From a virus: DNA of 64,000 bases. The notes beneath the pieces were generated by a model. It searched no databases and was not told where the DNA came from. It worked only from the letters and a program-made list of their open reading frames with translations. The stretch lies in the IMG/VR virus record IMGVR_UViG_3300006990_000014. The stretch is one strand, 5' to 3'. The translations under genes were made by a program, and so were the position numbers. Below, piece after piece: positions 1 through 64,000 of this stretch; positions within the stretch are counted from its first letter, which is position 1; every line of letters begins with the position of its first letter.

Positions 1-2
1 CA

Positions 3-704
3 TATGATTTTGTCGGATATTTTGATCATAATATTAAGAGTTTAGAAAATAGAATGTCTATTTTAAATAGAGATACAGCAGAATTATATATTAAAAACAT
101 AGTTGAAGGAACAAATTTTGAAAATGCCTTGTTCGAGCCTGAAGATGGGTCAATTAGAGAGAACGAAGACGTTTATGCATTAATATATGATCAAATTGCA
201 ACTTCTAATGCAGTTAAATATTGTGATTATGTAAAACAAAAAGTTTTTAATGAAAAAGATCTAAACTTAGAGAGTACGTCGTCAAAAAATATTTTATCTT
301 CTATGACAACTAACGTATATGAAAACATGTCTGATCAAGAATTCAAGAAAGTATTTTTAAAAGAAAAAGATGTTTTTGATAGTATTATAAACTTAGAAAA
401 TGGAACAATGGACTTGTTAAACAATTTAGAGGTTATTGACAGTCAGATTTATGCATATGACTTTTTAAAAATGCTTGACTACAATATGTCTATGACAGAG
501 TTTGCAAAAATATTCACAGACGATATTTATTATGATATATTTAATATAAAAATAGAAAGAAGTGAGTTAATTAGAAGAATAGACAAAGAAGTGTATGAAA
601 ATTCAGATTATAGAGAGAGTTATGATGATTTTCGTAAAAATCTATATACGAAAAAAGAGTCAAACGTTGGATATTCATTTATTATAGAGGCAAACATATT
701 ATGA
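3..704 (+). CDS. Hypothetical protein, 5'-truncated (probably virion/baseplate region)
   Basis: Frame 3 is open from position 3 (YDFVGYFDHNIKSLENR) into the track ATG at 54, so the gene probably starts upstream of the window; its stop overlaps the next ATG (ATGA at 701-704). Confidence 0.6.
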   Translation, partial: YDFVGYFDHNIKSLENRMSILNRDTAELYIKNIVEGTNFENALFEPEDGSIRENEDVYALIYDQIATSNAVKYCDYVKQKVFNEKDLNLESTSSKNILSSMTTNVYENMSDQEFKKVFLKEKDVFDSIINLENGTMDLLNNLEVIDSQIYAYDFLKMLDYNMSMTEFAKIFTDDIYYDIFNIKIERSELIRRIDKEVYENSDYRESYDDFRKNLYTKKESNVGYSFIIEANIL

Positions 705-2347
705 CAAAAGTATTTGATAATTTAATATCTATAAATTCTTCTTTGAAAAGTAGAATTAGAATAAACAGCGATGCTTTGTCGCCTAAAATAGACTTTGTAT
801 ACAATAGATATAGAAATAATGAAACATCAATAGTTGACAAAGGAATAAAAGATAGAGGGCAAATAGACTTAGTTAAAAATAGATTTGTTAGATTAAGTTT
901 TAATTTTTCTAATCTTTCTAATGAAGAATACAATTTTAATAACTTTGAAAACGATGTTTATTTATTATCACTAACTGACTATATTGATCAAGCTACTATA
1001 AAAAAGTTTAATGAAATAGACAACTTCAATGCAGAAAGAAATAATTTAACTGTGAATTTGGATGTGGACGAATCAAAGCATTCATTAAATCATTATCTAG
1101 CAAATAATATTGAATCTAAAGATTACTATGCAGGATTGCTTAAGACAAGTTATAAAGTTTCTTTTAATAAAGGGTTAAATATATCCAATTTGCTTTTACA
1201 AAAAGATTTTCCTGAATCAGACTTTTCAGAGCATATTGATTTATATGATGAATTAATTTCTTCAAATAATCTAGGAAAAATTGAAACACTAAGATCTGCA
1301 AGAGAAAATGGTATTTTGTTTCCTAATGTCGTTAAACTAAGCTCTAATATAAATACTAATCAAACACTTGAAGACTTTAGTAAAAAAAATGCTGTATTGT
1401 GTGGCCTATTAGTAAAAAAGTTTAGAAAAGAAAGTAGTTTTACTTACACATACCTGGGAGGAAAATTTTATACTTCAAAGCCTGGAGATATTAAATTAAG
1501 TATAAAAAACAAAATAGAAGACGAAAATGTTGCGTATGGTAAGACGTATCGATATGTTGTAAGTAAAGTTTATTTATATAACTGGCCAGATCCAGATAAT
1601 CATTATATAACAAACAAATTTTTAATAACTGACTTTCCTTTTATTACTAAAGATATTGACTGTATAGAAACTGAAGCGCCGCCGCCGCCACGAGAAGTTA
1701 ACTTTAAAGTGAACAATGATAAAAAAATAAGAATTTCTTGGAAGTTTCCAAAAGACTATCAAGAAGACGGTAGAGGAGTACAAGTCTTAAGAAGATATTC
1801 TATTGATGACCCATTTACAGTTATTGCGCAACTAGAAGCACATAGTGTTAATGATTTATACACGAAAAATGAAATTATCTTACAGGAAAATATTATTGCA
1901 ACGCCAAATAAACTGCCGTTTAAGTATATTGATAAAGACTATCAGCCAGGTAGAGTAACCATATATTGTCTTAGACTTATTGACGCACATGGACTAATTT
2001 CAGACTATTCTACACAAACTGCAGTAATGTTTGATCCCTTTGAAGACAAAGTAATATATGATGTAATTTCTCCAGAAGGAGCTAAAAGAGACAAGCCAAA
2101 TGAGAAAATAAAAAGTAAAACTTTGTTTTTTCAAAACGAAGTAGGCGTTGTTGATAATTTACCTTTTTTACAAAATGTCAATAAAATATCACTTTACGTG
2201 ACTCCAGAGTTTACTAAAATCTCTAGAGATAACAATCAAACAATTAATGTTTTTAAGGATGAAGCAAAGTTTAAGTTTACTATTTTAAAGCTAAATACGC
2301 TATCTAAATACGAAAAAGAATTTAATATTGCAAATTTTGACAGATAA
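701..2347 (+). CDS. Putative virion structural protein with a fibronectin-type-III-like segment
   Basis: 548-aa ORF; EAPPPPREVNFKVNNDKKIRISWKFP...GVQVLRR...YCLRLID resembles an Fn3 beta-sandwich; lies among baseplate-type genes. Confidence 0.4.
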   Translation: MTKVFDNLISINSSLKSRIRINSDALSPKIDFVYNRYRNNETSIVDKGIKDRGQIDLVKNRFVRLSFNFSNLSNEEYNFNNFENDVYLLSLTDYIDQATIKKFNEIDNFNAERNNLTVNLDVDESKHSLNHYLANNIESKDYYAGLLKTSYKVSFNKGLNISNLLLQKDFPESDFSEHIDLYDELISSNNLGKIETLRSARENGILFPNVVKLSSNINTNQTLEDFSKKNAVLCGLLVKKFRKESSFTYTYLGGKFYTSKPGDIKLSIKNKIEDENVAYGKTYRYVVSKVYLYNWPDPDNHYITNKFLITDFPFITKDIDCIETEAPPPPREVNFKVNNDKKIRISWKFPKDYQEDGRGVQVLRRYSIDDPFTVIAQLEAHSVNDLYTKNEIILQENIIATPNKLPFKYIDKDYQPGRVTIYCLRLIDAHGLISDYSTQTAVMFDPFEDKVIYDVISPEGAKRDKPNEKIKSKTLFFQNEVGVVDNLPFLQNVNKISLYVTPEFTKISRDNNQTINVFKDEAKFKFTILKLNTLSKYEKEFNIANFDR

Positions 2348-2405
2348 AATTTGTTAACGATATATAGAAATATAATAATATTTATAATAAAACTAGGAGT
2401 TATAA

Positions 2406-3155
2406 ATGGGCTTTTTAAATCATGCAACAAACAATATAATAGTTGATGCAGTCTTAACAGAAAAAGGTAGAGAACTATTAGCTAGAAATGACGGTAGTTT
2501 TAATATTACAAGTTTTAGTTTTGCTGACGATGAAGTAGACTATGAAGTATTAAAGCATTACGGATTAATTATTGGAAAAGAAAAGATTGAAAAAAACACA
2601 CCTGTTTTTGAAGCAATAACTGATCAAGATCTTGCAATTAAATATGAAAATATTTCTCTAACAAATAATACAACAGAAATATTTGCTTTCCCAAAAATTC
2701 AGTTAGAAGACAGTGCGCTAACCTATACTTTATCATCTAACTCTGAGTCTACAAATAACAAAAGTTTAGTTGTTAATGTTAAAACTTTCTTAAGTCAAGA
2801 CACAGACTTTGAGCTAACAGAGTCAGGTCTAATAGATGATACATTTTCTATAAAAGTTTTTGATGAACTCTTAGAAATAACAGGAGAAGACATAGAACCT
2901 CCTGATAATAGAAATAATGTTGCTGTGTATGAAGTTAACAGTGTTATAGAAGGTAGAAATACTACACAAGAATTTGTAGGCCAAAGATTTTTATCATTTA
3001 CTATATCAGCAATAAATAAAGTTTCTACTAGCACATATCAGTATTACGCTTCTTCAAGCAACCCTAATGAAATAAAGACCCAGATTGAAATAGAAGGTGC
3101 TTCTTCAGGAGCAACATTTATTATTCCTGTTACGATTACTAGCAACACATTATAA
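2406..3155 (+). CDS. Conserved jumbo-phage structural protein (baseplate/tail-fibre anchor region)
   Basis: N-terminus IIVDAVLTEKGRELLARNDGSFNITSFSFADDEVDY is a motif I recognise from large T4-like phages; AGGAG SD upstream. Confidence 0.55.
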   Translation: MGFLNHATNNIIVDAVLTEKGRELLARNDGSFNITSFSFADDEVDYEVLKHYGLIIGKEKIEKNTPVFEAITDQDLAIKYENISLTNNTTEIFAFPKIQLEDSALTYTLSSNSESTNNKSLVVNVKTFLSQDTDFELTESGLIDDTFSIKVFDELLEITGEDIEPPDNRNNVAVYEVNSVIEGRNTTQEFVGQRFLSFTISAINKVSTSTYQYYASSSNPNEIKTQIEIEGASSGATFIIPVTITSNTL

Positions 3156-3173
3156 AAAGAAGGACTATAGAAA

Positions 3174-4355
3174 ATGGCATTTAGAGGAAACTTTAGCAAC
3201 GAAGATATAGTTGTAAAACAATCAAAAGTAAGACAATTAGTCGACATAATACAAGCTGATATTGCATCAACTTCTAGCAGAAAAACATACGACGTATTTA
3301 CAAAGTCTGGAACACCTGATATAACGAGTTCTCTTTTTCATACTGTGTTTGATCAGAACTTTTCATTGCAAACTTCTAATGAAATGCTTGATATTACAAT
3401 TGGTGCTTATGCAAAAGCAAACGCAAATGGTTCTTTTGAGGTTTGTGATGAAACGATTCAAGTTGACAATAATGGAAAATTAAATTTTGCAGATACTTTT
3501 TTAATGGGTAGAGAAAAAGTAAATATTTATAAACAATACGCACAAGTATTATTAGGTGATTCATCTGCGTCTTTTCATAGCCCATATTCTAGTAGCGATG
3601 ATGCTTCAAGAATTGATTACCCAATTTTTATTAACATAAAAAGACTTTTTACTCGAGACGGCTTAGACAAAGACCAGTTTTCAATAAAGTTATACAATGA
3701 TACATCAGCTGCCAATAATAATGATGTAGTTGATCTTGACGTCGTCGGGTCAGACACGAATGAATTTAATCTATATACTGACAGTGACGCAAGTAGTAAT
3801 CTAAGCATTACATCAATCGGTGGTGCAATTGGAAATATTAAATCGCCTGATAGTTCAAGTAACGTCGGTTTGATCTTTTATGATAAAGGCATAGTAATAC
3901 TTGATGCAGAAAAAGTATTTAACGTGGATCAAGTATTAACAGGCGATGTAGCGACATTGTCTGGCACAGAAACGTGGGTTGAGGGTGGCGGTAATAAGAT
4001 TTTAGATTTGTGGAAAGTTGCTTCGATTGATCAAATTTTAAATCATATATGTGGTACTAGATTTGGTACGGCAGTTCAATCTGCAATGGGATTTATAAAT
4101 ACAACAAGTATTAATTCGAGTATTTATATTGCTAGAGTAGGACCTAATGATTGCAATTATTCTTCAAATCCAACATACACAGACGATGATGGGACAATTA
4201 GATGTATTCAAGACAAAGGTGACGATCCTTTTTCTTATGTAACTACAATTGGTCTATATTCAGGAAATGACTTAGTTGCTGTTGCAAAGACTTCTAGGCC
4301 TATTGAAAAAAATCCAGAAGTTGACTTATCTATTAGCGTAAGACTAGACTTTTAA
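3174..4355 (+). CDS. Putative baseplate wedge / tail-collar-fibre-like structural protein
   Basis: C-terminal YVTTIGLYSGNDLVAVAKTSRPIEKNPEVDLSISVRLDF resembles tail-collar fibre anchor domains; same motif ends the next gene. Confidence 0.5.
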   Translation: MAFRGNFSNEDIVVKQSKVRQLVDIIQADIASTSSRKTYDVFTKSGTPDITSSLFHTVFDQNFSLQTSNEMLDITIGAYAKANANGSFEVCDETIQVDNNGKLNFADTFLMGREKVNIYKQYAQVLLGDSSASFHSPYSSSDDASRIDYPIFINIKRLFTRDGLDKDQFSIKLYNDTSAANNNDVVDLDVVGSDTNEFNLYTDSDASSNLSITSIGGAIGNIKSPDSSSNVGLIFYDKGIVILDAEKVFNVDQVLTGDVATLSGTETWVEGGGNKILDLWKVASIDQILNHICGTRFGTAVQSAMGFINTTSINSSIYIARVGPNDCNYSSNPTYTDDDGTIRCIQDKGDDPFSYVTTIGLYSGNDLVAVAKTSRPIEKNPEVDLSISVRLDF

Positions 4356-4369
4356 AAGAAAGTGATATC

Positions 4370-7300
4370 ATGCCTTTAAATCTAATCAGCAACAACATGG
4401 TGACTAAAAATAAAATAGAGTTACAGCCTCAAGTAGAATACACTTTTGTTACTGATGAATCAGAAAATATTACAAATGCAATAAAAGAAGATTTAGGCGT
4501 TAACGAATCTGGAACTTTTGGTCAAGTAAACGCAAAGTCAATTGTATATAATAACAGCGACGAGAGTGGCGCGGGTGATAGATATTACAACGTAAAAGGC
4601 TCGCTGGGAGATTCTGTTCAAGTTGGACAAACCTTTTCTGAAAATGACAACTTATTTTTAGATAATTCAAAAGATTTCAAATTTGGTGTAGAAAAAGTAA
4701 AGCAGCAGTATATTGTTGAAGATAGTAATTACTTTAAGAAAAAGTCAATAAAAAATCTCTTTAATTATTATAAGAACAATATGCAGCATAGAGTAATTAA
4801 TCCTTCTTGGGGTTTTACTAATTTTAACTGTTTAAGCTTTTTTACAATTTCTAAAAAAGATACAGCTAGAAATCAGGCTGAATTTACTCGTCAATATTCT
4901 CATGCTAACGGACTGTTTTACCCAAACAGACTTGAAGATGAAAAACAAGCTTACGACTTTTTAAAAAACGACGATATGACTGTGTCTTTTTGGATTAACC
5001 CAAGACAACAAAATATAAAACTAAGTGATGAAGATATTCATTATTATAATCCAGGTTGTATATTACATATTCCTGGCTTAATAAGTGTTTATATTTTACC
5101 AGGAGATTCTCTTGATGAAGAAAACAAAACAGATAAATTTAATATATGCGTAGTAGTTGGTGTTGATACTTTTGGGAACGATTTAAGCAATCTTAGAGGT
5201 AGTAGTAGCAACGATAATTATACTACACAAGGGTCAGGTCGTCTTATCAATGATGATGAAGGTGCACACTATCAAAATAAAATATTTTTTACAAAAAAAA
5301 ATGTTTTAAATCATAATAGTTGGCATAATGTTTGTATAAGACTCAAATACTTAGGAGATCCAAGTCCGGTCACCAGCGGTCATGGACAAACCACGAGTAC
5401 ACATAAATGGAATATTTTAATTGACGTTGACAATGTTAATTTTTGCAAACAAGAATTTAGACACAAAGTTTATCAAAATTATACAAATCAGATAAATAAT
5501 AGTGATTTTGGAGTCTTTTTTAATGATGATTTTAAAAATATAGAAAAAAGTAAACTCCAGGGTTTAAGCTTAAAAAAAATTTCTAGATTAGGAAACAATA
5601 TTATATCTATAGGAAATAGAATCAACAGTTTATCTCATCAAGATCACAGCCCACCACTTATAAAGCTAGAAAGTGCTTTCAAGCTTTTATTCTCAAGAGA
5701 TAGAGATGCTGATGATGATAATTTAGGTCCTTTTATAAATAAAAACATATCTTTCGGCACAGACTTTAATAATTCAGATACACTATTAGGGGTGCCAGAA
5801 ACATTCAGTCCTAGAAATGCAGATAAATTTTATTTTTTTATGGGAACTAAAATTGTCAAGATTGGTGAACCTCAGAGAAGGAGAGGAGAGCCAACTGACT
5901 TTATAATCAATGATAACGACGGAGCTTATGAAACTGTGTCACTTGGACTTAATGCTGATTTGTATGATATAAGAATCTACAGTGAATTTGTAGAAGATAT
6001 AAATAAAAAAATAATGTTTAAAAACATTACAGACTTTACTGAAGAAAACCTTGTATTTTCTGTGCCTGTATTGTATTATGATGATTACGTTGCAAGAAGT
6101 TCAATATATAACATTAATGACTCCGGCTACACTAGTATAGCTACAAACAATGAATACACTGGTTCGGAAATCTCTACAGTTAATGCTGCGTACAGAAGCC
6201 CTGTCAATCCTTACTTTTTAAATAAATGCTTTGGTCACGAAGTAAATGTTGATGCTTTCGTAGTCGAATTTAAAAAGAAAGTTAGACCTAATGTTGTTTT
6301 TGGTCATAACTTTAATGATGACGAAAGCTTTTATAAATATGCGAGTTTTCTTTTCCATAGTAATAATAGTAGGAATGAAGACTGTAAATTAGGTAGACAA
6401 ACTCTTGACATGCTGTATTCTTCTAATGAAGAAGAAAAAATTTTAAATCATGAAATTTTAGACTTGCCAGCTTATTTTGGCTCAGGAGCTGGCAGTCCAG
6501 ATGATGATGAAATTGCTACTTCTTCTCATAGTTCAATAGCAAACTTCTACTATAAAAACAATTTTATTATGCCATGCGATAATGGTTTGCATTATATGGA
6601 TTATAGCAATTTCAAAGGATATTATGATAACTATGACGGCTTTTCACATATATTGAATGGTAGAGAAGACTTGAGTTATATAGACTTGGAAAAAGTATAT
6701 GATAATGAAATTGTAATAGAAAAACCAGAAAAATTACAGTTAATATCAGGTTTCCAAGAATTAATTAATGCTGATCAAACTTTTATTTTACCTGAAGATG
6801 AAAGAGACTTAATTACAATAGAATCTGGAAAGACTTTTAGATCTTCTTATAACAAGTTTAAAAATGCTTCTTTGAGAAACTATCACAGAATCAATTACAA
6901 CATTAATAATTCTATGACTTTGCTACTTAGATACGACAAAGCGGATGCCGACTTTTTTGTAACAACTCCACTGTCTTTCTTTAGAGATCTTTCAAATCCT
7001 GTTTCTAGAGTAATTAATAATAATATTACTAATAGTATTGATACTTTTAGTGCTCCAGTTTTTACAAAAAGTATTAATGAAAACGAATCTATTCCTTATT
7101 TTAAACTAGATGCTCCTTATTACGACTTGACAAGAAGTTTAAGTGAAATTCATTCTACTAGTTTTTGTATTTCAACACAAGTTTTTGGTAACGAAATCAA
7201 AAAAGAGTCTTTTGAAATATATGATGGTAGTTTAGGTGGAACTCTTGGGTCTGTTAAAGTTAGGCTTAAAGATAACGGAAAGGGAGGTCTTTATCGTGCT

Positions 7301-7684
7301 GACTGTAATACAAAGCATGCTGATTGGAATACAGTTGGTCATGTCTTATACAAAGAAGGCATTTGTTCTGTATTACATCCATCCTTAGAAAATTTTGGTA
7401 GAGATACATTTAAAATAACGTTTAATTCTTCTTCTAGTATTAATGTTTTTGAGCTTAATCTTCCTGCTTTCGAAGGAGAATCTAATTTTTCTAGAAATAC
7501 TTCATATAATGAAGATTTAAGGCATAATGAATCTGCGTTTAACGCAGACGAAAGTTTTGTTTATATTACAGATATAAACATACATGATGAAAATCTTAAT
7601 GTCGTTGCAAAAGCTAAATTAGCTAAGCCTTTTGCTAAAAAATCTTCAGATAATGTATTATTTAGATTAAAGTTGGATTATTGA
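4370..7684 (+). CDS. Large baseplate/fibre protein with LamG/concanavalin-A-like segment
   Basis: 1104 aa; MTVSFWINP...WHNVCIRL...ISIGNR...LYDIRIY fits a LamG-like fold; C-terminal YITDINIHDENLNVVAKAKLAKPFAKKSSDNVLFRLKLDY paralogous to 3174-4355. Confidence 0.5.
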   Translation: MPLNLISNNMVTKNKIELQPQVEYTFVTDESENITNAIKEDLGVNESGTFGQVNAKSIVYNNSDESGAGDRYYNVKGSLGDSVQVGQTFSENDNLFLDNSKDFKFGVEKVKQQYIVEDSNYFKKKSIKNLFNYYKNNMQHRVINPSWGFTNFNCLSFFTISKKDTARNQAEFTRQYSHANGLFYPNRLEDEKQAYDFLKNDDMTVSFWINPRQQNIKLSDEDIHYYNPGCILHIPGLISVYILPGDSLDEENKTDKFNICVVVGVDTFGNDLSNLRGSSSNDNYTTQGSGRLINDDEGAHYQNKIFFTKKNVLNHNSWHNVCIRLKYLGDPSPVTSGHGQTTSTHKWNILIDVDNVNFCKQEFRHKVYQNYTNQINNSDFGVFFNDDFKNIEKSKLQGLSLKKISRLGNNIISIGNRINSLSHQDHSPPLIKLESAFKLLFSRDRDADDDNLGPFINKNISFGTDFNNSDTLLGVPETFSPRNADKFYFFMGTKIVKIGEPQRRRGEPTDFIINDNDGAYETVSLGLNADLYDIRIYSEFVEDINKKIMFKNITDFTEENLVFSVPVLYYDDYVARSSIYNINDSGYTSIATNNEYTGSEISTVNAAYRSPVNPYFLNKCFGHEVNVDAFVVEFKKKVRPNVVFGHNFNDDESFYKYASFLFHSNNSRNEDCKLGRQTLDMLYSSNEEEKILNHEILDLPAYFGSGAGSPDDDEIATSSHSSIANFYYKNNFIMPCDNGLHYMDYSNFKGYYDNYDGFSHILNGREDLSYIDLEKVYDNEIVIEKPEKLQLISGFQELINADQTFILPEDERDLITIESGKTFRSSYNKFKNASLRNYHRINYNINNSMTLLLRYDKADADFFVTTPLSFFRDLSNPVSRVINNNITNSIDTFSAPVFTKSINENESIPYFKLDAPYYDLTRSLSEIHSTSFCISTQVFGNEIKKESFEIYDGSLGGTLGSVKVRLKDNGKGGLYRADCNTKHADWNTVGHVLYKEGICSVLHPSLENFGRDTFKITFNSSSSINVFELNLPAFEGESNFSRNTSYNEDLRHNESAFNADESFVYITDINIHDENLNVVAKAKLAKPFAKKSSDNVLFRLKLDY

Positions 7685-8272
7685 ATGAGTGAAGTAAGTT
7701 ATATTGGTTTAGATATCTCTACATCAATTATAGGTATATGTCTTTTAGATTCTAATAGAAGAATGATAAATTTACATAATATTAATTTAAAAAAAACAAA
7801 ATGTATATTTGAAAAGTCAAAACGTGTAAAAGATTATTTTAGTGAATTAAAAAATAACTATATTATAAACAAAGACTTAAAAATTATCATAGAAGAATCA
7901 TTTCAGTCATTTAGTAAAGGTTTTTCTTCTGCAAAGACTTTATCTCAACTTAATAGGTTTAATGGCATTGTATCATATATTGCTGCTGAAGTTTATTTAA
8001 GCACTCCTATTTACTTAAATGTTAACAGTGCCAGAAAGAACTTAGAAATAAAGTTAGATAGAAAAAGTAAAGAGTCAACTAAAGAGCAAGTATTTCAGTG
8101 GGTAAAATTGCAGGAAGATACCAGGGAATTTTCTTGGCCTGAAAAAATATTGAAAAGTGGTCCTAATAAAGGGCTTGTAAAATTTGATGAATCTTGTTAT
8201 GATATGTCTGACGCATATGTTATATGTAAGGCATTAAATTATGACACAAATACAAACATACAAAAAAATTGA
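7685..8272 (+). CDS. ruvC: RuvC-like Holliday junction resolvase
   Basis: RNase H-fold acidic residues: YIGLDISTS, IIIEE, DMSDAYVI; helix AKTLSQLNRFNGIV. Confidence 0.8.
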   Translation: MSEVSYIGLDISTSIIGICLLDSNRRMINLHNINLKKTKCIFEKSKRVKDYFSELKNNYIINKDLKIIIEESFQSFSKGFSSAKTLSQLNRFNGIVSYIAAEVYLSTPIYLNVNSARKNLEIKLDRKSKESTKEQVFQWVKLQEDTREFSWPEKILKSGPNKGLVKFDESCYDMSDAYVICKALNYDTNTNIQKN

Positions 8273-9227
8273 TTTTATTGAATCTATAGTATATAGATCT
8301 TTACTTTCAAACGATGGCAAAAACCTAAGTATATGGTGTCCTTTCTGTAAGCACGAAAACAAATCAAAGCTAAAACTTGCAATTCATCTAGAAAAAGATT
8401 TGTTTCATTGTTGGTTGTGCGGTAAAAAAGGAAGTGACATATCTTACTTAATAAACAAGATTAATCCATCAAAACAAAAAGAAGCACTTGCTTTATTCCC
8501 GAAAAAGCATAAAAAATCATTTGATTTAAATATTAACTTATTTAATGAAGAAATATTTGAAATCGAAGAAGAACAAGTAAACATACCAAATGGTTTTAGT
8601 TTGCTTGTGAACGCTTTCAGCTCGAACAATCCAGACACCTTAAAAGTTTTCAAATATGCAGTCAAAAGAGGGGTCGATAAACATAAAATGTGGATGCTTA
8701 GACTGGGCTATTCTAGTGATCCAGAGTTTCGTCGAAGCTTAATAATACCTTCATTAGACAAAAAAGGTGATTTAAATTTTTATACTTCACGAAATATCGA
8801 TGTTGATTCTAATAGTCCTATAAAATATAAAAATGCAAATGTTTCTAAAAAGAATGTTATTTTTAACGAAATAAACATTGATTGGAACATACCTTTAACT
8901 CTTGTAGAAGGGCCTCTTGACTTGTTAAAAACAAATGATAATGCAACTTGTTTGCTAGGATCTTCATTGACAGAAGATATGCTTTTATTTCAAGAAATTG
9001 TAAAAAACAAAACAGAAATAAATCTTGCGCTTGATAGTGACGTATACCATAAATCTTTAAAAATTGCAAAGCTTTTGACAGCTTATGATGTAAAAGTTAA
9101 TATACTTGACACAAGAATTGCAGACGATGTTGGTGATATGTCAAAGTCTCAATTTAATCAATGCTTAACAGACTCAAAAGAGTTTAAACAAAACGATTCT
9201 CTACTTGCAAAAATATCACAACTTTAA
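8241..9227 (+). CDS. dnaG: DNA primase (zinc ribbon + TOPRIM)
   Basis: CPFC...HCWLCG zinc-binding domain; TOPRIM motifs LVEGPLDLL, ALDSD, DVGDM. Confidence 0.85.
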   Translation: MTQIQTYKKIDFIESIVYRSLLSNDGKNLSIWCPFCKHENKSKLKLAIHLEKDLFHCWLCGKKGSDISYLINKINPSKQKEALALFPKKHKKSFDLNINLFNEEIFEIEEEQVNIPNGFSLLVNAFSSNNPDTLKVFKYAVKRGVDKHKMWMLRLGYSSDPEFRRSLIIPSLDKKGDLNFYTSRNIDVDSNSPIKYKNANVSKKNVIFNEINIDWNIPLTLVEGPLDLLKTNDNATCLLGSSLTEDMLLFQEIVKNKTEINLALDSDVYHKSLKIAKLLTAYDVKVNILDTRIADDVGDMSKSQFNQCLTDSKEFKQNDSLLAKISQL

Positions 9228-9234
9228 GGAAAAC

Positions 9235-12200
9235 ATGAATTTTACTTGTGCACATATATCAGACGTTCATTGGCGTGGTCTAAAAAGACATGAAGAGTAT
9301 AAAGCCGTATTTGAAAAATTATTTAAAAGACTTCGTGAAGAAAGCCCAGATTTAATTTTTATTGGCGGTGACATTGTACATTCAAAAACACAAGGTATTT
9401 CGCCAGAGTTAATTGATAATTTAAACTGGTGGTTTAAAAGCTTAGCTGATATTGCTCCTACTCATATAATACTGGGAAACCATGATGGTCTTATTTTAAA
9501 TAAAGACAGACAAGATGCAATATCTCCTATTATTAGTGCCTTAAACAATCCTAATATAAAGCTCTACAAGGAAAGTGGTGTATATCCAGCTTTTACAACG
9601 GCTGACAATAAAGTAATTAACTGGTGTGTTTTTTCATGCTTTGACGAAGAAAATTGGATAAACGTTAAACCTGTAAAAGGTGATATTAACATTGCCTGTT
9701 TTCACGGAGCAGTTTGGGGTTCAAAAACTGATATTGATTGGGAACTTGAGGGCGAAGTAAATCTTTCTTTTTTTGAAGATTACGATTTTTCTTTTTTAGG
9801 AGATATTCATAAAAAGCAGTATTTAGACGATGAAAAAAGAGTAGCGTATCCAGGTTCAACAATTCAGCAAAACTACGGTGAAGATATCAAAAAAGGATTT
9901 TTGCTTTGGAACATTAAAAACGCTAATGAATATGACAGTAAGTTTATTTCAATAGAGAATCCTAGTCCTTTTATTACAATTGACTGGAAAGGTTCTGTTG
10001 AAAAAACTATACCCTATCTTGCAAAAGTAAAGAGTAAGTCTAGATTTAGAATCAGATCAAATAATAACATCTCACAAGTAGAAATAAAACTTCTCCATCA
10101 TTATCTAAAAGAAGAGAAAAAAGCAAAAGAAATCGTATACCAGAATACAGGTAAAGATAGCTTTGAAGTTAAAAATATCAGCAAAGAAAAAGCAGAAATA
10201 TTTGATGTAAGATCAAAATCAAGCAGAAAAAATTTAATTTCTGACCTTTTAGGCGAAACAATTCAAGATGAATTAAAAGAAACCGTTAGTAGTTTATTTG
10301 ACAAATATCTAGACCAAATACCTCAGAACTTGGCATCTTTTGTTAACAAAGACTGGTGTATAAACAATATTAAGTTTAATAACACATTTTCTTATGGGAA
10401 AGAAAACTATATTAATTTTGATAAATTAAATGGTGTGGTAGGTGTTTTTGGAAACAATAGGGCAGGAAAATCCTCTATTCCTGGAACTTTGATGTATTGC
10501 TTATTTAACAGTACAGACAGAGGATCGATTAAAAATCAGAGTATTGTTAATACTAGAAAAGGTTTTTGTGATGCAGAAATAGAATTATCGTATAACTGCG
10601 AAAAGTATAGTGTTAAAAGAAAAACTGTTAAAAAGTCTAAAAATAATGGAGAAATTTCCTCATCAACAAGTCTTTCTTTAAAGAACCTAAATAACAACTC
10701 TGATAAAACAGAAGAACAAAGAAGAGAAACTGAAAAAATACTTAAATCTATGATTGGCACTCCAGAAGATTTTCTTTATACTTCTTTTGCATCACAAGGA
10801 GAAATTAATGCTTTTATAAAAGAAAAGTCGAGCGCAAGAAAAAGCGTCTTGGCAAAATTTTTAAATTTAGATTTATACGAAGAGCTTTACAAAAAGTCTA
10901 GAGAAGATTATATTGTTTTAAAAAATAAATACAAAAACATTAAAGAAGAAAACTGGGATCAGATAATTGAAAACTATAACTCTGACATAAATGAAAATAA
11001 AAACGAAGAAAATAAAGCAAAAAATTTCTTGTCACAATTAAGAGAAAAAGAAGTTAAGCTTAATGTTGAAATTGCAAGTCTTAAAAAAGACGAAACAAAA
11101 CACCCATCAGGTTATACTTTAAAGTCAGCTGAGAGTGAATTAAAGTATCTAAGTAGTAAAATAGAAGAAAACAAGTCTAATGTTGACAAATATAGATTGC
11201 TAATTGATCAAGATTCTACTTTGCTTAAAAAGATCAATATTTTTAAATCTAGCTTTTCTATAGATGATATTGAAAAAGAAAAAAAGAAGCTTGATTCCCT
11301 TAGGAAAAAACTCGACAATTTTAAACGAAGCAAGGTAATTGCTGAGGCAGAAACTGATAGAAATAAAGATAGACTTAAAATACTAGAAGAGGTACCATGT
11401 AATGAAGAATATTCAAGTTGTAAATTTATAAAAGATGCTTATCAGTCAAAAGAAAACATTTCTTCTTTAGAAGAAGAAATTAGATCAATTGGTTTAAACG
11501 TATTAGAGATATCAAGTGCTGTTAAGTCTATTGAAAAGCAAGATTTAGAAGAAAAAATTAAAAAGTTCAATAGTGTTCTTAATAAAGAGTATAAAGCTAA
11601 TGTTGACACTGAAAGAAACCAAGAAAAGCTAGAATTATCTTTAAACAATATAGAAGCACTTAAATCAAAGACCAGAGAATTAGAGAAAATACACCAAGAG
11701 CTGTTAGCAAACAACAATGATGATTTAATCATAAAGATGAAAAAAGTTAAACAGGAGTTAAATAATACAACTTCTAAGATATTGTCCCTTGAAAGCAGTA
11801 TCATTGAAATTAATAAATGTATATATGAAATTGAAAGCAATATAGTACGATGCAAAAATAAAAAAGAAGAATATTATAGTTTAATAGACGAGTGGAAGTC
11901 TTATGATTTGTTTTCTTTTGCAGTTTCAAAAAAAGGCATACCTACAATGTTGATAAACAATAGTTTGCCTTTAATAAATAGCGAAATCAATAAAATTTTA
12001 TCAACAGTTACTACGTTTAGTATAAATTTAGAAGATGATGGAACTAATTTAAATGTCTATATAGATTATGGGGATTCAAAAAGAATTATAGAATGTGCTA
12101 GTGGTATGGAAAAAATGATGGCTTCAATTGCTATTAGAGTTGCATTAATAAGTATTTCTTCTTTGCCGAAGTCTAATATTTTTATAATTGATGAAGGCTT

Positions 12201-12372
12201 TGGTGCATTAGACTCTTCAAACATTGAAGCTTGTTCTAGACTTCTGAAGAGTCTTAAGAAATACTTTAAAACAATAATGATAATTTCTCATGTTGACTCA
12301 ATCAAAGATATAGTAGATAAAAATATCGAAATAAACAGAAAAGGAAACGACTCACATGTCGAATATAGATGA
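9235..12372 (+). CDS. Mre11/SbcD nuclease - Rad50/SbcC ATPase fusion (T4 gp47-gp46-like)
   Basis: Phosphoesterase motifs HISDVH, GGDIVH, LGNHD, FHG, GDIH, YPGS; Walker A GNNRAGKSS, long coiled coil, signature CASGMEK, Walker B IFIIDEGFGALD, H-loop ISH. Start placed at ATG 9235 behind AAGGA. Confidence 0.9.
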   Translation: MNFTCAHISDVHWRGLKRHEEYKAVFEKLFKRLREESPDLIFIGGDIVHSKTQGISPELIDNLNWWFKSLADIAPTHIILGNHDGLILNKDRQDAISPIISALNNPNIKLYKESGVYPAFTTADNKVINWCVFSCFDEENWINVKPVKGDINIACFHGAVWGSKTDIDWELEGEVNLSFFEDYDFSFLGDIHKKQYLDDEKRVAYPGSTIQQNYGEDIKKGFLLWNIKNANEYDSKFISIENPSPFITIDWKGSVEKTIPYLAKVKSKSRFRIRSNNNISQVEIKLLHHYLKEEKKAKEIVYQNTGKDSFEVKNISKEKAEIFDVRSKSSRKNLISDLLGETIQDELKETVSSLFDKYLDQIPQNLASFVNKDWCINNIKFNNTFSYGKENYINFDKLNGVVGVFGNNRAGKSSIPGTLMYCLFNSTDRGSIKNQSIVNTRKGFCDAEIELSYNCEKYSVKRKTVKKSKNNGEISSSTSLSLKNLNNNSDKTEEQRRETEKILKSMIGTPEDFLYTSFASQGEINAFIKEKSSARKSVLAKFLNLDLYEELYKKSREDYIVLKNKYKNIKEENWDQIIENYNSDINENKNEENKAKNFLSQLREKEVKLNVEIASLKKDETKHPSGYTLKSAESELKYLSSKIEENKSNVDKYRLLIDQDSTLLKKINIFKSSFSIDDIEKEKKKLDSLRKKLDNFKRSKVIAEAETDRNKDRLKILEEVPCNEEYSSCKFIKDAYQSKENISSLEEEIRSIGLNVLEISSAVKSIEKQDLEEKIKKFNSVLNKEYKANVDTERNQEKLELSLNNIEALKSKTRELEKIHQELLANNNDDLIIKMKKVKQELNNTTSKILSLESSIIEINKCIYEIESNIVRCKNKKEEYYSLIDEWKSYDLFSFAVSKKGIPTMLINNSLPLINSEINKILSTVTTFSINLEDDGTNLNVYIDYGDSKRIIECASGMEKMMASIAIRVALISISSLPKSNIFIIDEGFGALDSSNIEACSRLLKSLKKYFKTIMIISHVDSIKDIVDKNIEINRKGNDSHVEYR

Positions 12373-12622
12373 AATTGAATGGATCGATGCTGGTAACAAT
12401 GAAGAAGAAAGAACATATAAAAACATGACTTTTTATAGAGTTAAAGGTGACATACCTGTAAGTCTTGACTGTCAAATTTGCAAAAACTTGATCTATACAG
12501 TTGAAGATGTTGAAAGAGTAAAGAAAGAAAATTGCTGTGATACATGTTATAATACTTATTATTATAGTAATAAAGAAAAATGGGAACAAGGCTGGCGACC
12601 TAAAATAAGTAACAAATATTAA
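12356..12622 (+). CDS. Small zinc-finger-like protein
   Basis: 88 aa with CQIC and CCDTC; overlaps end of the Mre11-Rad50 gene. Confidence 0.5.
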   Translation: MSNIDEIEWIDAGNNEEERTYKNMTFYRVKGDIPVSLDCQICKNLIYTVEDVERVKKENCCDTCYNTYYYSNKEKWEQGWRPKISNKY

Positions 12623-12650
12623 ATTTAATTAATAATTATAATAATTATAG

Positions 12651-12658
12651 TATAAATA
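12651..12658 (+). promoter_or_regulatory. Candidate late promoter (exact T4 late consensus TATAAATA, preceded by two ATAATTA motifs)
   Basis: Intergenic, just upstream of the SD of the 12672/terminase operon; AT-rich background limits specificity. Confidence 0.35.
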
Positions 12659-12671
12659 AAAGGAAAACATC

Positions 12672-13049
12672 ATGGAATATGATTTAGTATCAAACTTAGG
12701 CAATGCAATTGACAATGTATTTAACTATTCAAATGGTCAAGATAGTTCTAGAAAAACAGTTGCAAAACTTATTAACAATAAAGAAATGTCTATAACTTTT
12801 ATGTCTATTGTTAATGTTGCTAGAGAATCAGATTTACAAGTTCAAGTAGTTCATATAAATAAAGAATCCAATCACCACATTACAGCAAGACTCAACCGCA
12901 TAAAAAAAGAGTTTAAATCTTGTGCTGGTCGACCTTTAAAAACAAAAAAGATAGGTGAGTCAGATTCTTTTGAGGCAATAACAACAAGCTCATTTAGTCA
13001 TTTTAAAACTTACAAAGTTTGCTATACAAAGACTTTTGAGGTTTCTTAG
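12672..13049 (+). CDS. Hypothetical protein upstream of terminase
   Basis: 125-aa ORF with AAGGA SD; no recognisable motif. Confidence 0.6.
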   Translation: MEYDLVSNLGNAIDNVFNYSNGQDSSRKTVAKLINNKEMSITFMSIVNVARESDLQVQVVHINKESNHHITARLNRIKKEFKSCAGRPLKTKKIGESDSFEAITTSSFSHFKTYKVCYTKTFEVS

Positions 13050-13051
13050 TA

Positions 13052-14677
13052 ATGAGTAAAAACTCTGGGACCAAAAGAGGTCAAATTTCTGAAATTATAA
13101 AGTGCGGAAAAGACCCAATATACTTCATGAACAAGTATTTAAAAATACAACATCCGTTAAAAGGTTTGATCCCGTTCGCAACTTTCCCTTTTCAGGACGA
13201 TTGTGTAGAAGACTTCAATGATCATCGATTTAATGTAATTCTTAAGTCTAGACAGCTCGGTTTGTCAACACTTGTAGCAGCTTATGCAGTATGGCAGGCT
13301 GTTTTCTATAAAGAAAAAAATATTTTAATTATAGCAACAAAGCTAGCTGTTGCACAAAACTTTATAAGAAAAGTAAAGACTTACATTAAATCAATGCCTA
13401 AGTGGTTATTGGTACCAGAAATTGTTGCAAACAACAAGCAACAAGTTGAATTTTCAAACGGCTCTCAAATCAAAGCAGTCCCTACTTCTGAAGACGCAGG
13501 ACGATCAGAGGCTCTCTCTTTGCTTATTGTAGATGAGGCTGCTTTCGTAAGAAACTTTGATGAGTTATGGATGGGTTTGTACCCTACACTTTCAACAGGC
13601 GGTAGAGCAATACTTTTATCTACACCTAACGGTGTTGGCGGACAATACCATGATATTTACGTCAAGGCTGAACGAAAAGAAAACGAATTTAATCCTATAA
13701 AGCTTTTATGGGATGTTCACCCAGAAAGAAGTGACGAGTGGTTTGAAAAAGAGACTAAAAATATGTCTCAAAAACAAGTTTCTCAAGAACTTCTTTGTGA
13801 TTTTTCATCTTCAGGTGACACTTTTTTATCAGCTGATGTTTTGGATAAAATTAGAATACTAACAAAACAACCTATGGAAAAAAGTGGTCCTCAAGGAAAC
13901 GTGTGGTACTGGTCGTACCCAGTTCAAGGTGACAAATACATGCTCTCAGCTGATATTGCCCGAGGTGATAGCGGTGACTATTCAACTTTTCATGTAATTA
14001 ATCTTAAAGATTTAACCATTTCAGCCGAATTTAAAGGAAAAATACCTCCAGATCAATTTGGAATTTTAGTATATGATATTGCGAGAAGATTTAATGAAGC
14101 AACTATATGCCCGGAAAATAATGCATATGGGTATACAATGCTTATTAAATTGGGTGAGTTAGGATACAAAAATATTTATTTTTCTTCTGAAAGAGAAAGA
14201 TACAAATATCTTTATGGTGAAGGAAATAATTTAGGGAAAGCTGGTTTTACTACTAGTAAAGAAAGTAGAGACAAGATACTTGCAAACTTTGAAGAAAGTT
14301 TAAGAAACAATAGAGTAAAAACATATTCAAGCAGACTCTATCAAGAATTAAAAACTTTTATTTGGAATGGTAAAAAGATAACAGCTATGAAAGGTTACAA
14401 CGACGATTTAATAATGTCGCTAGCTATAGGCTGCTATCTTTCAGAAAGTAATTCTTCAAAGTATAACGCTACTCAAATGCAGCAGTCTGATGAGATTTTA
14501 AAAGGTATGAAGTTTAACAATACGAGTCAAGATGATACAATGTTATCACCTTTTTATTATAATAATCAGAATTCTTTTAACCCGTTTATTCCAGTAAATT
14601 TGCCTCAAAATAAATTTAATAAAGAAATAAGCAAAAAAAACCCATTGGGTGATTTATCATGGCTGATAGGAAAATAA
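13052..14677 (+). CDS. terL: Terminase large subunit (T4 gp17-like)
   Basis: Walker A LKSRQLGLS, Walker B LLIVDEAAF, motif III STPNG, nuclease SADIARG and DDLIMSLA. Confidence 0.95.
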   Translation: MSKNSGTKRGQISEIIKCGKDPIYFMNKYLKIQHPLKGLIPFATFPFQDDCVEDFNDHRFNVILKSRQLGLSTLVAAYAVWQAVFYKEKNILIIATKLAVAQNFIRKVKTYIKSMPKWLLVPEIVANNKQQVEFSNGSQIKAVPTSEDAGRSEALSLLIVDEAAFVRNFDELWMGLYPTLSTGGRAILLSTPNGVGGQYHDIYVKAERKENEFNPIKLLWDVHPERSDEWFEKETKNMSQKQVSQELLCDFSSSGDTFLSADVLDKIRILTKQPMEKSGPQGNVWYWSYPVQGDKYMLSADIARGDSGDYSTFHVINLKDLTISAEFKGKIPPDQFGILVYDIARRFNEATICPENNAYGYTMLIKLGELGYKNIYFSSERERYKYLYGEGNNLGKAGFTTSKESRDKILANFEESLRNNRVKTYSSRLYQELKTFIWNGKKITAMKGYNDDLIMSLAIGCYLSESNSSKYNATQMQQSDEILKGMKFNNTSQDDTMLSPFYYNNQNSFNPFIPVNLPQNKFNKEISKKNPLGDLSWLIGK

Positions 14678-14680
14678 TCA

Positions 14681-16687
14681 ATGGCAGATAGTAACAGTTT
14701 ATTTAAGAAACTAACAACTCTATTCAGATCTGGTCCCGTTGTTAGACGCAAAATTAAAAAAATACAAAATCAGAATTCTTATTCTAAGTCTTCTTTGGAG
14801 GTTTTTAAGAAAGCGCATAGTGACGTATATAATTCTACTCTCAGAGCTTACGGCTCTTATGATAGAATGGCAAGATACTCAGATTTTTCAGAAATGGAAG
14901 CAACGCCAGAAATTAGCTCGGCATTAGATATTTACGCAGAAGAATGTGTCTCTCCAGATGTTGAAGGTCAAGTTTTACATATTTATTCTGAAAACAGGAA
15001 TATCAAAAAGCTTCTTAATGAGCTTTTTTATGATACACTTAATATTGACTTTAACTTAGTTATGTGGACAAGAAATCTATGTAAATATGGTGACTTCTTT
15101 CTGTTTAATGATATACATCCTGAAGAAGGAGTTATTAATACATTTCCTATTCCGATATCTGAAATTGAAAGAGAAGAAGGTTTTGATAATGATGATCCAG
15201 GTGCTGTTAGATTTAGATGGATTACACAAGGAAACAGAGTATTAGAAAATTGGCAGGTTTCACATTTTAGACTTTTAGGTAGCGATGCATTTTTACCGTA
15301 TGGTTCTTCTGTTTTAGAAGGCGCAAGAAGAGTTTGGCGACAGCTAATTCTTATTGAAGATGCTATGCTTGTTTATCGTGTTATTCGATCACCTGAAAGG
15401 CGTGTTTTTTATATTGACGTTGGTAATATACCTCCAGAAAACATTGCAGACTATCTAGAACAAGCACAGACTTCGCTTAAAAGAAATGCTGTAGTTGATA
15501 AGACAACAGGCCAAGTCGACTTAAGATACAACCCGCTATCAGTCGACGAAGATTATTTCTTACCTGTGCGTGGTGGAGACACCGGTACAAGAATTGATAC
15601 GCTTGCAGGAGGCTCTAATACAACTGCTATTGAAGATGTTGAATATATACAGAAAAAGTTATTTGCTGCATTAAAAGTCCCAAAAGCTTATTTAGGTTAC
15701 GATGAAGATATCGGTGCAAAAGCTACATTAGCGCAAGAAGACATTAGGTTTAGTAGAACAATCCAAAGAATACAAAAAACAATTATTTCTGAACTTAATA
15801 AGATTGCAATGATTCATTTATATGTAAATGGTTACACAGACGAAGACCTGTTAGACTTTAACTTAAAGTTAAGTAATCCTTCGAGTATTGCACAGCAGCA
15901 AAAACTAGAGCTAATAAGGACAAAATTTGAAATATCAGCTCAGGCACCAGAAGGTTTTGTTGATAGAGAGTGGATTAGAAAACATATTTTAGATCTAAAT
16001 AACGATGAAATATATAGAATTGAAAGAGGCAGAGAAAAAGATAAAATAAGAGATATGGAGCTTGAAGCAGTCCAACTCCCAGAAGACAAAATTAATCTTT
16101 TTGGCGACGAAAACGAAGGTGGAGGAGATGACTCAGGTGGAGGAGATGACTCAGGTAGTCTTTTCGGTGGAGGAGATAGCGGTGACTCAGGAGACTCCGG
16201 AGGAGATGACAGTGGTGGAGACCTTTCAGACCTTTTCGCAGGAGAGATTAAAAAAGGCAGCCTTATGTCAGAAGAAGAACTTTCCCAATATGACGAGCTT
16301 TTAGAGGAAGATGATAGCGAAAAAGACAATAAAGATAAGAATCCTATCAAAGCTTCAAATAAAACAAGAGGTAAAAGAAAGCAAAGCATGAATGGTAATA
16401 CACCTATATACGGAGTAAGTGCCAAAGACATAAACAAACTAGGTGATTTACCTAAGGTTATATCTGTTAAAGATCTTAGCTCAAAAAATATATTTGACAG
16501 TATAATGCCACAAAGTCCTATTGTTGACAGCTTTATTGACAGGCAGATATCTAGAAGAGATTCAATTGACTTAAATAATTTATCTAATAAACTAAACTTA
16601 AATACAAATAAGCTTTTAAAAGAGTCAAACGATAAAGAAATAGATATATTTATAGACGATGACATATTAAATGACGAGGAAGATTGA
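14681..16687 (+). CDS. gp20: Portal protein (T4 gp20-like) with acidic low-complexity C-terminal extension
   Basis: EMEATPEISSALDIYAEE, PERRVFYIDVGNIP, EDYFLPVRG, LFAALKVPKAYL; follows terL. Confidence 0.93.
   Translation: MADSNSLFKKLTTLFRSGPVVRRKIKKIQNQNSYSKSSLEVFKKAHSDVYNSTLRAYGSYDRMARYSDFSEMEATPEISSALDIYAEECVSPDVEGQVLHIYSENRNIKKLLNELFYDTLNIDFNLVMWTRNLCKYGDFFLFNDIHPEEGVINTFPIPISEIEREEGFDNDDPGAVRFRWITQGNRVLENWQVSHFRLLGSDAFLPYGSSVLEGARRVWRQLILIEDAMLVYRVIRSPERRVFYIDVGNIPPENIADYLEQAQTSLKRNAVVDKTTGQVDLRYNPLSVDEDYFLPVRGGDTGTRIDTLAGGSNTTAIEDVEYIQKKLFAALKVPKAYLGYDEDIGAKATLAQEDIRFSRTIQRIQKTIISELNKIAMIHLYVNGYTDEDLLDFNLKLSNPSSIAQQQKLELIRTKFEISAQAPEGFVDREWIRKHILDLNNDEIYRIERGREKDKIRDMELEAVQLPEDKINLFGDENEGGGDDSGGGDDSGSLFGGGDSGDSGDSGGDDSGGDLSDLFAGEIKKGSLMSEEELSQYDELLEEDDSEKDNKDKNPIKASNKTRGKRKQSMNGNTPIYGVSAKDINKLGDLPKVISVKDLSSKNIFDSIMPQSPIVDSFIDRQISRRDSIDLNNLSNKLNLNTNKLLKESNDKEIDIFIDDDILNDEED
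16118..16156 (+). repeat. 18-bp tandem repeat (GGGDDS x2) in portal C-terminal tail, followed by degenerate copies
   Basis: GGTGGAGGAGATGACTCA at 16118-16135 and 16136-16153. Confidence 0.85.
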
Positions 16688-16688
16688 A

Positions 16689-17513
16689 ATGCCTAAGCAT
16701 CATAATAAAAAAAGAAATATTGGAATTATATATGAGCAAATTATAAATTTTGTCTCTGAGTGTTTAATTAACGAAAATAAAAAAGATGCTGAAGTTGCTA
16801 TCAATATTATTAAAAATAATTTTACTAAAAATAGTCAGTTATATAAAGAATATAAACTTTTCAAAGCACTATCAGATACACACCAAGTAACTGATCAATT
16901 GGCAACAATGATTATTACAGAAGCTAAATCTGCCTGTAATAATATGTTTAATAGTAACCAGCTAGAAAAAGAAAAATCTAATTTAATTAAAGAACTAAAT
17001 TATACATTCGGCAAAGGTACAATATTTAGTAAAAAAATATCTAACTATAGAATTTACGCCACAATCCAGACTTTATTAAATGAGTGGCGAGAAAATACAA
17101 ACAACTTTGATAAAACTACTGAATACGAAATTTTACTTCATGAAAGCTTAACAGAAAAAAGTCTAAAAGAAGAAAAAAAGCCTATTAAAGTTGATAAATT
17201 AACATATTCCTTGATGAAAGAAATATTTAAAAAGAAGTATTCTTCCAATCTTAATGAAGACCAAAATAAATTAATTTCTTTATATATAAACGAAGATTAT
17301 AAATCTTTAAGTGAAAATTATACTCTAATAAAGAAAAGAATTAAAAATTTCTTAGAAAATAAAATTGTGAGTCTAAATAATCAAATTATCTTAGAAAAAA
17401 AAGACAGTGTAATTAATAAAATAAAATTACTTAAAGAAAATGACTTTTCTAAAGAAAACTTGCAAAAATACTTACTGGCTTTAAAATTAGAAGAAGAAAT
17501 TTTAGGAGAATAG
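16689..17513 (+). CDS. Conserved hypothetical protein between portal and protease (possible prohead core protein)
   Basis: HHNKKRNIGIIYEQ N-terminus; occupies the position of T4 core genes; start placed at ATG 16689. Confidence 0.55.
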   Translation: MPKHHNKKRNIGIIYEQIINFVSECLINENKKDAEVAINIIKNNFTKNSQLYKEYKLFKALSDTHQVTDQLATMIITEAKSACNNMFNSNQLEKEKSNLIKELNYTFGKGTIFSKKISNYRIYATIQTLLNEWRENTNNFDKTTEYEILLHESLTEKSLKEEKKPIKVDKLTYSLMKEIFKKKYSSNLNEDQNKLISLYINEDYKSLSENYTLIKKRIKNFLENKIVSLNNQIILEKKDSVINKIKLLKENDFSKENLQKYLLALKLEEEILGE

Positions 17514-17514
17514 A

Positions 17515-18117
17515 ATGGGAACGCAAAGACTGATTACAGAATGGGTAAACTTTGAATATGACCCAAAAATCATTAAAGAGCAAAGACAGCCAGGGCAACC
17601 TTTGATTATGAAAGGTATCTTACAAAAAGCTGAGACTTTAAACCAAAACGGCAGAGTTTATCCTAAGTTAATTCTTGAAAGAGAAGTTAGAAATTATCAG
17701 AAATTTATAAAAGAAAACAGAGCTTTAGGCGAGTTAGATCACCCAGACTCTTCAGTTGTTGAACTTAAAAATGCTTCTCACAATATAAAAGAAGCTTATA
17801 TTGAAGGTAATATTGTATACGGAACAGTTGAAATACTTAATACACCAAGCGGAAAAATACTACAGTCTTTAGTTGAAAGTGGTGTTACATTAGGTATTTC
17901 TTCGAGAGGTGTTGGGAGCACAAAGACTCAAGGTGATATGCAAATTGTACAAGATGACTTTCAACTTATTTGTTGGGACTTTGTTAGTGAACCTTCAACT
18001 CCTGGCGCTTTTATGATGAAAGAAGGCAAAGAAGTTTCTCCTCAGTTTATAAATAATGTATTTAACAAAACAGATAGAATAGATAGAATTTTTAATGATA
18101 TATTGGAGTGGAAATAA
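17515..18117 (+). CDS. gp21: Prohead core protease (T4 gp21-like)
   Basis: GILQKAETLNQNGRVYP, ALGELDHP, LGISSRGVGS, WDFVSEPSTPGAF. Confidence 0.93.
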   Translation: MGTQRLITEWVNFEYDPKIIKEQRQPGQPLIMKGILQKAETLNQNGRVYPKLILEREVRNYQKFIKENRALGELDHPDSSVVELKNASHNIKEAYIEGNIVYGTVEILNTPSGKILQSLVESGVTLGISSRGVGSTKTQGDMQIVQDDFQLICWDFVSEPSTPGAFMMKEGKEVSPQFINNVFNKTDRIDRIFNDILEWK

Positions 18118-18641
18118 TGGCTGAAAACGATCGCAATACACGAGTACCAAGACCTTCACATAATTATGTACCTGAATATCAACAAAGTGGTATTCCTTTT
18201 GTAAGAACCGTTGAGATTATAGGTGACAATGGTGCAGATGCCAGAAATGATGGTAATGCAGTTATAGCTCAAGTAAAGTTTGACTTTTTAACTAGATGGA
18301 TTATTTTAAGATGTCAAACAGGAACAGTAACTATAGGATTTAACAATGACAACGGTAAAGGAGTAAATTCTACAGCAACACTGTTTGACGGTGGTAATGG
18401 TGTTGTAGAAGCTGATGCTGATGGGGATAATGCTGCTGTAAAGTTTGATCAGAAAAAATCATCGTTTATAACTTTAGCTGCTGGGGAAGATTCTCCTCGC
18501 TTAGAAATAAAATGCAAAGAATTATTTATAAAAGGTGCAGCTATCGGCAACAAAGTAGAAATTATTGCTGGGTTGACAAACATAAGATCATTAGATTTTC
18601 CTGATCAAAAAGCTTCAAACGGATTTACGGGTGTAGAATAA
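18117..18641 (+). CDS. Hypothetical virion protein (beta-rich)
   Basis: TAATG coupling to protease stop; YQQSGIPFV...FLTRWIIL...RLEIKCKELFIKG. Confidence 0.55.
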   Translation: MAENDRNTRVPRPSHNYVPEYQQSGIPFVRTVEIIGDNGADARNDGNAVIAQVKFDFLTRWIILRCQTGTVTIGFNNDNGKGVNSTATLFDGGNGVVEADADGDNAAVKFDQKKSSFITLAAGEDSPRLEIKCKELFIKGAAIGNKVEIIAGLTNIRSLDFPDQKASNGFTGVE

Positions 18642-18642
18642 T

Positions 18643-19074
18643 ATGGCAAAAGTAAATAGAAGCATGCTTAAAAGCATTGTTAAAGAATGTTTAGTAGAGT
18701 TACTAGCTGAAGGTTTAAGTGAAGGAGATACTTCTTCTTTAAATGAAAGCTTAACTTCTAGTTTTTCTACACGAAAAACAAAGCAGAAAATGAAGCAGAA
18801 TAAAAGCAAAACAACAGACCAGGTATTTAATCCTAGTTTTGAGAAAAAGACGAAACAGATCATTTCTCAGGTTACTAATGATCCTATTATGGCTTCTTTG
18901 CTTGAAGATACTGCACAGACTACTTTGCAAGAACAAAACTCAGCTGATCGTCCAAATCAATTTGCTGGAAAACCTAACGATACTTATAGCCAGATTGCAA
19001 GTGAGTCTGATCCAATGGAAATGTTTGGTGAGGCTTCTAATAAATGGGCAACACTAGCATTTACAGATAAATAA
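18643..19074 (+). CDS. Putative prohead core / accessory scaffold protein
   Basis: N-terminal LKSIVKECLVELLAE helix; C-terminal KWATLA matches scaffold C-terminus RWATLA. Confidence 0.45.
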   Translation: MAKVNRSMLKSIVKECLVELLAEGLSEGDTSSLNESLTSSFSTRKTKQKMKQNKSKTTDQVFNPSFEKKTKQIISQVTNDPIMASLLEDTAQTTLQEQNSADRPNQFAGKPNDTYSQIASESDPMEMFGEASNKWATLAFTDK

Positions 19075-19153
19075 CATTATTTTTTAAATTTATCTCATTT
19101 AGACATATTTATTTCTATGCGAATATTTAAAATTAAAAAACACAGGAGATTTT

Positions 19154-19441
19154 ATGTCTAGTAAAGATAGAATTGTAAATGTTACACCAAATCTAATTAA
19201 GCAACTTGTGCTTGAAGAGCGACAAAAGTTAAATGAAACTTTAGAGCTTAAGATGAAAAGACCGGAAGACGTTCATAAGAAAGTGAGAGAAGTTGATGCA
19301 ACTGGATACGCAGACACTCTTTCAAAATGCATGGATTATTACCAGATGTGTAAACTAAAAGAATCAAAGCTTATTAAAGATCTTAAAAGTCTACAAGAAG
19401 TTAAAAGAGAGCTTAAGGCAAGAATACTTAAAGGTATATAG
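19154..19441 (+). CDS. Small helical hypothetical protein (head cluster)
   Basis: AGGAG SD; VTPNLIKQLVLEERQKLNE N-terminus; coiled-coil C-terminus. Confidence 0.6.
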   Translation: MSSKDRIVNVTPNLIKQLVLEERQKLNETLELKMKRPEDVHKKVREVDATGYADTLSKCMDYYQMCKLKESKLIKDLKSLQEVKRELKARILKGI

Positions 19442-19473
19442 GATTTAATTTTATACTTTGAAAGGAAAAAATT

Positions 19474-20043
19474 ATGGCAGGTTATAGAAGAACAGGTGAT
19501 AAAGACCACGTAAATGCTACAACATTTAACGAACAAATGAAGCACCAACGACAAGCCTATCAAGCTCGCCCAGAAAATGCTGAGACTGCTTTTGGCGTTT
19601 ATAGCGCTTCTAGCATTTTTCCTAATAATATGGGTGAAATATTTGAAAGCTCTCTTAGCGTAGCACAAGAATTAGACGAAAAATATAGTCCTTCTGGTGA
19701 AAATCCAGGAAACCCAGACTTTACAAGTTTAATTAAATTTGACTATAGCCAATCAACAGAAATGTTTGGCAATTTATCAGAGCCAATTGATAAACCTAAC
19801 AAGCTAGGACCAAACTTACTTGTACCAGATGTAAACAACCTTTCAGTAGCAACAGAAGGACAAGTTTCTGCAAGATTCTTAAATAAAGGTTACGGCTGGA
19901 GAGATGAAAGAAATAATCCGGGCAGCGAACAGTCTACAATAGGAACTTATTTTAAAAATCACTATACTTCTGGCGCAAACAAACCAACACTTGGTGAGTC
20001 AAACGACTTTAATAATAACATAGACTATAATCAACCTGTATAG
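19474..20043 (+). CDS. Hypothetical protein (head cluster)
   Basis: 189-aa ORF with AAGGA SD, colinear with head genes. Confidence 0.6.
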   Translation: MAGYRRTGDKDHVNATTFNEQMKHQRQAYQARPENAETAFGVYSASSIFPNNMGEIFESSLSVAQELDEKYSPSGENPGNPDFTSLIKFDYSQSTEMFGNLSEPIDKPNKLGPNLLVPDVNNLSVATEGQVSARFLNKGYGWRDERNNPGSEQSTIGTYFKNHYTSGANKPTLGESNDFNNNIDYNQPV

Positions 20044-20060
20044 TAGCAAAGAGTAAAGTA

Positions 20061-20933
20061 ATGCCTAAATCTTCTGGAACTATAAAGACTAATCCAAACT
20101 CGTTTGGTGGAGCCTTTGGTTATGACGGCAGGACAGGTTTAGGCATTGGTTCACTTGGTGGTGATCCCAATAGTGGAATTGGTAGAAACTGGAATATGGG
20201 CGATGCATTAAGCACACCAAAAGGTGAATTTGATGTATCTAGTCAAGAAGTCGAAGAAAAGTTAACAAAAGATACAACAGTTAGAGAATTAGCTATATTT
20301 GCAGGTCTTATTGATAATACAGAAAGTTTTGACGATATAGATGCAAGCATAGAGAAAAAGGCCTTTAGTTCAACAAATCAAACACCTACAGATAGCTTGG
20401 CTCATAAAGGCACAGACATATCAAGCTTGGGCGGTCTAGGAAATTCTATAGCAAGTGTGATTGGAATGTCAGAAAGTTATCTTGTTAGTTACATAAAGGA
20501 ACAGTTACTAGAATATAAAGGTTCTAGCGGTCGCCTTGCCGTAATGTCTTCTCCTAACACGGGGAAAAATCTTGGCGGGAAAAACAAGAAAGATCCGTTA
20601 CCTATTGACGATGCATCAGCATCGTCAAATACTGCAGACCCAGGCCCAGAAGGTGCTTCTAACGATTTAGGACTTAACAGCATAAGTAGATCAGCAATTA
20701 ATTCAAAAGGTATTGGTCAAAGAAGAATCACAGTAAAGCTTGGAAAAGATAAATACGATTTGCACCCTACAACTGACGGTGGAGAAACAGTTTTTGATTC
20801 TGATCTTAAAGTTGATATCGACTCAGATGAAACAACATATCAAAATCTTGAAAGAACTTCAAGCAGAAGTTATGTTGATAATCAAGTTGTGCACAAACAA
20901 ATTCATAAAAAACTAAAATTGACAAATATATAA
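20061..20933 (+). CDS. Hypothetical Gly/Ser-rich protein (head cluster)
   Basis: 290-aa ORF, likely partly disordered; internal YLVSYIKEQLLE motif. Confidence 0.55.
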   Translation: MPKSSGTIKTNPNSFGGAFGYDGRTGLGIGSLGGDPNSGIGRNWNMGDALSTPKGEFDVSSQEVEEKLTKDTTVRELAIFAGLIDNTESFDDIDASIEKKAFSSTNQTPTDSLAHKGTDISSLGGLGNSIASVIGMSESYLVSYIKEQLLEYKGSSGRLAVMSSPNTGKNLGGKNKKDPLPIDDASASSNTADPGPEGASNDLGLNSISRSAINSKGIGQRRITVKLGKDKYDLHPTTDGGETVFDSDLKVDIDSDETTYQNLERTSSRSYVDNQVVHKQIHKKLKLTNI

Positions 20934-20956
20934 TCAATATAATTAAAGGCAAAATA

Positions 20957-22501
20957 ATGAGTAATAATGTATTATATAGCGAGGCAATTAAAGCTGCAGA
21001 AGAAATAAGAGTTTCTGCTGAAAATAAAGTTAGACAAAATCTTATCGAGACTTTAACACCTCAAATCAAGACGATGGTAGAAAAAAAACTTTTTGAAGAA
21101 GACGGTTCTGAATCAATTGACGAAGAAGAATTAGAAGCATATGGTGTCGAATCAATTGATGAAGAAGACACAGAAGAATGTGGTCCTGAAGCAATTGAAG
21201 AAAACGAAAATATTGATTTGAACAGTGAGTCAAGAAGAATATTGAACAAATTAATAAGCAAAAACATGCAAAAAAATGCGGTAAATGAAAAAATAAATAG
21301 TATTAAAGAAAGTTTAAACGCTTTAAACAAAGTTATAATTTTAAGTGAAAATGCATCTAACAAAAGATCTGTTAATAAAAAAATAGTTAAATTTTATAAA
21401 AAAATTATTTCAGAGTTTAAAAATTTAAAAAGCAACAATATAGTTAAAGAAGACAAAGATTTATTAAAAAACTTTTATATATTAAGCAAGGAGATAGAAA
21501 ATATGTCTAATAGACGTTACAACAAGAAGTTTTTGAGCGAGAGCCTTGAAGACTTGCTAGAAATGAACTTATTTGAAGAAGATAGTGACGATGAGTCAAG
21601 TGAGGATGTCGACGCTGAAGATATTTTCGGTGACGAAGACGCTGAAGATTCTGAAAAAGATGATGACTCTTCAGATTTGATGGCAGGCCTTGAAGAAACA
21701 GACGAGCCTCAGTCTGTTACGTCAAATACAACTGTTGAAGAATTAGCTCAGATGGCAGGTCTATTAGAAGACGATGCTCCATCAGAAATGCCTGCTGCAG
21801 ATGATGATGAGGATGAAGACACTTCAGAAATGGAACTTGAAGGTATTTTTGAAGATGACGCTCCTGAAGAAGGTGAAAACTGTGGTCCTGACGAGATGGC
21901 TGAGTCATTTGGGCGTCGAGATCGCGTTTTAGAGATTGATGAAAATATGCTTAGAAGAGAGATTGGTAGAATGAAGACTCTTCGCGAAGGTGAAGCTAAA
22001 GATATGGCTTCACACTTTGGAGGTGGTTCTGTAGAAGGTGAAGTATTTGTTGATGGTGTAGAACTTAACAAGCTTCATGAAATGAAAATTAAAGCTGCAA
22101 AGGTTGTGCGCAAGAATCGCATGCTAGAAAGCAAGCTTTCTCAATATAAAAAGGCACTTCGAGGAATGAAAGGCCAACTTCAAGAGATGAACCTATTCAA
22201 CGCAAAGCTTCTTTATGCTAACAAACTTATGCAAAACAAAGACTTATCAATTAAGCAACAACGCCACATTGTTGAGTCTTTAGATGAAGCAAAGACTTTA
22301 GGTGAGGCTAAGATTCTTTTCGAGAGCCTTTCTAAGTCACTTGTAAGCGGTAGAAAAACTAGCAACGGCAAAACCCTTTCAGAAGGTGCAATTCGACGTC
22401 GTAGTTCTGGGTACTCTTCTTCACCAGTGAAGAGCGCACAAACTATAAATGAGTCAGTAGCACTTGATAGATGGGCAACACTAGCTGGTATTAAGAACTA
22501 A
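20957..22501 (+). CDS. Prohead scaffolding/core protein (T4 gp22 position)
   Basis: Immediately before MCP; very acidic linkers, coiled coil QLQEMNLFNAKLLYANKL...IVESLDEAKTLGEAKILFESL, C-terminal DRWATLAGIKN. Confidence 0.8.
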   Translation: MSNNVLYSEAIKAAEEIRVSAENKVRQNLIETLTPQIKTMVEKKLFEEDGSESIDEEELEAYGVESIDEEDTEECGPEAIEENENIDLNSESRRILNKLISKNMQKNAVNEKINSIKESLNALNKVIILSENASNKRSVNKKIVKFYKKIISEFKNLKSNNIVKEDKDLLKNFYILSKEIENMSNRRYNKKFLSESLEDLLEMNLFEEDSDDESSEDVDAEDIFGDEDAEDSEKDDDSSDLMAGLEETDEPQSVTSNTTVEELAQMAGLLEDDAPSEMPAADDDEDEDTSEMELEGIFEDDAPEEGENCGPDEMAESFGRRDRVLEIDENMLRREIGRMKTLREGEAKDMASHFGGGSVEGEVFVDGVELNKLHEMKIKAAKVVRKNRMLESKLSQYKKALRGMKGQLQEMNLFNAKLLYANKLMQNKDLSIKQQRHIVESLDEAKTLGEAKILFESLSKSLVSGRKTSNGKTLSEGAIRRRSSGYSSSPVKSAQTINESVALDRWATLAGIKN

Positions 22502-22533
22502 GAATTTTAAAATATATAAAAAAAGGATAAAAC

Positions 22534-24471
22534 ATGAGTTTTACATTACAAAAGTTAACTGAAGGTATTAGAGACCGCCACGTAGGCCAGCAAAATAAGC
22601 GCCTCGTTGAGAAATGGTCTCGCACTGGTCTTCTTCGCGGTATGGAAGAAGTAAATCGTGAGAATATGGCTACTCTTCTTGAGAACCAGGCAGCACAAGC
22701 TCTTCGCGAGAGTAACTCAATGGGTAGCGGTGACGTTGGTGGTTTCACTAACATCGCATTCCCAATTGTTCGCCGTGTTTTCGGTGGTCTCGTAGCAAAC
22801 GAGCTAGTTTCAATTCAACCTATGAGTCTTCCAAGTGGTCTTCTCTTTTATCTAGACTACACATACGGCAGTGACCAAGGTGGTTACAAGGCTGGTGAGT
22901 CTATTTACGGATCTCCCGCAGGTAGAAAAATCCAAGACGGCGCCGATGCTGTTGGCGGTCAATATGACCTTGCTGGTAGTGGTTTTTCACGTCGCCACAT
23001 TACAGTTCTAGATGGACAAGATCCTAAAGTTGCTGCTAAGCTAGGACAGGCAGCAGCCGGTGATGTTAATAATAGATTTACTATCGCTGATGCACAATTA
23101 GGTTCGTATAACGCAGACGCAGAGGCCCCTTTAACTGGTGTTAATTCTTTAAATACTACATCACTTGCTGACCTTAAAGCTTTGCAATTTGATTCACAAC
23201 TTATTGAAAGAATTGCAGACGCATCAATTGCTGACAAATATTCACTTTTACACCTCACATTAAACTCTTTACGTATTGATAATGCAACTACAAATCCATT
23301 TTCTTCTGAGGGTCTTGATAAGACAGCAATTAAAGACGTTGCATTACACTTAGCAGGAGATGGTGGCAAACTTAAAGTAGTAGCAGGAGCAGTTCAGCAA
23401 GGTTCTTTATTAAATGTAAGAAGACTAAACCAGCTAGGTACGTTTGATGTCGCTACAGGTAAGTTTGTTGCAGACGTTGATCAAGATCTTACAGCAGCAA
23501 ATGCAGCAATTCGCTTTGTAATAAGAACTAACGGTGCAGCAACACTTGCTGCAGAAGATCTTTCTGCTGTAACAGTTTCTTTTGTTAAGGCTGACGGCGC
23601 GTCAATGGCTACAGCTCAAGGCTTTGGTGAGGTTGCTGGTGCTCCAGCATTTGAGGCAGACTTCACCACTGACGGTACACCTACAATCCCAGAGATTGAT
23701 ATTAAGATTGAGTCGATTCCTGTAACTGCACAAACACGTAAGTTACGTGCACGTTGGAGCCCTGAGCTTGCTCAAGACCTTAACGCATACCACTCAATGG
23801 ATGCTGAGGTAGAGCTTACTCAGATTCTTTCTGAGCAAATTGCTCTAGAGATTGATCGCGAGATTCTTGGTGATCTTCTAACAGGTGCTAAGGGTGCTAA
23901 CTTCTTCTGGAGTCGTTCACCTGGTAAATTTGTTAACAAGCGTACTGGTGCAGAGGTTGCTCGTACATCAACACTTAACCCTGGACCAGCTTTCACTGGT
24001 ACAGTTCGTGAGTGGTATGAGACTTTGACTGAGACAGTTATTGACGTTGCTAATGAGATTCACCGTAAGACTCTACGTGGTTCTGCAAACTTTATCGTAG
24101 TTTCTCCTGATGTTGCAACAATTCTTGAGGCTTCAGTTCTTTATCGTCCTAGCTATAGCATTGACGGTGACGGACAAGTTGGTGCTCCTTTCACAATGGG
24201 CGCTGAGAAGGTTGGTACTCTTTCTAACCGCTTCACAGTTTACAAAGACCCATACTTCCCACGCAACAAGATCCTTGTTGGTTACAAGGGTGGTTCTTAC
24301 CTAGAGACTGGTTTCGTTTACGCTCCGTATGTTCCATTGATCGTTACTCCTACAATCTTCCAGCCTGAGGACTTCACACCACGTAAGGGCGTGATGACTC
24401 GTTACGGTAAGAAGATGGTTCGCGCTGACTTCTACGGATCAGTTACATGCCTCGACATGAACATTATCTAA
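22534..24471 (+). CDS. gp23: Major capsid protein (T4 gp23-like)
   Basis: LLENQ, FPIVRRVF, IQPMSLPSGLLFYLDY, VTAQTRKLRARWSPELAQDLNAYH, EIDREIL, YAPYVPL, PRKGVMTRYG. Confidence 0.97.
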   Translation: MSFTLQKLTEGIRDRHVGQQNKRLVEKWSRTGLLRGMEEVNRENMATLLENQAAQALRESNSMGSGDVGGFTNIAFPIVRRVFGGLVANELVSIQPMSLPSGLLFYLDYTYGSDQGGYKAGESIYGSPAGRKIQDGADAVGGQYDLAGSGFSRRHITVLDGQDPKVAAKLGQAAAGDVNNRFTIADAQLGSYNADAEAPLTGVNSLNTTSLADLKALQFDSQLIERIADASIADKYSLLHLTLNSLRIDNATTNPFSSEGLDKTAIKDVALHLAGDGGKLKVVAGAVQQGSLLNVRRLNQLGTFDVATGKFVADVDQDLTAANAAIRFVIRTNGAATLAAEDLSAVTVSFVKADGASMATAQGFGEVAGAPAFEADFTTDGTPTIPEIDIKIESIPVTAQTRKLRARWSPELAQDLNAYHSMDAEVELTQILSEQIALEIDREILGDLLTGAKGANFFWSRSPGKFVNKRTGAEVARTSTLNPGPAFTGTVREWYETLTETVIDVANEIHRKTLRGSANFIVVSPDVATILEASVLYRPSYSIDGDGQVGAPFTMGAEKVGTLSNRFTVYKDPYFPRNKILVGYKGGSYLETGFVYAPYVPLIVTPTIFQPEDFTPRKGVMTRYGKKMVRADFYGSVTCLDMNII

Positions 24472-24507
24472 GATAAGTTCTAGTGGTTGACACCTTAGGG
24501 TGACGAT

Positions 24508-24531
24508 AAACCAGCTTATGCTGGTTTTTTT
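24508..24531 (+). terminator. Rho-independent terminator after MCP
   Basis: AAACCAGC-TTAT-GCTGGTTT stem-loop with T run 24525-24531. Confidence 0.85.
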
Positions 24532-24556
24532 GTATTTGCTTGGAGAAGTAACGTTA

Positions 24557-24613
24557 GTTTTGACTTTTTTAGAAGCTAATATGAATAAGTGTGTTAGGCT
24601 AAAAAGTTAAAAC
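24557..24613. other. Long imperfect hairpin between convergent genes
   Basis: GTTTTGACTTTTT (24557-24569) pairs with AAAAAGTTAAAAC (24601-24613); inner stem CTAATAT/GTGTTAG. Confidence 0.5.
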
Positions 24614-24621
24614 AGTGATCA

Positions 24622-27600
24622 TTAAGATAACAGCATTTTGACGTATTGTCTAATAAGTGAGTCCATTTGTAACTCTGCTTCTTCTTCTGGTGTATTTGCG
24701 CTTAAGTTTGATGCTTCATCAGGAAAAGCCATTCCCATGTGCATTCTTGCATGCTTGCCCATTTTCTGGACAATTTCAAAAGCTATTTCTTTTGAATATC
24801 GAGTGCCAAACATACTACTATTACTGTTGAATTTTCTATCTCTAAACAATTCTTTAAGCGTTTCTCTTACAATTGTGAGCTCTTTACCGTATAAACTATT
24901 ACTACCATCTTCAGATATACCGATAAAGTTTTTAAAGAAGTTTTTTATACCGTTAGCTGAATTGTAGTTTTGACCTGTAGATAATGTAGCGATTTTTTGC
25001 ATAATATCTTTAGGAAAAGCTTTGTTATTCTGAGTGAATATATTAATTAAACTATTTGTAAAGAGTGTATGTAACTCCACTTTTCCGTAATGACTTATAA
25101 CATGATTTATTTTTTTCCTCAAGGCATTTATTGTTTCATCACTTCCTATTATTTCCATATCAATCTTTTGAATTGCGTTTGTTGCTAAACTTCTTTCATG
25201 TGTTGATTCATAGTTGGTGTTGTCTCTAGAAAATAATTGTTCTACAAATTGACTAAAATAAACTTTTCTTTTTTCCATAGGTATAAAATCTAAAAATGTC
25301 AATATTAAAAACGTAAATTTTGGTATTTGAAGTCTATGCAAAGAATAGTAATTGTCAATAAAGTTTGATGACTTTACAAATATTTTAGATTTATTTTGAA
25401 TATGGTTTATAACGTTATCAATATTTCTTTTGCCTCGCAGAATACTTATACGAGCTTTATGAAAAGTTTTAGTAATAATAAACGCTCTCAAACTATCAGG
25501 CAAAGTTTTAAATATTTCATATGCATATTCAAAGTCAAAGTCTCTCGTTGCGTTGTCTAATATAACTGTTTCAAAAAACGATTGACAAGTCGCTGTGTCT
25601 GCTAATTCATCATTGTTATATGATCTATCAATATGATCAGCAATATTTTTTAGAGTTTTTGTGTTTAAGTCAGTAGCGTTTTTCTTGTATGCACTTAAGA
25701 ATGTTATAAAGTTTGCAAAATAGTCATTACTTTTAAAAACGTCTTTGTACGAAGTTAAATCATTAAATATGTCAAATTCATCTTGATTATAAGACACATT
25801 AAGTGGATTACCTTTTTCGATATTGCTACCAATTAGTCTGTATAGCACATAAGCATCTCTACTTCCTAAATAGTCTTTTATTAGTCTAAAAGTTTTGTAT
25901 TCTGTTAATACATTTTCTTTTATTTCTTGATAAGCATTTTTGTCAAGACTTAAAAATCTTCTTTCGTCGTTGCTTTCTTCGCTTAGGTATTCACTTGGCT
26001 TTGCACTTGCATCTTTAATAATATATCTTGTCACAAGACTTAAATCGATACTTACTATTAAATCTTCACTTGAGTCTTCACTTTTTTCTTGTAGATTATT
26101 AACAAATATCTCAGGATATCTAAAAATTAAATGTGAGATAAATACATCAGGTCTAAACGATCTCCCAGAGGATAAACCTCCTGTAATTTTATTTAGTGAA
26201 TTCGTTCCAAATTCTGAAATGTAAGATTTTATTCCTTGCGATTTCATTATCATGTCATATATTTCTATGTTTTGCTTTGTAAGACCTGCTGATTTATTTT
26301 GAACTTTATAGGGATTTAAATATGAACTGTACTCATCACTATCTAGCGCTAGCTTTATTATTCTTTTTAAGTTATTTGCGTTGTTTGTATTACATGCAAT
26401 GCCTAAGGCACTTTTAAACTCATTAAAGTTGAGTTGCTTAAAACTATAAACAGACGTCGTTTTTTTTTGAATTTCTGCAAAAGCATTAAAATATCTTGGG
26501 TGAGATCTTTGATTTAGTATTTTATTTTTTAAATTATTATAAATTTCTTCTCTAGGATACATGCCCTGAGTAAGGAAAAAGTCAGTAAAATACAGCGTCT
26601 CAGCGTCTAAATTATCAAATATATAATAAGCTACACTATCAACAATTACTTCAGCTGCATCTTCTTTAGAGAGCTGTGTTTCTGTGCACATTAACTCATA
26701 TAATCCCATAGTCTGTTCAACACCTGAGAATGCGAGTGATTGTGAAAAACAATTTTTTAATTCGTTGACATCGTTAAGTTTACTAAGTCCTATTACATTA
26801 TCTTCAATCTCAGAAATGTTTGATTGCAAGCTAACTTGTTCTGGCAGATTTGAAATTTCTGTTTTCATTTCATTTGTTATGTATTCATCCAGAAATTCGT
26901 CATCAACGTGATTATTGTGAAAGTCGCAAGTTCCTTCTACATCAATGGTTCCGTCTTTTCGTACTTTAAGGCTAATTGCATAAGCGTCTTCGCCAAAGCC
27001 ATCTTTTTTTGAATGGGCAACTGCTACATACTGACTTGAATTATAACTGCTCCAAGTTGATTCGCTTCTATACGTGCACCAAGTTAATTCGCTCGCTCCT
27101 AATACACTTCCAAGCATATGTTTGAATGCTTTGTAATTTGTTGGATAAACAATTAACATATCATCGTCTTCATATACTTTTAACAATGATTCAGACAACA
27201 TTTTCCCAACTGCAGCTATCTTTTTATAGCCTTTTGCAAATGTCATTCTTTTCATTATGATATTAAAGTCAAAGTTTCCCTTTTCGATCTCATCTTTTTC
27301 TTCTTTTCTTGCAATGTCATAATAAACACGCATATAAAGATCAGCAGCTTTAATACAAGTATCAATATCTACGTCAACAGATTTTTCAATATATTGTATT
27401 ATGCTGTCAAACATTGGAAGAACTTTTTTAAATTCGATAAACTCACCGTCAGAATTTTTATGTTTCCTAAGCTGTTTAATTAAAATTTCTTCTGCTTCTT
27501 TGAGTTTGCTTTTGTTTTCTTTTCCTTTAAGCTCTAGCAGTTTTGTTACATGTACTATTTTTATAATTTCTAAAGCAATGTTTTTCTCTTTTACAGAAGT

Positions 27601-27990
27601 TGCCTCGTAAAGTTCAAGTTGATATTCCTTTTCTTTCTCAGATAGTGTAATTGGTGTTAAGTCTTTTTCGTTTACTTTAATACCTTTACTTTTTCTAATA
27701 TCAACACTTTTTTGTCTATCTTTCTCTTTTGACTCATATTCAGCTTTTAATTTATATAAAAACTCATTTGTTTGCATCGCTGTCAAATATTTTCTTTTTT
27801 TATATAAATTATCATCTATTTTGTCGAAAGCTTCTTCTACAGAACTTATTGTAGGATCGCCAATTAATTGAGGTTTTTCTTTGCAGAGTTTTATTACTTT
27901 TTCTAAAAAGTTTTTAGGTGTTATTAGTGCCATTTCATTTAATAAAGCACTATTTTTATAAAAAACTTGTTTTAAAGAATATTTTGTCAT
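24622..27990 (-). CDS. Large hypothetical protein (1122 aa), possible head-packaged internal protein with a WCT-motif domain
   Basis: Long uninterrupted ORF; VYEDDDMLIVYPTNYKAF...ELTWCTY motif; N-terminal ...LLNE and C-terminal LIRQYVKMLL helices. Confidence 0.75.
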   Translation of the reverse strand: MTKYSLKQVFYKNSALLNEMALITPKNFLEKVIKLCKEKPQLIGDPTISSVEEAFDKIDDNLYKKRKYLTAMQTNEFLYKLKAEYESKEKDRQKSVDIRKSKGIKVNEKDLTPITLSEKEKEYQLELYEATSVKEKNIALEIIKIVHVTKLLELKGKENKSKLKEAEEILIKQLRKHKNSDGEFIEFKKVLPMFDSIIQYIEKSVDVDIDTCIKAADLYMRVYYDIARKEEKDEIEKGNFDFNIIMKRMTFAKGYKKIAAVGKMLSESLLKVYEDDDMLIVYPTNYKAFKHMLGSVLGASELTWCTYRSESTWSSYNSSQYVAVAHSKKDGFGEDAYAISLKVRKDGTIDVEGTCDFHNNHVDDEFLDEYITNEMKTEISNLPEQVSLQSNISEIEDNVIGLSKLNDVNELKNCFSQSLAFSGVEQTMGLYELMCTETQLSKEDAAEVIVDSVAYYIFDNLDAETLYFTDFFLTQGMYPREEIYNNLKNKILNQRSHPRYFNAFAEIQKKTTSVYSFKQLNFNEFKSALGIACNTNNANNLKRIIKLALDSDEYSSYLNPYKVQNKSAGLTKQNIEIYDMIMKSQGIKSYISEFGTNSLNKITGGLSSGRSFRPDVFISHLIFRYPEIFVNNLQEKSEDSSEDLIVSIDLSLVTRYIIKDASAKPSEYLSEESNDERRFLSLDKNAYQEIKENVLTEYKTFRLIKDYLGSRDAYVLYRLIGSNIEKGNPLNVSYNQDEFDIFNDLTSYKDVFKSNDYFANFITFLSAYKKNATDLNTKTLKNIADHIDRSYNNDELADTATCQSFFETVILDNATRDFDFEYAYEIFKTLPDSLRAFIITKTFHKARISILRGKRNIDNVINHIQNKSKIFVKSSNFIDNYYSLHRLQIPKFTFLILTFLDFIPMEKRKVYFSQFVEQLFSRDNTNYESTHERSLATNAIQKIDMEIIGSDETINALRKKINHVISHYGKVELHTLFTNSLINIFTQNNKAFPKDIMQKIATLSTGQNYNSANGIKNFFKNFIGISEDGSNSLYGKELTIVRETLKELFRDRKFNSNSSMFGTRYSKEIAFEIVQKMGKHARMHMGMAFPDEASNLSANTPEEEAELQMDSLIRQYVKMLLS

Positions 27991-28060
27991 TTTATAACCT
28001 TAAGATAATATTTATAGTTGCATTATAATTATAAACTATACTTATAAAAAAGGAAATATA

Positions 28061-28447
28061 ATGAAAAACAACACTAAGCTCATAATGGAAACTTGGAGAA
28101 GATTTTTAAAAGAAGGACCTGAAGGCATTGACCCAGACGGAATGGTTGTAGATGAAGAAGAAGAGGTTAATGCTTCTGATCGATCTCCTGTAGAGGATGA
28201 AGATCTTGAGAGCGACAGGAATATGATCGATAGAATGCATGGTATGGATGATATGGGTGAGTTTAATCCTTACGAAAACTCTCCAATACCGCCAGAAGGC
28301 TTAGACCGTGAAGATGATTATGATTACACTTCATATGACGAAGAAGAAGAAGAATACTATGCTTCACGCGGTGGAAGACCTGCACCTGGCGAAGATACAG
28401 CTAATGAAACCATGCCTTTTGATGACAGCCTAGATAGAATGCCTTAA
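28061..28447 (+). CDS. Acidic disordered protein with KLIMETWRRFLKE N-terminus
   Basis: AAGGA SD; Asp/Glu-rich body. Confidence 0.65.
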   Translation: MKNNTKLIMETWRRFLKEGPEGIDPDGMVVDEEEEVNASDRSPVEDEDLESDRNMIDRMHGMDDMGEFNPYENSPIPPEGLDREDDYDYTSYDEEEEEYYASRGGRPAPGEDTANETMPFDDSLDRMP

Positions 28448-28467
28448 CAAGAAAAATTAAAGTAATA

Positions 28468-28845
28468 ATGAAATATCCAAAGTTTTACGAAAACAGCAGG
28501 TTGCCTGCAATATTAAGCAAATTTGCGCCTATTGACATATGGGCAATAACTTTAGGCCCATGGGTTTTTTGTCGAGGAGAGCTTGCTGAACAGACGAAGA
28601 GGCATGAAACAATACACTATTTACAATATAGAGAACTTTGGTTTATTGGGTTTTTACTTGTTTATCTATTTGATTATTTATGGGCTGCAGTTTTAAGCAG
28701 AAAAGGGTTTTCGCGTGAATCTTACCTTTCCATAAGGTTTGAGCAAGAAGCTTGGAACTGCGATGAATTTGAGGATTATATTGAAAAACGAGAAAAGTTT
28801 GCTTGGAAAAGTTATCCTTTAGGCGGCGCAAAGAAAGAAAGTTAA
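28468..28845 (+). CDS. HExxH zinc-metallopeptidase-like small protein
   Basis: RHETIHYLQ plus downstream FEQEA (candidate third ligand); hydrophobic helix in between. Confidence 0.55.
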   Translation: MKYPKFYENSRLPAILSKFAPIDIWAITLGPWVFCRGELAEQTKRHETIHYLQYRELWFIGFLLVYLFDYLWAAVLSRKGFSRESYLSIRFEQEAWNCDEFEDYIEKREKFAWKSYPLGGAKKES

Positions 28846-28847
28846 TT

Positions 28848-29375
28848 ATGCCATTTTTAAATCAATACCAAAAAAAAGAAAATAAAAGAAAAAGTATTAA
28901 TACTTCACCTTCAAAATCAGAAATTCAATTAGCAAAAGAAATTGGTATTGATTTAGGCAAAAGCTGGAATGCGTATTCAAAAGAAGTAAGAGTGCATATC
29001 TATGTTAAAAACATGCAAGAAATGGTTAGGTTTTATAATAAGATACTCGAGTTTCCTGTTGTTAGGTATTGGAGATATAGTGATGGCGATGGGACACAAA
29101 TAAATGTAGGAGGCAATCTTATTGAGCTTTTTTCTAAAGGTCCAAGAAACTATTCAAATAAAGCTTTTTATGGCAACGTATCATTATCAGTCAAAGTAAG
29201 TGATGTTTATAAGCTTTACGAAAAAATGCAAAAAAAGAATATTCAAATTGGTGAGTTAATAGAAAATCCTTGGGGAGATGCTTCGTTCCACATAACAGAC
29301 CCTGAAGGGAATCGTTTGGCTTTTTTTAGTCCGACAATATCTAAAGAAAAATATTACAAAGTTAAGAAAAGCTAG
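28848..29375 (+). CDS. VOC / glyoxalase / bleomycin-resistance family protein
   Basis: RVHIYVKNMQEMVRFYNKILEF, LIELF, VSDVYKLYEKM, ENPWGDASFHITDPEGNRL; start placed at ATG 28848. Confidence 0.8.
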   Translation: MPFLNQYQKKENKRKSINTSPSKSEIQLAKEIGIDLGKSWNAYSKEVRVHIYVKNMQEMVRFYNKILEFPVVRYWRYSDGDGTQINVGGNLIELFSKGPRNYSNKAFYGNVSLSVKVSDVYKLYEKMQKKNIQIGELIENPWGDASFHITDPEGNRLAFFSPTISKEKYYKVKKS

Positions 29376-29440
29376 TAATATATAGAAGTATTACGTTATA
29401 TTTATCTATTGATGCGTCTTATATATAAAGCGAAGAAGAA

Positions 29441-29469
29441 GTGTGTCAGTGTATAAGAAGTGTCATAAT
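29441..29469 (+). promoter_or_regulatory. Candidate sigma70-like promoter GTGTGT-N17-CATAAT (with extended -10 TG)
   Basis: Exact 17-nt spacing; upstream of GIY-YIG gene; same architecture at three other sites. Confidence 0.4.
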
Positions 29470-29530
29470 GCCGTTTGACTTGCTAGGTTTTCACACTTTC
29501 ATTAGCAAGAAGGAAAAGTAGATAAATATA

Positions 29531-29854
29531 ATGTGGTATGTTTACGTTTTGTTATGTGCTGATAATTCTCTTTACTGCGGTATAACTACAAATCTTCAAA
29601 AAAGATTAAAGCAGCATAACGGAGAGATCAAAGGAGGCGCCAAATATACTAGGGGAAGAGGACCTCATCGAATTGTGTATATAAAAAAAGCGATGAATCG
29701 CTCCATCGCTTCTAAGTTAGAATATCAATTTAAGCAGCTAAGCCGCAGAAAGAAAATTGATTATCTTATTCGTCACCCTCTGCCTCAGGATCTTCTTCAG
29801 ACTGCTCGCCAGCAGGAACTTCCTCTTCTCCCCCTACAGGATCTTCTTCAGTAG
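29531..29854 (+). CDS. Stand-alone GIY-YIG nuclease (UPF0213/SLX1-like)
   Basis: WYVYVLLCADNSLYCGITTNLQKRLKQHNG...GAKYTRGR...ASKLEYQFK. Confidence 0.88.
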   Translation: MWYVYVLLCADNSLYCGITTNLQKRLKQHNGEIKGGAKYTRGRGPHRIVYIKKAMNRSIASKLEYQFKQLSRRKKIDYLIRHPLPQDLLQTARQQELPLLPLQDLLQ

Positions 29855-30173
29855 ATTCTTCACCAGCAGGAACCTCCATATCAGCCTCTTCACCAGCAGG
29901 AACCTCCATATCAGCCTCTTCACCAGCAGGAACCTCTTCAGGAACCTCCATGTCCAAATCATCAGGCATCTCTTCACCAGCAGGCGGTGCCTCAGGAAGT
30001 TCCTCGCAAGGCATTTCTTGAGGTGCCTCTTCACAAGTCTCATCTTCAGAAACTACACACTCTACTACTTGGCCGGCTTGAGGTTCTTCTTCTGTTTCAT
30101 CATCATCACATCCTGCAAAAAACGCAAACATTGAAACTAAAAGGGCTAAAACAATTGTTCTAATTCTTGACAT
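29766..30173 (-). CDS. Acidic Pro/Glu-rich lipoprotein with repeats
   Basis: Signal MSRIRTIVLALLVSMFAFFAG-C (lipobox-like) followed by DDD; EVPAGEEADM repeats; AAGGAG SD on minus strand. Confidence 0.75.
   Translation of the reverse strand: MSRIRTIVLALLVSMFAFFAGCDDDETEEEPQAGQVVECVVSEDETCEEAPQEMPCEELPEAPPAGEEMPDDLDMEVPEEVPAGEEADMEVPAGEEADMEVPAGEESTEEDPVGGEEEVPAGEQSEEDPEAEGDE
29857..29935 (-). repeat. 30-bp tandem repeat, about 2.6 copies (EVPAGEEADM)
   Basis: TCTTCACCAGCAGGAACCTCCATATCAGCC repeated at 29857, 29887 and partially 29917. Confidence 0.9.
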
Positions 30174-30190
30174 ATTTATCTCCTTTTTGA

Positions 30191-30219
30191 AATATAAATC
30201 ATTTAAATATGTATTACAA
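30191..30219 (-). promoter_or_regulatory. Candidate sigma70-like promoter TTGTAA-N17-TATATT for the lipoprotein gene
   Basis: Minus-strand hexamers at 30219-30214 and 30196-30191 with 17-nt spacer, just upstream of the SD. Confidence 0.45.
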
Positions 30220-30273
30220 TATTATATAAAGTTATAATAATTTTTATAATTAATTAAAACAAAGGAGATAAAT

Positions 30274-30633
30274 ATGCCTATTAACATAGATGCAGAAGAT
30301 TTTTTGAAAATCATAAAAGACAATACTTTTCAGAAAGTATTTATTGGATTAGTCTTGGTTGTCTGTTCTTTTTTTGCAGGAAAAGCTACAGCACCTGAAT
30401 GTAAACAGACAATAATATGTTCAGATATCATTAGAGATCGTGATATACTTTCATCTCAACTTACAGAAGAAAGAAGTAAATGTCAAACAGAAAAAGTCAA
30501 ATCCTTGCAGACTCTGACGAGTGATCTTAACAAAGACTGTGCACTAAGAATTGATGAAGCAATTGGTCACTGTGAATTTAGTGAAGATTTACATTGTCCT
30601 ATTTGTGTAGCTAGAGGAGTTTGTTCGCAATGA
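30274..30633 (+). CDS. Membrane-anchored Cys-rich coiled-coil protein (possible i-spanin-like)
   Basis: TM segment VFIGLVLVVCSFFAG, then heptad-like helix and multiple Cys. Confidence 0.5.
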   Translation: MPINIDAEDFLKIIKDNTFQKVFIGLVLVVCSFFAGKATAPECKQTIICSDIIRDRDILSSQLTEERSKCQTEKVKSLQTLTSDLNKDCALRIDEAIGHCEFSEDLHCPICVARGVCSQ

Positions 30634-31142
30634 TTAAAAACACTATTTTAAGTTTAGCTTTAATTTTTTCTTTAACATTAACAAAAGTTAACGCTCAAGT
30701 TTCTGTCAATATTCCAACTACTAACTCAGATAGACAAACTGAGTCAATAATAATTCAGCATAAAGACGTAAAAATTACAGTTGGTGACTTGGAAATATAT
30801 GCACCATTTATTTATAAAGGTGAGGTAGCGCCAAGGCAAGGTTACTTGATTGGAATAAGAGATACTATAAGAATGAAAGACATAGTAACAGGCTGTCAAA
30901 GTAGCTGTGATTCTTTAGTTAACATAATTAAAAACGAATACGAGCTTAAACTTTCGCAATGTCAAAGTAGCTGTAATAAAAGAATAAAGATAATCACATT
31001 AGACAATGATTTACTTAAAAATAAAAACAAAGATCTTTTAAGAAGCTTAAAGTCTGAAAAAAGAAGCAAAATAATCTGGGCAACAATATCAGCTGTGAGT
31101 GGAGCTGGCCTAGGTATTTTAATTTACGAGATTTCAAAATAA
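30630..31142 (+). CDS. Secreted/membrane protein with signal peptide and C-terminal TM helix
   Basis: ATGA overlap with previous gene, GAGGAG SD; MIKNTILSLALIFSLTLTKVNA signal; C-terminal IIWATISAVSGAGLGILIY. Confidence 0.55.
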   Translation: MIKNTILSLALIFSLTLTKVNAQVSVNIPTTNSDRQTESIIIQHKDVKITVGDLEIYAPFIYKGEVAPRQGYLIGIRDTIRMKDIVTGCQSSCDSLVNIIKNEYELKLSQCQSSCNKRIKIITLDNDLLKNKNKDLLRSLKSEKRSKIIWATISAVSGAGLGILIYEISK

Positions 31143-31191
31143 CAACTTTTTTGTGATAATTAATAAAGTATATTAAAATTAGGAGGTGCAT

Positions 31192-31473
31192 GTGGATATG
31201 CAACCAAACTTAGTGTTATCAATAGGTACAGTTTTTTCAGTTTTAGGTTTGTTTTACTCTTGGCATAAAGACTCAAAAAAAAATGCCGAAGAAATGGCAG
31301 ATTTAAAAGCAAGAGTGAATACTTTAGAAGACAAAGCAAAAGTTACAGAAAGTGTTCTACAAGAACTATTAGCATCTGTCCAAGAAATTAAAGTCACTTT
31401 AGCTAAAATAGAAACAAAAATGACAATTATAGAAAAAGACATTAATATCTTAAAAGAAAAAAGCGACATTTAG
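31192..31473 (+). CDS. Single-TM plus coiled-coil protein (holin/XhlA-like topology)
   Basis: AGGAGG SD at 31181-31186 (start GTG 31192 or ATG 31198); LVLSIGTVFSVLGLFYSW then long heptad repeat. Confidence 0.5.
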   Translation: MDMQPNLVLSIGTVFSVLGLFYSWHKDSKKNAEEMADLKARVNTLEDKAKVTESVLQELLASVQEIKVTLAKIETKMTIIEKDINILKEKSDI

Positions 31474-31511
31474 TAATATATAATATAGTAATAGTTTAAC
31501 AGGAGAATACA

Positions 31512-31733
31512 ATGAGATTAAGCCCAAGAATGTTAAGAAGAATGATTATGCAAGAAATGCGTAACCTTGAGAGAAGTAGACTTGTAGAAGGAACTACTGA
31601 AAGACCTGTAAGAATTACAGCAGAATATCTTAACAGAGTTATCAAAGAAGAGTATGCAGCGCATCAAAAACAACAGCGTCTAGCAGAAGCTAGAAGCCGG
31701 CGCCGAAGAGCTAGAAGCTCTTATTACTACTAA
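31512..31733 (+). CDS. Small basic protein with two L-x-x-(M/V)-I-x-E helices
   Basis: AGGAG SD; LSPRMLRRMIMQE and ITAEYLNRVIKEE; Arg-rich C-terminus. Confidence 0.65.
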   Translation: MRLSPRMLRRMIMQEMRNLERSRLVEGTTERPVRITAEYLNRVIKEEYAAHQKQQRLAEARSRRRRARSSYYY

Positions 31734-31752
31734 TAAAAAAAATAAAAAAAGA

Positions 31753-31781
31753 GTGTACATTTATTAATTTGTGTTTATTAT
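31753..31781 (+). promoter_or_regulatory. Candidate sigma70-like promoter GTGTAC-N17-TATTAT
   Basis: 25 of 33 nt identical to the site at 62977-63009; upstream of 31838. Confidence 0.5.
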
Positions 31782-31837
31782 ATACCTGCATTTAATCGCG
31801 AACAAAAAAATCTAATATTAAATGAAAGGATTAACAA

Positions 31838-32098
31838 ATGCAATTATCACCAGAACAAGTTCAATCAATAAATATTCTTCTCTCGGCAGTACAAGTAGCG
31901 CAACGACGAGGAGCCTTTTCTTTGCAAGATGCTTCAACATTGCAAGAAGCAATTGATCGACTAGTACCTCGTGAAGAGCAAGAGAGACAAGCAGCAGAGG
32001 CACAAGCTGCCGATGCGAGTGGCGATGAGGCTGAAGCAGTAAGTATGCCTGAGTCTGACGAGGTTGTTGATGCAGAACCTGCCGGTGACTCTGAGTAA
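31838..32098 (+). CDS. Hypothetical protein
   Basis: AAGGA SD; helical N-terminus INILLSAVQVAQRRGAFSLQDA, acidic tail. Confidence 0.7.
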   Translation: MQLSPEQVQSINILLSAVQVAQRRGAFSLQDASTLQEAIDRLVPREEQERQAAEAQAADASGDEAEAVSMPESDEVVDAEPAGDSE

Positions 32099-32135
32099 TA
32101 TTAGCTTATTACGTATTTTTAACGTTAAATAAATT

Positions 32136-32164
32136 AAGGTGCACGTAAAAAATGCACCTTTTTT
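32136..32164 (+). terminator. Rho-independent terminator
   Basis: AAGGTGCA-9 nt-TGCACCTT followed by TTTT. Confidence 0.8.
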
Positions 32165-32180
32165 GTAATATATAGCATTA

Positions 32181-32259
32181 GGCCCGATGCAAACATAACA
32201 GCTGACCCCGCCAGTGCATCGGAATCATGCGGACAAGTTTATCCGAAAAGGAGGAAGTT
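32181..32259 (+). promoter_or_regulatory. Candidate structured 5' leader RNA (cis-regulatory)
   Basis: 36 of 65 nt G+C in an AT-rich genome; perfect 8-bp stem CCGATGCA/TGCATCGG, inner CTG/CAG stem, CGGA/TCCG hairpin abutting the AAGGAGG SD. Confidence 0.55.
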
Positions 32260-32769
32260 ATGCCAAGTGTAGAATATACGCAAGTAAAAGGGTTAGTGCA
32301 AAAGTCATCGACAGATGCTGCTCTAGACTTGCGTGGTGAATTATCAGGATTTAGAAAAAAAATTGTGCCAATATCAGCAGCAGCTAATACTTTAAAAAAT
32401 GAAGATTCAGGAAAAGTTTTTCTTGTTACTCATAACGCAGATAACGATATTGATATAACATTACCAGCTGCCCCTGAAACAGGTGTTAAATATAGAGTTA
32501 TAACTGCTATAGATGTTGCAGCAGGAAAAACAATAGAAGTAATCCAAGGTGATGGTGCTCACGATTTTGCTGGAACTTTATATCAAGGAGGCGCAGCAGT
32601 TGATAGAGCAAATTTAGCTGTTAACAATGACCCAGAAGATGATTCGAAAATTCGGTTTGTAGCAGACACAGCCAAAGCAGGAGATTTTATTGAGCTATTT
32701 TACACAGGCTCAAAATGGTCAGTTCAAGGCGTAAGCCAAGCAGCTGGCGGATTAATATTTGTAGTATAA
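32260..32769 (+). CDS. Putative virion decoration/fibre protein, paralog 1
   Basis: AAGGAGG SD before ATG 32260; MPSVEYTQVKGLVQKS, LKNEDSGKVFLV, ITLPAAP, AGDFIELFYTGSKW. Confidence 0.65.
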   Translation: MPSVEYTQVKGLVQKSSTDAALDLRGELSGFRKKIVPISAAANTLKNEDSGKVFLVTHNADNDIDITLPAAPETGVKYRVITAIDVAAGKTIEVIQGDGAHDFAGTLYQGGAAVDRANLAVNNDPEDDSKIRFVADTAKAGDFIELFYTGSKWSVQGVSQAAGGLIFVV

Positions 32770-32799
32770 TTTAATATAAAAATAAAAAGGAAAAATAAT

Positions 32800-33735
32800 A
32801 TGCCAAGCGTAGAATATACAAAAGAAAAAGGTTTAGTTCAAAAATCATCAACATCTTCATCACTTGATCTTCGTGGTGAGTTATCAGGTCATCGTCAAGC
32901 TGTTCGAACATTAGCAACTGCAACAGAACAACTATCTGTTGCTGACAGTGGAAAAGAATTGCTTTTAGGCGCAAACGTCAGATCAGTTTTACTTCCTGCA
33001 GTTGCTGGAGTTAGAACATCTGTAAAATTTACAGCTGCTAATGGACCATTTACTGTAAATGAAGTATTTACATTTGAAGGATTTGGTAGGAAATTTAAAC
33101 TAAAAGTCGTTGCAGACGCTGCTGACGCTAACAACGGTAAATTAGTTTCAACAGATTCGTCTGGAGTAAGTACATTTCAGCTCGAGCGAGGCCTTGATAT
33201 CGACGGAGCAATTACAAATTTGCATACTTTGCTAGGAACAGGCGCAAACGATTTCTCTCCTTTGAGTGGAGTAGCTGTGCAAGCTGTTCAAGGTGGAACT
33301 AATTTTCAAATTGACTCAACTTTACCTGGAAATAGAAACGGAGTACTTGTAGATAAAGACGAAGCTGCACTAACAACTGCAGGTGTAATTGCTACAAACT
33401 TAACTGCTAATATTATTCCTAATCAAGGACAAGATGCAATTGCTGATGCTTCTGGTTTAAGAATTAGATTGGTAGCAGCTGCTATTGATGGAAATATTGT
33501 TGTAGAAATTCCAAAAGATGACGCGCTAGCTGCCCGAGACGAAGGCTCTCTGGTTGGTACAGTTCTTAATGCAGGAGGAGTAGAGGAAGTATCAGGTGAT
33601 GCTATGACAATTGTAAATGCTCACGACACTGCAGGAGACTTTTTTGAGCTTCTATGTGATGGAGCTGCAGCACCAAAATGGTATGTTAGCGGAGCAATTC
33701 AGTCAGCTAATGGCGCTGCGTTAACATTTGCATAA
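32800..33735 (+). CDS. Putative virion decoration/fibre protein, paralog 2 with inserted domain
   Basis: MPSVEYTKEKGLVQKS, LSVADSGKELLL, AGDFFELLCDG...KW shared with paralog 1; central insertion. Confidence 0.65.
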   Translation: MPSVEYTKEKGLVQKSSTSSSLDLRGELSGHRQAVRTLATATEQLSVADSGKELLLGANVRSVLLPAVAGVRTSVKFTAANGPFTVNEVFTFEGFGRKFKLKVVADAADANNGKLVSTDSSGVSTFQLERGLDIDGAITNLHTLLGTGANDFSPLSGVAVQAVQGGTNFQIDSTLPGNRNGVLVDKDEAALTTAGVIATNLTANIIPNQGQDAIADASGLRIRLVAAAIDGNIVVEIPKDDALAARDEGSLVGTVLNAGGVEEVSGDAMTIVNAHDTAGDFFELLCDGAAAPKWYVSGAIQSANGAALTFA

Positions 33736-33754
33736 TTTAAAGGAGTAAACTAAA

Positions 33755-34120
33755 ATGTCGAGAGCTAAAAAATCAGAAGAAGATAAAAAGGTTAATTTAG
33801 AAAAACCAGATGAGAAACCTGCTTCTAAGAAGACAGAAGCTAAGCCTGCGCCTAAAAAAGCAGAAGCTAAGCCTGCTCCTAAAAAAGCAGAAGCTAAGCC
33901 TGCGCCTAAAAAAGCAGCTGTAAAAAGCGTTGCTTCTTCAAGCTTGAAAGTTTCTGCTGGTGATTGCGTTCAAAATAATTTAAGAGATGGATTAAAAGGT
34001 AGAGTTTTAAGCTTTAAATCTAACGAGCAAGGGTTTGCAACAAAATTAACTGTATCGTGGGAAAATGGTTTGCAATATGCAATTTCATACTTAAACGTTT
34101 CTGTTTGTAAAAAATGTTAA
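33755..34120 (+). CDS. Lys/Ala/Pro-repeat (histone-H1-like) protein with small C-terminal beta domain
   Basis: AGGAG SD; (EAKPAPKKA)x3. Confidence 0.65.
   Translation: MSRAKKSEEDKKVNLEKPDEKPASKKTEAKPAPKKAEAKPAPKKAEAKPAPKKAAVKSVASSSLKVSAGDCVQNNLRDGLKGRVLSFKSNEQGFATKLTVSWENGLQYAISYLNVSVCKKC
33834..33917 (+). repeat. 27-bp tandem repeat x3
   Basis: CAGAAGCTAAGCCTGC(G/T)CCTAAAAAAG at 33834, 33861, 33888. Confidence 0.9.
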
Positions 34121-34148
34121 TTAATAGATAATCTTATTAATATCTATT

Positions 34149-34190
34149 AAACCTCTGCAAGATTTCTTATGTTATCTGTAGAGGTTTTTT
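34149..34190 (+). terminator. Rho-independent terminator
   Basis: AAACCTCTGC/GTAGAGGTTT stem plus AGAT/ATCT, followed by T run. Confidence 0.7.
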
Positions 34191-34271
34191 AGTATTTGCT
34201 GTTTGAAATCTTATTCTTTAGCAAAGACTTTTATAATTAGATATGTATATAAAAGATTATAGGAGTTATGT

Positions 34272-35717
34272 ATGGCTTCATTTTTAAGCATGCTAAGTAA
34301 TCAGCCGACGCCTTTTGGCTCATTTGATAGTGATAGCCACTTTCAAGAAGATGCAGATAAAATTGTTTTATACGTTAAACGTCGATTAGGTGATGATGTA
34401 ATGTCGGTAGAGTTGACAAATAAGCAAATATGGGCAAACTTTGAAGAGGCTACATTTGAGTTTTCAAAAAAAATAAATGCTCATCAGGCTGAATCTTATA
34501 TGTCTAACATACTTGGTCTCAAGACTGGACCAACTGAAACATATAAAAAAAATGCGCTTGGAAATTATTATTACGGTGATGAATTGGATGCTAATACGCA
34601 ACCTTTGTTAATACAAAACGTAAACGATCCTCGGTTTTTAGCACAAAATGTTGAAGGTCAATACGACAATGGTGAAATTGTTGCTAAAGATAATAATCCT
34701 CCAGCAGTGCCTATTGAAGATAAAAAAGTAGGTCCTAATGGACAAGAGCAAAGATTTCCTAGAGAGACTTTAGAATATTTATTAAGAAGAGCTGAACCTT
34801 ATGCTAGCGAAGCTTTTGTTGGTGGTGTAAACAATTCTTTGGACGGATTTATAGAGTTACAACACAACAAACAAGATTATAACATCTATAAAGAACTCCA
34901 AATACCTACAGACGATGTTGTCTTAAACTTAGATAAGTACAATAACGATCCAGCACAAAAATCTTTATTTAATCCAGTCTATAAAGAAAAAGTTTTGCCG
35001 ACTGCTTCAATGACAAAGATTAAAGTAAATGAGATATTTCACTTTTCTCCTCAAGCTGCATATCGATTTTTTGATACAACGTCAGCAATTAACTACTTAA
35101 ATAATCAATTTGCATTTGAATCTTTTACACCAGAAACTGTATTTTATGTTTTGCCTGTTTTTGAAGATTTATTAAGAGCAGGTCAATTAGACATATCAAA
35201 TAGAGTTAGAAGAAGTAATTACTCATATAAGTTACAAGGGCAAAATTTAAGAATTTATCCTCGACCTACACAAGATAATCCTATGAATCTTTTCATTAAA
35301 TTTTCTTTCCCTACAGATCCTTTTTCGCCTAATCTGCCGTATGGGGACGAATCTATAGACGGCGTTTCAAACTTGTCAAACGTTCCTTTTGGAAATATTA
35401 CTTATAGTAAAATTAATCAAATGTCTAGACAATGGATAAGACAGTATACACTTGCACTATGCAAAGAAACATTAGGACTTATTAGATCAAAGTTTAGTTC
35501 TGTGCCTATTCCTGGTAGCGATGTCCAGTTAAATGGCTCTGATTTGCTAAGCCAAGGTAGAGATGATCAGCAAAAGCTTATAGACTCTTTAAATGAGCAG
35601 CTTGACAAATTAACATACCAGAAGTTATTAGAAGCTGATGCTGCTCAGAGCGAAACAATGCTTAATATATTAAAGCGAGTACCTGTGCCTAATGGCAAAG
35701 CAATTATAATAGGATAA
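34272..35717 (+). CDS. gp13: Neck protein 1 / head-tail adaptor (T4 gp13-like)
   Basis: YVKRRLGDDVMSVELTNKQI N-terminus; C-terminal WIRQYTLALCKETLGLIRSKFSSVPIPGSDVQLNG typical of gp13. Confidence 0.8.
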   Translation: MASFLSMLSNQPTPFGSFDSDSHFQEDADKIVLYVKRRLGDDVMSVELTNKQIWANFEEATFEFSKKINAHQAESYMSNILGLKTGPTETYKKNALGNYYYGDELDANTQPLLIQNVNDPRFLAQNVEGQYDNGEIVAKDNNPPAVPIEDKKVGPNGQEQRFPRETLEYLLRRAEPYASEAFVGGVNNSLDGFIELQHNKQDYNIYKELQIPTDDVVLNLDKYNNDPAQKSLFNPVYKEKVLPTASMTKIKVNEIFHFSPQAAYRFFDTTSAINYLNNQFAFESFTPETVFYVLPVFEDLLRAGQLDISNRVRRSNYSYKLQGQNLRIYPRPTQDNPMNLFIKFSFPTDPFSPNLPYGDESIDGVSNLSNVPFGNITYSKINQMSRQWIRQYTLALCKETLGLIRSKFSSVPIPGSDVQLNGSDLLSQGRDDQQKLIDSLNEQLDKLTYQKLLEADAAQSETMLNILKRVPVPNGKAIIIG

Positions 35718-35722
35718 TAAAG

Positions 35723-36379
35723 ATGGCGCGTTTATTTATAGGACAAAAAGAAGTTGATTTTTTTGCTGATATTACCAAAGAGCTTATTAAAGACGTAGCA
35801 GGGCAAAAAATATATTACTATACAATTAGAGAAGATTTGAGTGACATACATGACGTTTACGAAGAGTCTGTCTATAAAATATTTAATCCTCCTGTTGAAA
35901 TAGAATGTCTTGTGGAATGGCAACCGTCTGAAGTTAAGACTACACAGTTTGGACATGAACAAATAAAAACAATTACAGTTTACATACATGATAGAGATAT
36001 TATCGACAGAAATCTTAACATTAGACAAGGTGACTATTTATCTTATGGTGAATTTTTCTTTGAAATAACATCACTCATATACGATAAGCTAGTTTACGGT
36101 CAAATTGAACGCGTTGCATCAATAAAACTTACAGCTAAGCAGGCACGTGCTGAACATATATTCAAGAATGCAATTGGACCTACATATGAAGGTTACACAG
36201 AAAAAGATGCAATTCAGACTACATTTAAACAGCAAAGAGGAACAACAGAAACTGATAAACGCCAGCTAAGAGAAGACGGTGTTTTAGAAGAACCAATTAG
36301 CGGTCCTAAAAAAGTAGCACCTGACGGCACTACAAAGAGTATTAATGGAATCGGGTCTTCTTTTTACGGAGATGAATAA
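35723..36379 (+). CDS. gp14: Neck protein 2 / head closure (T4 gp14-like)
   Basis: ELIKDVAGQKIYYY, DVYEE, IRQGDYLSYGEFFFEITS; position after gp13. Confidence 0.65.
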   Translation: MARLFIGQKEVDFFADITKELIKDVAGQKIYYYTIREDLSDIHDVYEESVYKIFNPPVEIECLVEWQPSEVKTTQFGHEQIKTITVYIHDRDIIDRNLNIRQGDYLSYGEFFFEITSLIYDKLVYGQIERVASIKLTAKQARAEHIFKNAIGPTYEGYTEKDAIQTTFKQQRGTTETDKRQLREDGVLEEPISGPKKVAPDGTTKSINGIGSSFYGDE

Positions 36380-37605
36380 TGGCAACAAGATTTGATAGCA
36401 ATACAGAACAAGATAACAAAGTAATATCAGGCTATGAAGACGAAAAGTCATATGACTATGTTATCCCGTCATGTGGTTTAGAAGATCTTGACTTCGCTGT
36501 CTTTTCTTTATTCGATAAACAAATACCTCTTTACTACGATCTTGAGGGAGAAACAAAAAAAGTCCCAGTTGTTTTTGCAACCGGTGAGAGATTTGCGCTC
36601 TTAAGAAGAAAAATGCCTATTACTGATAAAAGAGGCGCATTAATTCTTCCGCTTATTTCTATTTCAAGAGGTGCAATTGAAAATAATCCTTCGAAAGGAA
36701 TTGCAAATAATCAAATGTTTCCTGAAGTTGTTGCACGAAGAGTTGCTAGCAATAATGCCGCATGGCGACAGCTAAATAACTTTGAAGGCATTCAAAATCT
36801 TTCTTATACATCTAAAGAAAGCGATCTAAAAAATCCAAACTTTAGTTTAAAACCTGATCTTGAAAATAATATCTATGAAACCATAGAAATACCACCTGTA
36901 AAATACTTTGGTACGACATACGAGATTACTGTGTGGTCATCTTTTACGCAACAAATGAACAAACTATTGGAAACGATAATGAGCGCTTACACGCTTAATC
37001 CTGGTCAACAATTTAGAGTTGAAAGCCAGAAAGGATATTGGTTTCCTGCTTTTGTTGAAAGTTCTTTTTCGCAAGATACAAACTACGCAGATTATACAGA
37101 CGCGCACAGGTACATCAAATACTCGATGACAATATCTACAACAGGTTACATTCTTGCTCCTAATATACGAGGCGGAAAAGTAGGAATTAAGTCTCTTATA
37201 AGTGCACCAAAGTTTTCTTTTGAAGTTTTACAAAGTGCTAAAGATATTGATCCAAAAATCAAAGGAATTCCTGCAAATACTGCAGACGCTCGAATGTTGC
37301 TTGAAGACGTAAATAGTAATGACGGTTTTATTTCACAAATTACAGGTGTAACTGATATTGATAATTTACAAAATCTTTTAGAATATGACAAATCACATGC
37401 TTTTGTTGCAGAACCCGGCAATTTGCAAAAATATGATGCTGTTGCAGAAAAATATACAAACGAAAGAAAGCACACAAAAGTAAACGTAAAAGATCAAGAT
37501 GGAAATATCGTTAAAGTAAGAGCAGTTCAAAATACTTCAGGTGAAACAGTCTATGACGAAAAATATGCTGAATTAATTTTTAATATATCAAATAATGATA
37601 ATTAG
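36379..37605 (+). CDS. gp15: Tail terminator / sheath stabiliser (T4 gp15-like)
   Basis: VPVVFATGERF, LILPLISISR, TYEITVWSSFTQQMNKLLE; position before sheath. Confidence 0.6.
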   Translation: MATRFDSNTEQDNKVISGYEDEKSYDYVIPSCGLEDLDFAVFSLFDKQIPLYYDLEGETKKVPVVFATGERFALLRRKMPITDKRGALILPLISISRGAIENNPSKGIANNQMFPEVVARRVASNNAAWRQLNNFEGIQNLSYTSKESDLKNPNFSLKPDLENNIYETIEIPPVKYFGTTYEITVWSSFTQQMNKLLETIMSAYTLNPGQQFRVESQKGYWFPAFVESSFSQDTNYADYTDAHRYIKYSMTISTTGYILAPNIRGGKVGIKSLISAPKFSFEVLQSAKDIDPKIKGIPANTADARMLLEDVNSNDGFISQITGVTDIDNLQNLLEYDKSHAFVAEPGNLQKYDAVAEKYTNERKHTKVNVKDQDGNIVKVRAVQNTSGETVYDEKYAELIFNISNNDN

Positions 37606-37660
37606 TAAAATTGATGTATATTTATAATGTCAAATAATAATACTAAATAGGAGAAATAGC

Positions 37661-40600
37661 ATGGCAGAGCAGACATTTAAGTCTCCAGGCTTTTTTGAAC
37701 GAGAAATTGAGATAATAAGCAGACCAATAAGCAGAACAAAAGCGACGCCTGTTGGAGTTATATCAACGTCAAAAAGAGGTCCTGCATTCGTACCCACTAC
37801 AGTTACATCTAGAGAAGAATATATTAGAATTTTTGGTGAACCTGACCCAAATAGACTCGGCGGTCATGCAGCAGCAGAATATTTTAGAAATAGCACAACT
37901 AACTCTGCACTAACTTTCTGCAGAGTTTTAGGCAGCGGACTCAAAAGCCAAGAAAACGCTGGATTTAAATTTACACCGAGAACTGATGCTGTTGGTGGCG
38001 GTACAGCCGGAAGGCTAATTGGTGCTTCTTATTTTCTTGCATCTACACACACGGTTAGCGCTGGAGAATGGCTTGGTTTAGGATCTATAAACGATAACGA
38101 CTCTTTTACTACAAATATGGACGATGATGGTGGCCCAAATGCTCCAAATGGTAACGATAATCTTGTCAATATAGTTAGAGCAATGATTATTACTCACAAA
38201 GACTACTCTATCATTCCTTTGCAAGAAGCTAGCGGATCTTTTACCGAGCAAATAAACAGCTATCATGTCAATCAAAATAAACTTTTTTACATTAGATTTA
38301 AAGATGATGCAGGCCAAGCGGGAGATAGTTTAGACTACGTTTTTTCTTTAGATCCAGGTAGCGACAAGTATATATCAAAGGTTCTTAATACAGATCCTTT
38401 TGCTTTAGAAAGTAAAAAGCATTTTCTCTACGCACATTTCCCTATTGATTCAGAAGTTGCAGAACCTGCTGCAAACTCGCCATATTCTCTTTTACAAGAA
38501 AAAACAGATGGCTTTGCAGGCGCTTTTGAAAACTTTGAGTCAAGATTTAAATCAGCAACTTCACCAATGTTTATTTCGCAACCTTTTGGTTCACGTGAAT
38601 ATGACTTGTTTCATTTCGATTCTTTGGACGACGGTGCTTACGCAAACGACAAATATAAAATATCTATATCTAACTTAAGAGCAAGCACAGATCCAACTGA
38701 TGAGTATGGAACGTTTACAGTTACAGTTAGAGATTTAAAAGATACAGATGAATCACCTATTATTTACGAAACATTCAACCAGTGTTCTTTAGATCCTAAT
38801 TCTAGCAACTTTATAAGCAGAGTAATTGGTGATCAAAAGGTATACTTTAACTTTGATGCTGCAAGCGAAAACGAAAGAAGACTTGTAAGAGAAGGTACGT
38901 TTAAGAACAATTCACAGAAAGTAAGAGTTGTTGTTAGCGATGCAATTATGCAAGGCGAAGTTCCAGCAAAAACACTTCCTTTTGGGTTTAGAGGCATTGA
39001 CGCTTTGCACTTTAATGCGACAGCAAAAGACTCAGACACCAATTACAGTCTTTTTGCAGTAGACTCGGGCGCCGGTGATGCTAAAGTTAACGAACTTTTA
39101 GATTCTATTTTGCCTCCTCTGCCTTATAGATTTAAAGTAACAAACGGTGACATTAGAACAAATCAATCTTACGAACAAACTTTCTTAGGTGATGCATCTC
39201 CGTCTGAAAGTGTTAACTTTGCTCTACACTGGGGTCTTATGTCTACACGCGTTTTAGACATTAATAATGCAAATAAAAGCACAGAGTTTAACGAGCTTCT
39301 TTCAAACTATACAAAGTTTTTTGGTGTAGATCAAACAGTGATTACTTCTGGCTCACTATCAGACAGTCATAATAACAATAAGTTTTCTTTGGCAAAGGTT
39401 GCTCTTAAAGGTGCTACTGTTAACGGAGTAACTGGGACAACAAACGATGTTTTTAAAAGCGCAGTTTACGTAAGAAATGCAGAAGTTTCTAATTCTGACG
39501 TTTATGACGCTTCAGCACATTTAATTAAAATGGGTGGAACTAATGACGATATTGATGCAGCTGACAGAGTTTCTTTAGCAAAGCTTTTAGCAGAAGACAC
39601 TTTAAAGTTTAACAAATATTCAGTTATGGCAAAGTTTACTGCACCGATGGGTGGTGGTTTTGATGGGTTAAACATCTTTGATAGAGACTCTTACTTTATG
39701 ACAGACAGAGCAGCTTCAGTTCATACCTCAACCACACCAAAAGGTAAAGGCGCTATTGAAGGATTTGAAAGTGGAATACATGGAACTTTAAAGGCTGACG
39801 TTGGTTCTGTTATGCAAGGTAGTGAAGACCTAAACAATGTTATTGCTTCTTATAAAAACGCGATCAGAATAATGACAGATGATCTCGTTGTTAATCATAA
39901 TGTCTTGGCTATACCAAATATTCGCGATAGATTTGTAACAGATCTCGTTAAGGATAGAATTGAAGAAGAGTATGGTAAAGCAATTTACTTAATGGACTTA
40001 GAGCAGTATGACAAAGATAGTAAAAGAGTTTTTGTTGATGCAAGAGGCACTGAGAGTTCAAAGCCTGACGTTGTGCTTACAGCTGGTGATTTTGATACTC
40101 GTGAAGTGGATTCATCTTATGTAGCATCTTACTTTCCGGACGTAAAAGTTTTGGATAGCGGTGACTCTGACGAAGCTGCTGTTAATTCTAGAAGATCTGT
40201 GTTGGTGCCTTCATCGATTGTTGCACTTGGTGCATTAGCTTTGACTGATTCCATTTCGCAGCCTTGGTTTGCTCCAGCAGGATTTTCAAGAGGTGCATTA
40301 GAATCTATTTCTTCAATTTCAGTTAGACTTAACGCTGAAGATAGAGATACATTGTATGAGTCTAGAATTAATCCAATTGCAAACTTCCCAAATAAACAAT
40401 TTGTTATATTTGGACAGAAGACAACACAGCTAAAGAGAACTGCACTTGATAGAGTTAACGTAAGAAGACTTGTTTTAGAGATTAAGAGAAGAATAGAGTT
40501 AATTGCGCAAGGTTTACTATTTGAGCAAAACAACTCAAAGACTAGAAATAGATTTATTTCTTCTGCTAGCAGTCAACTTGCAAATATTCAGATTAATCAA

Positions 40601-40762
40601 GGTATCGAAGACTTTAGAGTTATTATGGACGATACAAACAATACAGCACAGGACGTAGATAATAATAGACTTAACGGACAAATTGTTATTGTGCCTACAA
40701 GAGCTATTGAATTTATTGCAATTGATTTTGTAATTACTAACTCAGGTGTTGAATTTCCGTAA
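37661..40762 (+). CDS. gp18: Tail sheath protein 1 (T4 gp18-like)
   Basis: SPGFFEREI, RGPAFVP, PWFAPAGFSRG, INPIANFP, IFGQKTTQ, ALDRVNVRRL, PTRAIEFIAIDF. Confidence 0.92.
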   Translation: MAEQTFKSPGFFEREIEIISRPISRTKATPVGVISTSKRGPAFVPTTVTSREEYIRIFGEPDPNRLGGHAAAEYFRNSTTNSALTFCRVLGSGLKSQENAGFKFTPRTDAVGGGTAGRLIGASYFLASTHTVSAGEWLGLGSINDNDSFTTNMDDDGGPNAPNGNDNLVNIVRAMIITHKDYSIIPLQEASGSFTEQINSYHVNQNKLFYIRFKDDAGQAGDSLDYVFSLDPGSDKYISKVLNTDPFALESKKHFLYAHFPIDSEVAEPAANSPYSLLQEKTDGFAGAFENFESRFKSATSPMFISQPFGSREYDLFHFDSLDDGAYANDKYKISISNLRASTDPTDEYGTFTVTVRDLKDTDESPIIYETFNQCSLDPNSSNFISRVIGDQKVYFNFDAASENERRLVREGTFKNNSQKVRVVVSDAIMQGEVPAKTLPFGFRGIDALHFNATAKDSDTNYSLFAVDSGAGDAKVNELLDSILPPLPYRFKVTNGDIRTNQSYEQTFLGDASPSESVNFALHWGLMSTRVLDINNANKSTEFNELLSNYTKFFGVDQTVITSGSLSDSHNNNKFSLAKVALKGATVNGVTGTTNDVFKSAVYVRNAEVSNSDVYDASAHLIKMGGTNDDIDAADRVSLAKLLAEDTLKFNKYSVMAKFTAPMGGGFDGLNIFDRDSYFMTDRAASVHTSTTPKGKGAIEGFESGIHGTLKADVGSVMQGSEDLNNVIASYKNAIRIMTDDLVVNHNVLAIPNIRDRFVTDLVKDRIEEEYGKAIYLMDLEQYDKDSKRVFVDARGTESSKPDVVLTAGDFDTREVDSSYVASYFPDVKVLDSGDSDEAAVNSRRSVLVPSSIVALGALALTDSISQPWFAPAGFSRGALESISSISVRLNAEDRDTLYESRINPIANFPNKQFVIFGQKTTQLKRTALDRVNVRRLVLEIKRRIELIAQGLLFEQNNSKTRNRFISSASSQLANIQINQGIEDFRVIMDDTNNTAQDVDNNRLNGQIVIVPTRAIEFIAIDFVITNSGVEFP

Positions 40763-40801
40763 TATATAGTTTTATAGATTTAAAAATAGGAGACTAACAA
40801 T

Positions 40802-43800
40802 ATGTCTAATAGACAAGGCTCAGCAAGAGTTACACTTAATGAAATAGATAGATCAGACGTAAGTAGCTTAGAACAACTACCTGTTGGCGTTCCTGCAGCT
40901 GTTGTTGGGCCTTCACGTCGTGGACCGGCTTTTGTGCCTAAAACATTTGCGACAATGGAACAATTTAATAAATGTTTTGGCTCAATGCAAGAAGTTCACA
41001 AAGATAGCAACTCAAATAAGTTTGGACCTCTAGCACTTAACGAATGGATGCGCCAAGCACAAGCAGGTACTTATCTCAGAGTTTTAGGTGTAGGTGATGA
41101 CGCAGGTTTTGTTGTAGGTAATCAAGTATCATATGATGGTGACGATAAACTACAAGATAATCCACATGCCGCTAAAGAATCCGGAGAAGGCTTAATTGAT
41201 GGAGACACATATTTCCTAGGCTGCTTCATGAAAGATACAAACGAAAGCACATACTTAAAAGATTCAGGCGTCACAACAGAATCGACATCTGGTGTTTTGA
41301 CATATTCACTTAAAAACGGTGCACTTCCTACTATTGACGATACGTTTAAAATTAAACATAAAGATGATGTAGGTGTTGACGTTGAATCAACAATAACATT
41401 TGTTGCTTCTGCTGGAAACGCTAGCCAGTCAACAAAAGGAACAAAATCTGTTGAAAGTGTACGTAACTTAAGTCAAAAAATTGATGCACTTACCGACCTT
41501 ACAGCAACTTTTATTCCAACAAGATTTAGCGATGGAGAGATAGCAAAAGCAGACGCAATTCCTTTAAATGATGGTGGCGGTGATATCGCAGGCATTTTTG
41601 TTGGCGCTACATATAAAATTGTAAATATTAATGCAGGCGACATTGGCTTTTTTGCAAACATCAGCACTTTAGGCGCAGCAGAAGCCGCTGTGGGTGGCGA
41701 GTTTGTTCTTACAAGCACTGCCAACCAAGGCTTCAATGCACTCACAACTGTTAAGCTTGTAGAAGACTTAGATCAAGCTTCTTTAGAGATACGATCAATC
41801 CACTCAACACAGTTTCCTTCTTCTAATAGTTTTACAGTTGATTATAACATAACAAATTCAACTTCAGGAGGCTCAGAATCAGACATAACAGTTCAAGATG
41901 GAATAGCTTCTTCTGAAAGAGACTTTTTCTGGGGCTTAGATAACGCTGTTGCTGCTGAGTTTACAATTAGTTCTAGAGATGGTGTGAGCAAACCAAAAGA
42001 TGATACTTCGATAAAGTTTTTTGGGTTAAAAAATGAAGGTGATGGAACTTTTACAATTGACGGGAATCATGTAACTTATGAATTTGATGATACAGCAATT
42101 GCTGCAGACGTTGCAGGTGCTGACGATGTTGCAAATCGATATGAAGTTACAAGTGCAAATGCTGTTACAATATACAGCGGTGGAACTATAAAAGAAACAT
42201 TATTAAATCTTAAGTCTGCTATCGATAGAACATCAATAGATGATCATACTTTAGTGCATAGAGGATTATTTGAAACTACGATTTCTCCTAATGGATTAAG
42301 TTTAAGAATTGTAAGTGTCTATAAAGGCAACGCAGGCATTAAAAGGACAAACAACACTGGAAATATTGTGCTTAAAGGTGCTGTTGGTGAAAATAGTCTT
42401 ATTATAGAATGTGCATCAGATGCCGATACTAACTTAACGAATGGAACACAGCAAACTACTGAAGATTTTAATTTAGTATCTACACAAGGTGAAGAAGACA
42501 AAGTAAAGTTTATGAAAAATGGTAGAGACGCTGATCCTGTATCATTTGATTTATCACTATCAGGTCAACCTAATAACAATGATGTCTTAGAACTTCAAAC
42601 AGTTAATAATGCAGAGACTGATCAAATAGATAAAGAAAAAATCAAGTTTACTACAAGTAGTGCTGTGACAAATGCTTCGGTAAATACTACAGACAGTACT
42701 AAGGCAACAGCAAGCTTTAAGTTTAAAGGTAACGTTAGTGTTGATGGCAAAAACATAACAGCACTTACAGATCTAGAAGGTACAACTATTAACGTTGCTT
42801 TCGGCATAGCTGATGCAAATGTATCTTTTGATGTACCTTCATCAACTTTGACTATTGGTTTTGATGTTGCTAATGATTCAGATGCTAATCGAGCTACACG
42901 ACTAATTGCAGGATTTAATGATTTATCTAATCCATTAAAAATAACTGCTATTGCTGACCCCGGCAATGACCTTGATAAAGTTATATTCGAGCAAGACTTG
43001 ACAGGTGAGTATGGATCAGAAGTTGCAGATTTTGCTACTGACGCTGGCGTCAATGCGGAAATTACACAGTTTAGTGATAACAATGGATTAAGAGTTACAA
43101 ACTGTAAGATTGGCTCTGATATATTAGAGACGCTTTATAATCTTAAAAATTGTTTAATTTCCACATCAGTTCAAAACTTAAAAGATAACTTGGTATTGTT
43201 TGAAAGTGATAATGTCACACCGCTAGACATAGTATCAGATAGCGGCACCATTTCTTTACAACAAGCCTCAACTGAAAAAGGAGTAAGAGCTAAGTTAAAG
43301 AATAAGTTATCTGCGACAAGCACAGTGACTATTTCTAATAGTGAAGGTGAAGTTGTAGTTGGTAACTTTGGTAAAAAGCAAGAAAACTTTGTAGGCGGTG
43401 GCGGTGCAGCAGCTCCTTTAGTTAGAGGTGTCTTGATGGTGCCACAAGGCGTTGTTCCTGCTTTAGCAAACACGACATTTAATCAAGCAGATACTGATTC
43501 TCGCCTTAATGTTGCGGTTACAAGTAGCGGTGCGCTTAAAAACTTTGCTTCTCCAGACGTAGGAGACGATACAAAGTTAATTGGTTATGAGCTAGGAGAA
43601 ATAGCAGATGATACTCAAGCATTTAGTTTATTGTTAAATGGTTTTAACAATTCATCTGAATTAAATACTTTGTCTTGTTCTTTTGATCCAGAGAGCCCAA
43701 ATTACTTTGCAAAGGTTTTAAACACAGATCCTACAAAGATTGAAAAGTTAGGCCATTATCTATATCTAAATTGGGATATTGACAAAGCTTGTGCCGTTCC

Positions 43801-45808
43801 AAGTAATGATGGTGTTACAGCACCAAGTGGAGCTGCAATAGATGTTAATTACGCTTTCTGTAGTAAGGCTAGTGAAAACTATAGAACTTTTAGAGAATCA
43901 TTTAAGACTGCACAGTCACCTTGGGTTATTTCGCAAACTGATCAGGATTTATTTAAGGTATATGCACTTGACGATGGTGAAGTAGCAAATAGTAGATTTA
44001 GAGTTCAAATATCTGACTTAAAGCTTGGCAACTCTGCAAGTGATTATGCGACATTTACATTAGCACTAGAGAGATTTGACAGCGATCCTATTTCAGGCGA
44101 AGTAATTGCATCTTGGAGAAACCTTACTTTAGACCCTGATAGCAGAAATTATATTGCTAGAGTAATAGGTGATAAACACATTTATTATAACTTTGATGCA
44201 GCAGAATCCCGACAAAGACTTGTTGAAGAAGGAACTTACGATGTAACTAATGATTATATTAGAGTTGAGATGGATCCGTCTGTTGATGCTGGAGACATTA
44301 CATTTGTAACAATGCCCTGCGGATTTAGAGGACTTAGCTATGCACCACTTGCAATAGTAGAAAGTGGAACAGATGGAGATGGCGCAGGCAAGGTCGTGTC
44401 AGATGCTTCTTATGATAGACATCAAGTTTTACCGGTTCCTTATGTTAAATCAATAGCTAAGAAATCAGGTTCTTCTAAAGTTGCTGATGCAAAGCTTTCT
44501 TGGGGTGTTAAGTTTGCTAAAAAGACTAAGCGCGACGACGAGCCTAACGAGTTAACTGAAATAAGAACAAATACTAGTATGCCATCTTGGACAAAATTCT
44601 TGCCAAATTTAGTATCAGACTCTACAGCAGATACTCATCAAAACAGTAAGTTTAGCTTAAATAACATCTATCTAAATTTAGATTCTGATGGAGAGCTTGA
44701 CTGGTCAACTGCTGAGTATCGACGTGATGGTGAAGCAGGTTCTTTAACAACTCAATTAAATGTTGGAACACATGCTGTAGGTAAAAACTCTAGATATCTT
44801 AAGTTTAGATTTATGATGCAAGGCGGATTTGATGGATTAGATATCTTTAATGAAGAAAAATCTAAGATGAGTTCAGTAGCAGCATTTAGAGAAGCTAATG
44901 ATGAAACTGATAATGCCAAATTTACCGGTGTAACAGTGGATTCATATAAGAAAGCAATTGACGTATTAAGTGACAAGAGTGCAACTGAGTTCCAGCTTTT
45001 GGCAGTTCCAGGAATGCGTGAGCCTTTAATTACAGATTACGCAATTACAGCTTGCGAAAGCAGATTTGACGCGATGTTGTTGGTTGACATTGAAGAAGTA
45101 GCTGAGGGTAATACTTTGCCTACAACTGATGAATCATTACCTAATGTAGCGAATACAATTAATAGATTTAGAAACAGAAGTTTGGATACGTCATTTGCAG
45201 CAGCTTACTTCCCTAATGTAATTATTAGAAGACCTTCAAATGGAACGCCTGTTGAGGTTCCACCATCTGTAAGTATGTTAGGTGTTATGAGTCAAAACGA
45301 CTTCCTTGCAGACCCTTGGTTTGCTCCTGCAGGTCTTAGTAGAGGAAAGCTTAATGCTCTTAACTCAAAGGTGCAGATGAATCGCGACGTTCTGGATGAT
45401 CTTTATGATGAAGATATAAATCCAATATACGAACCATCAGGTCGTCCTGGCGAAGTTTATGCGTTTGGACAAAAGACATTGTTACAGAATCAATCTGCGT
45501 TAGATCGAATTAACGTTAGAAGGTTATTGATCAATGTTAGAAGAAGAGTTAAAGCAGTTGCAAACACGTTACTCTTTGAGCCTAATAGAGCATCTACTCT
45601 AGCTAAGTTTAGTGCGCTTGTTGAGCCAATTATGGCAGAAATTCAAGCAAGACAGGGTGTTGATAGATATAAAGTACAAATTGATACTTCTACAACAACA
45701 CAAAACGATGTTGAAAACAATACAATAAGAGGTAAGGTATACTTACAGCCTACTAAGTCTGTAGAGTTTATTTCACTTGACTTTGTTGTAACTAACTCAA
45801 TTGATTGA
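40802..45808 (+). CDS. gp18: Tail sheath protein 2 with about 700-aa insertion
   Basis: RGPAFVP, YLRVLGVG, PWFAPAGLSRG, INPIYEP, AFGQKTLL, ALDRINVRRLL, PTKSVEFISLDF. Confidence 0.9.
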   Translation: MSNRQGSARVTLNEIDRSDVSSLEQLPVGVPAAVVGPSRRGPAFVPKTFATMEQFNKCFGSMQEVHKDSNSNKFGPLALNEWMRQAQAGTYLRVLGVGDDAGFVVGNQVSYDGDDKLQDNPHAAKESGEGLIDGDTYFLGCFMKDTNESTYLKDSGVTTESTSGVLTYSLKNGALPTIDDTFKIKHKDDVGVDVESTITFVASAGNASQSTKGTKSVESVRNLSQKIDALTDLTATFIPTRFSDGEIAKADAIPLNDGGGDIAGIFVGATYKIVNINAGDIGFFANISTLGAAEAAVGGEFVLTSTANQGFNALTTVKLVEDLDQASLEIRSIHSTQFPSSNSFTVDYNITNSTSGGSESDITVQDGIASSERDFFWGLDNAVAAEFTISSRDGVSKPKDDTSIKFFGLKNEGDGTFTIDGNHVTYEFDDTAIAADVAGADDVANRYEVTSANAVTIYSGGTIKETLLNLKSAIDRTSIDDHTLVHRGLFETTISPNGLSLRIVSVYKGNAGIKRTNNTGNIVLKGAVGENSLIIECASDADTNLTNGTQQTTEDFNLVSTQGEEDKVKFMKNGRDADPVSFDLSLSGQPNNNDVLELQTVNNAETDQIDKEKIKFTTSSAVTNASVNTTDSTKATASFKFKGNVSVDGKNITALTDLEGTTINVAFGIADANVSFDVPSSTLTIGFDVANDSDANRATRLIAGFNDLSNPLKITAIADPGNDLDKVIFEQDLTGEYGSEVADFATDAGVNAEITQFSDNNGLRVTNCKIGSDILETLYNLKNCLISTSVQNLKDNLVLFESDNVTPLDIVSDSGTISLQQASTEKGVRAKLKNKLSATSTVTISNSEGEVVVGNFGKKQENFVGGGGAAAPLVRGVLMVPQGVVPALANTTFNQADTDSRLNVAVTSSGALKNFASPDVGDDTKLIGYELGEIADDTQAFSLLLNGFNNSSELNTLSCSFDPESPNYFAKVLNTDPTKIEKLGHYLYLNWDIDKACAVPSNDGVTAPSGAAIDVNYAFCSKASENYRTFRESFKTAQSPWVISQTDQDLFKVYALDDGEVANSRFRVQISDLKLGNSASDYATFTLALERFDSDPISGEVIASWRNLTLDPDSRNYIARVIGDKHIYYNFDAAESRQRLVEEGTYDVTNDYIRVEMDPSVDAGDITFVTMPCGFRGLSYAPLAIVESGTDGDGAGKVVSDASYDRHQVLPVPYVKSIAKKSGSSKVADAKLSWGVKFAKKTKRDDEPNELTEIRTNTSMPSWTKFLPNLVSDSTADTHQNSKFSLNNIYLNLDSDGELDWSTAEYRRDGEAGSLTTQLNVGTHAVGKNSRYLKFRFMMQGGFDGLDIFNEEKSKMSSVAAFREANDETDNAKFTGVTVDSYKKAIDVLSDKSATEFQLLAVPGMREPLITDYAITACESRFDAMLLVDIEEVAEGNTLPTTDESLPNVANTINRFRNRSLDTSFAAAYFPNVIIRRPSNGTPVEVPPSVSMLGVMSQNDFLADPWFAPAGLSRGKLNALNSKVQMNRDVLDDLYDEDINPIYEPSGRPGEVYAFGQKTLLQNQSALDRINVRRLLINVRRRVKAVANTLLFEPNRASTLAKFSALVEPIMAEIQARQGVDRYKVQIDTSTTTQNDVENNTIRGKVYLQPTKSVEFISLDFVVTNSID

Positions 45809-45810
45809 TA

Positions 45811-45818
45811 TATAAATA
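45811..45818 (+). promoter_or_regulatory. Candidate late promoter TATAAATA upstream of tail tube gene
   Basis: Exact T4 late consensus in a short intergenic gap before the AGGAG SD. Confidence 0.4.
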
Positions 45819-45844
45819 CATAAGAATTATTAGGAGAAAATAAA

Positions 45845-46333
45845 ATGCCAGAGACACTTTCAGTCACGGAAATGATTCCAAATAAGTTTGAGCCAAAAAG
45901 AAAGAATCGATGGATCTTGGCAATCGAAGGCATCGACGCTTTTCTTATTAAATCAGCTGCAAGACCTACATTCCAAATAGGCGAAACTGAAATCAACTTT
46001 ATTAATGCGAAAAGATACATCGCAGGTAAGATGACTTTTGATTCACTTTCTGTTACTATTCATGATCCTATTGCACCAAGCGGAGCTCAGCAAGTAATGG
46101 AATGGATTAGAACACACTACGAATCAGTTAGTGGTCGTGCAGGATATGCAGACTTTTATAAGCGCGATATTCAGCTTAAGATGCTTGACCCAGTTGGGAC
46201 TGTTGTAGAGCTTTGGGACATCAAAGGCGCATTTTTAACAAGTGCTGCTTACGGTGACCTTAGTTACGACGGTGACGATCCAACAGATATTTCTTTAAGC
46301 ATCAGGTTCGATAACTGCGTTCTACAATATTAA
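45845..46333 (+). CDS. gp19: Tail tube protein (T4 gp19-like)
   Basis: FEPKRKNRW, IAGKMTFDSLSVTIHDP, VMEWIR, YKRDIQLKMLDPVG, WDIKGAF, LSIRFD. Confidence 0.92.
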   Translation: MPETLSVTEMIPNKFEPKRKNRWILAIEGIDAFLIKSAARPTFQIGETEINFINAKRYIAGKMTFDSLSVTIHDPIAPSGAQQVMEWIRTHYESVSGRAGYADFYKRDIQLKMLDPVGTVVELWDIKGAFLTSAAYGDLSYDGDDPTDISLSIRFDNCVLQY

Positions 46334-46355
46334 TTAATTGATTCTGTCAACTTAC

Positions 46356-46405
46356 TTTTTGCATAAATAGTTATAAGCACAAAAAAAAAACTATTTATGC
46401 AGGAG
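46356..46405 (+). promoter_or_regulatory. Inverted repeat / hairpin occluding the SD of sheath 3
   Basis: TGCATAAATAGTT (46360-46372) is the exact reverse complement of AACTATTTATGCA (46389-46401); U-G/U-A pairs extend the stem over AGGAG (46401-46405). Confidence 0.65.
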
Positions 46406-46411
46406 ACTTGA

Positions 46412-49400
46412 ATGTCAAACAGAAATAATGCACAAATTACAGGCGACATAGTTACGCAAAGAATATTTCTAGAAGAAGAAACTATTTCTTTAACTGACGA
46501 AACGCTAAGTCTTGTCGGCACAGCAATGAGAGGCCCTGCTTTTGTTCCACAACAAGTCGTCTCTTTTGCGCAAGATTCTAGTATACTCAACACTTGGGAA
46601 AATATCTTTGGTGACTTTAATTTTCAAAAACAACATGCAAGCCCAATTTCTTCAAAAGTCTGGCTAGAAAATAACGGTAGTCAGCTTAGTTATACTCGAG
46701 TGTTAGGCGTAGGCAACGGTAGTTTTGAAAAAAATCAAGCAGGTGAATACGATCACGCAGGATTTACAGTCGGAAATCAAATTTTTTTTGACCCTAATGA
46801 ATATGCCGTTAAAAGCAGTAATGATTTAATTAACGGTTTATGCTATTTTGAAGGCAAATATGTTTCTGAAAGATCTTTTGTTGGGCCAGATGGACACGAC
46901 GATCAAGAAGTTGTATATACTTCTTCTTTTGAAAACTACTTTGATCAAATAGGACAAACAGATGACACAATAGGAATTATAACAAATGTTATATTTGCAG
47001 CACAAGGAATAAAGTTAGATCTACAAAAAGATTTGCTAGATGAGCTAGATTTAAGTCAAAAAAGGCAAGAACTAGGAACTTACCAGTCTGACAATCCTAG
47101 TGCAATCATCGAATCTGACATATCTTATCCTTACATTTATATTAAAGGATTGAGTGACTCGAGCAAAAGTATTATTGAAACGCCTCTTAAAACTGATTCT
47201 TATAAAAGATTTAGTATGTATGAAGACAAGTTAAATACAAGCAGTTATTTTAATTTAAACAGAGGCCACTTAAATTATTGCTCGTTTAGAGATATTGATT
47301 TATTTGATTATCCTAATGAGAAAACAAAAAAAGCTTCAACAGCATCATTTATAACATTTCAAAACTCAGCTGTCCAAGATGCTATTAACTATCAAAGTTT
47401 TAAAGATGTTTTTAGAAAAGCAAAGACGCCTTGGGTAGTATCGCAACCAGTCAATACAATACAGTCTTCAGACACTAGTAAAGAAAGTATATGGAAAGAG
47501 TGTGTTGAATTATTTAGATTTCATACTTATTCAGACGGTGAAGAAGGAAATAAATATAGATTTAGAATAACGCCTAAAAGATTAGGAAATTATAACAATA
47601 TAGATCCTAATAAGTTATATTCTAAGTTTGATGTTGAAGTTTTTTATTGTCTTAAAACTCAAAACAGATATAATTCTATTGCGAAGTATATTGATTTAAA
47701 CTTAAACCCAGAAAGCGATGATTATATTTGCAAGGTTATAGGCACTGAGCATGAGTATTATGATTTTGATTTAGGAAAAATAGTAACTGCTGGCAACTAT
47801 AAAAAAACAAATAATCATATTTATGTAGAAGTAACAAATGACGTTGAAGATAAAGTAATCCAAACAACTTTGATGCCTTCCGGCTTTAAAAACTATCCTA
47901 TTATAAACACAAACAATCTTCGTAAAAATACTAACAGCACACCGATTATTCAAAACCCAATGAGGTTTGCTGGAAATAGACAGATTTTAAGATTTGAAGG
48001 TATAAAACCTATTTTTAAAGAAGATGCATCGTGGGGCGTGCTATTTGATCAGACAGAGTTAACTAAAGTCAGAGACGTTTTAGTAGATGGTGAAAATTAT
48101 AATTTTATAATGGAATTATACAACGATAACGTAACAAATAGTTTTGATCAAGCATCACAATATTCAAAATATTTTAGTAGTTATAGAGACGAATATAGTG
48201 TATGGAAAGAAGAACTAGATCAAAATACCCAATATAACTTCTTTCATCTAGAAAAGATTTTATATAACGCCGCAGATGATATAAACGTTTCAAAAAGATG
48301 GGACTATTCATTTTACAGAAGAGATGGTAAAGATATATCTCAAATTACATCGTTAGATGAAAAAAATAATTTTAAATATGTGGATATAAACAAGCTTCTT
48401 TATTCAAACGACGAAAATTATTCTGATAATCATTTGTTTCTTTCTTTTGACTTTTTTAGTTATGGTGGCTTCGATGGCGTTAATATTTTAGATTATTATA
48501 AAAAAGACATGTCAGGATTTTCTGTGGCAAGAGAAACAAATAATGCTGCAGATCCAAATGCAGAAATGCAAACCACAGAGATTTATAGAACTGCATATAA
48601 AATTGCAACAGAAGAGACAGATTGTAGAGTTGATTTGTTTTGCATGCCAGGAATATCTTCTCAAAGTTTGATTAAAGAAATTGTAGACTTAGCAGAAACA
48701 AAAAGAAGCTTTAATTATATATTTGATGTTCCTGAAATTGTTACAGGTTCAAAGCAAAGAGACAAATCTTATTACTTTTTAGATTTTAATAATAGACCTA
48801 GTGATTTACTAAACTTTGATGAAACAGTCAAAGATGATCTAAATGATATTAGTAATATAAACGAGACAATTAATAATTTTAAATTAATGTCTATAAACTC
48901 AAAATATAGTCTAGCTTTGTACAATTATTGTGAGGCTGTAGTTTCAAATGAGTTTAATGTTGAAATTCCTCCTAGCACTGTTTATCTTAAGTCACTCTCA
49001 AAGTCACAATTAGCTCAACCTATAGCAACAGTAAACTATGATAATACTGATGACACACTTTCAGTAAGTTCAACTTTAAACATGCAATTTAAGTTTAATT
49101 GTAATAATTTTGATAGTTTACTTAAGCAGACAAAAAGCTTTGATTGTAGTATTAATCCTATAGGTCTAATGAGTCAAAATAGATTTGTAAAACCTCTTTC
49201 TTCTAATACTTTAAGTACAAATAATAGATCTGTATTTAGAAGTTTTCATAATATTAGAATTTATCATGATATAACTAGAAATCTTAGAAATATATTATTC
49301 ACAGCTCCTTTAATAAATGGCTCGCCTATGTTATTCTCTCCTAATACTATAGATAGTAATGATAATAGAGTAGATGTTAATTTATTTTTAAGTTTAGATG

Positions 49401-49639
49401 AATTTATGTTAAGCTACGTTGATAGAGAAATAATAAATGATTATTATGTTAATACTGTAAAATTAAATTCAGAAAGAGCTAGACAACAAAAGTTTAGAAA
49501 TGAGTTTAGCGGAGAGATAGGTATTAACTTTAAAGGTTCACAAAGTAGTGATTTATTTAATTTAATAAGCACAAATAATTTACTAAACTTTGTTAACAAT
49601 TTTGAAGAAGATAATAATATAATAATAGAATCTGTATAG
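46412..49639 (+). CDS. Divergent tail sheath paralog 3
   Basis: LVGTAMRGPAFVP, YTRVLGVG, TPWVVSQ, LNLNPESDDYICKVIG, GGFDGVNI shared with sheaths 1 and 2; C-terminal polymerisation motifs degenerate. Confidence 0.8.
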   Translation: MSNRNNAQITGDIVTQRIFLEEETISLTDETLSLVGTAMRGPAFVPQQVVSFAQDSSILNTWENIFGDFNFQKQHASPISSKVWLENNGSQLSYTRVLGVGNGSFEKNQAGEYDHAGFTVGNQIFFDPNEYAVKSSNDLINGLCYFEGKYVSERSFVGPDGHDDQEVVYTSSFENYFDQIGQTDDTIGIITNVIFAAQGIKLDLQKDLLDELDLSQKRQELGTYQSDNPSAIIESDISYPYIYIKGLSDSSKSIIETPLKTDSYKRFSMYEDKLNTSSYFNLNRGHLNYCSFRDIDLFDYPNEKTKKASTASFITFQNSAVQDAINYQSFKDVFRKAKTPWVVSQPVNTIQSSDTSKESIWKECVELFRFHTYSDGEEGNKYRFRITPKRLGNYNNIDPNKLYSKFDVEVFYCLKTQNRYNSIAKYIDLNLNPESDDYICKVIGTEHEYYDFDLGKIVTAGNYKKTNNHIYVEVTNDVEDKVIQTTLMPSGFKNYPIINTNNLRKNTNSTPIIQNPMRFAGNRQILRFEGIKPIFKEDASWGVLFDQTELTKVRDVLVDGENYNFIMELYNDNVTNSFDQASQYSKYFSSYRDEYSVWKEELDQNTQYNFFHLEKILYNAADDINVSKRWDYSFYRRDGKDISQITSLDEKNNFKYVDINKLLYSNDENYSDNHLFLSFDFFSYGGFDGVNILDYYKKDMSGFSVARETNNAADPNAEMQTTEIYRTAYKIATEETDCRVDLFCMPGISSQSLIKEIVDLAETKRSFNYIFDVPEIVTGSKQRDKSYYFLDFNNRPSDLLNFDETVKDDLNDISNINETINNFKLMSINSKYSLALYNYCEAVVSNEFNVEIPPSTVYLKSLSKSQLAQPIATVNYDNTDDTLSVSSTLNMQFKFNCNNFDSLLKQTKSFDCSINPIGLMSQNRFVKPLSSNTLSTNNRSVFRSFHNIRIYHDITRNLRNILFTAPLINGSPMLFSPNTIDSNDNRVDVNLFLSLDEFMLSYVDREIINDYYVNTVKLNSERARQQKFRNEFSGEIGINFKGSQSSDLFNLISTNNLLNFVNNFEEDNNIIIESV

Positions 49640-49651
49640 CAGGAGTACTTA

Positions 49652-50494
49652 ATGAATAATCTTGATAAGCCGCTAGACGCTGCAGAAATTGCAGACAGCA
49701 GCCCAATTAAAAAAAATAATGTAATGTTAGATGACTTTGGCTTTGAACTAGCTATTGAATCTGTTCCACTTCCTTCTAGAGGTGTTATATACTCTGAAGA
49801 TAAAGGTATTTATGATACTGAAACTTTAGATATTAAACCTATGACAGCTAAGGAAGAAGATATTCTTACTTCTAGAGCTTATATTAAGAACGGAACAGTG
49901 ATTTCAAAACTAATCAAAAGCTGTTTAGTCGACAAGTCAATTGACCCCGACGATCTAATATCAGGTGACAGAAACGCTTTATTAGTCGCGCTAAGAATTA
50001 CAGGATACGGTGCTGATTATGAGCTTGACATAAATTGTCCTGCTTGTAGTAAGTCAAATAAGTCAACTTTTAATTTGTCTGAATTAAAGATTAAAAGATT
50101 GCAAGTAGAGCCAGATGTTTTAGGTGAAAACGTTTTTAATGTTGTCTTACCTGTAACGAAAAAGAATGTTAAAGTTAAGTTTTTAACTGGTCATGACGAA
50201 AAAGAAATGATGATTACAAATGATCGAAAGAAAAAGAGCGGTTTAAATACAGACAATAGCGTGACTGATCGCTTAAATAGATCTATTCTACAAATTGAAA
50301 ACATTAAAGATAAAAACAAGATTAAACTTTTTGTTCAAAACATGCCTGCAAGAGATTCTTTGGCGCTTAGAAGATTTTTGGATAACCACGAGCCTGGTGT
50401 TGATATGAAAGCAACTATGGAATGCACCCACTGCTTCGAAGAAAGTGAGGTTGAGTTGCCAATCGGACCTACATTTTTTTGGCCTGACGCCTGA
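49652..50494 (+). CDS. Baseplate hub assembly protein / tail assembly chaperone (T4 gp26/gp51-like)
   Basis: VPLPSRG, IKPMTAKEEDIL, GDRNALLVALRITGYG, CPAC and CTHC pairs, ends FFWPDA; directly upstream of tape measure. Confidence 0.8.
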   Translation: MNNLDKPLDAAEIADSSPIKKNNVMLDDFGFELAIESVPLPSRGVIYSEDKGIYDTETLDIKPMTAKEEDILTSRAYIKNGTVISKLIKSCLVDKSIDPDDLISGDRNALLVALRITGYGADYELDINCPACSKSNKSTFNLSELKIKRLQVEPDVLGENVFNVVLPVTKKNVKVKFLTGHDEKEMMITNDRKKKSGLNTDNSVTDRLNRSILQIENIKDKNKIKLFVQNMPARDSLALRRFLDNHEPGVDMKATMECTHCFEESEVELPIGPTFFWPDA

Positions 50495-50702
50495 AAATAA
50501 AGACATTGTTTTAGAACAAATATATGTCTTAATGCAACATTTAAGTTTTTCTTATGCAGACGCATATAAATTACCTATTTGGAAAAGAATATGGTTTATA
50601 AGAAAACTTAAGACAGACTTAGAAAAACAGTCTCAGCAAAACAATAATCCTTTACCCCAACAAAGCAAAAGAGCAAATAACATGTTTAAAAAGTCTTTTT
50701 AG
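50475..50702 (+). CDS. Frameshift extension of the tail chaperone (second chaperone ORF)
   Basis: Open frame FFGLTPENKDIVLEQIYVLMQHLSFSYADAYKLPIWKRIWFIRKL begins in the T7 run 50474-50480; no SD-linked ATG. Confidence 0.65.
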   Translation, partial: FFGLTPENKDIVLEQIYVLMQHLSFSYADAYKLPIWKRIWFIRKLKTDLEKQSQQNNNPLPQQSKRANNMFKKSF

Positions 50703-50769
50703 TTTTAGAGTTATTTAAGATAAACATACTTATAACATATTTGATAGTTACTAACTAAAGGATTTTTTT

Positions 50770-53700
50770 ATGTTACAGTCTGAGCTTATGGTTGATCTTC
50801 TTAAGAAAATAGAAAGAAACACAGCTAAAGGCGCCCAAGCCGGCACCAAAAATAAGAGCTCACAGTCTGATGTGGCCAATCGTGCGGCAGCTTCACTAGA
50901 TGCTGATGCGGAAGCTTCTACAGACGCGCTAAAAAATCAAACAGCAGCAATGGAAGATCATGGAAAAGCTGTTAACATAGCATCTGAAAATGTAAAAGAA
51001 TTTTTGTCATACGGCGAAAAAATGAAAAACTTTGCAGAATCAGGAGAAAAAAGCTTTTTAGGTCTTAATAAATCAACGCTAGCATACGGAAAAGTTCTTG
51101 ACGACGTTTTTGGCGGAAAACTACAAAAATACGGCAAAAAATTATTCAAATTTACAGGCGGTATAAGAAAAAGCTTTTCAGCATTTAAGAATTCAGGAAA
51201 AGATCTTGATGCTCTTAATAACGGTCTTGTAAACACAACTTCAAATTTTGCCAGGTTTAGTGCTCTTGCAAAATTTGGAGCTACAAGAGTAGCTGCAGTT
51301 CTAGGTCCTATAGGAGTAGCCATTGCAGCAATTGGTGGTACAATGGTTAAAGTCTTTATGCAGACAATGAAGGTAGGCGCGAAGTTGACAAAGTTTTTTA
51401 TTGCTTTACCTTTGACTATGGCAGCTTCTGCTGCAAAGATTGGTAATTCTATTAGAAGAGACATAGTTGAAACTATTGGAAATGCTGCGCAAGAAACAAA
51501 AGAGTTGTTTGATATGTCAGATAGACTTGGCGGAAAAATAGGTCAAGCAACAAAAGGGCTTGTACAATTTGCGCAAAGTACTACAACATTACTAAAGTTT
51601 AAAAATGTAACAAATGATTTTGTTAAACTTTTTGGCTCCGGCGCCGGTGGAGTGACTGCTTTAATAAAGGAGTATACGTCGGTTTTGACAAATGCCGGCG
51701 TGTTTGCTGATATCTTTGCTGAGAATGTTGCTAAAATAAGTAAAGAAGGAACACCTGATAATTTGATATTATTGACTAAAGCAACTCGAGCTTTAGGCGT
51801 GTCGACGCAAGATTTTAGTTATGTTGCACTGGAATCAGCAAAAAACGGTGAATCTTTATTTAAGACGCTTGATGACATTGCAGGATCAACTGCGACTGTT
51901 TCTAAAGAATTTGGTCTCAATGTTAAGCTTGTTAGAAAGAATTTCTTTGTTTTAAGAAATGATATCATTAATTTTGGGCACTTGACAAATGAAGAACTTT
52001 CTGAGACTGTTGCAAAAGTAACACAAATGGGTGTTTCTGTAAAAGAAGCATCTGCTATGTTTAATAAGTTTGGAACTTTTGAAGATGCAGCCAATTCTGC
52101 AGCATTACTATCACAGACTTTTGGAATGAATGTCGATGCTTTGCAATTAATAAGAGCAGAAAAACCTGAAGAAATCATTGAAATGTTTAGTGATGCAATG
52201 TTTGCGACAGGCAGATCTTTTGATGAGCTTAATCGTCATGAAAAAGCTGTAATGGCACAACATACAGGTCTTTCAGCAGAAGCTCTTAAGTCTGTTATGA
52301 ATTATAAAAACATGGGAATGACGTATGCTGAAATTCAAAAGAAAATGGCTGAAGATGACCCAACTGTTCAACAAACAAAAAATATTAAGTCCATGACAGA
52401 CTCATTGAAAGAAATGCAAAAAGTAATTACAGATACCTCATTTTTTGAATCTTTCAAGAAAGGACTAACTGCAACAATTACACTGGGATCTGGTCTTGAC
52501 CCTATTTTTAAAAGAATATCAAAAAGAATGCAAGATTTTTATATTTCAGGATTGACTTTAGATAAAAGTACTACGAAAAAAATAAAAGGCATATTTTCAC
52601 CAATTACAGAAACTTTTGAAAAACTTGTCGGAAAACCCGGGTCTAAAGAAGGAGGAATTTTTAATACAAAAGATTTAAATAAAGCTACAAACTCTTTCGT
52701 TGACTTTTTTGGAGACTCTTTAATTAAAGCATTTAAAGATGACAGTGACCTTTTAGAAGTTCAAGACACTTTTTCTTTAAAAACAATAAGAGCTATACAA
52801 GGCGGCCTTAAACCCGGTGGCTCAGTTGCGTCAAAGTTGATGGAAGCTTCTGGAGAACTTATAGGAAAGTTCTTGAAAGGATTTGCGGCGATTGGCCCGG
52901 GCATTATTAAGTTTGTAGGTAAAGGCTTTAGAGATTTGGTTGCTTGGCTACAAGGGTATGGCGGAGAAAAAAACAGTGTATCAACTATGTTTACAAGCTT
53001 TTTCAAACTTGGAAAAACTGATGTTGAAGCAATTAGAAATACTTTTAAAACGTTATTTGAAGAACTTAAAAAGTCAAGTGGTCCTTTTATGAGTTTTTTC
53101 GTATGGGTTAATAAAAAAGTGCTAGGTATGGCTTTTGATATTGCTGGTGAGGTCGGAGAAATTCTTAACGAAAGACTAAATCCATTTGAAGGCATGAGTA
53201 AAAGTAACGCAGAACTTAAAGAAGTAGGTTTTAATAGAGCTAAAAAGCTTTATAGAGGCGCAGTTTCTGCTCAAGATATAAGAGATATGGTTGCATCAAA
53301 AGACTTCCGAGGAGGATCGGGAGATCAAAATCAAATGAGAGCACAAGGTATGCTGCAATACATGCGTGAAGCATTTAAAAAACAGCAGTCTGATTCTAAT
53401 AAGGAAATACTTAACGCTAAAGCTGAGCTTAGAAGTAAAAATAAAAGAATAAAATATGTTCATAGACTAGACGTCGATAAAGCTCTTGAATCTTCCTCTT
53501 CTGACCAGGATGTAACGTCTAACCAAATAGGAAGAGCAATGTTGCAACAACTTGACATGATTGCTGAAAACAATAAAAACAATAAAAACAATACAACAAT
53601 TCAAGTTAGGCAAGCAAATGATTTTCTTTCAGACTTGTTAGGAGGAGGTAAAGCTTTGTTGCAAGGAGGTCTTAATGGCTTTGACATGACTTTGTTTAAT

Positions 53701-54033
53701 CCTGCAGACCAAATAATGGCAGGAATGAGTGGTGGGCCTATTGATGCTGCAATAAGATATAGTGGAGATATGGCTGCAGAAGTTTATAGTTTAATCGCAG
53801 GAATGGTTTCTCCTGCTGCTAGTGGTAATACACAAGGTGCTGGTCAAGTTAAACACGTTGACAAAATAGAACTTTCTGTTAATCTGGATGGAGAAATGAT
53901 TGCAAAGCAGTGTGTTAAAGCAAACATAGTAGCTTTTGCAAAGGATAGAAATCTTGGCGGTTCATACGATACACTAGGAGACGGCACAACAAGAAACTCT
54001 TCTTTCGGTTCTACAGAAGACGCTTCATATTAA
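50770..54033 (+). CDS. Tape measure protein
   Basis: 1087 aa, Ala/Gly/Lys-rich helical, central hydrophobic stretch, position after tube and chaperones. Confidence 0.8.
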   Translation: MLQSELMVDLLKKIERNTAKGAQAGTKNKSSQSDVANRAAASLDADAEASTDALKNQTAAMEDHGKAVNIASENVKEFLSYGEKMKNFAESGEKSFLGLNKSTLAYGKVLDDVFGGKLQKYGKKLFKFTGGIRKSFSAFKNSGKDLDALNNGLVNTTSNFARFSALAKFGATRVAAVLGPIGVAIAAIGGTMVKVFMQTMKVGAKLTKFFIALPLTMAASAAKIGNSIRRDIVETIGNAAQETKELFDMSDRLGGKIGQATKGLVQFAQSTTTLLKFKNVTNDFVKLFGSGAGGVTALIKEYTSVLTNAGVFADIFAENVAKISKEGTPDNLILLTKATRALGVSTQDFSYVALESAKNGESLFKTLDDIAGSTATVSKEFGLNVKLVRKNFFVLRNDIINFGHLTNEELSETVAKVTQMGVSVKEASAMFNKFGTFEDAANSAALLSQTFGMNVDALQLIRAEKPEEIIEMFSDAMFATGRSFDELNRHEKAVMAQHTGLSAEALKSVMNYKNMGMTYAEIQKKMAEDDPTVQQTKNIKSMTDSLKEMQKVITDTSFFESFKKGLTATITLGSGLDPIFKRISKRMQDFYISGLTLDKSTTKKIKGIFSPITETFEKLVGKPGSKEGGIFNTKDLNKATNSFVDFFGDSLIKAFKDDSDLLEVQDTFSLKTIRAIQGGLKPGGSVASKLMEASGELIGKFLKGFAAIGPGIIKFVGKGFRDLVAWLQGYGGEKNSVSTMFTSFFKLGKTDVEAIRNTFKTLFEELKKSSGPFMSFFVWVNKKVLGMAFDIAGEVGEILNERLNPFEGMSKSNAELKEVGFNRAKKLYRGAVSAQDIRDMVASKDFRGGSGDQNQMRAQGMLQYMREAFKKQQSDSNKEILNAKAELRSKNKRIKYVHRLDVDKALESSSSDQDVTSNQIGRAMLQQLDMIAENNKNNKNNTTIQVRQANDFLSDLLGGGKALLQGGLNGFDMTLFNPADQIMAGMSGGPIDAAIRYSGDMAAEVYSLIAGMVSPAASGNTQGAGQVKHVDKIELSVNLDGEMIAKQCVKANIVAFAKDRNLGGSYDTLGDGTTRNSSFGSTEDASY

Positions 54034-54048
54034 AATAAAGGAATATAT

Positions 54049-54318
54049 ATGTTTGAAAAAGTTAAAAAATTAGATTTTAAAAAAAATGAGAGCACAAAAG
54101 AAATAGTTTCTGGCCTAGCAACTTTATATATGGAACTTTTTAAAATGTCAAAAGAAGATGCTGAAAGTCTTGTTGAGAAAAAAATGAATTATTTTAAAGA
54201 TGACTTTATAGAAAAAGTTGAAAGTGCAAAACAATATGATTTTAATAAAAATCATAAAAGCTATGAAGAAGTTAACACTGAAGACTATTTAACAGGTAAA
54301 ACTGTAATTAAGGGTTAA
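54049..54318 (+). CDS. Hypothetical protein
   Basis: 89-aa ORF with AAGGA SD. Confidence 0.55.
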   Translation: MFEKVKKLDFKKNESTKEIVSGLATLYMELFKMSKEDAESLVEKKMNYFKDDFIEKVESAKQYDFNKNHKSYEEVNTEDYLTGKTVIKG

Positions 54319-54320
54319 TT

Positions 54321-56987
54321 ATGGCAACCAAATATATCTTAGATCCTAGCGGAAAGATTTTAAAAAAAGACGACACAGATGGAAATTCTTTAGAAGACGC
54401 TTACAACGTTAGTAAAGATTATCTTTCTAGACAAAAGAATTACAAAGAAAGCATTAGCTTAGCTGACGTTAAGTTAGGCTTTAATGTTTTACCACTTGGT
54501 GGTATAGCAGCTGCACTTACAGATGTAAATATTACAGACGAACAAAAAGCTACTTTGAAAACCGACAGTATTTTTCCTGAAAATATTTTTGGAAGTTTAG
54601 TTAATAGCTCGTTTGGTTTTGATAACGACAGCCCACTAAAAAATTATACTTCGTTTGATAGCTTTAATGGTGATTTTCAAACCTCTTCAGTTTTTGCAGA
54701 CGAATTAGAAATACTTGCTGGATATGATTTTAATTCATTAGGCTTTATTTCAGCTAAAGGCGCAGACTTAACTGCTCTTTTCTTTGTTACTCAATATCTA
54801 ATTAACACAATTGTTTATATAATTGTTGCAAATGAAATTTACAATTTTTTCATAACAGACAATATTAGTGGTGTAAATAGTGATAAATTTACAAACTTTG
54901 AAAGATTTTTTTCAGACCACTTAGGATTAAGATTTTTTGGATTTGATGAAATGACTTTGACACAAGTTATTGTTAGTTTTATACACGGGTTTGATTTATT
55001 TTTAAACACAGATCCAAAAAACGTTAACTGGCTTAAAAAAAATCCAATGGCAACTAAGGAGAGTCCATTTGACTCAGCTGTGCAACAATTTGTTCGAACA
55101 GTCTTAAGCTTTTCTAAACAAGGTTATAATAGACTTAATATGCTTATAAGAAAATTTCAAATGCAGTCTTATTGGCACACAAATATACTTTATAAGGCTA
55201 AAACTACAGAAAGTGATTACATTGGAAGAAACTCTATATCTCAAGAGAATCCTATTGATAAATTTTTTGTTGAGTTTAGTAGATATTATTTTAAGTTTAT
55301 TATAGAAAGAGTACAAATTGGAAAGATAAGTGCCGGATATAGATCTTTTAAAAGTTTGCAAGGAGAAAACGTATTTACCATTTTTGCAGATCAGAATTCT
55401 GCTAATTTTGGCTTGCTTAGTAATACCAACAGATATTCAGCAAATAAAAGATCAGTTTTTTATACAAATGGTCTTTCAACTTTAAAAGACCCACAAGGCT
55501 TTTATGACTATGGTGATTTAAAATTTAAAGATGGTTACGGTAAAGGTGGAGAAAAAGAGTTATATGTTGACAAAGCCCGGTCAAGTGACGCTGAGACTAA
55601 AATCGTTTCTGACATATCTTCGTCAACGTTACAACAACTTATAAAATACGATTTCGAGTTATTAACAACTAATAGAGAAGACTTTAAAAAATATAAATAC
55701 AAAGGTGCTGCATCTCAAAACAAAAGATTTAGTAAAAAGTTAAAAGATCAAATAGAAAAAGCTTTTAATAGAGAAATGGCACCTTTTTATTTTCATGATC
55801 TTAGAACAAATGAAATGCTTTCTTTTCATGCTTTTATAGACAATATCTCAGATAGCTTCCAACCTCAGTATAGTCCAATTACTGGTTTTGGTAGAATTGA
55901 TGATGCACAGCATTATACAAAAACAACACGAAGTATTAGCGTATCTTTCTCTCTTGTTACAATGAACGAAGAAGACTTTGCTTTAATGTGGCAGCAAATT
56001 AACAAACTAGTGACTTTAGTTTATCCACAATGGTCAGACGGTCTGCCAGCAAATACAGGAGATTTTAAAGAAAATAGAAGTTTTAGATTTCCTTTTACGC
56101 AAGTTCCAACAGCTTCACCTTTAATAAGACTTAAAGTCGGCGATCTTATACGCTCAAACTATACTGAGTATGACATGAAAAAACTCTATTCAAAAGGAAT
56201 TAAAAACAAATTTAACAAAGTATTTAAAAAAGAATTACTTGTTAGAGAAGGCGAAGTAAGCTTTAACATTACTAAAGATTTTGATAAGTCAAAGTTTTTT
56301 TATGTTTTCAATGATGATAGTGAGAATATATATAATTCTGACATGTCAACAATTTCAGGTGACTTAAGTATGTTTTTGAATAAGGGTTTAAGTTCCAGAG
56401 GCGTGAGTGATTTTTATCTTTCGGGAAGTAACCAAGAAAATTCTTTGGAAGTTACTAATCCAAAAAAAATGTATACATTCAAAGACAAATTTAAGGTAAA
56501 AACCTTTATTTCCCAGGGTAATAAAAGCTTTAGACAAAAGTATTATATATTTAAAATTAAAGAAATTAATAACGGAAATGCTTTTTTAATACACGAAAAT
56601 GAAATAACTAGTGTTAGACAGGCAGTATATAAAAATGTCTATGATTTAGCAGAAGACTCTGACGAGAGAAAACTAGAAAGCGTTTTTCCTGCACATTTAA
56701 ATAGTGACAAAAGAATTAACAATCCTTATCAAAAAGCATTTGAGTCGACTCAAGGCTTGGGTCTTGCTGGATTTATAACTTCTTTAAGCATAGATACAAA
56801 CAACCAACTTTGGGAAACAACAAATGTTGAAGGACGATTTGAGGGAGATGTTTCATTGCCAATGGGTGCCAAAATAACAGTACAATTTGCACCTATTCAC
56901 GATATACCACCGGGGATTGATGCAACAGGTGTTAATCGTGCAGAAATATATAGAGATGTTATCACTGACATGAAAGAAAGAAGCTAG
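54321..56987 (+). CDS. Baseplate tail-tube initiator-like protein (gp48/gp54-like domain)
   Basis: PFYFHDLRT...FHAFIDNISDSF...GRIDDAQHYTKTTRSISVSF...LVYPQW...PLIRLKVGDL...GFITSLSI tube-fold motifs. Confidence 0.65.
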   Translation: MATKYILDPSGKILKKDDTDGNSLEDAYNVSKDYLSRQKNYKESISLADVKLGFNVLPLGGIAAALTDVNITDEQKATLKTDSIFPENIFGSLVNSSFGFDNDSPLKNYTSFDSFNGDFQTSSVFADELEILAGYDFNSLGFISAKGADLTALFFVTQYLINTIVYIIVANEIYNFFITDNISGVNSDKFTNFERFFSDHLGLRFFGFDEMTLTQVIVSFIHGFDLFLNTDPKNVNWLKKNPMATKESPFDSAVQQFVRTVLSFSKQGYNRLNMLIRKFQMQSYWHTNILYKAKTTESDYIGRNSISQENPIDKFFVEFSRYYFKFIIERVQIGKISAGYRSFKSLQGENVFTIFADQNSANFGLLSNTNRYSANKRSVFYTNGLSTLKDPQGFYDYGDLKFKDGYGKGGEKELYVDKARSSDAETKIVSDISSSTLQQLIKYDFELLTTNREDFKKYKYKGAASQNKRFSKKLKDQIEKAFNREMAPFYFHDLRTNEMLSFHAFIDNISDSFQPQYSPITGFGRIDDAQHYTKTTRSISVSFSLVTMNEEDFALMWQQINKLVTLVYPQWSDGLPANTGDFKENRSFRFPFTQVPTASPLIRLKVGDLIRSNYTEYDMKKLYSKGIKNKFNKVFKKELLVREGEVSFNITKDFDKSKFFYVFNDDSENIYNSDMSTISGDLSMFLNKGLSSRGVSDFYLSGSNQENSLEVTNPKKMYTFKDKFKVKTFISQGNKSFRQKYYIFKIKEINNGNAFLIHENEITSVRQAVYKNVYDLAEDSDERKLESVFPAHLNSDKRINNPYQKAFESTQGLGLAGFITSLSIDTNNQLWETTNVEGRFEGDVSLPMGAKITVQFAPIHDIPPGIDATGVNRAEIYRDVITDMKERS

Positions 56988-56990
56988 TTC

Positions 56991-57266
56991 ATGGAAAAGT
57001 ATAAATTAGTTAATGACACTGAAGTCAATATTTCACCTTATATATACAAATCTGTTAACAACGAAGAGATAGATTATGATTTAGTTATTACGCAAAGTGG
57101 TAAACGACTAGATCACTATGCATATGATTACTATGAAGATGGATCTTTGTGGTGGATAATTGCTGCAGCTAGTGGTGTAGGTTGGTGGTTACAAGTGCCT
57201 GAAGGTGTTGTTTTAAAGATACCTTTAAACTTAAGTGATATAGAACAAATAAAGGATAGTATTTAA
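56991..57266 (+). CDS. LysM/Tail-X-like baseplate wedge protein (gp53-like)
   Basis: GKRLDHYAYDYYEDGSLWWIIAAASG...VPEGVVLKIP. Confidence 0.8.
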   Translation: MEKYKLVNDTEVNISPYIYKSVNNEEIDYDLVITQSGKRLDHYAYDYYEDGSLWWIIAAASGVGWWLQVPEGVVLKIPLNLSDIEQIKDSI

Positions 57267-57267
57267 A

Positions 57268-60200
57268 ATGTCAACTGGGTTAATTCCAAAAAAATCAATT
57301 TACAGTAATGTAAGTGATTCAACTAATTACGGAAAAGTGCATAAAGTAATTGATGACTCAGGCTTAATAAACTATTTGCAGCTTGTTACAAACGAAGAAA
57401 TACTTTTCGAAACAAATAGTAAAAAAATTAACAAGAAGCTTGATCAAAAACAGTTTTATACATTTATTTCAAATCTTTTTCAATCCTTAACAAACACTGG
57501 ATATACTACTTACGAAATAGTTACATTTATTAGTCAAACAATTAATACTCAACTTAAGTCTGTAAAACCAGAAGTAATTGATTATCTTAAAAAGTCAATA
57601 ATGATTTATCACTCTAATTATGAAGGAAAGCTTGACGGCCGAAATTATAGTGTCGCAAAAAACTTTTTATTTAACCACGTAAAGTCTAACTTAGGTGCTT
57701 ATACATCTGCTACTGGGGCAAGCCTGCTCTCAAAAAAACCAGCTTATAAAAGAGACCTCAAGACTCTCTCAGCGTTTGCAAATTTTAATGCAGCAAATGC
57801 TGCTCTTGTAAATACAACTACTACAACAGGTAAAGCAATAGAAAAATCTATTGCTCAGAGTTTTAAGGCAAGTTCTTTTAATAAAAACATAAAAAATCCA
57901 TCCAAGACCAAAACTTCTGTTTCAAGTATTTTAGTGACAAATCCAGACATGAAAGTTGGCACCCAAAATGCGCTAGAGCTTTCTGCCTTTTTTAATTCTA
58001 TGAATAGCATAGAGTTGAGTAAAGCTTATCCTTTTCTTGATGCCACTTTTGTCTTGCCAAACATATCAGACAAAGGGTCTCCTCAAGATTCTCATGCAAA
58101 GCTAAGAACATCAACCATGAATCAATTTCTTTTTGGGACAAGAAATTCTGGTGAAGTTACGAGTAATTACACAAGCTTCGAAGGAGATCACCTCGGTAAA
58201 AATAGAATTAGAACAAATCTATCTTTATTTAGCACGCCTCAATCTATAGTCAATATGAATGAGCCTATAGGGCATGCACAAAATCATAAAGTAAAAAATA
58301 GACTAACAACAGTACACGATCCTGCAAAGCCTTTTATGACGCTTAAAAACTTTAGCATAAATGCAGCGCCAACAAAAGGATTAATGTCCTATAAAACTGG
58401 AAAGCTAAGTCTAGTTTTACATGATAGAACAAGAATGAATGACATCGCACCTTTTGTAAAGCCTGATTTGTTCGGTGTTTTTGGCGCTGAACTTGTTTTG
58501 GAATACGGCTGGATTAATTCTGACGTCGATAATAAAAACAATCCACTTAGTTACTTTTTAGGCAATTCAAGAGTTACAGAAAAGTATATGATTGTTAATT
58601 CTTCTATGAGTATAGACAACTCTGGTCTTGTCAACATTGATCTTTCTATAGCAATGAAAGGTCCTTATGAGTTTAAAGCTCAGCAAATAGAAACATCAAT
58701 TGCCAATAGAATAACTATAAAAGAAATTTCTAACTACTTTAATTTAATAAGACATAATAGAAAAATACTAGTAAAGTCGTCATCAATAGACAATTCAGAA
58801 AAATTAGACACAATATCTAATGCTATTCTTAATAACTTTACAGATATATTTAGTAGCACACAAAGAATTTCTGAGTCTAGTATTGAAAACATAAGAGTAT
58901 TTATTGATAACTGGTCTTTTTTTCAAGAAGACAGCACTTTTATTATAGATGATCAAAAAAAAATCGATCTTAATGGATTTGGTAATAATAATTTTCCTAA
59001 AATAATGGGTTTGTTAGGATTGACCGGATCAAAGGGTATTTTACAATTAAACGATGATTACGACGTGTCAGCTCTAACTAGGTCTTTTGAAGAAGTAAAG
59101 GAGTCTTTTTCGAATATAATACAAACATTAAAAAAAGTAGTAGATCAAGATGCTGAAGAAGAAGAGCGAGAAAAAGAAATAATACAAAGTGTTGTAGGCG
59201 GATATGGACTAATCGACCCTTTTTTTCCAATTGATTTACCAGAAAACGTAGAAAGCGAAGGTGACTATGTTTCTTTAGGCACTATAATCAATACAATAGT
59301 GCAAGGATATGTCGCAAACTCTGGAAACTTTGATGAAGTTCAAACTATTTTTTATAATACAAATGAGTTTTGTGGTGCAATGTCTTGTTACAATATTGCG
59401 ACTCTTTTAGTATCAAAGTTTGAACTCAAAGAATTGCTTTTAGGTATATTTAGCAAGAGAACAGTAATCACTCCAGAGTCATTAATAACACAAATAATAT
59501 TAAGGTGCATTCAGCATAAAGACAATCCTTCTTACGGATTAAAAGATCTTTACGAAGAAAGAGAAAGTGTTTTTGACCCTGTTAAACCGAAAGACGCACA
59601 AGATGAATCTCAAAGATATCAACTTAAGCTAGCTAGAAAGTTGCATGAAATTTATTACCCAGATGAGCCTTATAACAAAGAAAATGATGTTAAGTTTATT
59701 ATACCACAAATTAGTATGAATTTTGATTGCCTTACAGAGAAAAAACATTCTAATTTTGAAAGAACAGTATTAAGAATATCTATTTATGACAGAACTGAAA
59801 TACCTTTTGCATCTTCAGCTAATATTTTAGAGCAGATATATGGCGAAAACTTGTTAAAACCTATTAATTTACTTGCAAAAACTAGAAAAGATTTAAAGTC
59901 AGGAAAAGGAACAAGAAAAAGTTACATTGAAAATGCAAAAAAAGAAATACAAAAGCTCGAAAAAGAAGGAATTCTCCTAAAAAAAGGCAAAAAATATTTT
60001 ATTAATCACGAAAATATTTCAAAAAACAGCAAACTGTCGTCTAGCTTTATAGGTAATACAAAAGATTTTTACAAGCAGATATATCCTTCTTTAACATTTG
60101 GTACACAAAATACGGCATTAATAAGCGCAAATGTTTCAACCATAAACGAAAACAAATTGCAAACAATATTTCTTACAAGACCAGATAGAAATAATCAAAA

Positions 60201-61863
60201 CGAGATAAACAATAGAGTAAATGCTGATCTTCCGTTAAGAATATTACCTACTCAAGCAAGCGTTGAAATAGTAGGCTGCCCATGGATTAACTTTGGACAA
60301 AGTATTTTTCTTGATTTTGAAACAGGCACAACAATTGACAACAAGTATGTAGTAACTGGAATTACGCATAATCTTTCTCCTGGTAAGTTTACTACAAGTC
60401 TAAAGCTTTCTTATGGTGACAATTACGGACAGTTTGAATCTTCTGCAGACTTAATAGATAAACTACTCAAAGAAACAGGAGGTGAAGGTCTTGAGGTATT
60501 TAGTAGCAATGCAGAAGAAACTTTGACTGAAAGTGATTTTGGTGTTCCAATTAATGCAATACCTATAAGAAAAACGTGGAAGTCTGATCTTGCCGGCACA
60601 GGATTTATCAATACAGCACTTATAGCTCTAGACGCAAAATCGATAGAAGTACCTATATATTCTGACATTATCACCCAGTTTAGAAGTATTTTCTGTTTTT
60701 TGATTTACAACAATAGCTTTTTAGAAAAATTAGTAAAATCTGCTGATATTTTAAAAGAAATGAAAAGTTTTGACACAAAAAACAATAAACGCAACTTTAG
60801 TTTTACAAAAGCTTCAAAATCTAAACCTGATAAAGGTAAAAATCTTTCAAGCGTAATTAGTTATTATTTAAATACTTTTAGAGAGAGAAGTATTTTTTTT
60901 AAAGTAATTGAAGATAAACACTTGAAATCTCCTGTTAAATTTACTTTAGCTTCTGATCAAAACAATATAATAACTGAAGCTGGTAAGTACCCTTTTGTTC
61001 AAACAAAATCATTAAATTGCAAAGTCAATCCTAAGTACAAACCTAGCTTTTTCATAGAAGATTCAGAAAGTTTAAATACAGGTTTAGACTTTTTTATTGA
61101 TATTTCAAAGTCTAGTTTTCATATTGATAAATTTAAAGAAATAAAACCAGTAATACAAAAACAACTAAACGGAGAAGACATTGTTTCTCTAATAAACACA
61201 ATTGATAAAAAGTCTGTATGGCTTGAAGTAGAAGCTACAACAAAAATTATTAATGACTCACCAAGATCTAAGGCAGAAGATGCACCTGATGAATTTGAAG
61301 AAATTGCATCTGATAATGATAATTTTTATTATTCAAAGATTAAAACAAAAAATTTTACAAAAGAACTGTTTGACAAAAAAGAAAGTTCATATTTTAAAAT
61401 ATTTTATAAAACAAAAAACCAGTTTATGGTTGAAAGCAGAAATATCGTAAAAAACATCGGAAGCGAATTGATCAATAAAGTTGAAATTAAATTTGATAAA
61501 AATATAAAAAATATAAATGATGGTCAACTTTTTGACATGAATCTTTCTTTAAATACAGACGAAGAAGAGATAATTATTATCTTAAATACTTATTTTAGTG
61601 ATGAGCGCAATATAGCTAAGTTATTTAAAGTAAAGGACGAAGTAATGAATGAAGGTTTTGTTTGTAAAGTTCCAGTGCTAACATTATATACGAATTTTTT
61701 CAAATTAGACTTTAACAAAAAAGATGAAAATATAATAGAAAATGTAGTAAATGACAAAGGAGAAATTATAGCGCATAAAAAAGAATATACATATTCTTTG
61801 TCGTTAAGAGAATTTATAAATCAGTTTAAAGAAATAGAATATTCTTCGGAGTTTTACAAGTAA
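57268..61863 (+). CDS. Baseplate hub protein (gp27/gpD-like) with long C-terminal extension
   Basis: LVLEYGW; ASVEIVGCPWINFGQSIFLDF...YVVTGITHNLSPGKFTTSLKL hub C-terminal motif, followed by roughly 480 more residues. Confidence 0.65.
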   Translation: MSTGLIPKKSIYSNVSDSTNYGKVHKVIDDSGLINYLQLVTNEEILFETNSKKINKKLDQKQFYTFISNLFQSLTNTGYTTYEIVTFISQTINTQLKSVKPEVIDYLKKSIMIYHSNYEGKLDGRNYSVAKNFLFNHVKSNLGAYTSATGASLLSKKPAYKRDLKTLSAFANFNAANAALVNTTTTTGKAIEKSIAQSFKASSFNKNIKNPSKTKTSVSSILVTNPDMKVGTQNALELSAFFNSMNSIELSKAYPFLDATFVLPNISDKGSPQDSHAKLRTSTMNQFLFGTRNSGEVTSNYTSFEGDHLGKNRIRTNLSLFSTPQSIVNMNEPIGHAQNHKVKNRLTTVHDPAKPFMTLKNFSINAAPTKGLMSYKTGKLSLVLHDRTRMNDIAPFVKPDLFGVFGAELVLEYGWINSDVDNKNNPLSYFLGNSRVTEKYMIVNSSMSIDNSGLVNIDLSIAMKGPYEFKAQQIETSIANRITIKEISNYFNLIRHNRKILVKSSSIDNSEKLDTISNAILNNFTDIFSSTQRISESSIENIRVFIDNWSFFQEDSTFIIDDQKKIDLNGFGNNNFPKIMGLLGLTGSKGILQLNDDYDVSALTRSFEEVKESFSNIIQTLKKVVDQDAEEEEREKEIIQSVVGGYGLIDPFFPIDLPENVESEGDYVSLGTIINTIVQGYVANSGNFDEVQTIFYNTNEFCGAMSCYNIATLLVSKFELKELLLGIFSKRTVITPESLITQIILRCIQHKDNPSYGLKDLYEERESVFDPVKPKDAQDESQRYQLKLARKLHEIYYPDEPYNKENDVKFIIPQISMNFDCLTEKKHSNFERTVLRISIYDRTEIPFASSANILEQIYGENLLKPINLLAKTRKDLKSGKGTRKSYIENAKKEIQKLEKEGILLKKGKKYFINHENISKNSKLSSSFIGNTKDFYKQIYPSLTFGTQNTALISANVSTINENKLQTIFLTRPDRNNQNEINNRVNADLPLRILPTQASVEIVGCPWINFGQSIFLDFETGTTIDNKYVVTGITHNLSPGKFTTSLKLSYGDNYGQFESSADLIDKLLKETGGEGLEVFSSNAEETLTESDFGVPINAIPIRKTWKSDLAGTGFINTALIALDAKSIEVPIYSDIITQFRSIFCFLIYNNSFLEKLVKSADILKEMKSFDTKNNKRNFSFTKASKSKPDKGKNLSSVISYYLNTFRERSIFFKVIEDKHLKSPVKFTLASDQNNIITEAGKYPFVQTKSLNCKVNPKYKPSFFIEDSESLNTGLDFFIDISKSSFHIDKFKEIKPVIQKQLNGEDIVSLINTIDKKSVWLEVEATTKIINDSPRSKAEDAPDEFEEIASDNDNFYYSKIKTKNFTKELFDKKESSYFKIFYKTKNQFMVESRNIVKNIGSELINKVEIKFDKNIKNINDGQLFDMNLSLNTDEEEIIIILNTYFSDERNIAKLFKVKDEVMNEGFVCKVPVLTLYTNFFKLDFNKKDENIIENVVNDKGEIIAHKKEYTYSLSLREFINQFKEIEYSSEFYK

Positions 61864-61864
61864 C

Positions 61865-62962
61865 ATGGCAAATATAGATCAAAACAAAATAAAATCAATA
61901 ATAGAAACACTTGCACGCACATACTTGACTGATTCTACGCCACAAATAAGTCTACCTCTTCCTCGCGCAGCAAGCGCTCCTGTTGACGTCAAAGAAATTG
62001 ACGACAAAGCTTTGGCTGGTCTTAGTTTAAACTTAAGAGTTGTTAAAGGCCCATCAAAAAAATTGTCTGCAATTAAAGCGTCACGATCAAGTCAAAGATA
62101 TTATTATTCAAGTGAAGACTTACTTCCAAAAATATCAAAAACAAGTGATGCAAAGATAAATGGCTATATTGAAGAGCTAAACAAAATAAGCCTCGAAATG
62201 TCTTATGAGTTTTTAACAGATAAAAATAAATTAACTGTAATGGAAAAACAAACAGGCGGAAAAGTTATATATAATAGGGTAGGAAAGAATAACAAAATAG
62301 ATTTTCCTAAACCTAATCAAGTTAGAAGACTTTTGGTTCAACCAGTATTGTTTAAACTTGTTCATTTTGCTTTTCTTTTAACGAATGAAGCTTTTAATGA
62401 CTTAGATCATATTGTAATTTATAGCGGTGGACAATTTCCTTTGTACGAAGCTGGAAAAACTTTAAAGATTGGTAAACAAGAGATAAAAGTGCCACCGAGA
62501 CTTGCATCTAGAACTATTAGACATGATAAAGGCTTTGCATGTGATGTAAGACTTAAAGATAAAAGTGGCAAAAACATGTCTTTAAAAATAGAAAAAGATG
62601 CAAAAATAATAAAAACATTTGCAAGATACTGTTATATGTTAGGAGCACATGGTATAGGCGCGCACGCAGAATATTCCAAAGGAATAGGCTTTCATATCGA
62701 TATAGCAAAAAGAAACGTAGAAGTCACAGGAGAAGATAGTCCGTATAAAAAAATTACCATGGATCAGCTTGATGTAATAACAAAAAGAAAAATATTGCAA
62801 GATATTGCTAAAGACAAGCTTGTAAGTAATTTATCACAATTAATTGCTAAAAAAATAAAAAACACAAACAACGTCAAAGCTTGGGGGCGAGGATCAAGTG
62901 CTAGAGGTAAAAACTTGGCGCCTTGGCTTAAGGCACTTAAAGATGAGCATAGTCATAGTTAA
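61865..62962 (+). CDS. Peptidase M15-like (Hedgehog/DD-peptidase fold) cell-wall hydrolase
   Basis: H-x6-D motif IRHDKGFACDVR plus GIG...FHIDI third ligand. Confidence 0.65.
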   Translation: MANIDQNKIKSIIETLARTYLTDSTPQISLPLPRAASAPVDVKEIDDKALAGLSLNLRVVKGPSKKLSAIKASRSSQRYYYSSEDLLPKISKTSDAKINGYIEELNKISLEMSYEFLTDKNKLTVMEKQTGGKVIYNRVGKNNKIDFPKPNQVRRLLVQPVLFKLVHFAFLLTNEAFNDLDHIVIYSGGQFPLYEAGKTLKIGKQEIKVPPRLASRTIRHDKGFACDVRLKDKSGKNMSLKIEKDAKIIKTFARYCYMLGAHGIGAHAEYSKGIGFHIDIAKRNVEVTGEDSPYKKITMDQLDVITKRKILQDIAKDKLVSNLSQLIAKKIKNTNNVKAWGRGSSARGKNLAPWLKALKDEHSHS

Positions 62963-62977
62963 AATTTAAATAAAATA

Positions 62978-63006
62978 GTGTAAATTATATTATTTGTTTT
63001 TAATAT
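62978..63006 (+). promoter_or_regulatory. Candidate sigma70-like promoter GTGTAA-N17-TAATAT for polA
   Basis: 17-nt spacing; near-copy of the 31753 site; only 6 nt from ATG 63013 and no SD, so possibly leaderless. Confidence 0.45.
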
Positions 63007-63012
63007 TTAAAT

Positions 63013-64000
63013 ATGAACATAAAAGATATAAATAAAACAATTAATTTTGCAAAGATTTATAATTTAGACTTACCAAGACTCTACAGTTTAAATCTAAAAT
63101 TTCTTAAGAAAGAAATAAAAAGTTTAGATTGGCAGTCTATTTTACCTGATCACTTTTTAGAAGATTTTTACGACGATATTGATTTAATTAAAAATAGACT
63201 AAGCGATTTAGATAAAGACTTTAGCTTCTTGAAAAGGTATGATTTATATGAAGATTTTCTTAATAGTTTCGTAGAGTCCAAAATCGATATTTTAGCTTAC
63301 AAAGCTTTTCTTGAGATAGAAAGTAATGAAACAGTAAAGTCGTCAATTAAATCTTTTAAGCCTACAAATAGTTTTGCAAGTAAAATAGAGTATGCAAACA
63401 ATACAGTAACAGGAAGATTAACTGTAAAAGAAGGCCCAAGAATATTAACCTTACCTAAAAGGTGTAGAAACATATTAAAATCTTCATTTTTAAATGGTAA
63501 AATAGTATCAGTCGACTTTTGCAATCTAGAGCCTCGTCTTGCATTGCACCTTCTTGATAAAAGCAACAATGAAGATATATACGAATACTTTAGAGATAAG
63601 GTATCGTTTAACGTAGACAGATCAGTTATTAAAAGAGCAGTTATTTCTATTCTCTACGGAGCAAAAAGTAATAATTTAGCAGACTTAACGCATGCTAGGT
63701 CTGAAGAAGTATTTAATATGTTAAAAAGTTATTTTAATATTCCAAATCTTTTAAATATTGCTGAAAGTAAAAAGAATAATTCTTTTAGAAGAAACTATTT
63801 CGGAAGACCTTTGCATAATATTAAAGAAATAAAAGAAAACATAATAGTAAATAACTACATACAATCAACTGCAGTAGATATATCTTTAAAATGTTTTTCA
63901 GAATTGTCTAACACAATTGACAAAAACTTATGTAGACCAATTTATGTTTTGCATGATGCAATTATTTTTGACGTAAGTAGTAATTACATAAAAGAGTTAA
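63013..64000 (+). CDS. polA: Family A DNA polymerase, polymerase domain only, 3'-truncated by window end (absent from the ORF track)
   Basis: Hand translation from ATG 63013 is open to 64000: TVTGRL, motif A VDFCNLEPR, motif B RSVIKRAVISILYG, NYFGR, NYIQSTAVD, motif C LHDAIIFD. Confidence 0.85.
   Translation, partial: MNIKDINKTINFAKIYNLDLPRLYSLNLKFLKKEIKSLDWQSILPDHFLEDFYDDIDLIKNRLSDLDKDFSFLKRYDLYEDFLNSFVESKIDILAYKAFLEIESNETVKSSIKSFKPTNSFASKIEYANNTVTGRLTVKEGPRILTLPKRCRNILKSSFLNGKIVSVDFCNLEPRLALHLLDKSNNEDIYEYFRDKVSFNVDRSVIKRAVISILYGAKSNNLADLTHARSEEVFNMLKSYFNIPNLLNIAESKKNNSFRRNYFGRPLHNIKEIKENIIVNNYIQSTAVDISLKCFSELSNTIDKNLCRPIYVLHDAIIFDVSSNYIKEL

What the first reader, a model, noticed from the sequence alone, without database searches (positions are those of the whole stretch)
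32181..32259. GC-rich structured leader with mutually exclusive folds next to the ribosome-binding site
Seen: between a terminator (32136-32164), an ATATATA promoter-like motif and the AAGGAGG SD lies a 55% G+C segment. P1 CCGATGCA (32184-32191)/TGCATCGG (32215-32222) is perfect; P2 CTG/CAG closes loop ACCCCGC; loop CCGC (32208-32211) can pair with GCGG (32229-32232) as a pseudoknot, which excludes hairpin CGGA/TCCG (32230-32233/32242-32245) that ends 2 nt before the SD. No other structural gene here has such a leader, and I cannot match it to a riboswitch or ribozyme I know. Inference: a new cis-regulatory RNA (riboswitch-like or protein-binding operator) controlling the paralogous virion genes downstream.
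Basis: partly seen in the sequence, partly recalled or inferred. Interest (0 to 1): 0.75.

Follow-up and report, generated by a model that had tools for sequence, protein, structure and literature searches.

The report
Pseudoknotted phage leader masking a start codon
A 57-base RNA fold at the start of a late phage message, conserved almost letter for letter across uncultured marine T4-like phages and matching no known RNA family, forms a nested double pseudoknot that pairs with the start codon of the next gene and so most likely controls its translation.

Summary
Window 32180-32236 is a real structured RNA. P1 (7 bp), P2 (4 bp) and the loop-to-tail pseudoknot CCGC/GCGG are all supported by compensatory changes in 89 distinct homologues from marine viral and metagenome contigs: 98.5% of cells are paired, 11 of 15 pairs change on both sides, and the pseudoknot is paired in every sequence.

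Other findings:
- **Copy number and place:** there is one copy per phage genome, always between a terminator plus ATATATA promoter box and the first gene of a hypervariable cluster of small spike-like virion proteins, upstream of gp13/gp14/gp15.
- **Conservation:** the core is 93-100% identical where the flanks are 45-77% identical.
- **Known families:** no Rfam family matches.

Two other pairings are. The internal loop (CAUAAC) is complementary to GUUAUG, which includes the start codon, and this pairing recurs in about ten different sequence solutions. A small anti-SD hairpin also covaries.

The strand order equals that of HDV-like ribozymes, but their catalytic signatures are absent.

Best reading: a new cis-acting translational operator whose effector is unknown.

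The parts
32136..32164 (+). Intrinsic terminator of the upstream 86-aa gene: stem AAGGTGCA/TGCACCTT followed by a T-run
   Evidence: Sequence. Listed by the scan on the opposite strand. Conserved with the cassette in many loci.
32166..32175 (+). TAATATATAG box, the probable late promoter. Transcription would start about 5 nt downstream, at or near A32180.
   Evidence: The same ATATATA(A/G) box lies 25-45 nt upstream of many structural genes in the window and is conserved upstream of the motif in the homologues. The start site is not mapped.
32180..32183 (+). 5' tail AGGC (A-R-G-C in all homologues), unpaired
   Evidence: A1, G3 and C4 are invariant in 89 sequences. No partner was found.
32184..32190 (+). 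P1 5' strand CCGAUGC
   Evidence: Pairs with 32216-32222. Six of 7 pairs change on both sides; 99% of cells paired.
32194..32199 (+). CAUAAC within internal loop J1/2 (32191-32200): 5' strand of the long-range helix X to the start codon
   Evidence: Complementary to 32257-32262 (-6.1 kcal/mol). About ten different complementary solutions exist across homologues.
32201..32204 (+). P2 5' strand GCUG
   Evidence: Pairs with 32212-32215. Three of 4 pairs change on both sides.
32205..32211 (+). Loop L2 ACCCCGC; its last four bases CCGC (32208-32211) are the 5' strand of the pseudoknot
   Evidence: 100% paired with 32229-32232. Covariation at two of the four pairs.
32212..32215 (+). P2 3' strand CAGU
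32216..32222 (+). P1 3' strand GCAUCGG
   Evidence: G-U pairs place the structure on the + strand.
32223..32228 (+). Linker AAUCAU, with conserved A-A-N-C-N-U
   Evidence: Invariant or near-invariant columns
32229..32232 (+). Pseudoknot 3' strand GCGG
32242..32252 (+). Anti-SD mini-hairpin: UCC (32242-44) pairs with GGA (32250-52) of the SD
   Evidence: Variants UCAC/GUGA, UCAU/GUGA, CUC/GAG and CUCU/GGAG in relatives. Absent in forms with 18-22-nt spacers. A weak helix.
32248..32254 (+). Shine-Dalgarno AAGGAGG
   Evidence: Sequence
32257..32262 (+). GUUAUG: 3' strand of helix X, containing the start codon (32260-32262) of the 169-aa gene
32260..33735 (+). Two paralogous small spike- or fibre-like virion proteins (169 aa and 311 aa) with the conserved N-terminal arm MPSVEYT..KGLVQKSS; the regulated cluster
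   Evidence: AF2 model pLDDT 79. Foldseek matches to Pa223 capsid spike, CBA120 TSP4 N-terminus, T4 gp9/gp10-type and Mtd N-terminal domains.

Best explanation
The element is a cis-acting RNA operator at the extreme 5' end of a late phage mRNA.

**Shown.** The first 57 nt fold into a coaxial P1-P2 hairpin whose terminal loop pairs with the 3' tail (pseudoknot).

**Shown by complementarity kept through about ten sequence solutions.** The 5'-side internal loop between P1 and P2 pairs with 6 nt that include or abut the start codon of the first gene. This closes a nested double pseudoknot in which the SD lies in the connecting loop. In most lineages the SD is further covered by a short anti-SD hairpin.

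**Inferred.** The closed fold hinders 30S binding, so it sets or switches translation of the first cistron. Through that it affects the fate of the operon mRNA encoding hypervariable spike-like virion proteins. The strictly conserved unpaired bases (ARGC tail, first A of the loop, AANCNUG linker, AC after the pseudoknot) form a tertiary core. An effector may bind this core and shift the equilibrium: a small ligand or a conserved phage or host protein.

My split within this reading is about 45% effector-switched (ligand and protein about equal) and 20% a fixed attenuator opened by the ribosome.
For: - **Covariation.** P1, P2 and the pseudoknot covary. L041 and L191 differ only by the double pseudoknot change G-C to A-U; L025 and L028 differ by that change plus one other base. 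Further pseudoknot states are U-A (L074, L230) and G-C (L234).
- **Loop-to-start-codon helix.** 81% of 58 distinct loop/start-site combinations have at least 6 contiguous Watson-Crick pairs, against 2.8% with a shuffled loop and 20% across types. The solutions are CAUAAC/GUUAUG, UAUAAC/GUUAUA, AUAAUC/GAUUAU, GCAUAA/UUAUGC, GCAUAAU/AUUAUGC, CCAUAA/UUAUGG, GUGAUC/GAUCAC, GUGAUUU/AAAUCAC and CAUGAU/AUCAUG.
- **The helix tracks the start site.** It follows the start codon whether the first gene is spike-like (AUGCC) or K-rich (AUGGC), and whether the spacer is 18 or 43 nt.
- **Anti-SD covariation**.
- **Conservation.** The core is 93-100% identical while flanking genes are 45-77% identical.
- **Copy number and synteny.** One copy per genome, including a complete 239.5-kb genome. 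Retrieval that did not use the motif itself, through the flanking genes, finds it in every locus with enough upstream DNA.
- **Strand.** G-U pairs fix the + strand, the sense strand of the genes.
- **Uniqueness of the leader.** Other late genes in the window have short unstructured leaders.
Against: - No experiment exists, and the transcription start is not mapped. Metatranscriptome contigs cover the leader but also the terminator and the upstream gene, so they give no 5' end and could be DNA carry-over.
- The first cistron differs between phages. This argues against control of one particular protein and fits an operon-level role such as mRNA stability.
- The start-codon helix is AU-rich and weak (-6.1 kcal/mol). 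It is only 3-4 bp in a few lineages (L052, L091, L102) and lies just upstream of the AUG in L112 and L186.
- Its register slides by 1-2 nt between types, so no column-wise covariation test was possible.
- No ligand or binding protein is suggested by the gene context.
- Most homologues were collected with a pattern that fixed 18 bases of the core. This inflates apparent conservation of those positions, though not of P1, P2, the loop, the start site or the variable pseudoknot base.
Confidence: 0.62

Rival explanations
1. The fold is a constitutive 5'-terminal protective structure. A compact pseudoknot with only 4 unpaired nt at the 5' end shields the late operon mRNA from 5'-end-dependent RNases. 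It does not regulate, and its contact with the start codon merely compacts the leader.
For: - The fold begins about 4 nt from the presumed 5' end.
- The first cistron is not conserved, so the element belongs to the operon rather than to one gene.
- T4 gene 32 mRNA, which carries a 5' pseudoknot, is the most stable T4 message (PMC3014915).
Against: - Known stabilisers are simple hairpins.
- Here the unpaired bases are invariant, and two separate pairings (helix X and the anti-SD hairpin) are kept on the ribosome-binding site through many sequence solutions and spacer lengths. Protection of the 5' end does not require this.
Confidence: 0.2
2. It is a self-cleaving ribozyme of the HDV-like fold that removes the AGGC 5' tag, leaving a 5'-OH mRNA.
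For: - The strand order P1a-Xa-P2a-loop-P2b-P1b-PKb-(hairpin)-Xb is exactly that of HDV-like P1, P2, P3, L3, P1.1, P4.
- P1 has 7 bp.
- The 7-nt loop ACCCCGC resembles HDV UCCUCGC (from my own recall).
- The optional hairpin parallels the P4-less minimal forms (PMC10879173).
- HDV-like ribozymes occur in phages (same paper).
Against: - No Rfam HDV-type model matches, even at E = 10.
- The base pair at the would-be cleavage site is C-G in 88 of 89 sequences, not G-U.
- The J4/2 equivalent is purine-only (GGAGGAA, GGAGAAA) and has no conserved cytosine. The only nearby C (GCGG-A-C) is missing in L050 and the L074 type.
- The P1.1 equivalent has 4 bp and is separated from P1 by a 6-nt linker.
- The invariant AGGC upstream of the site is not expected for this class.
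Confidence: 0.07
3. It is a recombination cassette of the PeSL kind. The terminator-promoter-leader block is kept identical by homologous exchange at the border of a hyperplastic gene cluster, and any RNA structure is incidental.
For: - The block borders a cluster whose gene number, order and sequence differ between close phages.
- The terminator and promoter are often co-conserved with the leader.
- PeSL cassettes mediate such shuffling in T4-type phages (PMC2839356, PMC4122927).
Against: - Recombination does not produce compensatory double substitutions with zero single-mutant intermediates in three helices.
- In L010, L022 and L042 the 45 nt upstream (promoter and terminator) are only 62-64% identical while the core is 93-100% identical.
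- PeSLs carry early promoters and a plain stem-loop.
- A secondary role as a recombination anchor remains possible.
Confidence: 0.05
4. The region is coding: translation starts at ATG 32227 and gives an 11-residue N-terminal extension or a uORF.
For: ATG 32227 is in frame with the 169-aa gene in the window.
Against: - It is out of frame in L022, L049 and L024.
- It is replaced by CUUG in about a third of the homologues.
- It has no SD.
- The substitution pattern is that of paired RNA, not of codons.
Confidence: 0.01

Closest known systems
HDV-like self-cleaving ribozymes (nested double pseudoknot; includes the phage theta ribozymes, PMC10879173)
   Same: - Identical order of the paired strands.
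- 7-bp P1.
- A short helix capped by a 6-7-nt loop that pairs with the strand 3' of P1.
- An optional hairpin before the last strand.
- Occurrence in phages.
   Different: - No G-U at the base of P1.
- No conserved catalytic C in the J4/2 equivalent.
- The loop-tail helix has 4 bp and follows a 6-nt linker.
- The last strand is the start codon region, and the SD lies in the P4/J4/2 position.
- No match to the Rfam models.
T4 gene 32 mRNA translational operator (5' pseudoknot plus AU-rich tract; PMC3014915)
   Same: - T4-type phage.
[quoted passage not shown]
- Proposed translational control and possibly mRNA stability.
   Different: - The gene 32 pseudoknot nucleates cooperative gp32 binding along an unstructured tract and does not pair with the start codon.
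- It precedes the ssDNA-binding protein gene, not virion genes.
- The sequences are unrelated.
- Here the first gene varies, so simple autogenous control by that gene product is unlikely.
Pseudoknot riboswitches that occlude the ribosome-binding site (preQ1-II/III, SAM-II/V, ZTP topology); listed from my own recall, not read or tested here beyond the Rfam scan
   Same: - Small size.
- Conserved junction and loop bases with covarying helices.
- A pseudoknot next to the SD.
- An internal-loop strand pairing with a distal 3' strand across a variable linker, as in ZTP.
   Different: - No Rfam match.
- No metabolic gene context that would suggest a ligand.
- Located on a late structural operon.
- Ligand binding is untested.
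Inhibitory start-site structures of T4 genes e, soc, 49 and I-TevI (PMC3014915)
   Same: The SD and/or AUG is sequestered in an intramolecular helix in a T4-type phage message.
   Different: In T4 the late promoter lies inside the structure, so late transcripts escape it. Here the promoter box lies upstream of the whole fold and a terminator blocks read-through, so the late transcript itself carries the masking strand.
PeSL terminator-promoter cassettes of T4-type phages (PMC2839356, PMC4122927)
   Same: A conserved intergenic block (terminator plus promoter) at the edge of a hyperplastic gene region, nearly identical between otherwise diverged phages.
   Different: PeSLs have early promoters and no structured leader. 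Here a late-type box is followed by a covarying pseudoknotted RNA.

Membership tests
Any Rfam 15 family | Match to a curated covariance model at or near its gathering score | tested here: not met
   No hit at gathering thresholds in the 64 kb. No hit overlapping the motif at E <= 10 in the window or in six diverged homologues.
HDV-like ribozyme | Nested double pseudoknot with strand order P1-P2-P3-L3-P3'-P1'-P1.1-(P4)-P2' | tested here: met
   P1, P2 (corresponding to HDV P3) and the loop-tail pseudoknot covary. The J1/2-to-start-site helix (corresponding to HDV P2) is supported by about ten complementary solutions.
HDV-like ribozyme | Catalytic cytosine at the first position of J4/2 (PMC10879173) | tested here: not met
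   The segment before the last strand is GGAGGAA, GGAGAAA or GGAGAAAA with no conserved C. The C after the pseudoknot is absent in L050 and the L074 type.
HDV-like ribozyme | G-U wobble closing P1 at the cleavage site, and a 2-bp P1.1 directly after P1 (from my own recall) | tested here: not met
   The first P1 pair is C-G in 88 of 89 sequences. The loop-tail helix has 4 bp after a 6-nt linker.
HDV-like ribozyme | Site-specific self-cleavage | not testable with these tools
   Needs in vitro transcription and a cleavage assay.
Riboswitch (generic) | Conserved aptamer with covarying helices and invariant junction bases | tested here: met
Riboswitch (generic) | Expression platform that alternates with the aptamer | tested here: inconclusive
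Start codon and SD pairings are conserved, but no conserved mutually exclusive alternative was found.
Riboswitch (generic) | Direct binding of a small ligand | not testable with these tools
   No ligand is suggested by the gene context. Needs in-line probing or ITC.
T4 gene 32-type autogenous operator | [quoted passage not shown] | tested here: not met
   The downstream gene is a spike-like or K-rich protein that varies between phages. In short forms the SD follows the pseudoknot by 3-7 nt.
PeSL cassette | Stem-loop terminator joined to an early promoter, repeated at several sites of hyperplastic regions | tested here: not met
   One copy per genome. The box is of the type found before the structural genes. 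The extra 57-nt RNA fold is not part of PeSLs.

The most novel reading that the evidence does not exclude
A new class of effector-sensing RNA (riboswitch or protein-responsive operator) that uses the HDV-ribozyme fold, not for cleavage but to clamp a start codon. It would gate production of host-facing spike proteins in abundant uncultured marine T4-like phages. Alternatively, it is a catalytically divergent HDV-fold ribozyme with a new active site.
Probability: 0.25. Interest if true: 0.9.

Novelty: new variant of a known kind. Interest (0 to 1): 0.74.

Why it matters
Few structured regulatory RNAs are known in phages, and I know of none on late virion genes of marine T4-like phages. A survey of pelagimyophages found no riboswitches (PMC7029224).

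This motif is short and widespread in ocean metagenomes. It is supported by covariation in three helices plus a fourth long-range pairing, and it is ready for bench tests.

It would show how a large phage sets the level or timing of hypervariable surface proteins. It also offers a natural case of the HDV-type double pseudoknot recruited to a ribosome-binding site, which bears on how ribozyme and regulatory folds relate.

Because it is near-invariant, it is also a handy marker for this uncultured phage lineage.

Tried and rejected
- **Rfam.** Gathering and permissive scans of the window and of six diverged homologues found nothing on the motif.
- **Cultured phage genomes.** blastn of the locus and of the leader found no real match.
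- **Protein-pattern scan of IMG/VR with the 169-aa protein.** Nothing found.
- **Whole genome.** None is held for this window.
- **Genome contigs pattern scan.** Eleven hits, none with the AGGCC tail: nine fail the P1 test outright, and two (L211, L214) pass it by chance in unrelated sequence. All lie in unrelated, mostly high-GC bacteria.
- **Single-sequence folding energy.** Not significant (z = -1.45).
- **Metatranscriptome contigs.** Present, but uninformative about the 5' end.
- **Pfam and PHROGs on the downstream and upstream small proteins.** No family found.
Rejected as not conserved.
- **Terminator-like GUGUC...GACAC+U7 that overlaps the P1 3' strand in L018, L125 and L170.** It is confined to one sub-clade and weak, so I did not adopt it as a general platform.
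- **Pairing partner for the invariant 5' AGGC.** None found.
- **Column-wise covariation test for helix X.** Not possible, because its register slides by 1-2 nt between types. I used a run-length statistic instead.
- **Supplement of Fremin et al. 2023 (10,006 anonymous candidate RNAs from IMG/VR).** Not held, so I cannot exclude that the motif is listed there without description.

Full report
**What is in the window**

Between the stop of an 86-aa gene (32098) and ATG 32260 lie four elements:
- a terminator hairpin, 32136-32164;
- the box TAATATATAG, 32166-32175;
- a G+C-rich stretch;
- a strong SD (AAGGAGG, 32248-32254).

A single-sequence fold recovers P1 and P2, but its energy is not unusual (z = -1.45), so the sequence alone proves nothing.

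Rfam has no match. This holds at curated thresholds over the whole 64 kb and at E <= 10 around the site.

The window is the morphogenesis module of a T4-like myovirus. It holds terminase, gp20 portal and gp23 capsid protein upstream, and gp13-like, gp15 and sheath genes downstream. No cultured phage is close: the best gp13 match is 34% identical, and there are no DNA matches.

**Homologues**

The 169-aa protein has 11 relatives, down to 35% identity. Their contigs show the same gene order. The leader upstream of them is almost unchanged even where the protein is 41-50% identical.

Pattern scans found the core in 36 IMG/VR contigs. Hits in bacterial genomes were chance matches lacking the 5' half.

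Retrieval that does not depend on the motif gave the same answer:
- All 24 loci found through the upstream 86-aa gene carry the leader, including strongly diverged versions.
- A covariance model finds it in every gp13-anchored locus with enough upstream DNA, at scores from 82 down to 34 bits.

There is one copy in the window (79.9 bits; next best 8.5 bits). There is one copy per phage contig, including a complete 239.5-kb genome with terminal repeats.

The core is 93-100% identical to the window's where the neighbouring genes are 45-77% identical at the DNA level.

**Structure**

These figures come from 89 distinct cores (alignment A2), with the structure I named:

| Measure | Result |
|---|---|
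| Cells paired | 98.5% |
| Cells paired in shuffles | 84% |
| Cells paired with partners slid | 25-42% |
| Pairs changing on both sides | 11 of 15 |
| Shuffles reaching the covariation score | 0 of 500 |

- **P1** (32184-90/32216-22) is 7 bp. Variants include CCGAUUC/GAAUCGG, CCGAACC/GGUUCGG, CCAAUCC/GGAUUGG, CUAGUGC/GCACUAG, CCUCGUC/GACGAGG and CCACGUU/AACGUGG.
- **P2** (32201-04/32212-15) is 4 bp: GCUG/CAGU, UCUG/CAGA, ACCG/CGGU, GGCG/CGUC.
- **Pseudoknot** (32208-11/32229-32) is paired in every sequence.
  - The base left free by my search pattern is G-C in 59 sequences and A-U in 30, with no mismatch.
  - L041 and L191 differ only by this double change, and the A-U state sits on at least five backgrounds.
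  - The first pair is C-G, U-A (L074 type, L230) or G-C (L234).
- G-U pairs place the fold on the + strand.
That U belongs to P2.

**Contacts with the ribosome-binding site**

Relatives carry UCCU or UCAC, and forms with an 18-22-nt spacer lack it.

Two other pairings are conserved.

*1. The internal loop pairs with the start codon region (helix X).* The 5'-side internal loop between P1 and P2 carries a 6-7-nt segment complementary to the start codon region.

| J1/2 strand | Start-site strand | Example |
|---|---|---|
| CAUAAC | GUUAUG | window |
| UAUAAC | GUUAUA | L025 |
| AUAAUC | GAUUAU | L024 |
| GCAUAA | UUAUGC | L018 clade |
| GCAUAAU | AUUAUGC | L143 |
| CCAUAA | UUAUGG | L130 |
| GUGAUC | GAUCAC | L112 |
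| GUGAUUU | AAAUCAC | L186 |
| CAUGAU | AUCAUG | L074 |

- Of 58 distinct loop/start-site combinations, 81% have at least 6 contiguous Watson-Crick pairs. The figures are 2.8% for shuffled loops and 20% for loops paired with other lineages' start sites.
- The helix follows the start codon whatever the first gene is and whatever the spacer length is.
- It is weak (-6.1 kcal/mol in the window), and it is poor in three lineages.

*2. An anti-SD tract pairs with the SD.* In long-spacer forms a pyrimidine tract pairs with the SD: UCC/GGA, UCAC/GUGA, CUC/GAG.

The upstream ATG 32227 is not a start. Its frame is not kept, and it is CUUG in many homologues.

**Topology**

The strand order is P1a, Xa, P2a, loop, P2b, P1b, linker, PKb, optional hairpin, Xb. 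This is the nested double pseudoknot of HDV-like ribozymes, down to a 7-bp P1 and a loop resembling HDV L3. A first-stage note on another genome (e1-5363240) had seen part of this but found no P2. Helix X supplies it.

The catalytic signatures are missing:
- The pair at the would-be cleavage site is C-G.
- The J4/2 equivalent is the purine-only SD region, without a conserved cytosine (the defining residue, PMC10879173).
- The P1.1 equivalent has 4 bp after a 6-nt linker.
- No HDV-type Rfam model matches.

I therefore treat the ribozyme as a low-probability rival, and the shared fold as a resemblance, not membership.

**Genes served**

The leader always opens a cluster that ends at gp13. The cluster holds one to three paralogues with the N-terminal arm MPxVxYxxxKGLVQ and highly variable bodies. 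It also holds a lysine/proline/alanine-rich protein that may come first or last.

The model of the 169-aa protein (pLDDT 79) resembles anchoring domains of phage spikes and fibres: Pa223 capsid spike, CBA120 TSP4 N-terminus, T4 gp9/gp10-type and Mtd N-terminal domain. These are therefore probably small surface spikes or fibres. That is an inference from fold.

**Mechanism**

*Shown:* the fold, its strand, its single syntenic copy and its complementarity to the start site.

*Inferred:*
- The ATATATA box is a late promoter. The same box precedes many structural genes here.
- The transcript starts near 32180, so the fold sits at the extreme 5' end.
- The closed double pseudoknot hinders 30S binding.

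In short-spacer forms the SD lies in a 12-14-nt loop between two helices, which should be inaccessible when folded. Expression then requires opening, either by an effector acting on the invariant unpaired core or by the ribosome itself.

Precedents in T4-type phages are the gene 32 pseudoknot operator and the start-site-masking hairpins of genes e, soc and 49 (PMC3014915). Neither matches in architecture.

Because the first cistron varies, an operon-level role (mRNA stability, coupling) is a serious alternative. A role as a recombination anchor, like PeSL cassettes (PMC2839356, PMC4122927), may coexist with RNA function, but it cannot explain the compensatory changes.

**Novelty and limits**

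- The motif is not in Rfam 15.
- Pelagimyophage work reported no riboswitches (PMC7029224).
- It may be one of the 10,006 unnamed candidates of PMC10690425, whose tables I could not read.
- No transcript ends, probing or functional data exist.
- Most sequences were gathered with a pattern that fixes part of the core.

Noticed in passing
window 32260-34120; also L022, L027, L049, L050: The cluster behind the leader is hypervariable. It holds one to three paralogues sharing only the N-terminal arm MPxVxYxxxKGLVQ and a C-terminal AGDFxEL..KW motif. A K/P/A-rich basic protein (window 33755-34120) sits before or after them in different phages. The 311-aa copy carries a ~140-aa insertion.
   Followed up: partly
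window 31512-31733 and 31838-32098: Two small conserved genes always lie just upstream in this clade: a 73-aa Arg-rich protein with its own ATATATA box, and an 86-aa protein with an acidic tail. L034 has three paralogues of the Arg-rich type downstream instead. They are candidate RNA-binding partners, but nothing was tested.
   Followed up: no
window, upstream of starts 2406, 19474, 20957, 22534, 30274, 31512, 34272, 40802, 45845: The box ATATATA(A/G) lies 25-45 nt before many structural genes. It is probably this phage group's late promoter consensus and differs from T4's TATAAATA, which occurs at 12672 and 18108.
   Followed up: partly
window 29766-30173, minus strand: A 135-aa ORF with a lipoprotein-type signal (…FFAGC) followed by acidic repeats (EEADMEVPAGE). 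It looks like a phage-encoded acidic lipoprotein.
   Followed up: no
window 29531-29854: A 107-aa ORF starting MWYVYVLLC..LYCGIT looks like a small GIY-YIG nuclease-family protein. This is from my own recall and was not searched.
   Followed up: no
L018 2440-2480; also L125, L170: In one sub-clade the P1 3' strand GUGUC can pair with GACAC just after the pseudoknot, followed by U5-U7. This is a terminator-like alternative confined to that sub-clade.
   Followed up: partly
window 32185/32186 and 32220/32221 (run X2): A metatranscriptome contig of a related phage carries C>T and G>A on one strand of P1 and the matching C>T and G>A on the other. This is a double compensatory change seen in an RNA library.
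   Followed up: partly
window 24622-27990, minus strand: A 1122-aa ORF on the opposite strand, with no Pfam family, interrupts the otherwise co-directional structural module between gp23 and the leader region.
   Followed up: no

Follow-up and report, generated by a model that had tools for sequence, protein, structure and literature searches.

Three tail-sheath paralogs flanking a single tail-tube gene in an uncultured giant T4-like phage, one of them a candidate minor subunit

Three tail-sheath genes flank a single tube gene in the 64,000-nucleotide stretch of DNA analysed here (the window), which belongs to an uncultured giant T4-like phage. Two of the proteins, Sheath 1 (S1) and Sheath 2 (S2), are canonical sheaths as judged from Pfam and PHROG, and both are quite likely subunits of the tail trunk. 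The third, Sheath 3 (S3), departs from them in several ways, and we lean slightly towards its being a low-copy specialised subunit of the virion; its more specific placement as the baseplate-proximal first ring, by analogy with Pvc4 of the PVC injection system, is a tentative proposal. The reading as a whole, with a trunk of S1 and S2 and with S3 as a low-copy, position-specific subunit, falls just short of an even chance. Textbook phage tails have a single sheath protein, as does each of the solved phage sheaths matched by structural alignment. To our knowledge, three position-specific sheath proteins occur only in the bacterial injection machines PVC and Afp, and a literature search returned nothing under the phrase 'three tail sheath'. 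The features of the locus are as follows.

36379..37605, + strand: gp15-like tail sheath stabiliser/terminator, 408 aa, directly upstream of S1
37661..40762, + strand: S1, 1033 aa, canonical tail sheath
40802..45808, + strand: S2, 1668 aa, canonical tail sheath that carries a large insertion specific to its lineage
41249..43441, + strand: variable insertion in S2, about residues 150-880
45811..45818, + strand: T4-type late-promoter-like TATAAATA, exact match, 27 nt before the start codon of the tube gene
45845..46333, + strand: tail tube protein, 162 aa
46360..46402, + strand: hairpin with a 13-bp stem, its 3' arm extending into the S3 Shine-Dalgarno sequence
46412..49639, + strand: S3, 1075 aa, complete predicted sheath fold, C-terminal domain degenerate, no match to family models
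49652..50494, + strand: T4_baseplate hub-type protein, starting 12 nt downstream of S3

The open reading frame list and translations give exactly the lengths and coordinates of the preliminary description, which had also assigned five motifs to all three proteins. Each of these, RGPAFVP, RVLGxG, P(W/M)x(I/V)SQ, LxL(D/N)PxSxx(Y/F)Ix(R/K)VIG and GGFDG, is indeed present in S1, S2 and S3, with GGFDG at residues 665, 1341 and 685 respectively. BLASTP similarities are well above chance for every pair (S1 and S2, 3e-100, with 31% identity across 819 columns; S2 and S3, 5e-35; S1 and S3, 4e-19), and it is virtually certain that the three are real sheath-fold paralogs. Terminase, portal, prohead protease and major capsid genes all lie within the same window, which identifies the genome as that of a phage and not of an eCIS, a capsid-less tail-like particle.

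Each of the five metagenomic relatives examined has the order S2-tube-S3; four also show S1 upstream, and the contig of the fifth is cut. An additional contig carries S3 at 93% identity, and the exact S3 sequence is present on a contig of 277,787 bp. A tree of phage sheaths, built without PVC and Afp sequences, groups S1, S2 and S3 in a single clade separate from the remaining sheaths (support 99/99), which indicates that the triplication arose inside this lineage. The trees record two successive duplications, the first separating S1 from an S2-type gene (S2-type clade support 100/99) and the second separating S2 from S3, which appears as a fast-evolving offshoot of S2 with tips 2-3 times longer. 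The S1/S2 split is old; it is common to other phages of 200-325 kb and predates the divergence from two related uncultured phages of the 200-480 kb range, L012 and L013, whose S1 and S2 orthologs are 38-42% identical to those of the window. L013 has an independent S2 duplicate, giving three canonical-looking sheath genes in tandem, and a common origin of this copy and S3 is rejected (AU test, p 0.009). Two canonical sheath genes (824 aa) are found in LR756508, and the nearest cultured phage, Microcystis phage Mel-JY01, has a single sheath gene within the 26-kb tail region examined. In none of L012, L013, LR756508 and Mel-JY01 was a degenerate paralog of S3 type found after the tube gene, nor was S3 found in cultured relatives. 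Thus two sheath paralogs are kept by a wider phage group in which third copies have arisen more than once, and three are stably kept in uncultured giant phages of a widespread clade.

S1 matches PF17482 (E 1.5e-9, 38.2 bits against a cutoff of 26.9), PF04984 (E 1.5e-7) and phrog_23 (E 1.8e-54); its family profile matches T4 gp18 at 5e-37, and orthologs are present in L004-L006, L012 and L013. S2 matches PF17482 (E 1.1e-6, 29.1 bits, cutoff 26.9) and phrog_23 (E 7.3e-42). The C-terminal core that the preliminary description ascribed to both is there, with WFAPAG at residues 869 and 1506, NVRRL at 933 and 1571 and EFI at each C-terminus, and among relatives the C-terminal domain is the most conserved part of either protein. 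We infer that S1 and S2 would co-polymerise around the single tube protein as a two-component trunk, in the manner of the sheath of phage PaBG or the alternating Pvc2 and Pvc3 of PVC, with S2 adding a variable, outward-facing insertion in part of the clade.

S3 is not matched in Pfam, PHROG or PDB-sequence searches and does not reach the gathering score of PF04984 or PF17482, so that genes of this family are at present annotated as hypothetical. Alignment of family profiles nevertheless shows S3 to be homologous to bona fide sheaths at full length (HHalign against the S1 family, probability 100, E 6e-89, residues 32-1039 on 31-1011). The structural model predicts a complete sheath fold, inner N- plus C-terminal core included, and its structural alignment to solved sheaths extends to residue 1041; the case that the preliminary description named as refuting its reading, an S3 without a sheath fold, is not borne out. 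The same description held that S3 had lost the C-terminal motifs, and this is correct for the WFAPAG loop and the last strands, which are replaced: where S1 and S2 have their motifs, S3 has AQPIATV and HNIRIY, followed by a different C-terminal tail. To say that it has lost the core overstates the case, since the core is retained through residue 1039 in degenerate form, with INPIG corresponding to INPIA, N-I-R of the long helix to N-V-R-R, and LFSPN to LFEQN. A frameshift in a canonical domain was considered as the source of the S3 C-terminus and rejected, since homology is in frame, the fold holds and orthologs are conserved. The strand-exchange arms are less well defined, residues 1-15 and 1047-1075 both having pLDDT below 50 in the model.

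The pattern of conservation in S3 is inverted relative to its paralogs. The C-terminal domain is where it varies most, with 23-35% identity among relatives as against 70-86% for the same domain in S1 and S2, and constraint across the family is strongest at the N-terminus, in residues 400-500 and in residues 650-700. The first 50 residues rank with the best conserved of S3, and their sequence differs from that of S1 and S2. In solved sheaths the inner C-terminal domain contacts the tube and exchanges strands with neighbouring subunits, and in S3 this domain is fast-evolving and lacks the WFAPAG loop. Its rapid evolution is equally compatible with lost lattice contacts. S3 could be an exapted sheath-fold virion protein outside the helical lattice, such as a part of the baseplate periphery or collar, an outer decoration or a fibre dock, attached through its conserved N-terminal and middle domains. 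The replacement of the loop and last strands, and the concentration of constraint away from the domain that makes the tube and handshake contacts, fit this explanation; however, the C-terminal fold, the INP strand and the N-x-R face of the long helix are kept across the whole S3 family, suggesting that some inner contact persists, and a literature search found no known case of such exaptation. We regard it as unlikely.

The surroundings of S3 are those of a T4-type tail module, with gp13, an ORF in the gp14 position, gp15, sheath and tube. The gp15-like gene (PF16724 T4-gp15_tss, E 1.2e-7, 31.7 bits, the cutoff being 25, with a weak phrog_227 match) occupies the same position in the relatives that cover that stretch. 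The tube gene (phrog_4542, E 1.9e-27, with a weak PF06841 match) is the sole gp19-type gene recognised in the cluster, and its product is 67-85% identical among relatives. The hub-type gene (PF12322, E 9.1e-18; phrog_150 baseplate hub, E 1.5e-22) follows S3 in all four relatives whose contig continues beyond it, and the 1087-aa ORF after it may, by analogy with the gene order of Flavobacterium phage immuto, encode the tape measure. Because the territory between the tube gene and PF12322 and tape-measure-type genes is that of the trunk module, the position of S3 does not single out the baseplate. Neither a gp25-type sheath initiator nor gp48/gp54-type tube initiators were recognised within the window. 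A specialised ring at the other end of the tail, in which S3 would form the neck-proximal terminal ring beneath the gp15-like terminator, would give the same evolutionary rate and conservation pattern, and the cluster does include a gp15-like gene. Against this, S1, S2 and the tube gene intervene between that gene and S3, and in PlPVC1 the apical end is built of the ordinary paralog Pvc2, with the specialised paralog at the baseplate (PMC12546770), making a neck ring highly improbable.

Shine-Dalgarno sequences are good for all three sheath genes, and that of S3 is masked by the leader hairpin (fold -18.6 kcal/mol, z -3.9 in the window), whose 5' arm contains the promoter-like CATAAATA. L004, L005 and L006 each have an equivalent hairpin of different sequence at this position (z -4.1 to -5.5); the hairpin is weaker in L008 and there is none in L007, so that a structure masking the S3 ribosome-binding site is conserved in four of six loci. 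S3 would accordingly appear to have its own translational control. Its composition is also background-like, resembling that of non-abundant genes and unlike that of abundant structural genes, although composition and evolutionary rate are weak proxies for abundance.

These features can be set against a lattice in which S1, S2 and S3 are all major subunits in comparable amounts. The good Shine-Dalgarno sequences and the three canonical-looking tandem genes of L013 are in keeping with such a three-component sheath. However, one would expect a major subunit to retain the constrained C-terminal domain seen in S1 and S2, the composition of S3 is not that of an abundant structural gene, and the hairpin uncouples its translation from the tube message, so that we give this arrangement little credence. 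Similarly small is the chance that S3 acts outside the virion, either as an assembly factor that caps or templates S1/S2 polymerisation and prevents polysheaths, or as a redundant copy drifting to loss. Either role would suit a gene that evolves fast, has a background-like composition and is translated under separate control, but drift to loss conflicts with the fixed position of S3 in the five relatives and with some 50 clusters of intact S3 proteins, which show 24-93% identity to the S3 of the window and have 49 invariant columns in common. Decay of S3 to a pseudogene was likewise ruled out, the roughly 50 orthologous clusters being intact and syntenic.

A specialised minor S3 fits the tree rate, the inverted conservation, the composition, the hairpin and the parallel with Pvc4. 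From a whole fold that is kept, a fast-evolving C-terminal domain, a distinct N-terminal arm and separate translational control, we infer that S3 is most likely a low-copy, position-specific subunit, which would most probably be placed in the first ring at the baseplate.

The closest counterpart for such an arrangement is PlPVC1, in which Pvc4 is confined to the first ring, seated on the baseplate adaptor, and the trunk is built of alternating Pvc2 and Pvc3, the latter with an extra outward knob (PMC12546770). Like PVC and Afp (Pvc2/3/4, Afp2/3/4), the present locus encodes three sheath-fold paralogs together with a tube, and Pvc4, like S3, is the paralog whose sequence matches canonical sheaths most weakly. 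The likeness is one of genes, and its extension to ring position is a proposal; moreover, PVC and Afp are eCIS whereas this phage bears capsid genes, and its sheath proteins, at 1033-1668 aa, are 3-4 times larger than those of PVC and Afp (about 350-470 aa). The sheaths of T4 (gp18), KP1, phiKZ (gp29), P1, phage 812 and R-pyocin share the fold with this locus, but in their structures one sheath species also forms the first ring, where three genes are present here. In phiKZ the first sheath ring adjoins a small initiator, gp62 (PMC13250141).

The two-protein sheath of the Pseudomonas jumbo phage PaBG was reportedly termed unique at the time it was described. Its two canonical paralogs, products of a duplication as S1 and S2 are, were both found in the virion proteome (Kurochkina et al. 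2018, in PMC7412058); they are about 58 kDa each, and their genes, gp76 and gp213, lie far apart (PMC7412058). PaBG belongs to a different phage lineage, the likeness drawn to the S1/S2 pair is one of description, and the account of it given there describes no third, degenerate paralog. Two sheath copies in some phage genomes are also noted elsewhere (PMC9230969).

That a true phage has evolved a dedicated Pvc4-like first-ring subunit by duplication of a trunk sheath, on top of an older two-component trunk, is somewhat unlikely on the present evidence but would have wider implications. Under that reading, position-specific rings would extend beyond eCIS and be a solution that recurs in very long or large contractile tails, and the hairpin that masks the Shine-Dalgarno sequence would set, at translation, a stoichiometry of roughly 6 copies against several hundred. 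A dedicated end ring formed by S3 would reveal how very large tails start sheath assembly and hold register, and would offer a natural example for the engineering of contractile nanomachines.

The insertion in S2 occupies one site. The window, L004 and L008 have a long form of it and L005 a short one; L006 and L007 lack it. The insertion gave no Pfam match (E up to 1), no internal repeats by self-BLAST and nothing telling in the protein atlas. Only three homologs were found, and the AF2 model from a 5-row alignment (pLDDT 36.7) is unusable. The late-promoter-like sequence ahead of the tube gene has further intergenic counterparts in the window, preceding the ORFs at 12651 (+) and 28009 (-).

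Three tail-sheath genes and a single gp19-type tube gene follow one another in the window, at the positions and with all the motifs reported in the preliminary description.

37661–40762, plus strand: S1, tail sheath, 1033 aa
40802–45808, plus strand: S2, tail sheath, 1668 aa
45845–46333, plus strand: tail tube, 162 aa
46412–49639, plus strand: S3, tail sheath, 1075 aa

The three sheath proteins are homologous far beyond chance, with BLASTP E-values of 3e-100 for S1/S2, 5e-35 for S2/S3 and 4e-19 for S1/S3. The Pfam sheath models recognise both S1 and S2, these two also match PHROG tail sheaths (E-54 and E-42, respectively), the tube matches a PHROG tail tube (E-27), and the S1-family profile matches T4 gp18 (5e-37). 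S3 has no match in Pfam or PHROGs, and a profile of 42 S3 orthologs has none among PDB sequences.

Comparison of families and of predicted structure shows that S3 is a sheath. When profiles of the S3 and S1 families (42 and 29 sequences, respectively) are aligned with each other, the probability is 100 and the E-value 6e-89, S3 residues 32–1039 pairing with S1 residues 31–1011. An AlphaFold2 model from the 42-row alignment has a mean pLDDT of 80.9 and a pTM of 0.84, and Foldseek places only contractile sheath proteins among its 50 best PDB matches, bearing out the assignment of a sheath fold. The suggestion that S3 had lost its C-terminal core holds only in part. The domain is complete, being aligned to residue 1039 and keeping INPIG (INPIA in S1), LFSPN (LFEQN in S1) and, on the long helix where S1 has N-V-R-R, N-I-R; it is degenerate, however, in that other sequence stands in place of the PWFAPAG loop and of the final strands.

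The window is low in GC (∼31%), carries its large genes, with one exception, on the plus strand, and codes for structural and replication proteins of a T4-like myophage, among them a primase, an SbcC-like protein, the large terminase, portal, prohead protease and major capsid protein. Ahead of the sheath region a head–tail adaptor-like protein, weakly matched in the window and carrying the Phage_T4_gp13 family in its relatives' orthologs, occupies the gp13 position and is followed by a gp15-like sheath stabiliser. An identical S3 protein is encoded on a 277,787-bp contig, and contigs carrying relatives measure 237.5 and 239.5 kb; the virus is therefore an uncultured jumbo phage. Its nearest cultured phages, Microcystis phage Mel-JY01 (sheath 31% identical) and Rhodothermus phage RM378, are distant, as is the 484-kb metagenomic phage LR756508. 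In the gap between the capsid and neck modules lie a free-standing GIY-YIG nuclease gene (29531–29851; PF01541, E 1e-18) and a glyoxalase-family gene (28803–29372; PF00903, E 7e-15).

A search with S3 retrieves ∼50 clusters of full-length orthologs (24–93% identical), none with a Pfam match, followed by canonical sheaths of ∼1017 aa. The order S2–tube–S3 is kept in all five S3-bearing contigs examined. S1 and the gp13–gp15 genes lie upstream in four, the fifth (L008) ending inside the gene upstream of S2, and PF12322 directly follows S3 in all four contigs that reach past it. In one of the four with S1 upstream (L007, 3418–6187) this gene is represented by two called ORFs of 604 and 313 aa; a genuine split or a frameshift in the assembly could account for this. 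Downstream of S3, small ORFs of 85–91 aa (50445–50702, 54049–54318, 56991–57266), with no credible Pfam match, alternate with giant ones (1087, 888 and 1531 aa), as they do in relatives.

S2 varies in length from 988 to 1668 aa among relatives because of a single insertion site, which holds a long insertion in the window, L004 and L008, a short one in L005 and none in L006 and L007. The insertion (window 41249–43441) evolves very fast: a search of 5.8 billion proteins yields just 3 homologs, and close relatives differ in whether they have it. Its sequence behaviour fits a surface-exposed module, possibly one of host interaction.

Maximum-likelihood trees of 22 and 27 rows, in which the S3 rows are flagged for long branches and compositional heterogeneity, recover S1, S2 and S3 as monophyletic (100/100 each) and place S3 as sister to the window-clade S2 (98/100 and 90/89, respectively). 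The S3 stem measures 1.4–1.5 substitutions per site, and S3 tips exceed S1 and S2 tips in length by a factor of 2–3. Orthologs of S1 (41–42% identity) and S2 (38–40%), and none of S3, occur on two other contigs (324.5 and 204.7 kb), so that the S1/S2 duplication predates S3 and extends more widely. The 205-kb relative (L013) has a third copy of its own, sharing 50% identity with the S2 of that contig and still nearly canonical (SFSAPAG, RINVRRM), and an AU test, subject to the same long-branch and composition caveat, rejects a single origin with S3 (p 0.009). In LR756508 (L001, 11479–17442) there are two sheath genes, both canonical and encoding 824 aa. Multi-copy sheaths thus recur in these large phages; the examined region of Mel-JY01 has one sheath and one tube gene. 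In L013 (6893–16309) three consecutive sheath genes, the S1 ortholog, the S2 ortholog and the independent S2 duplicate, precede the tube, before which a 568-aa minus-strand gene is inserted. The LR756508 genes are ∼1 kb apart, with a 96-aa coiled-coil-like ORF in the gap, and fall on different branches, one with Mel-JY01 and the other separately beside that group.

Conservation and composition of the sheath and tube genes
S1: ortholog identity to window 53–64%; C-terminal 200 residues 70–80%; GC 0.370
S2: ortholog identity 46–52%; C-terminal 200 residues 72–86%; GC 0.372
S3: ortholog identity 28–40%; C-terminal 200 residues 23–35%; GC 0.293
Tube: ortholog identity 67–85%; GC 0.403

The C-terminal domain is the best conserved part of S1 and S2 and the worst conserved part of S3, the relative profiles being inverted between the two families; constraint within S3 is strongest at residues 1–100, 400–500 and 650–700. 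It is improbable that S3 is absent from the virion and acts in assembly, or that it is a copy in decay, and rather unlikely that it lies outside the sheath lattice. With a GC3 of 0.19 and 7.4% Gly+Ala, S3 is close in composition to the genes for replication and to the large hypothetical ones and differs from the abundant structural genes; GC is 0.44 in the gene for the major capsid protein. We suggest that S3, derived from S2, is made in smaller amounts, and we give little weight to an equimolar third subunit.

In PlPVC1, Pvc4 is confined to the first sheath ring and Pvc2 and Pvc3 alternate in the trunk above it, an extra knob on Pvc3 being thought to dock fibres (PMC12546770); the Afp sheath is polymerised from Afp2, Afp3 and Afp4 (PMC12961389). 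A "unique two-component tail sheath" is described for phage PaBG, whose virion proteome contains the two proteins (PMC7412058), and a survey records two sheath copies in some phage genomes (PMC9230969). Our literature search found no description of three sheath genes in a phage. We conclude that the three-sheath arrangement is real, conserved and previously undescribed, its known counterparts being the two-component phage sheath of the PaBG type and the three-paralog sheath of the extracellular contractile injection systems. As a further hint, the S1-family profile matches Pvc2 and Pvc3 at 1e-11 to 1e-13 and Pvc4 only at 6e-5 and 1.4e-3; the first-ring paralog of the solved system is then the one whose C-domain is furthest from canonical sheaths. 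In the virion, S1 and S2 would together polymerise on the tube to form the trunk, S2 projecting its variable insertion in some lineages, and S3 would take a unique position in which its inner domain meets neither the ordinary tube nor ordinary neighbours but different partners. Of such positions the first ring on the baseplate would be the most probable; a ring at the neck end seems very unlikely. The analysis establishes paralogy, fold, synteny, the order of the duplications, the differences in rate and composition, and the hairpin; that the proteins are in the virion, that they co-polymerise, and their copy numbers and places there are inferred.

Each of the four genes is preceded by a good Shine-Dalgarno sequence, and a perfect T4-type TATAAATA lies 27 nt upstream of the tube start codon (window 45811). 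A 13-bp hairpin (46360–46402) directly ahead of S3 extends into the S3 ribosome-binding site. Counterparts pairing with that site occur in L004 (9938–10000), L005 (9928–9996) and L006 (9953–9997), so that the masking structure is conserved, in quite different sequences, at four of six loci (z −3.9 to −5.5); it is weaker in L008, and L007 has none at the same place. The hairpin is relevant to the sheath finding because it is predicted to uncouple S3 translation from the tube message.

Exact late-promoter octamers of the T4 type stand just upstream of three genes (12651, 28009 on the minus strand, and 45811), and the window holds 21 TATAAATA matches against 10.4 expected. The motif CAT(A/T)(A/T)ATAGTTAT, which may be the late promoter of this phage clade, recurs inside or beside the hairpin in the window, L004 and L008.
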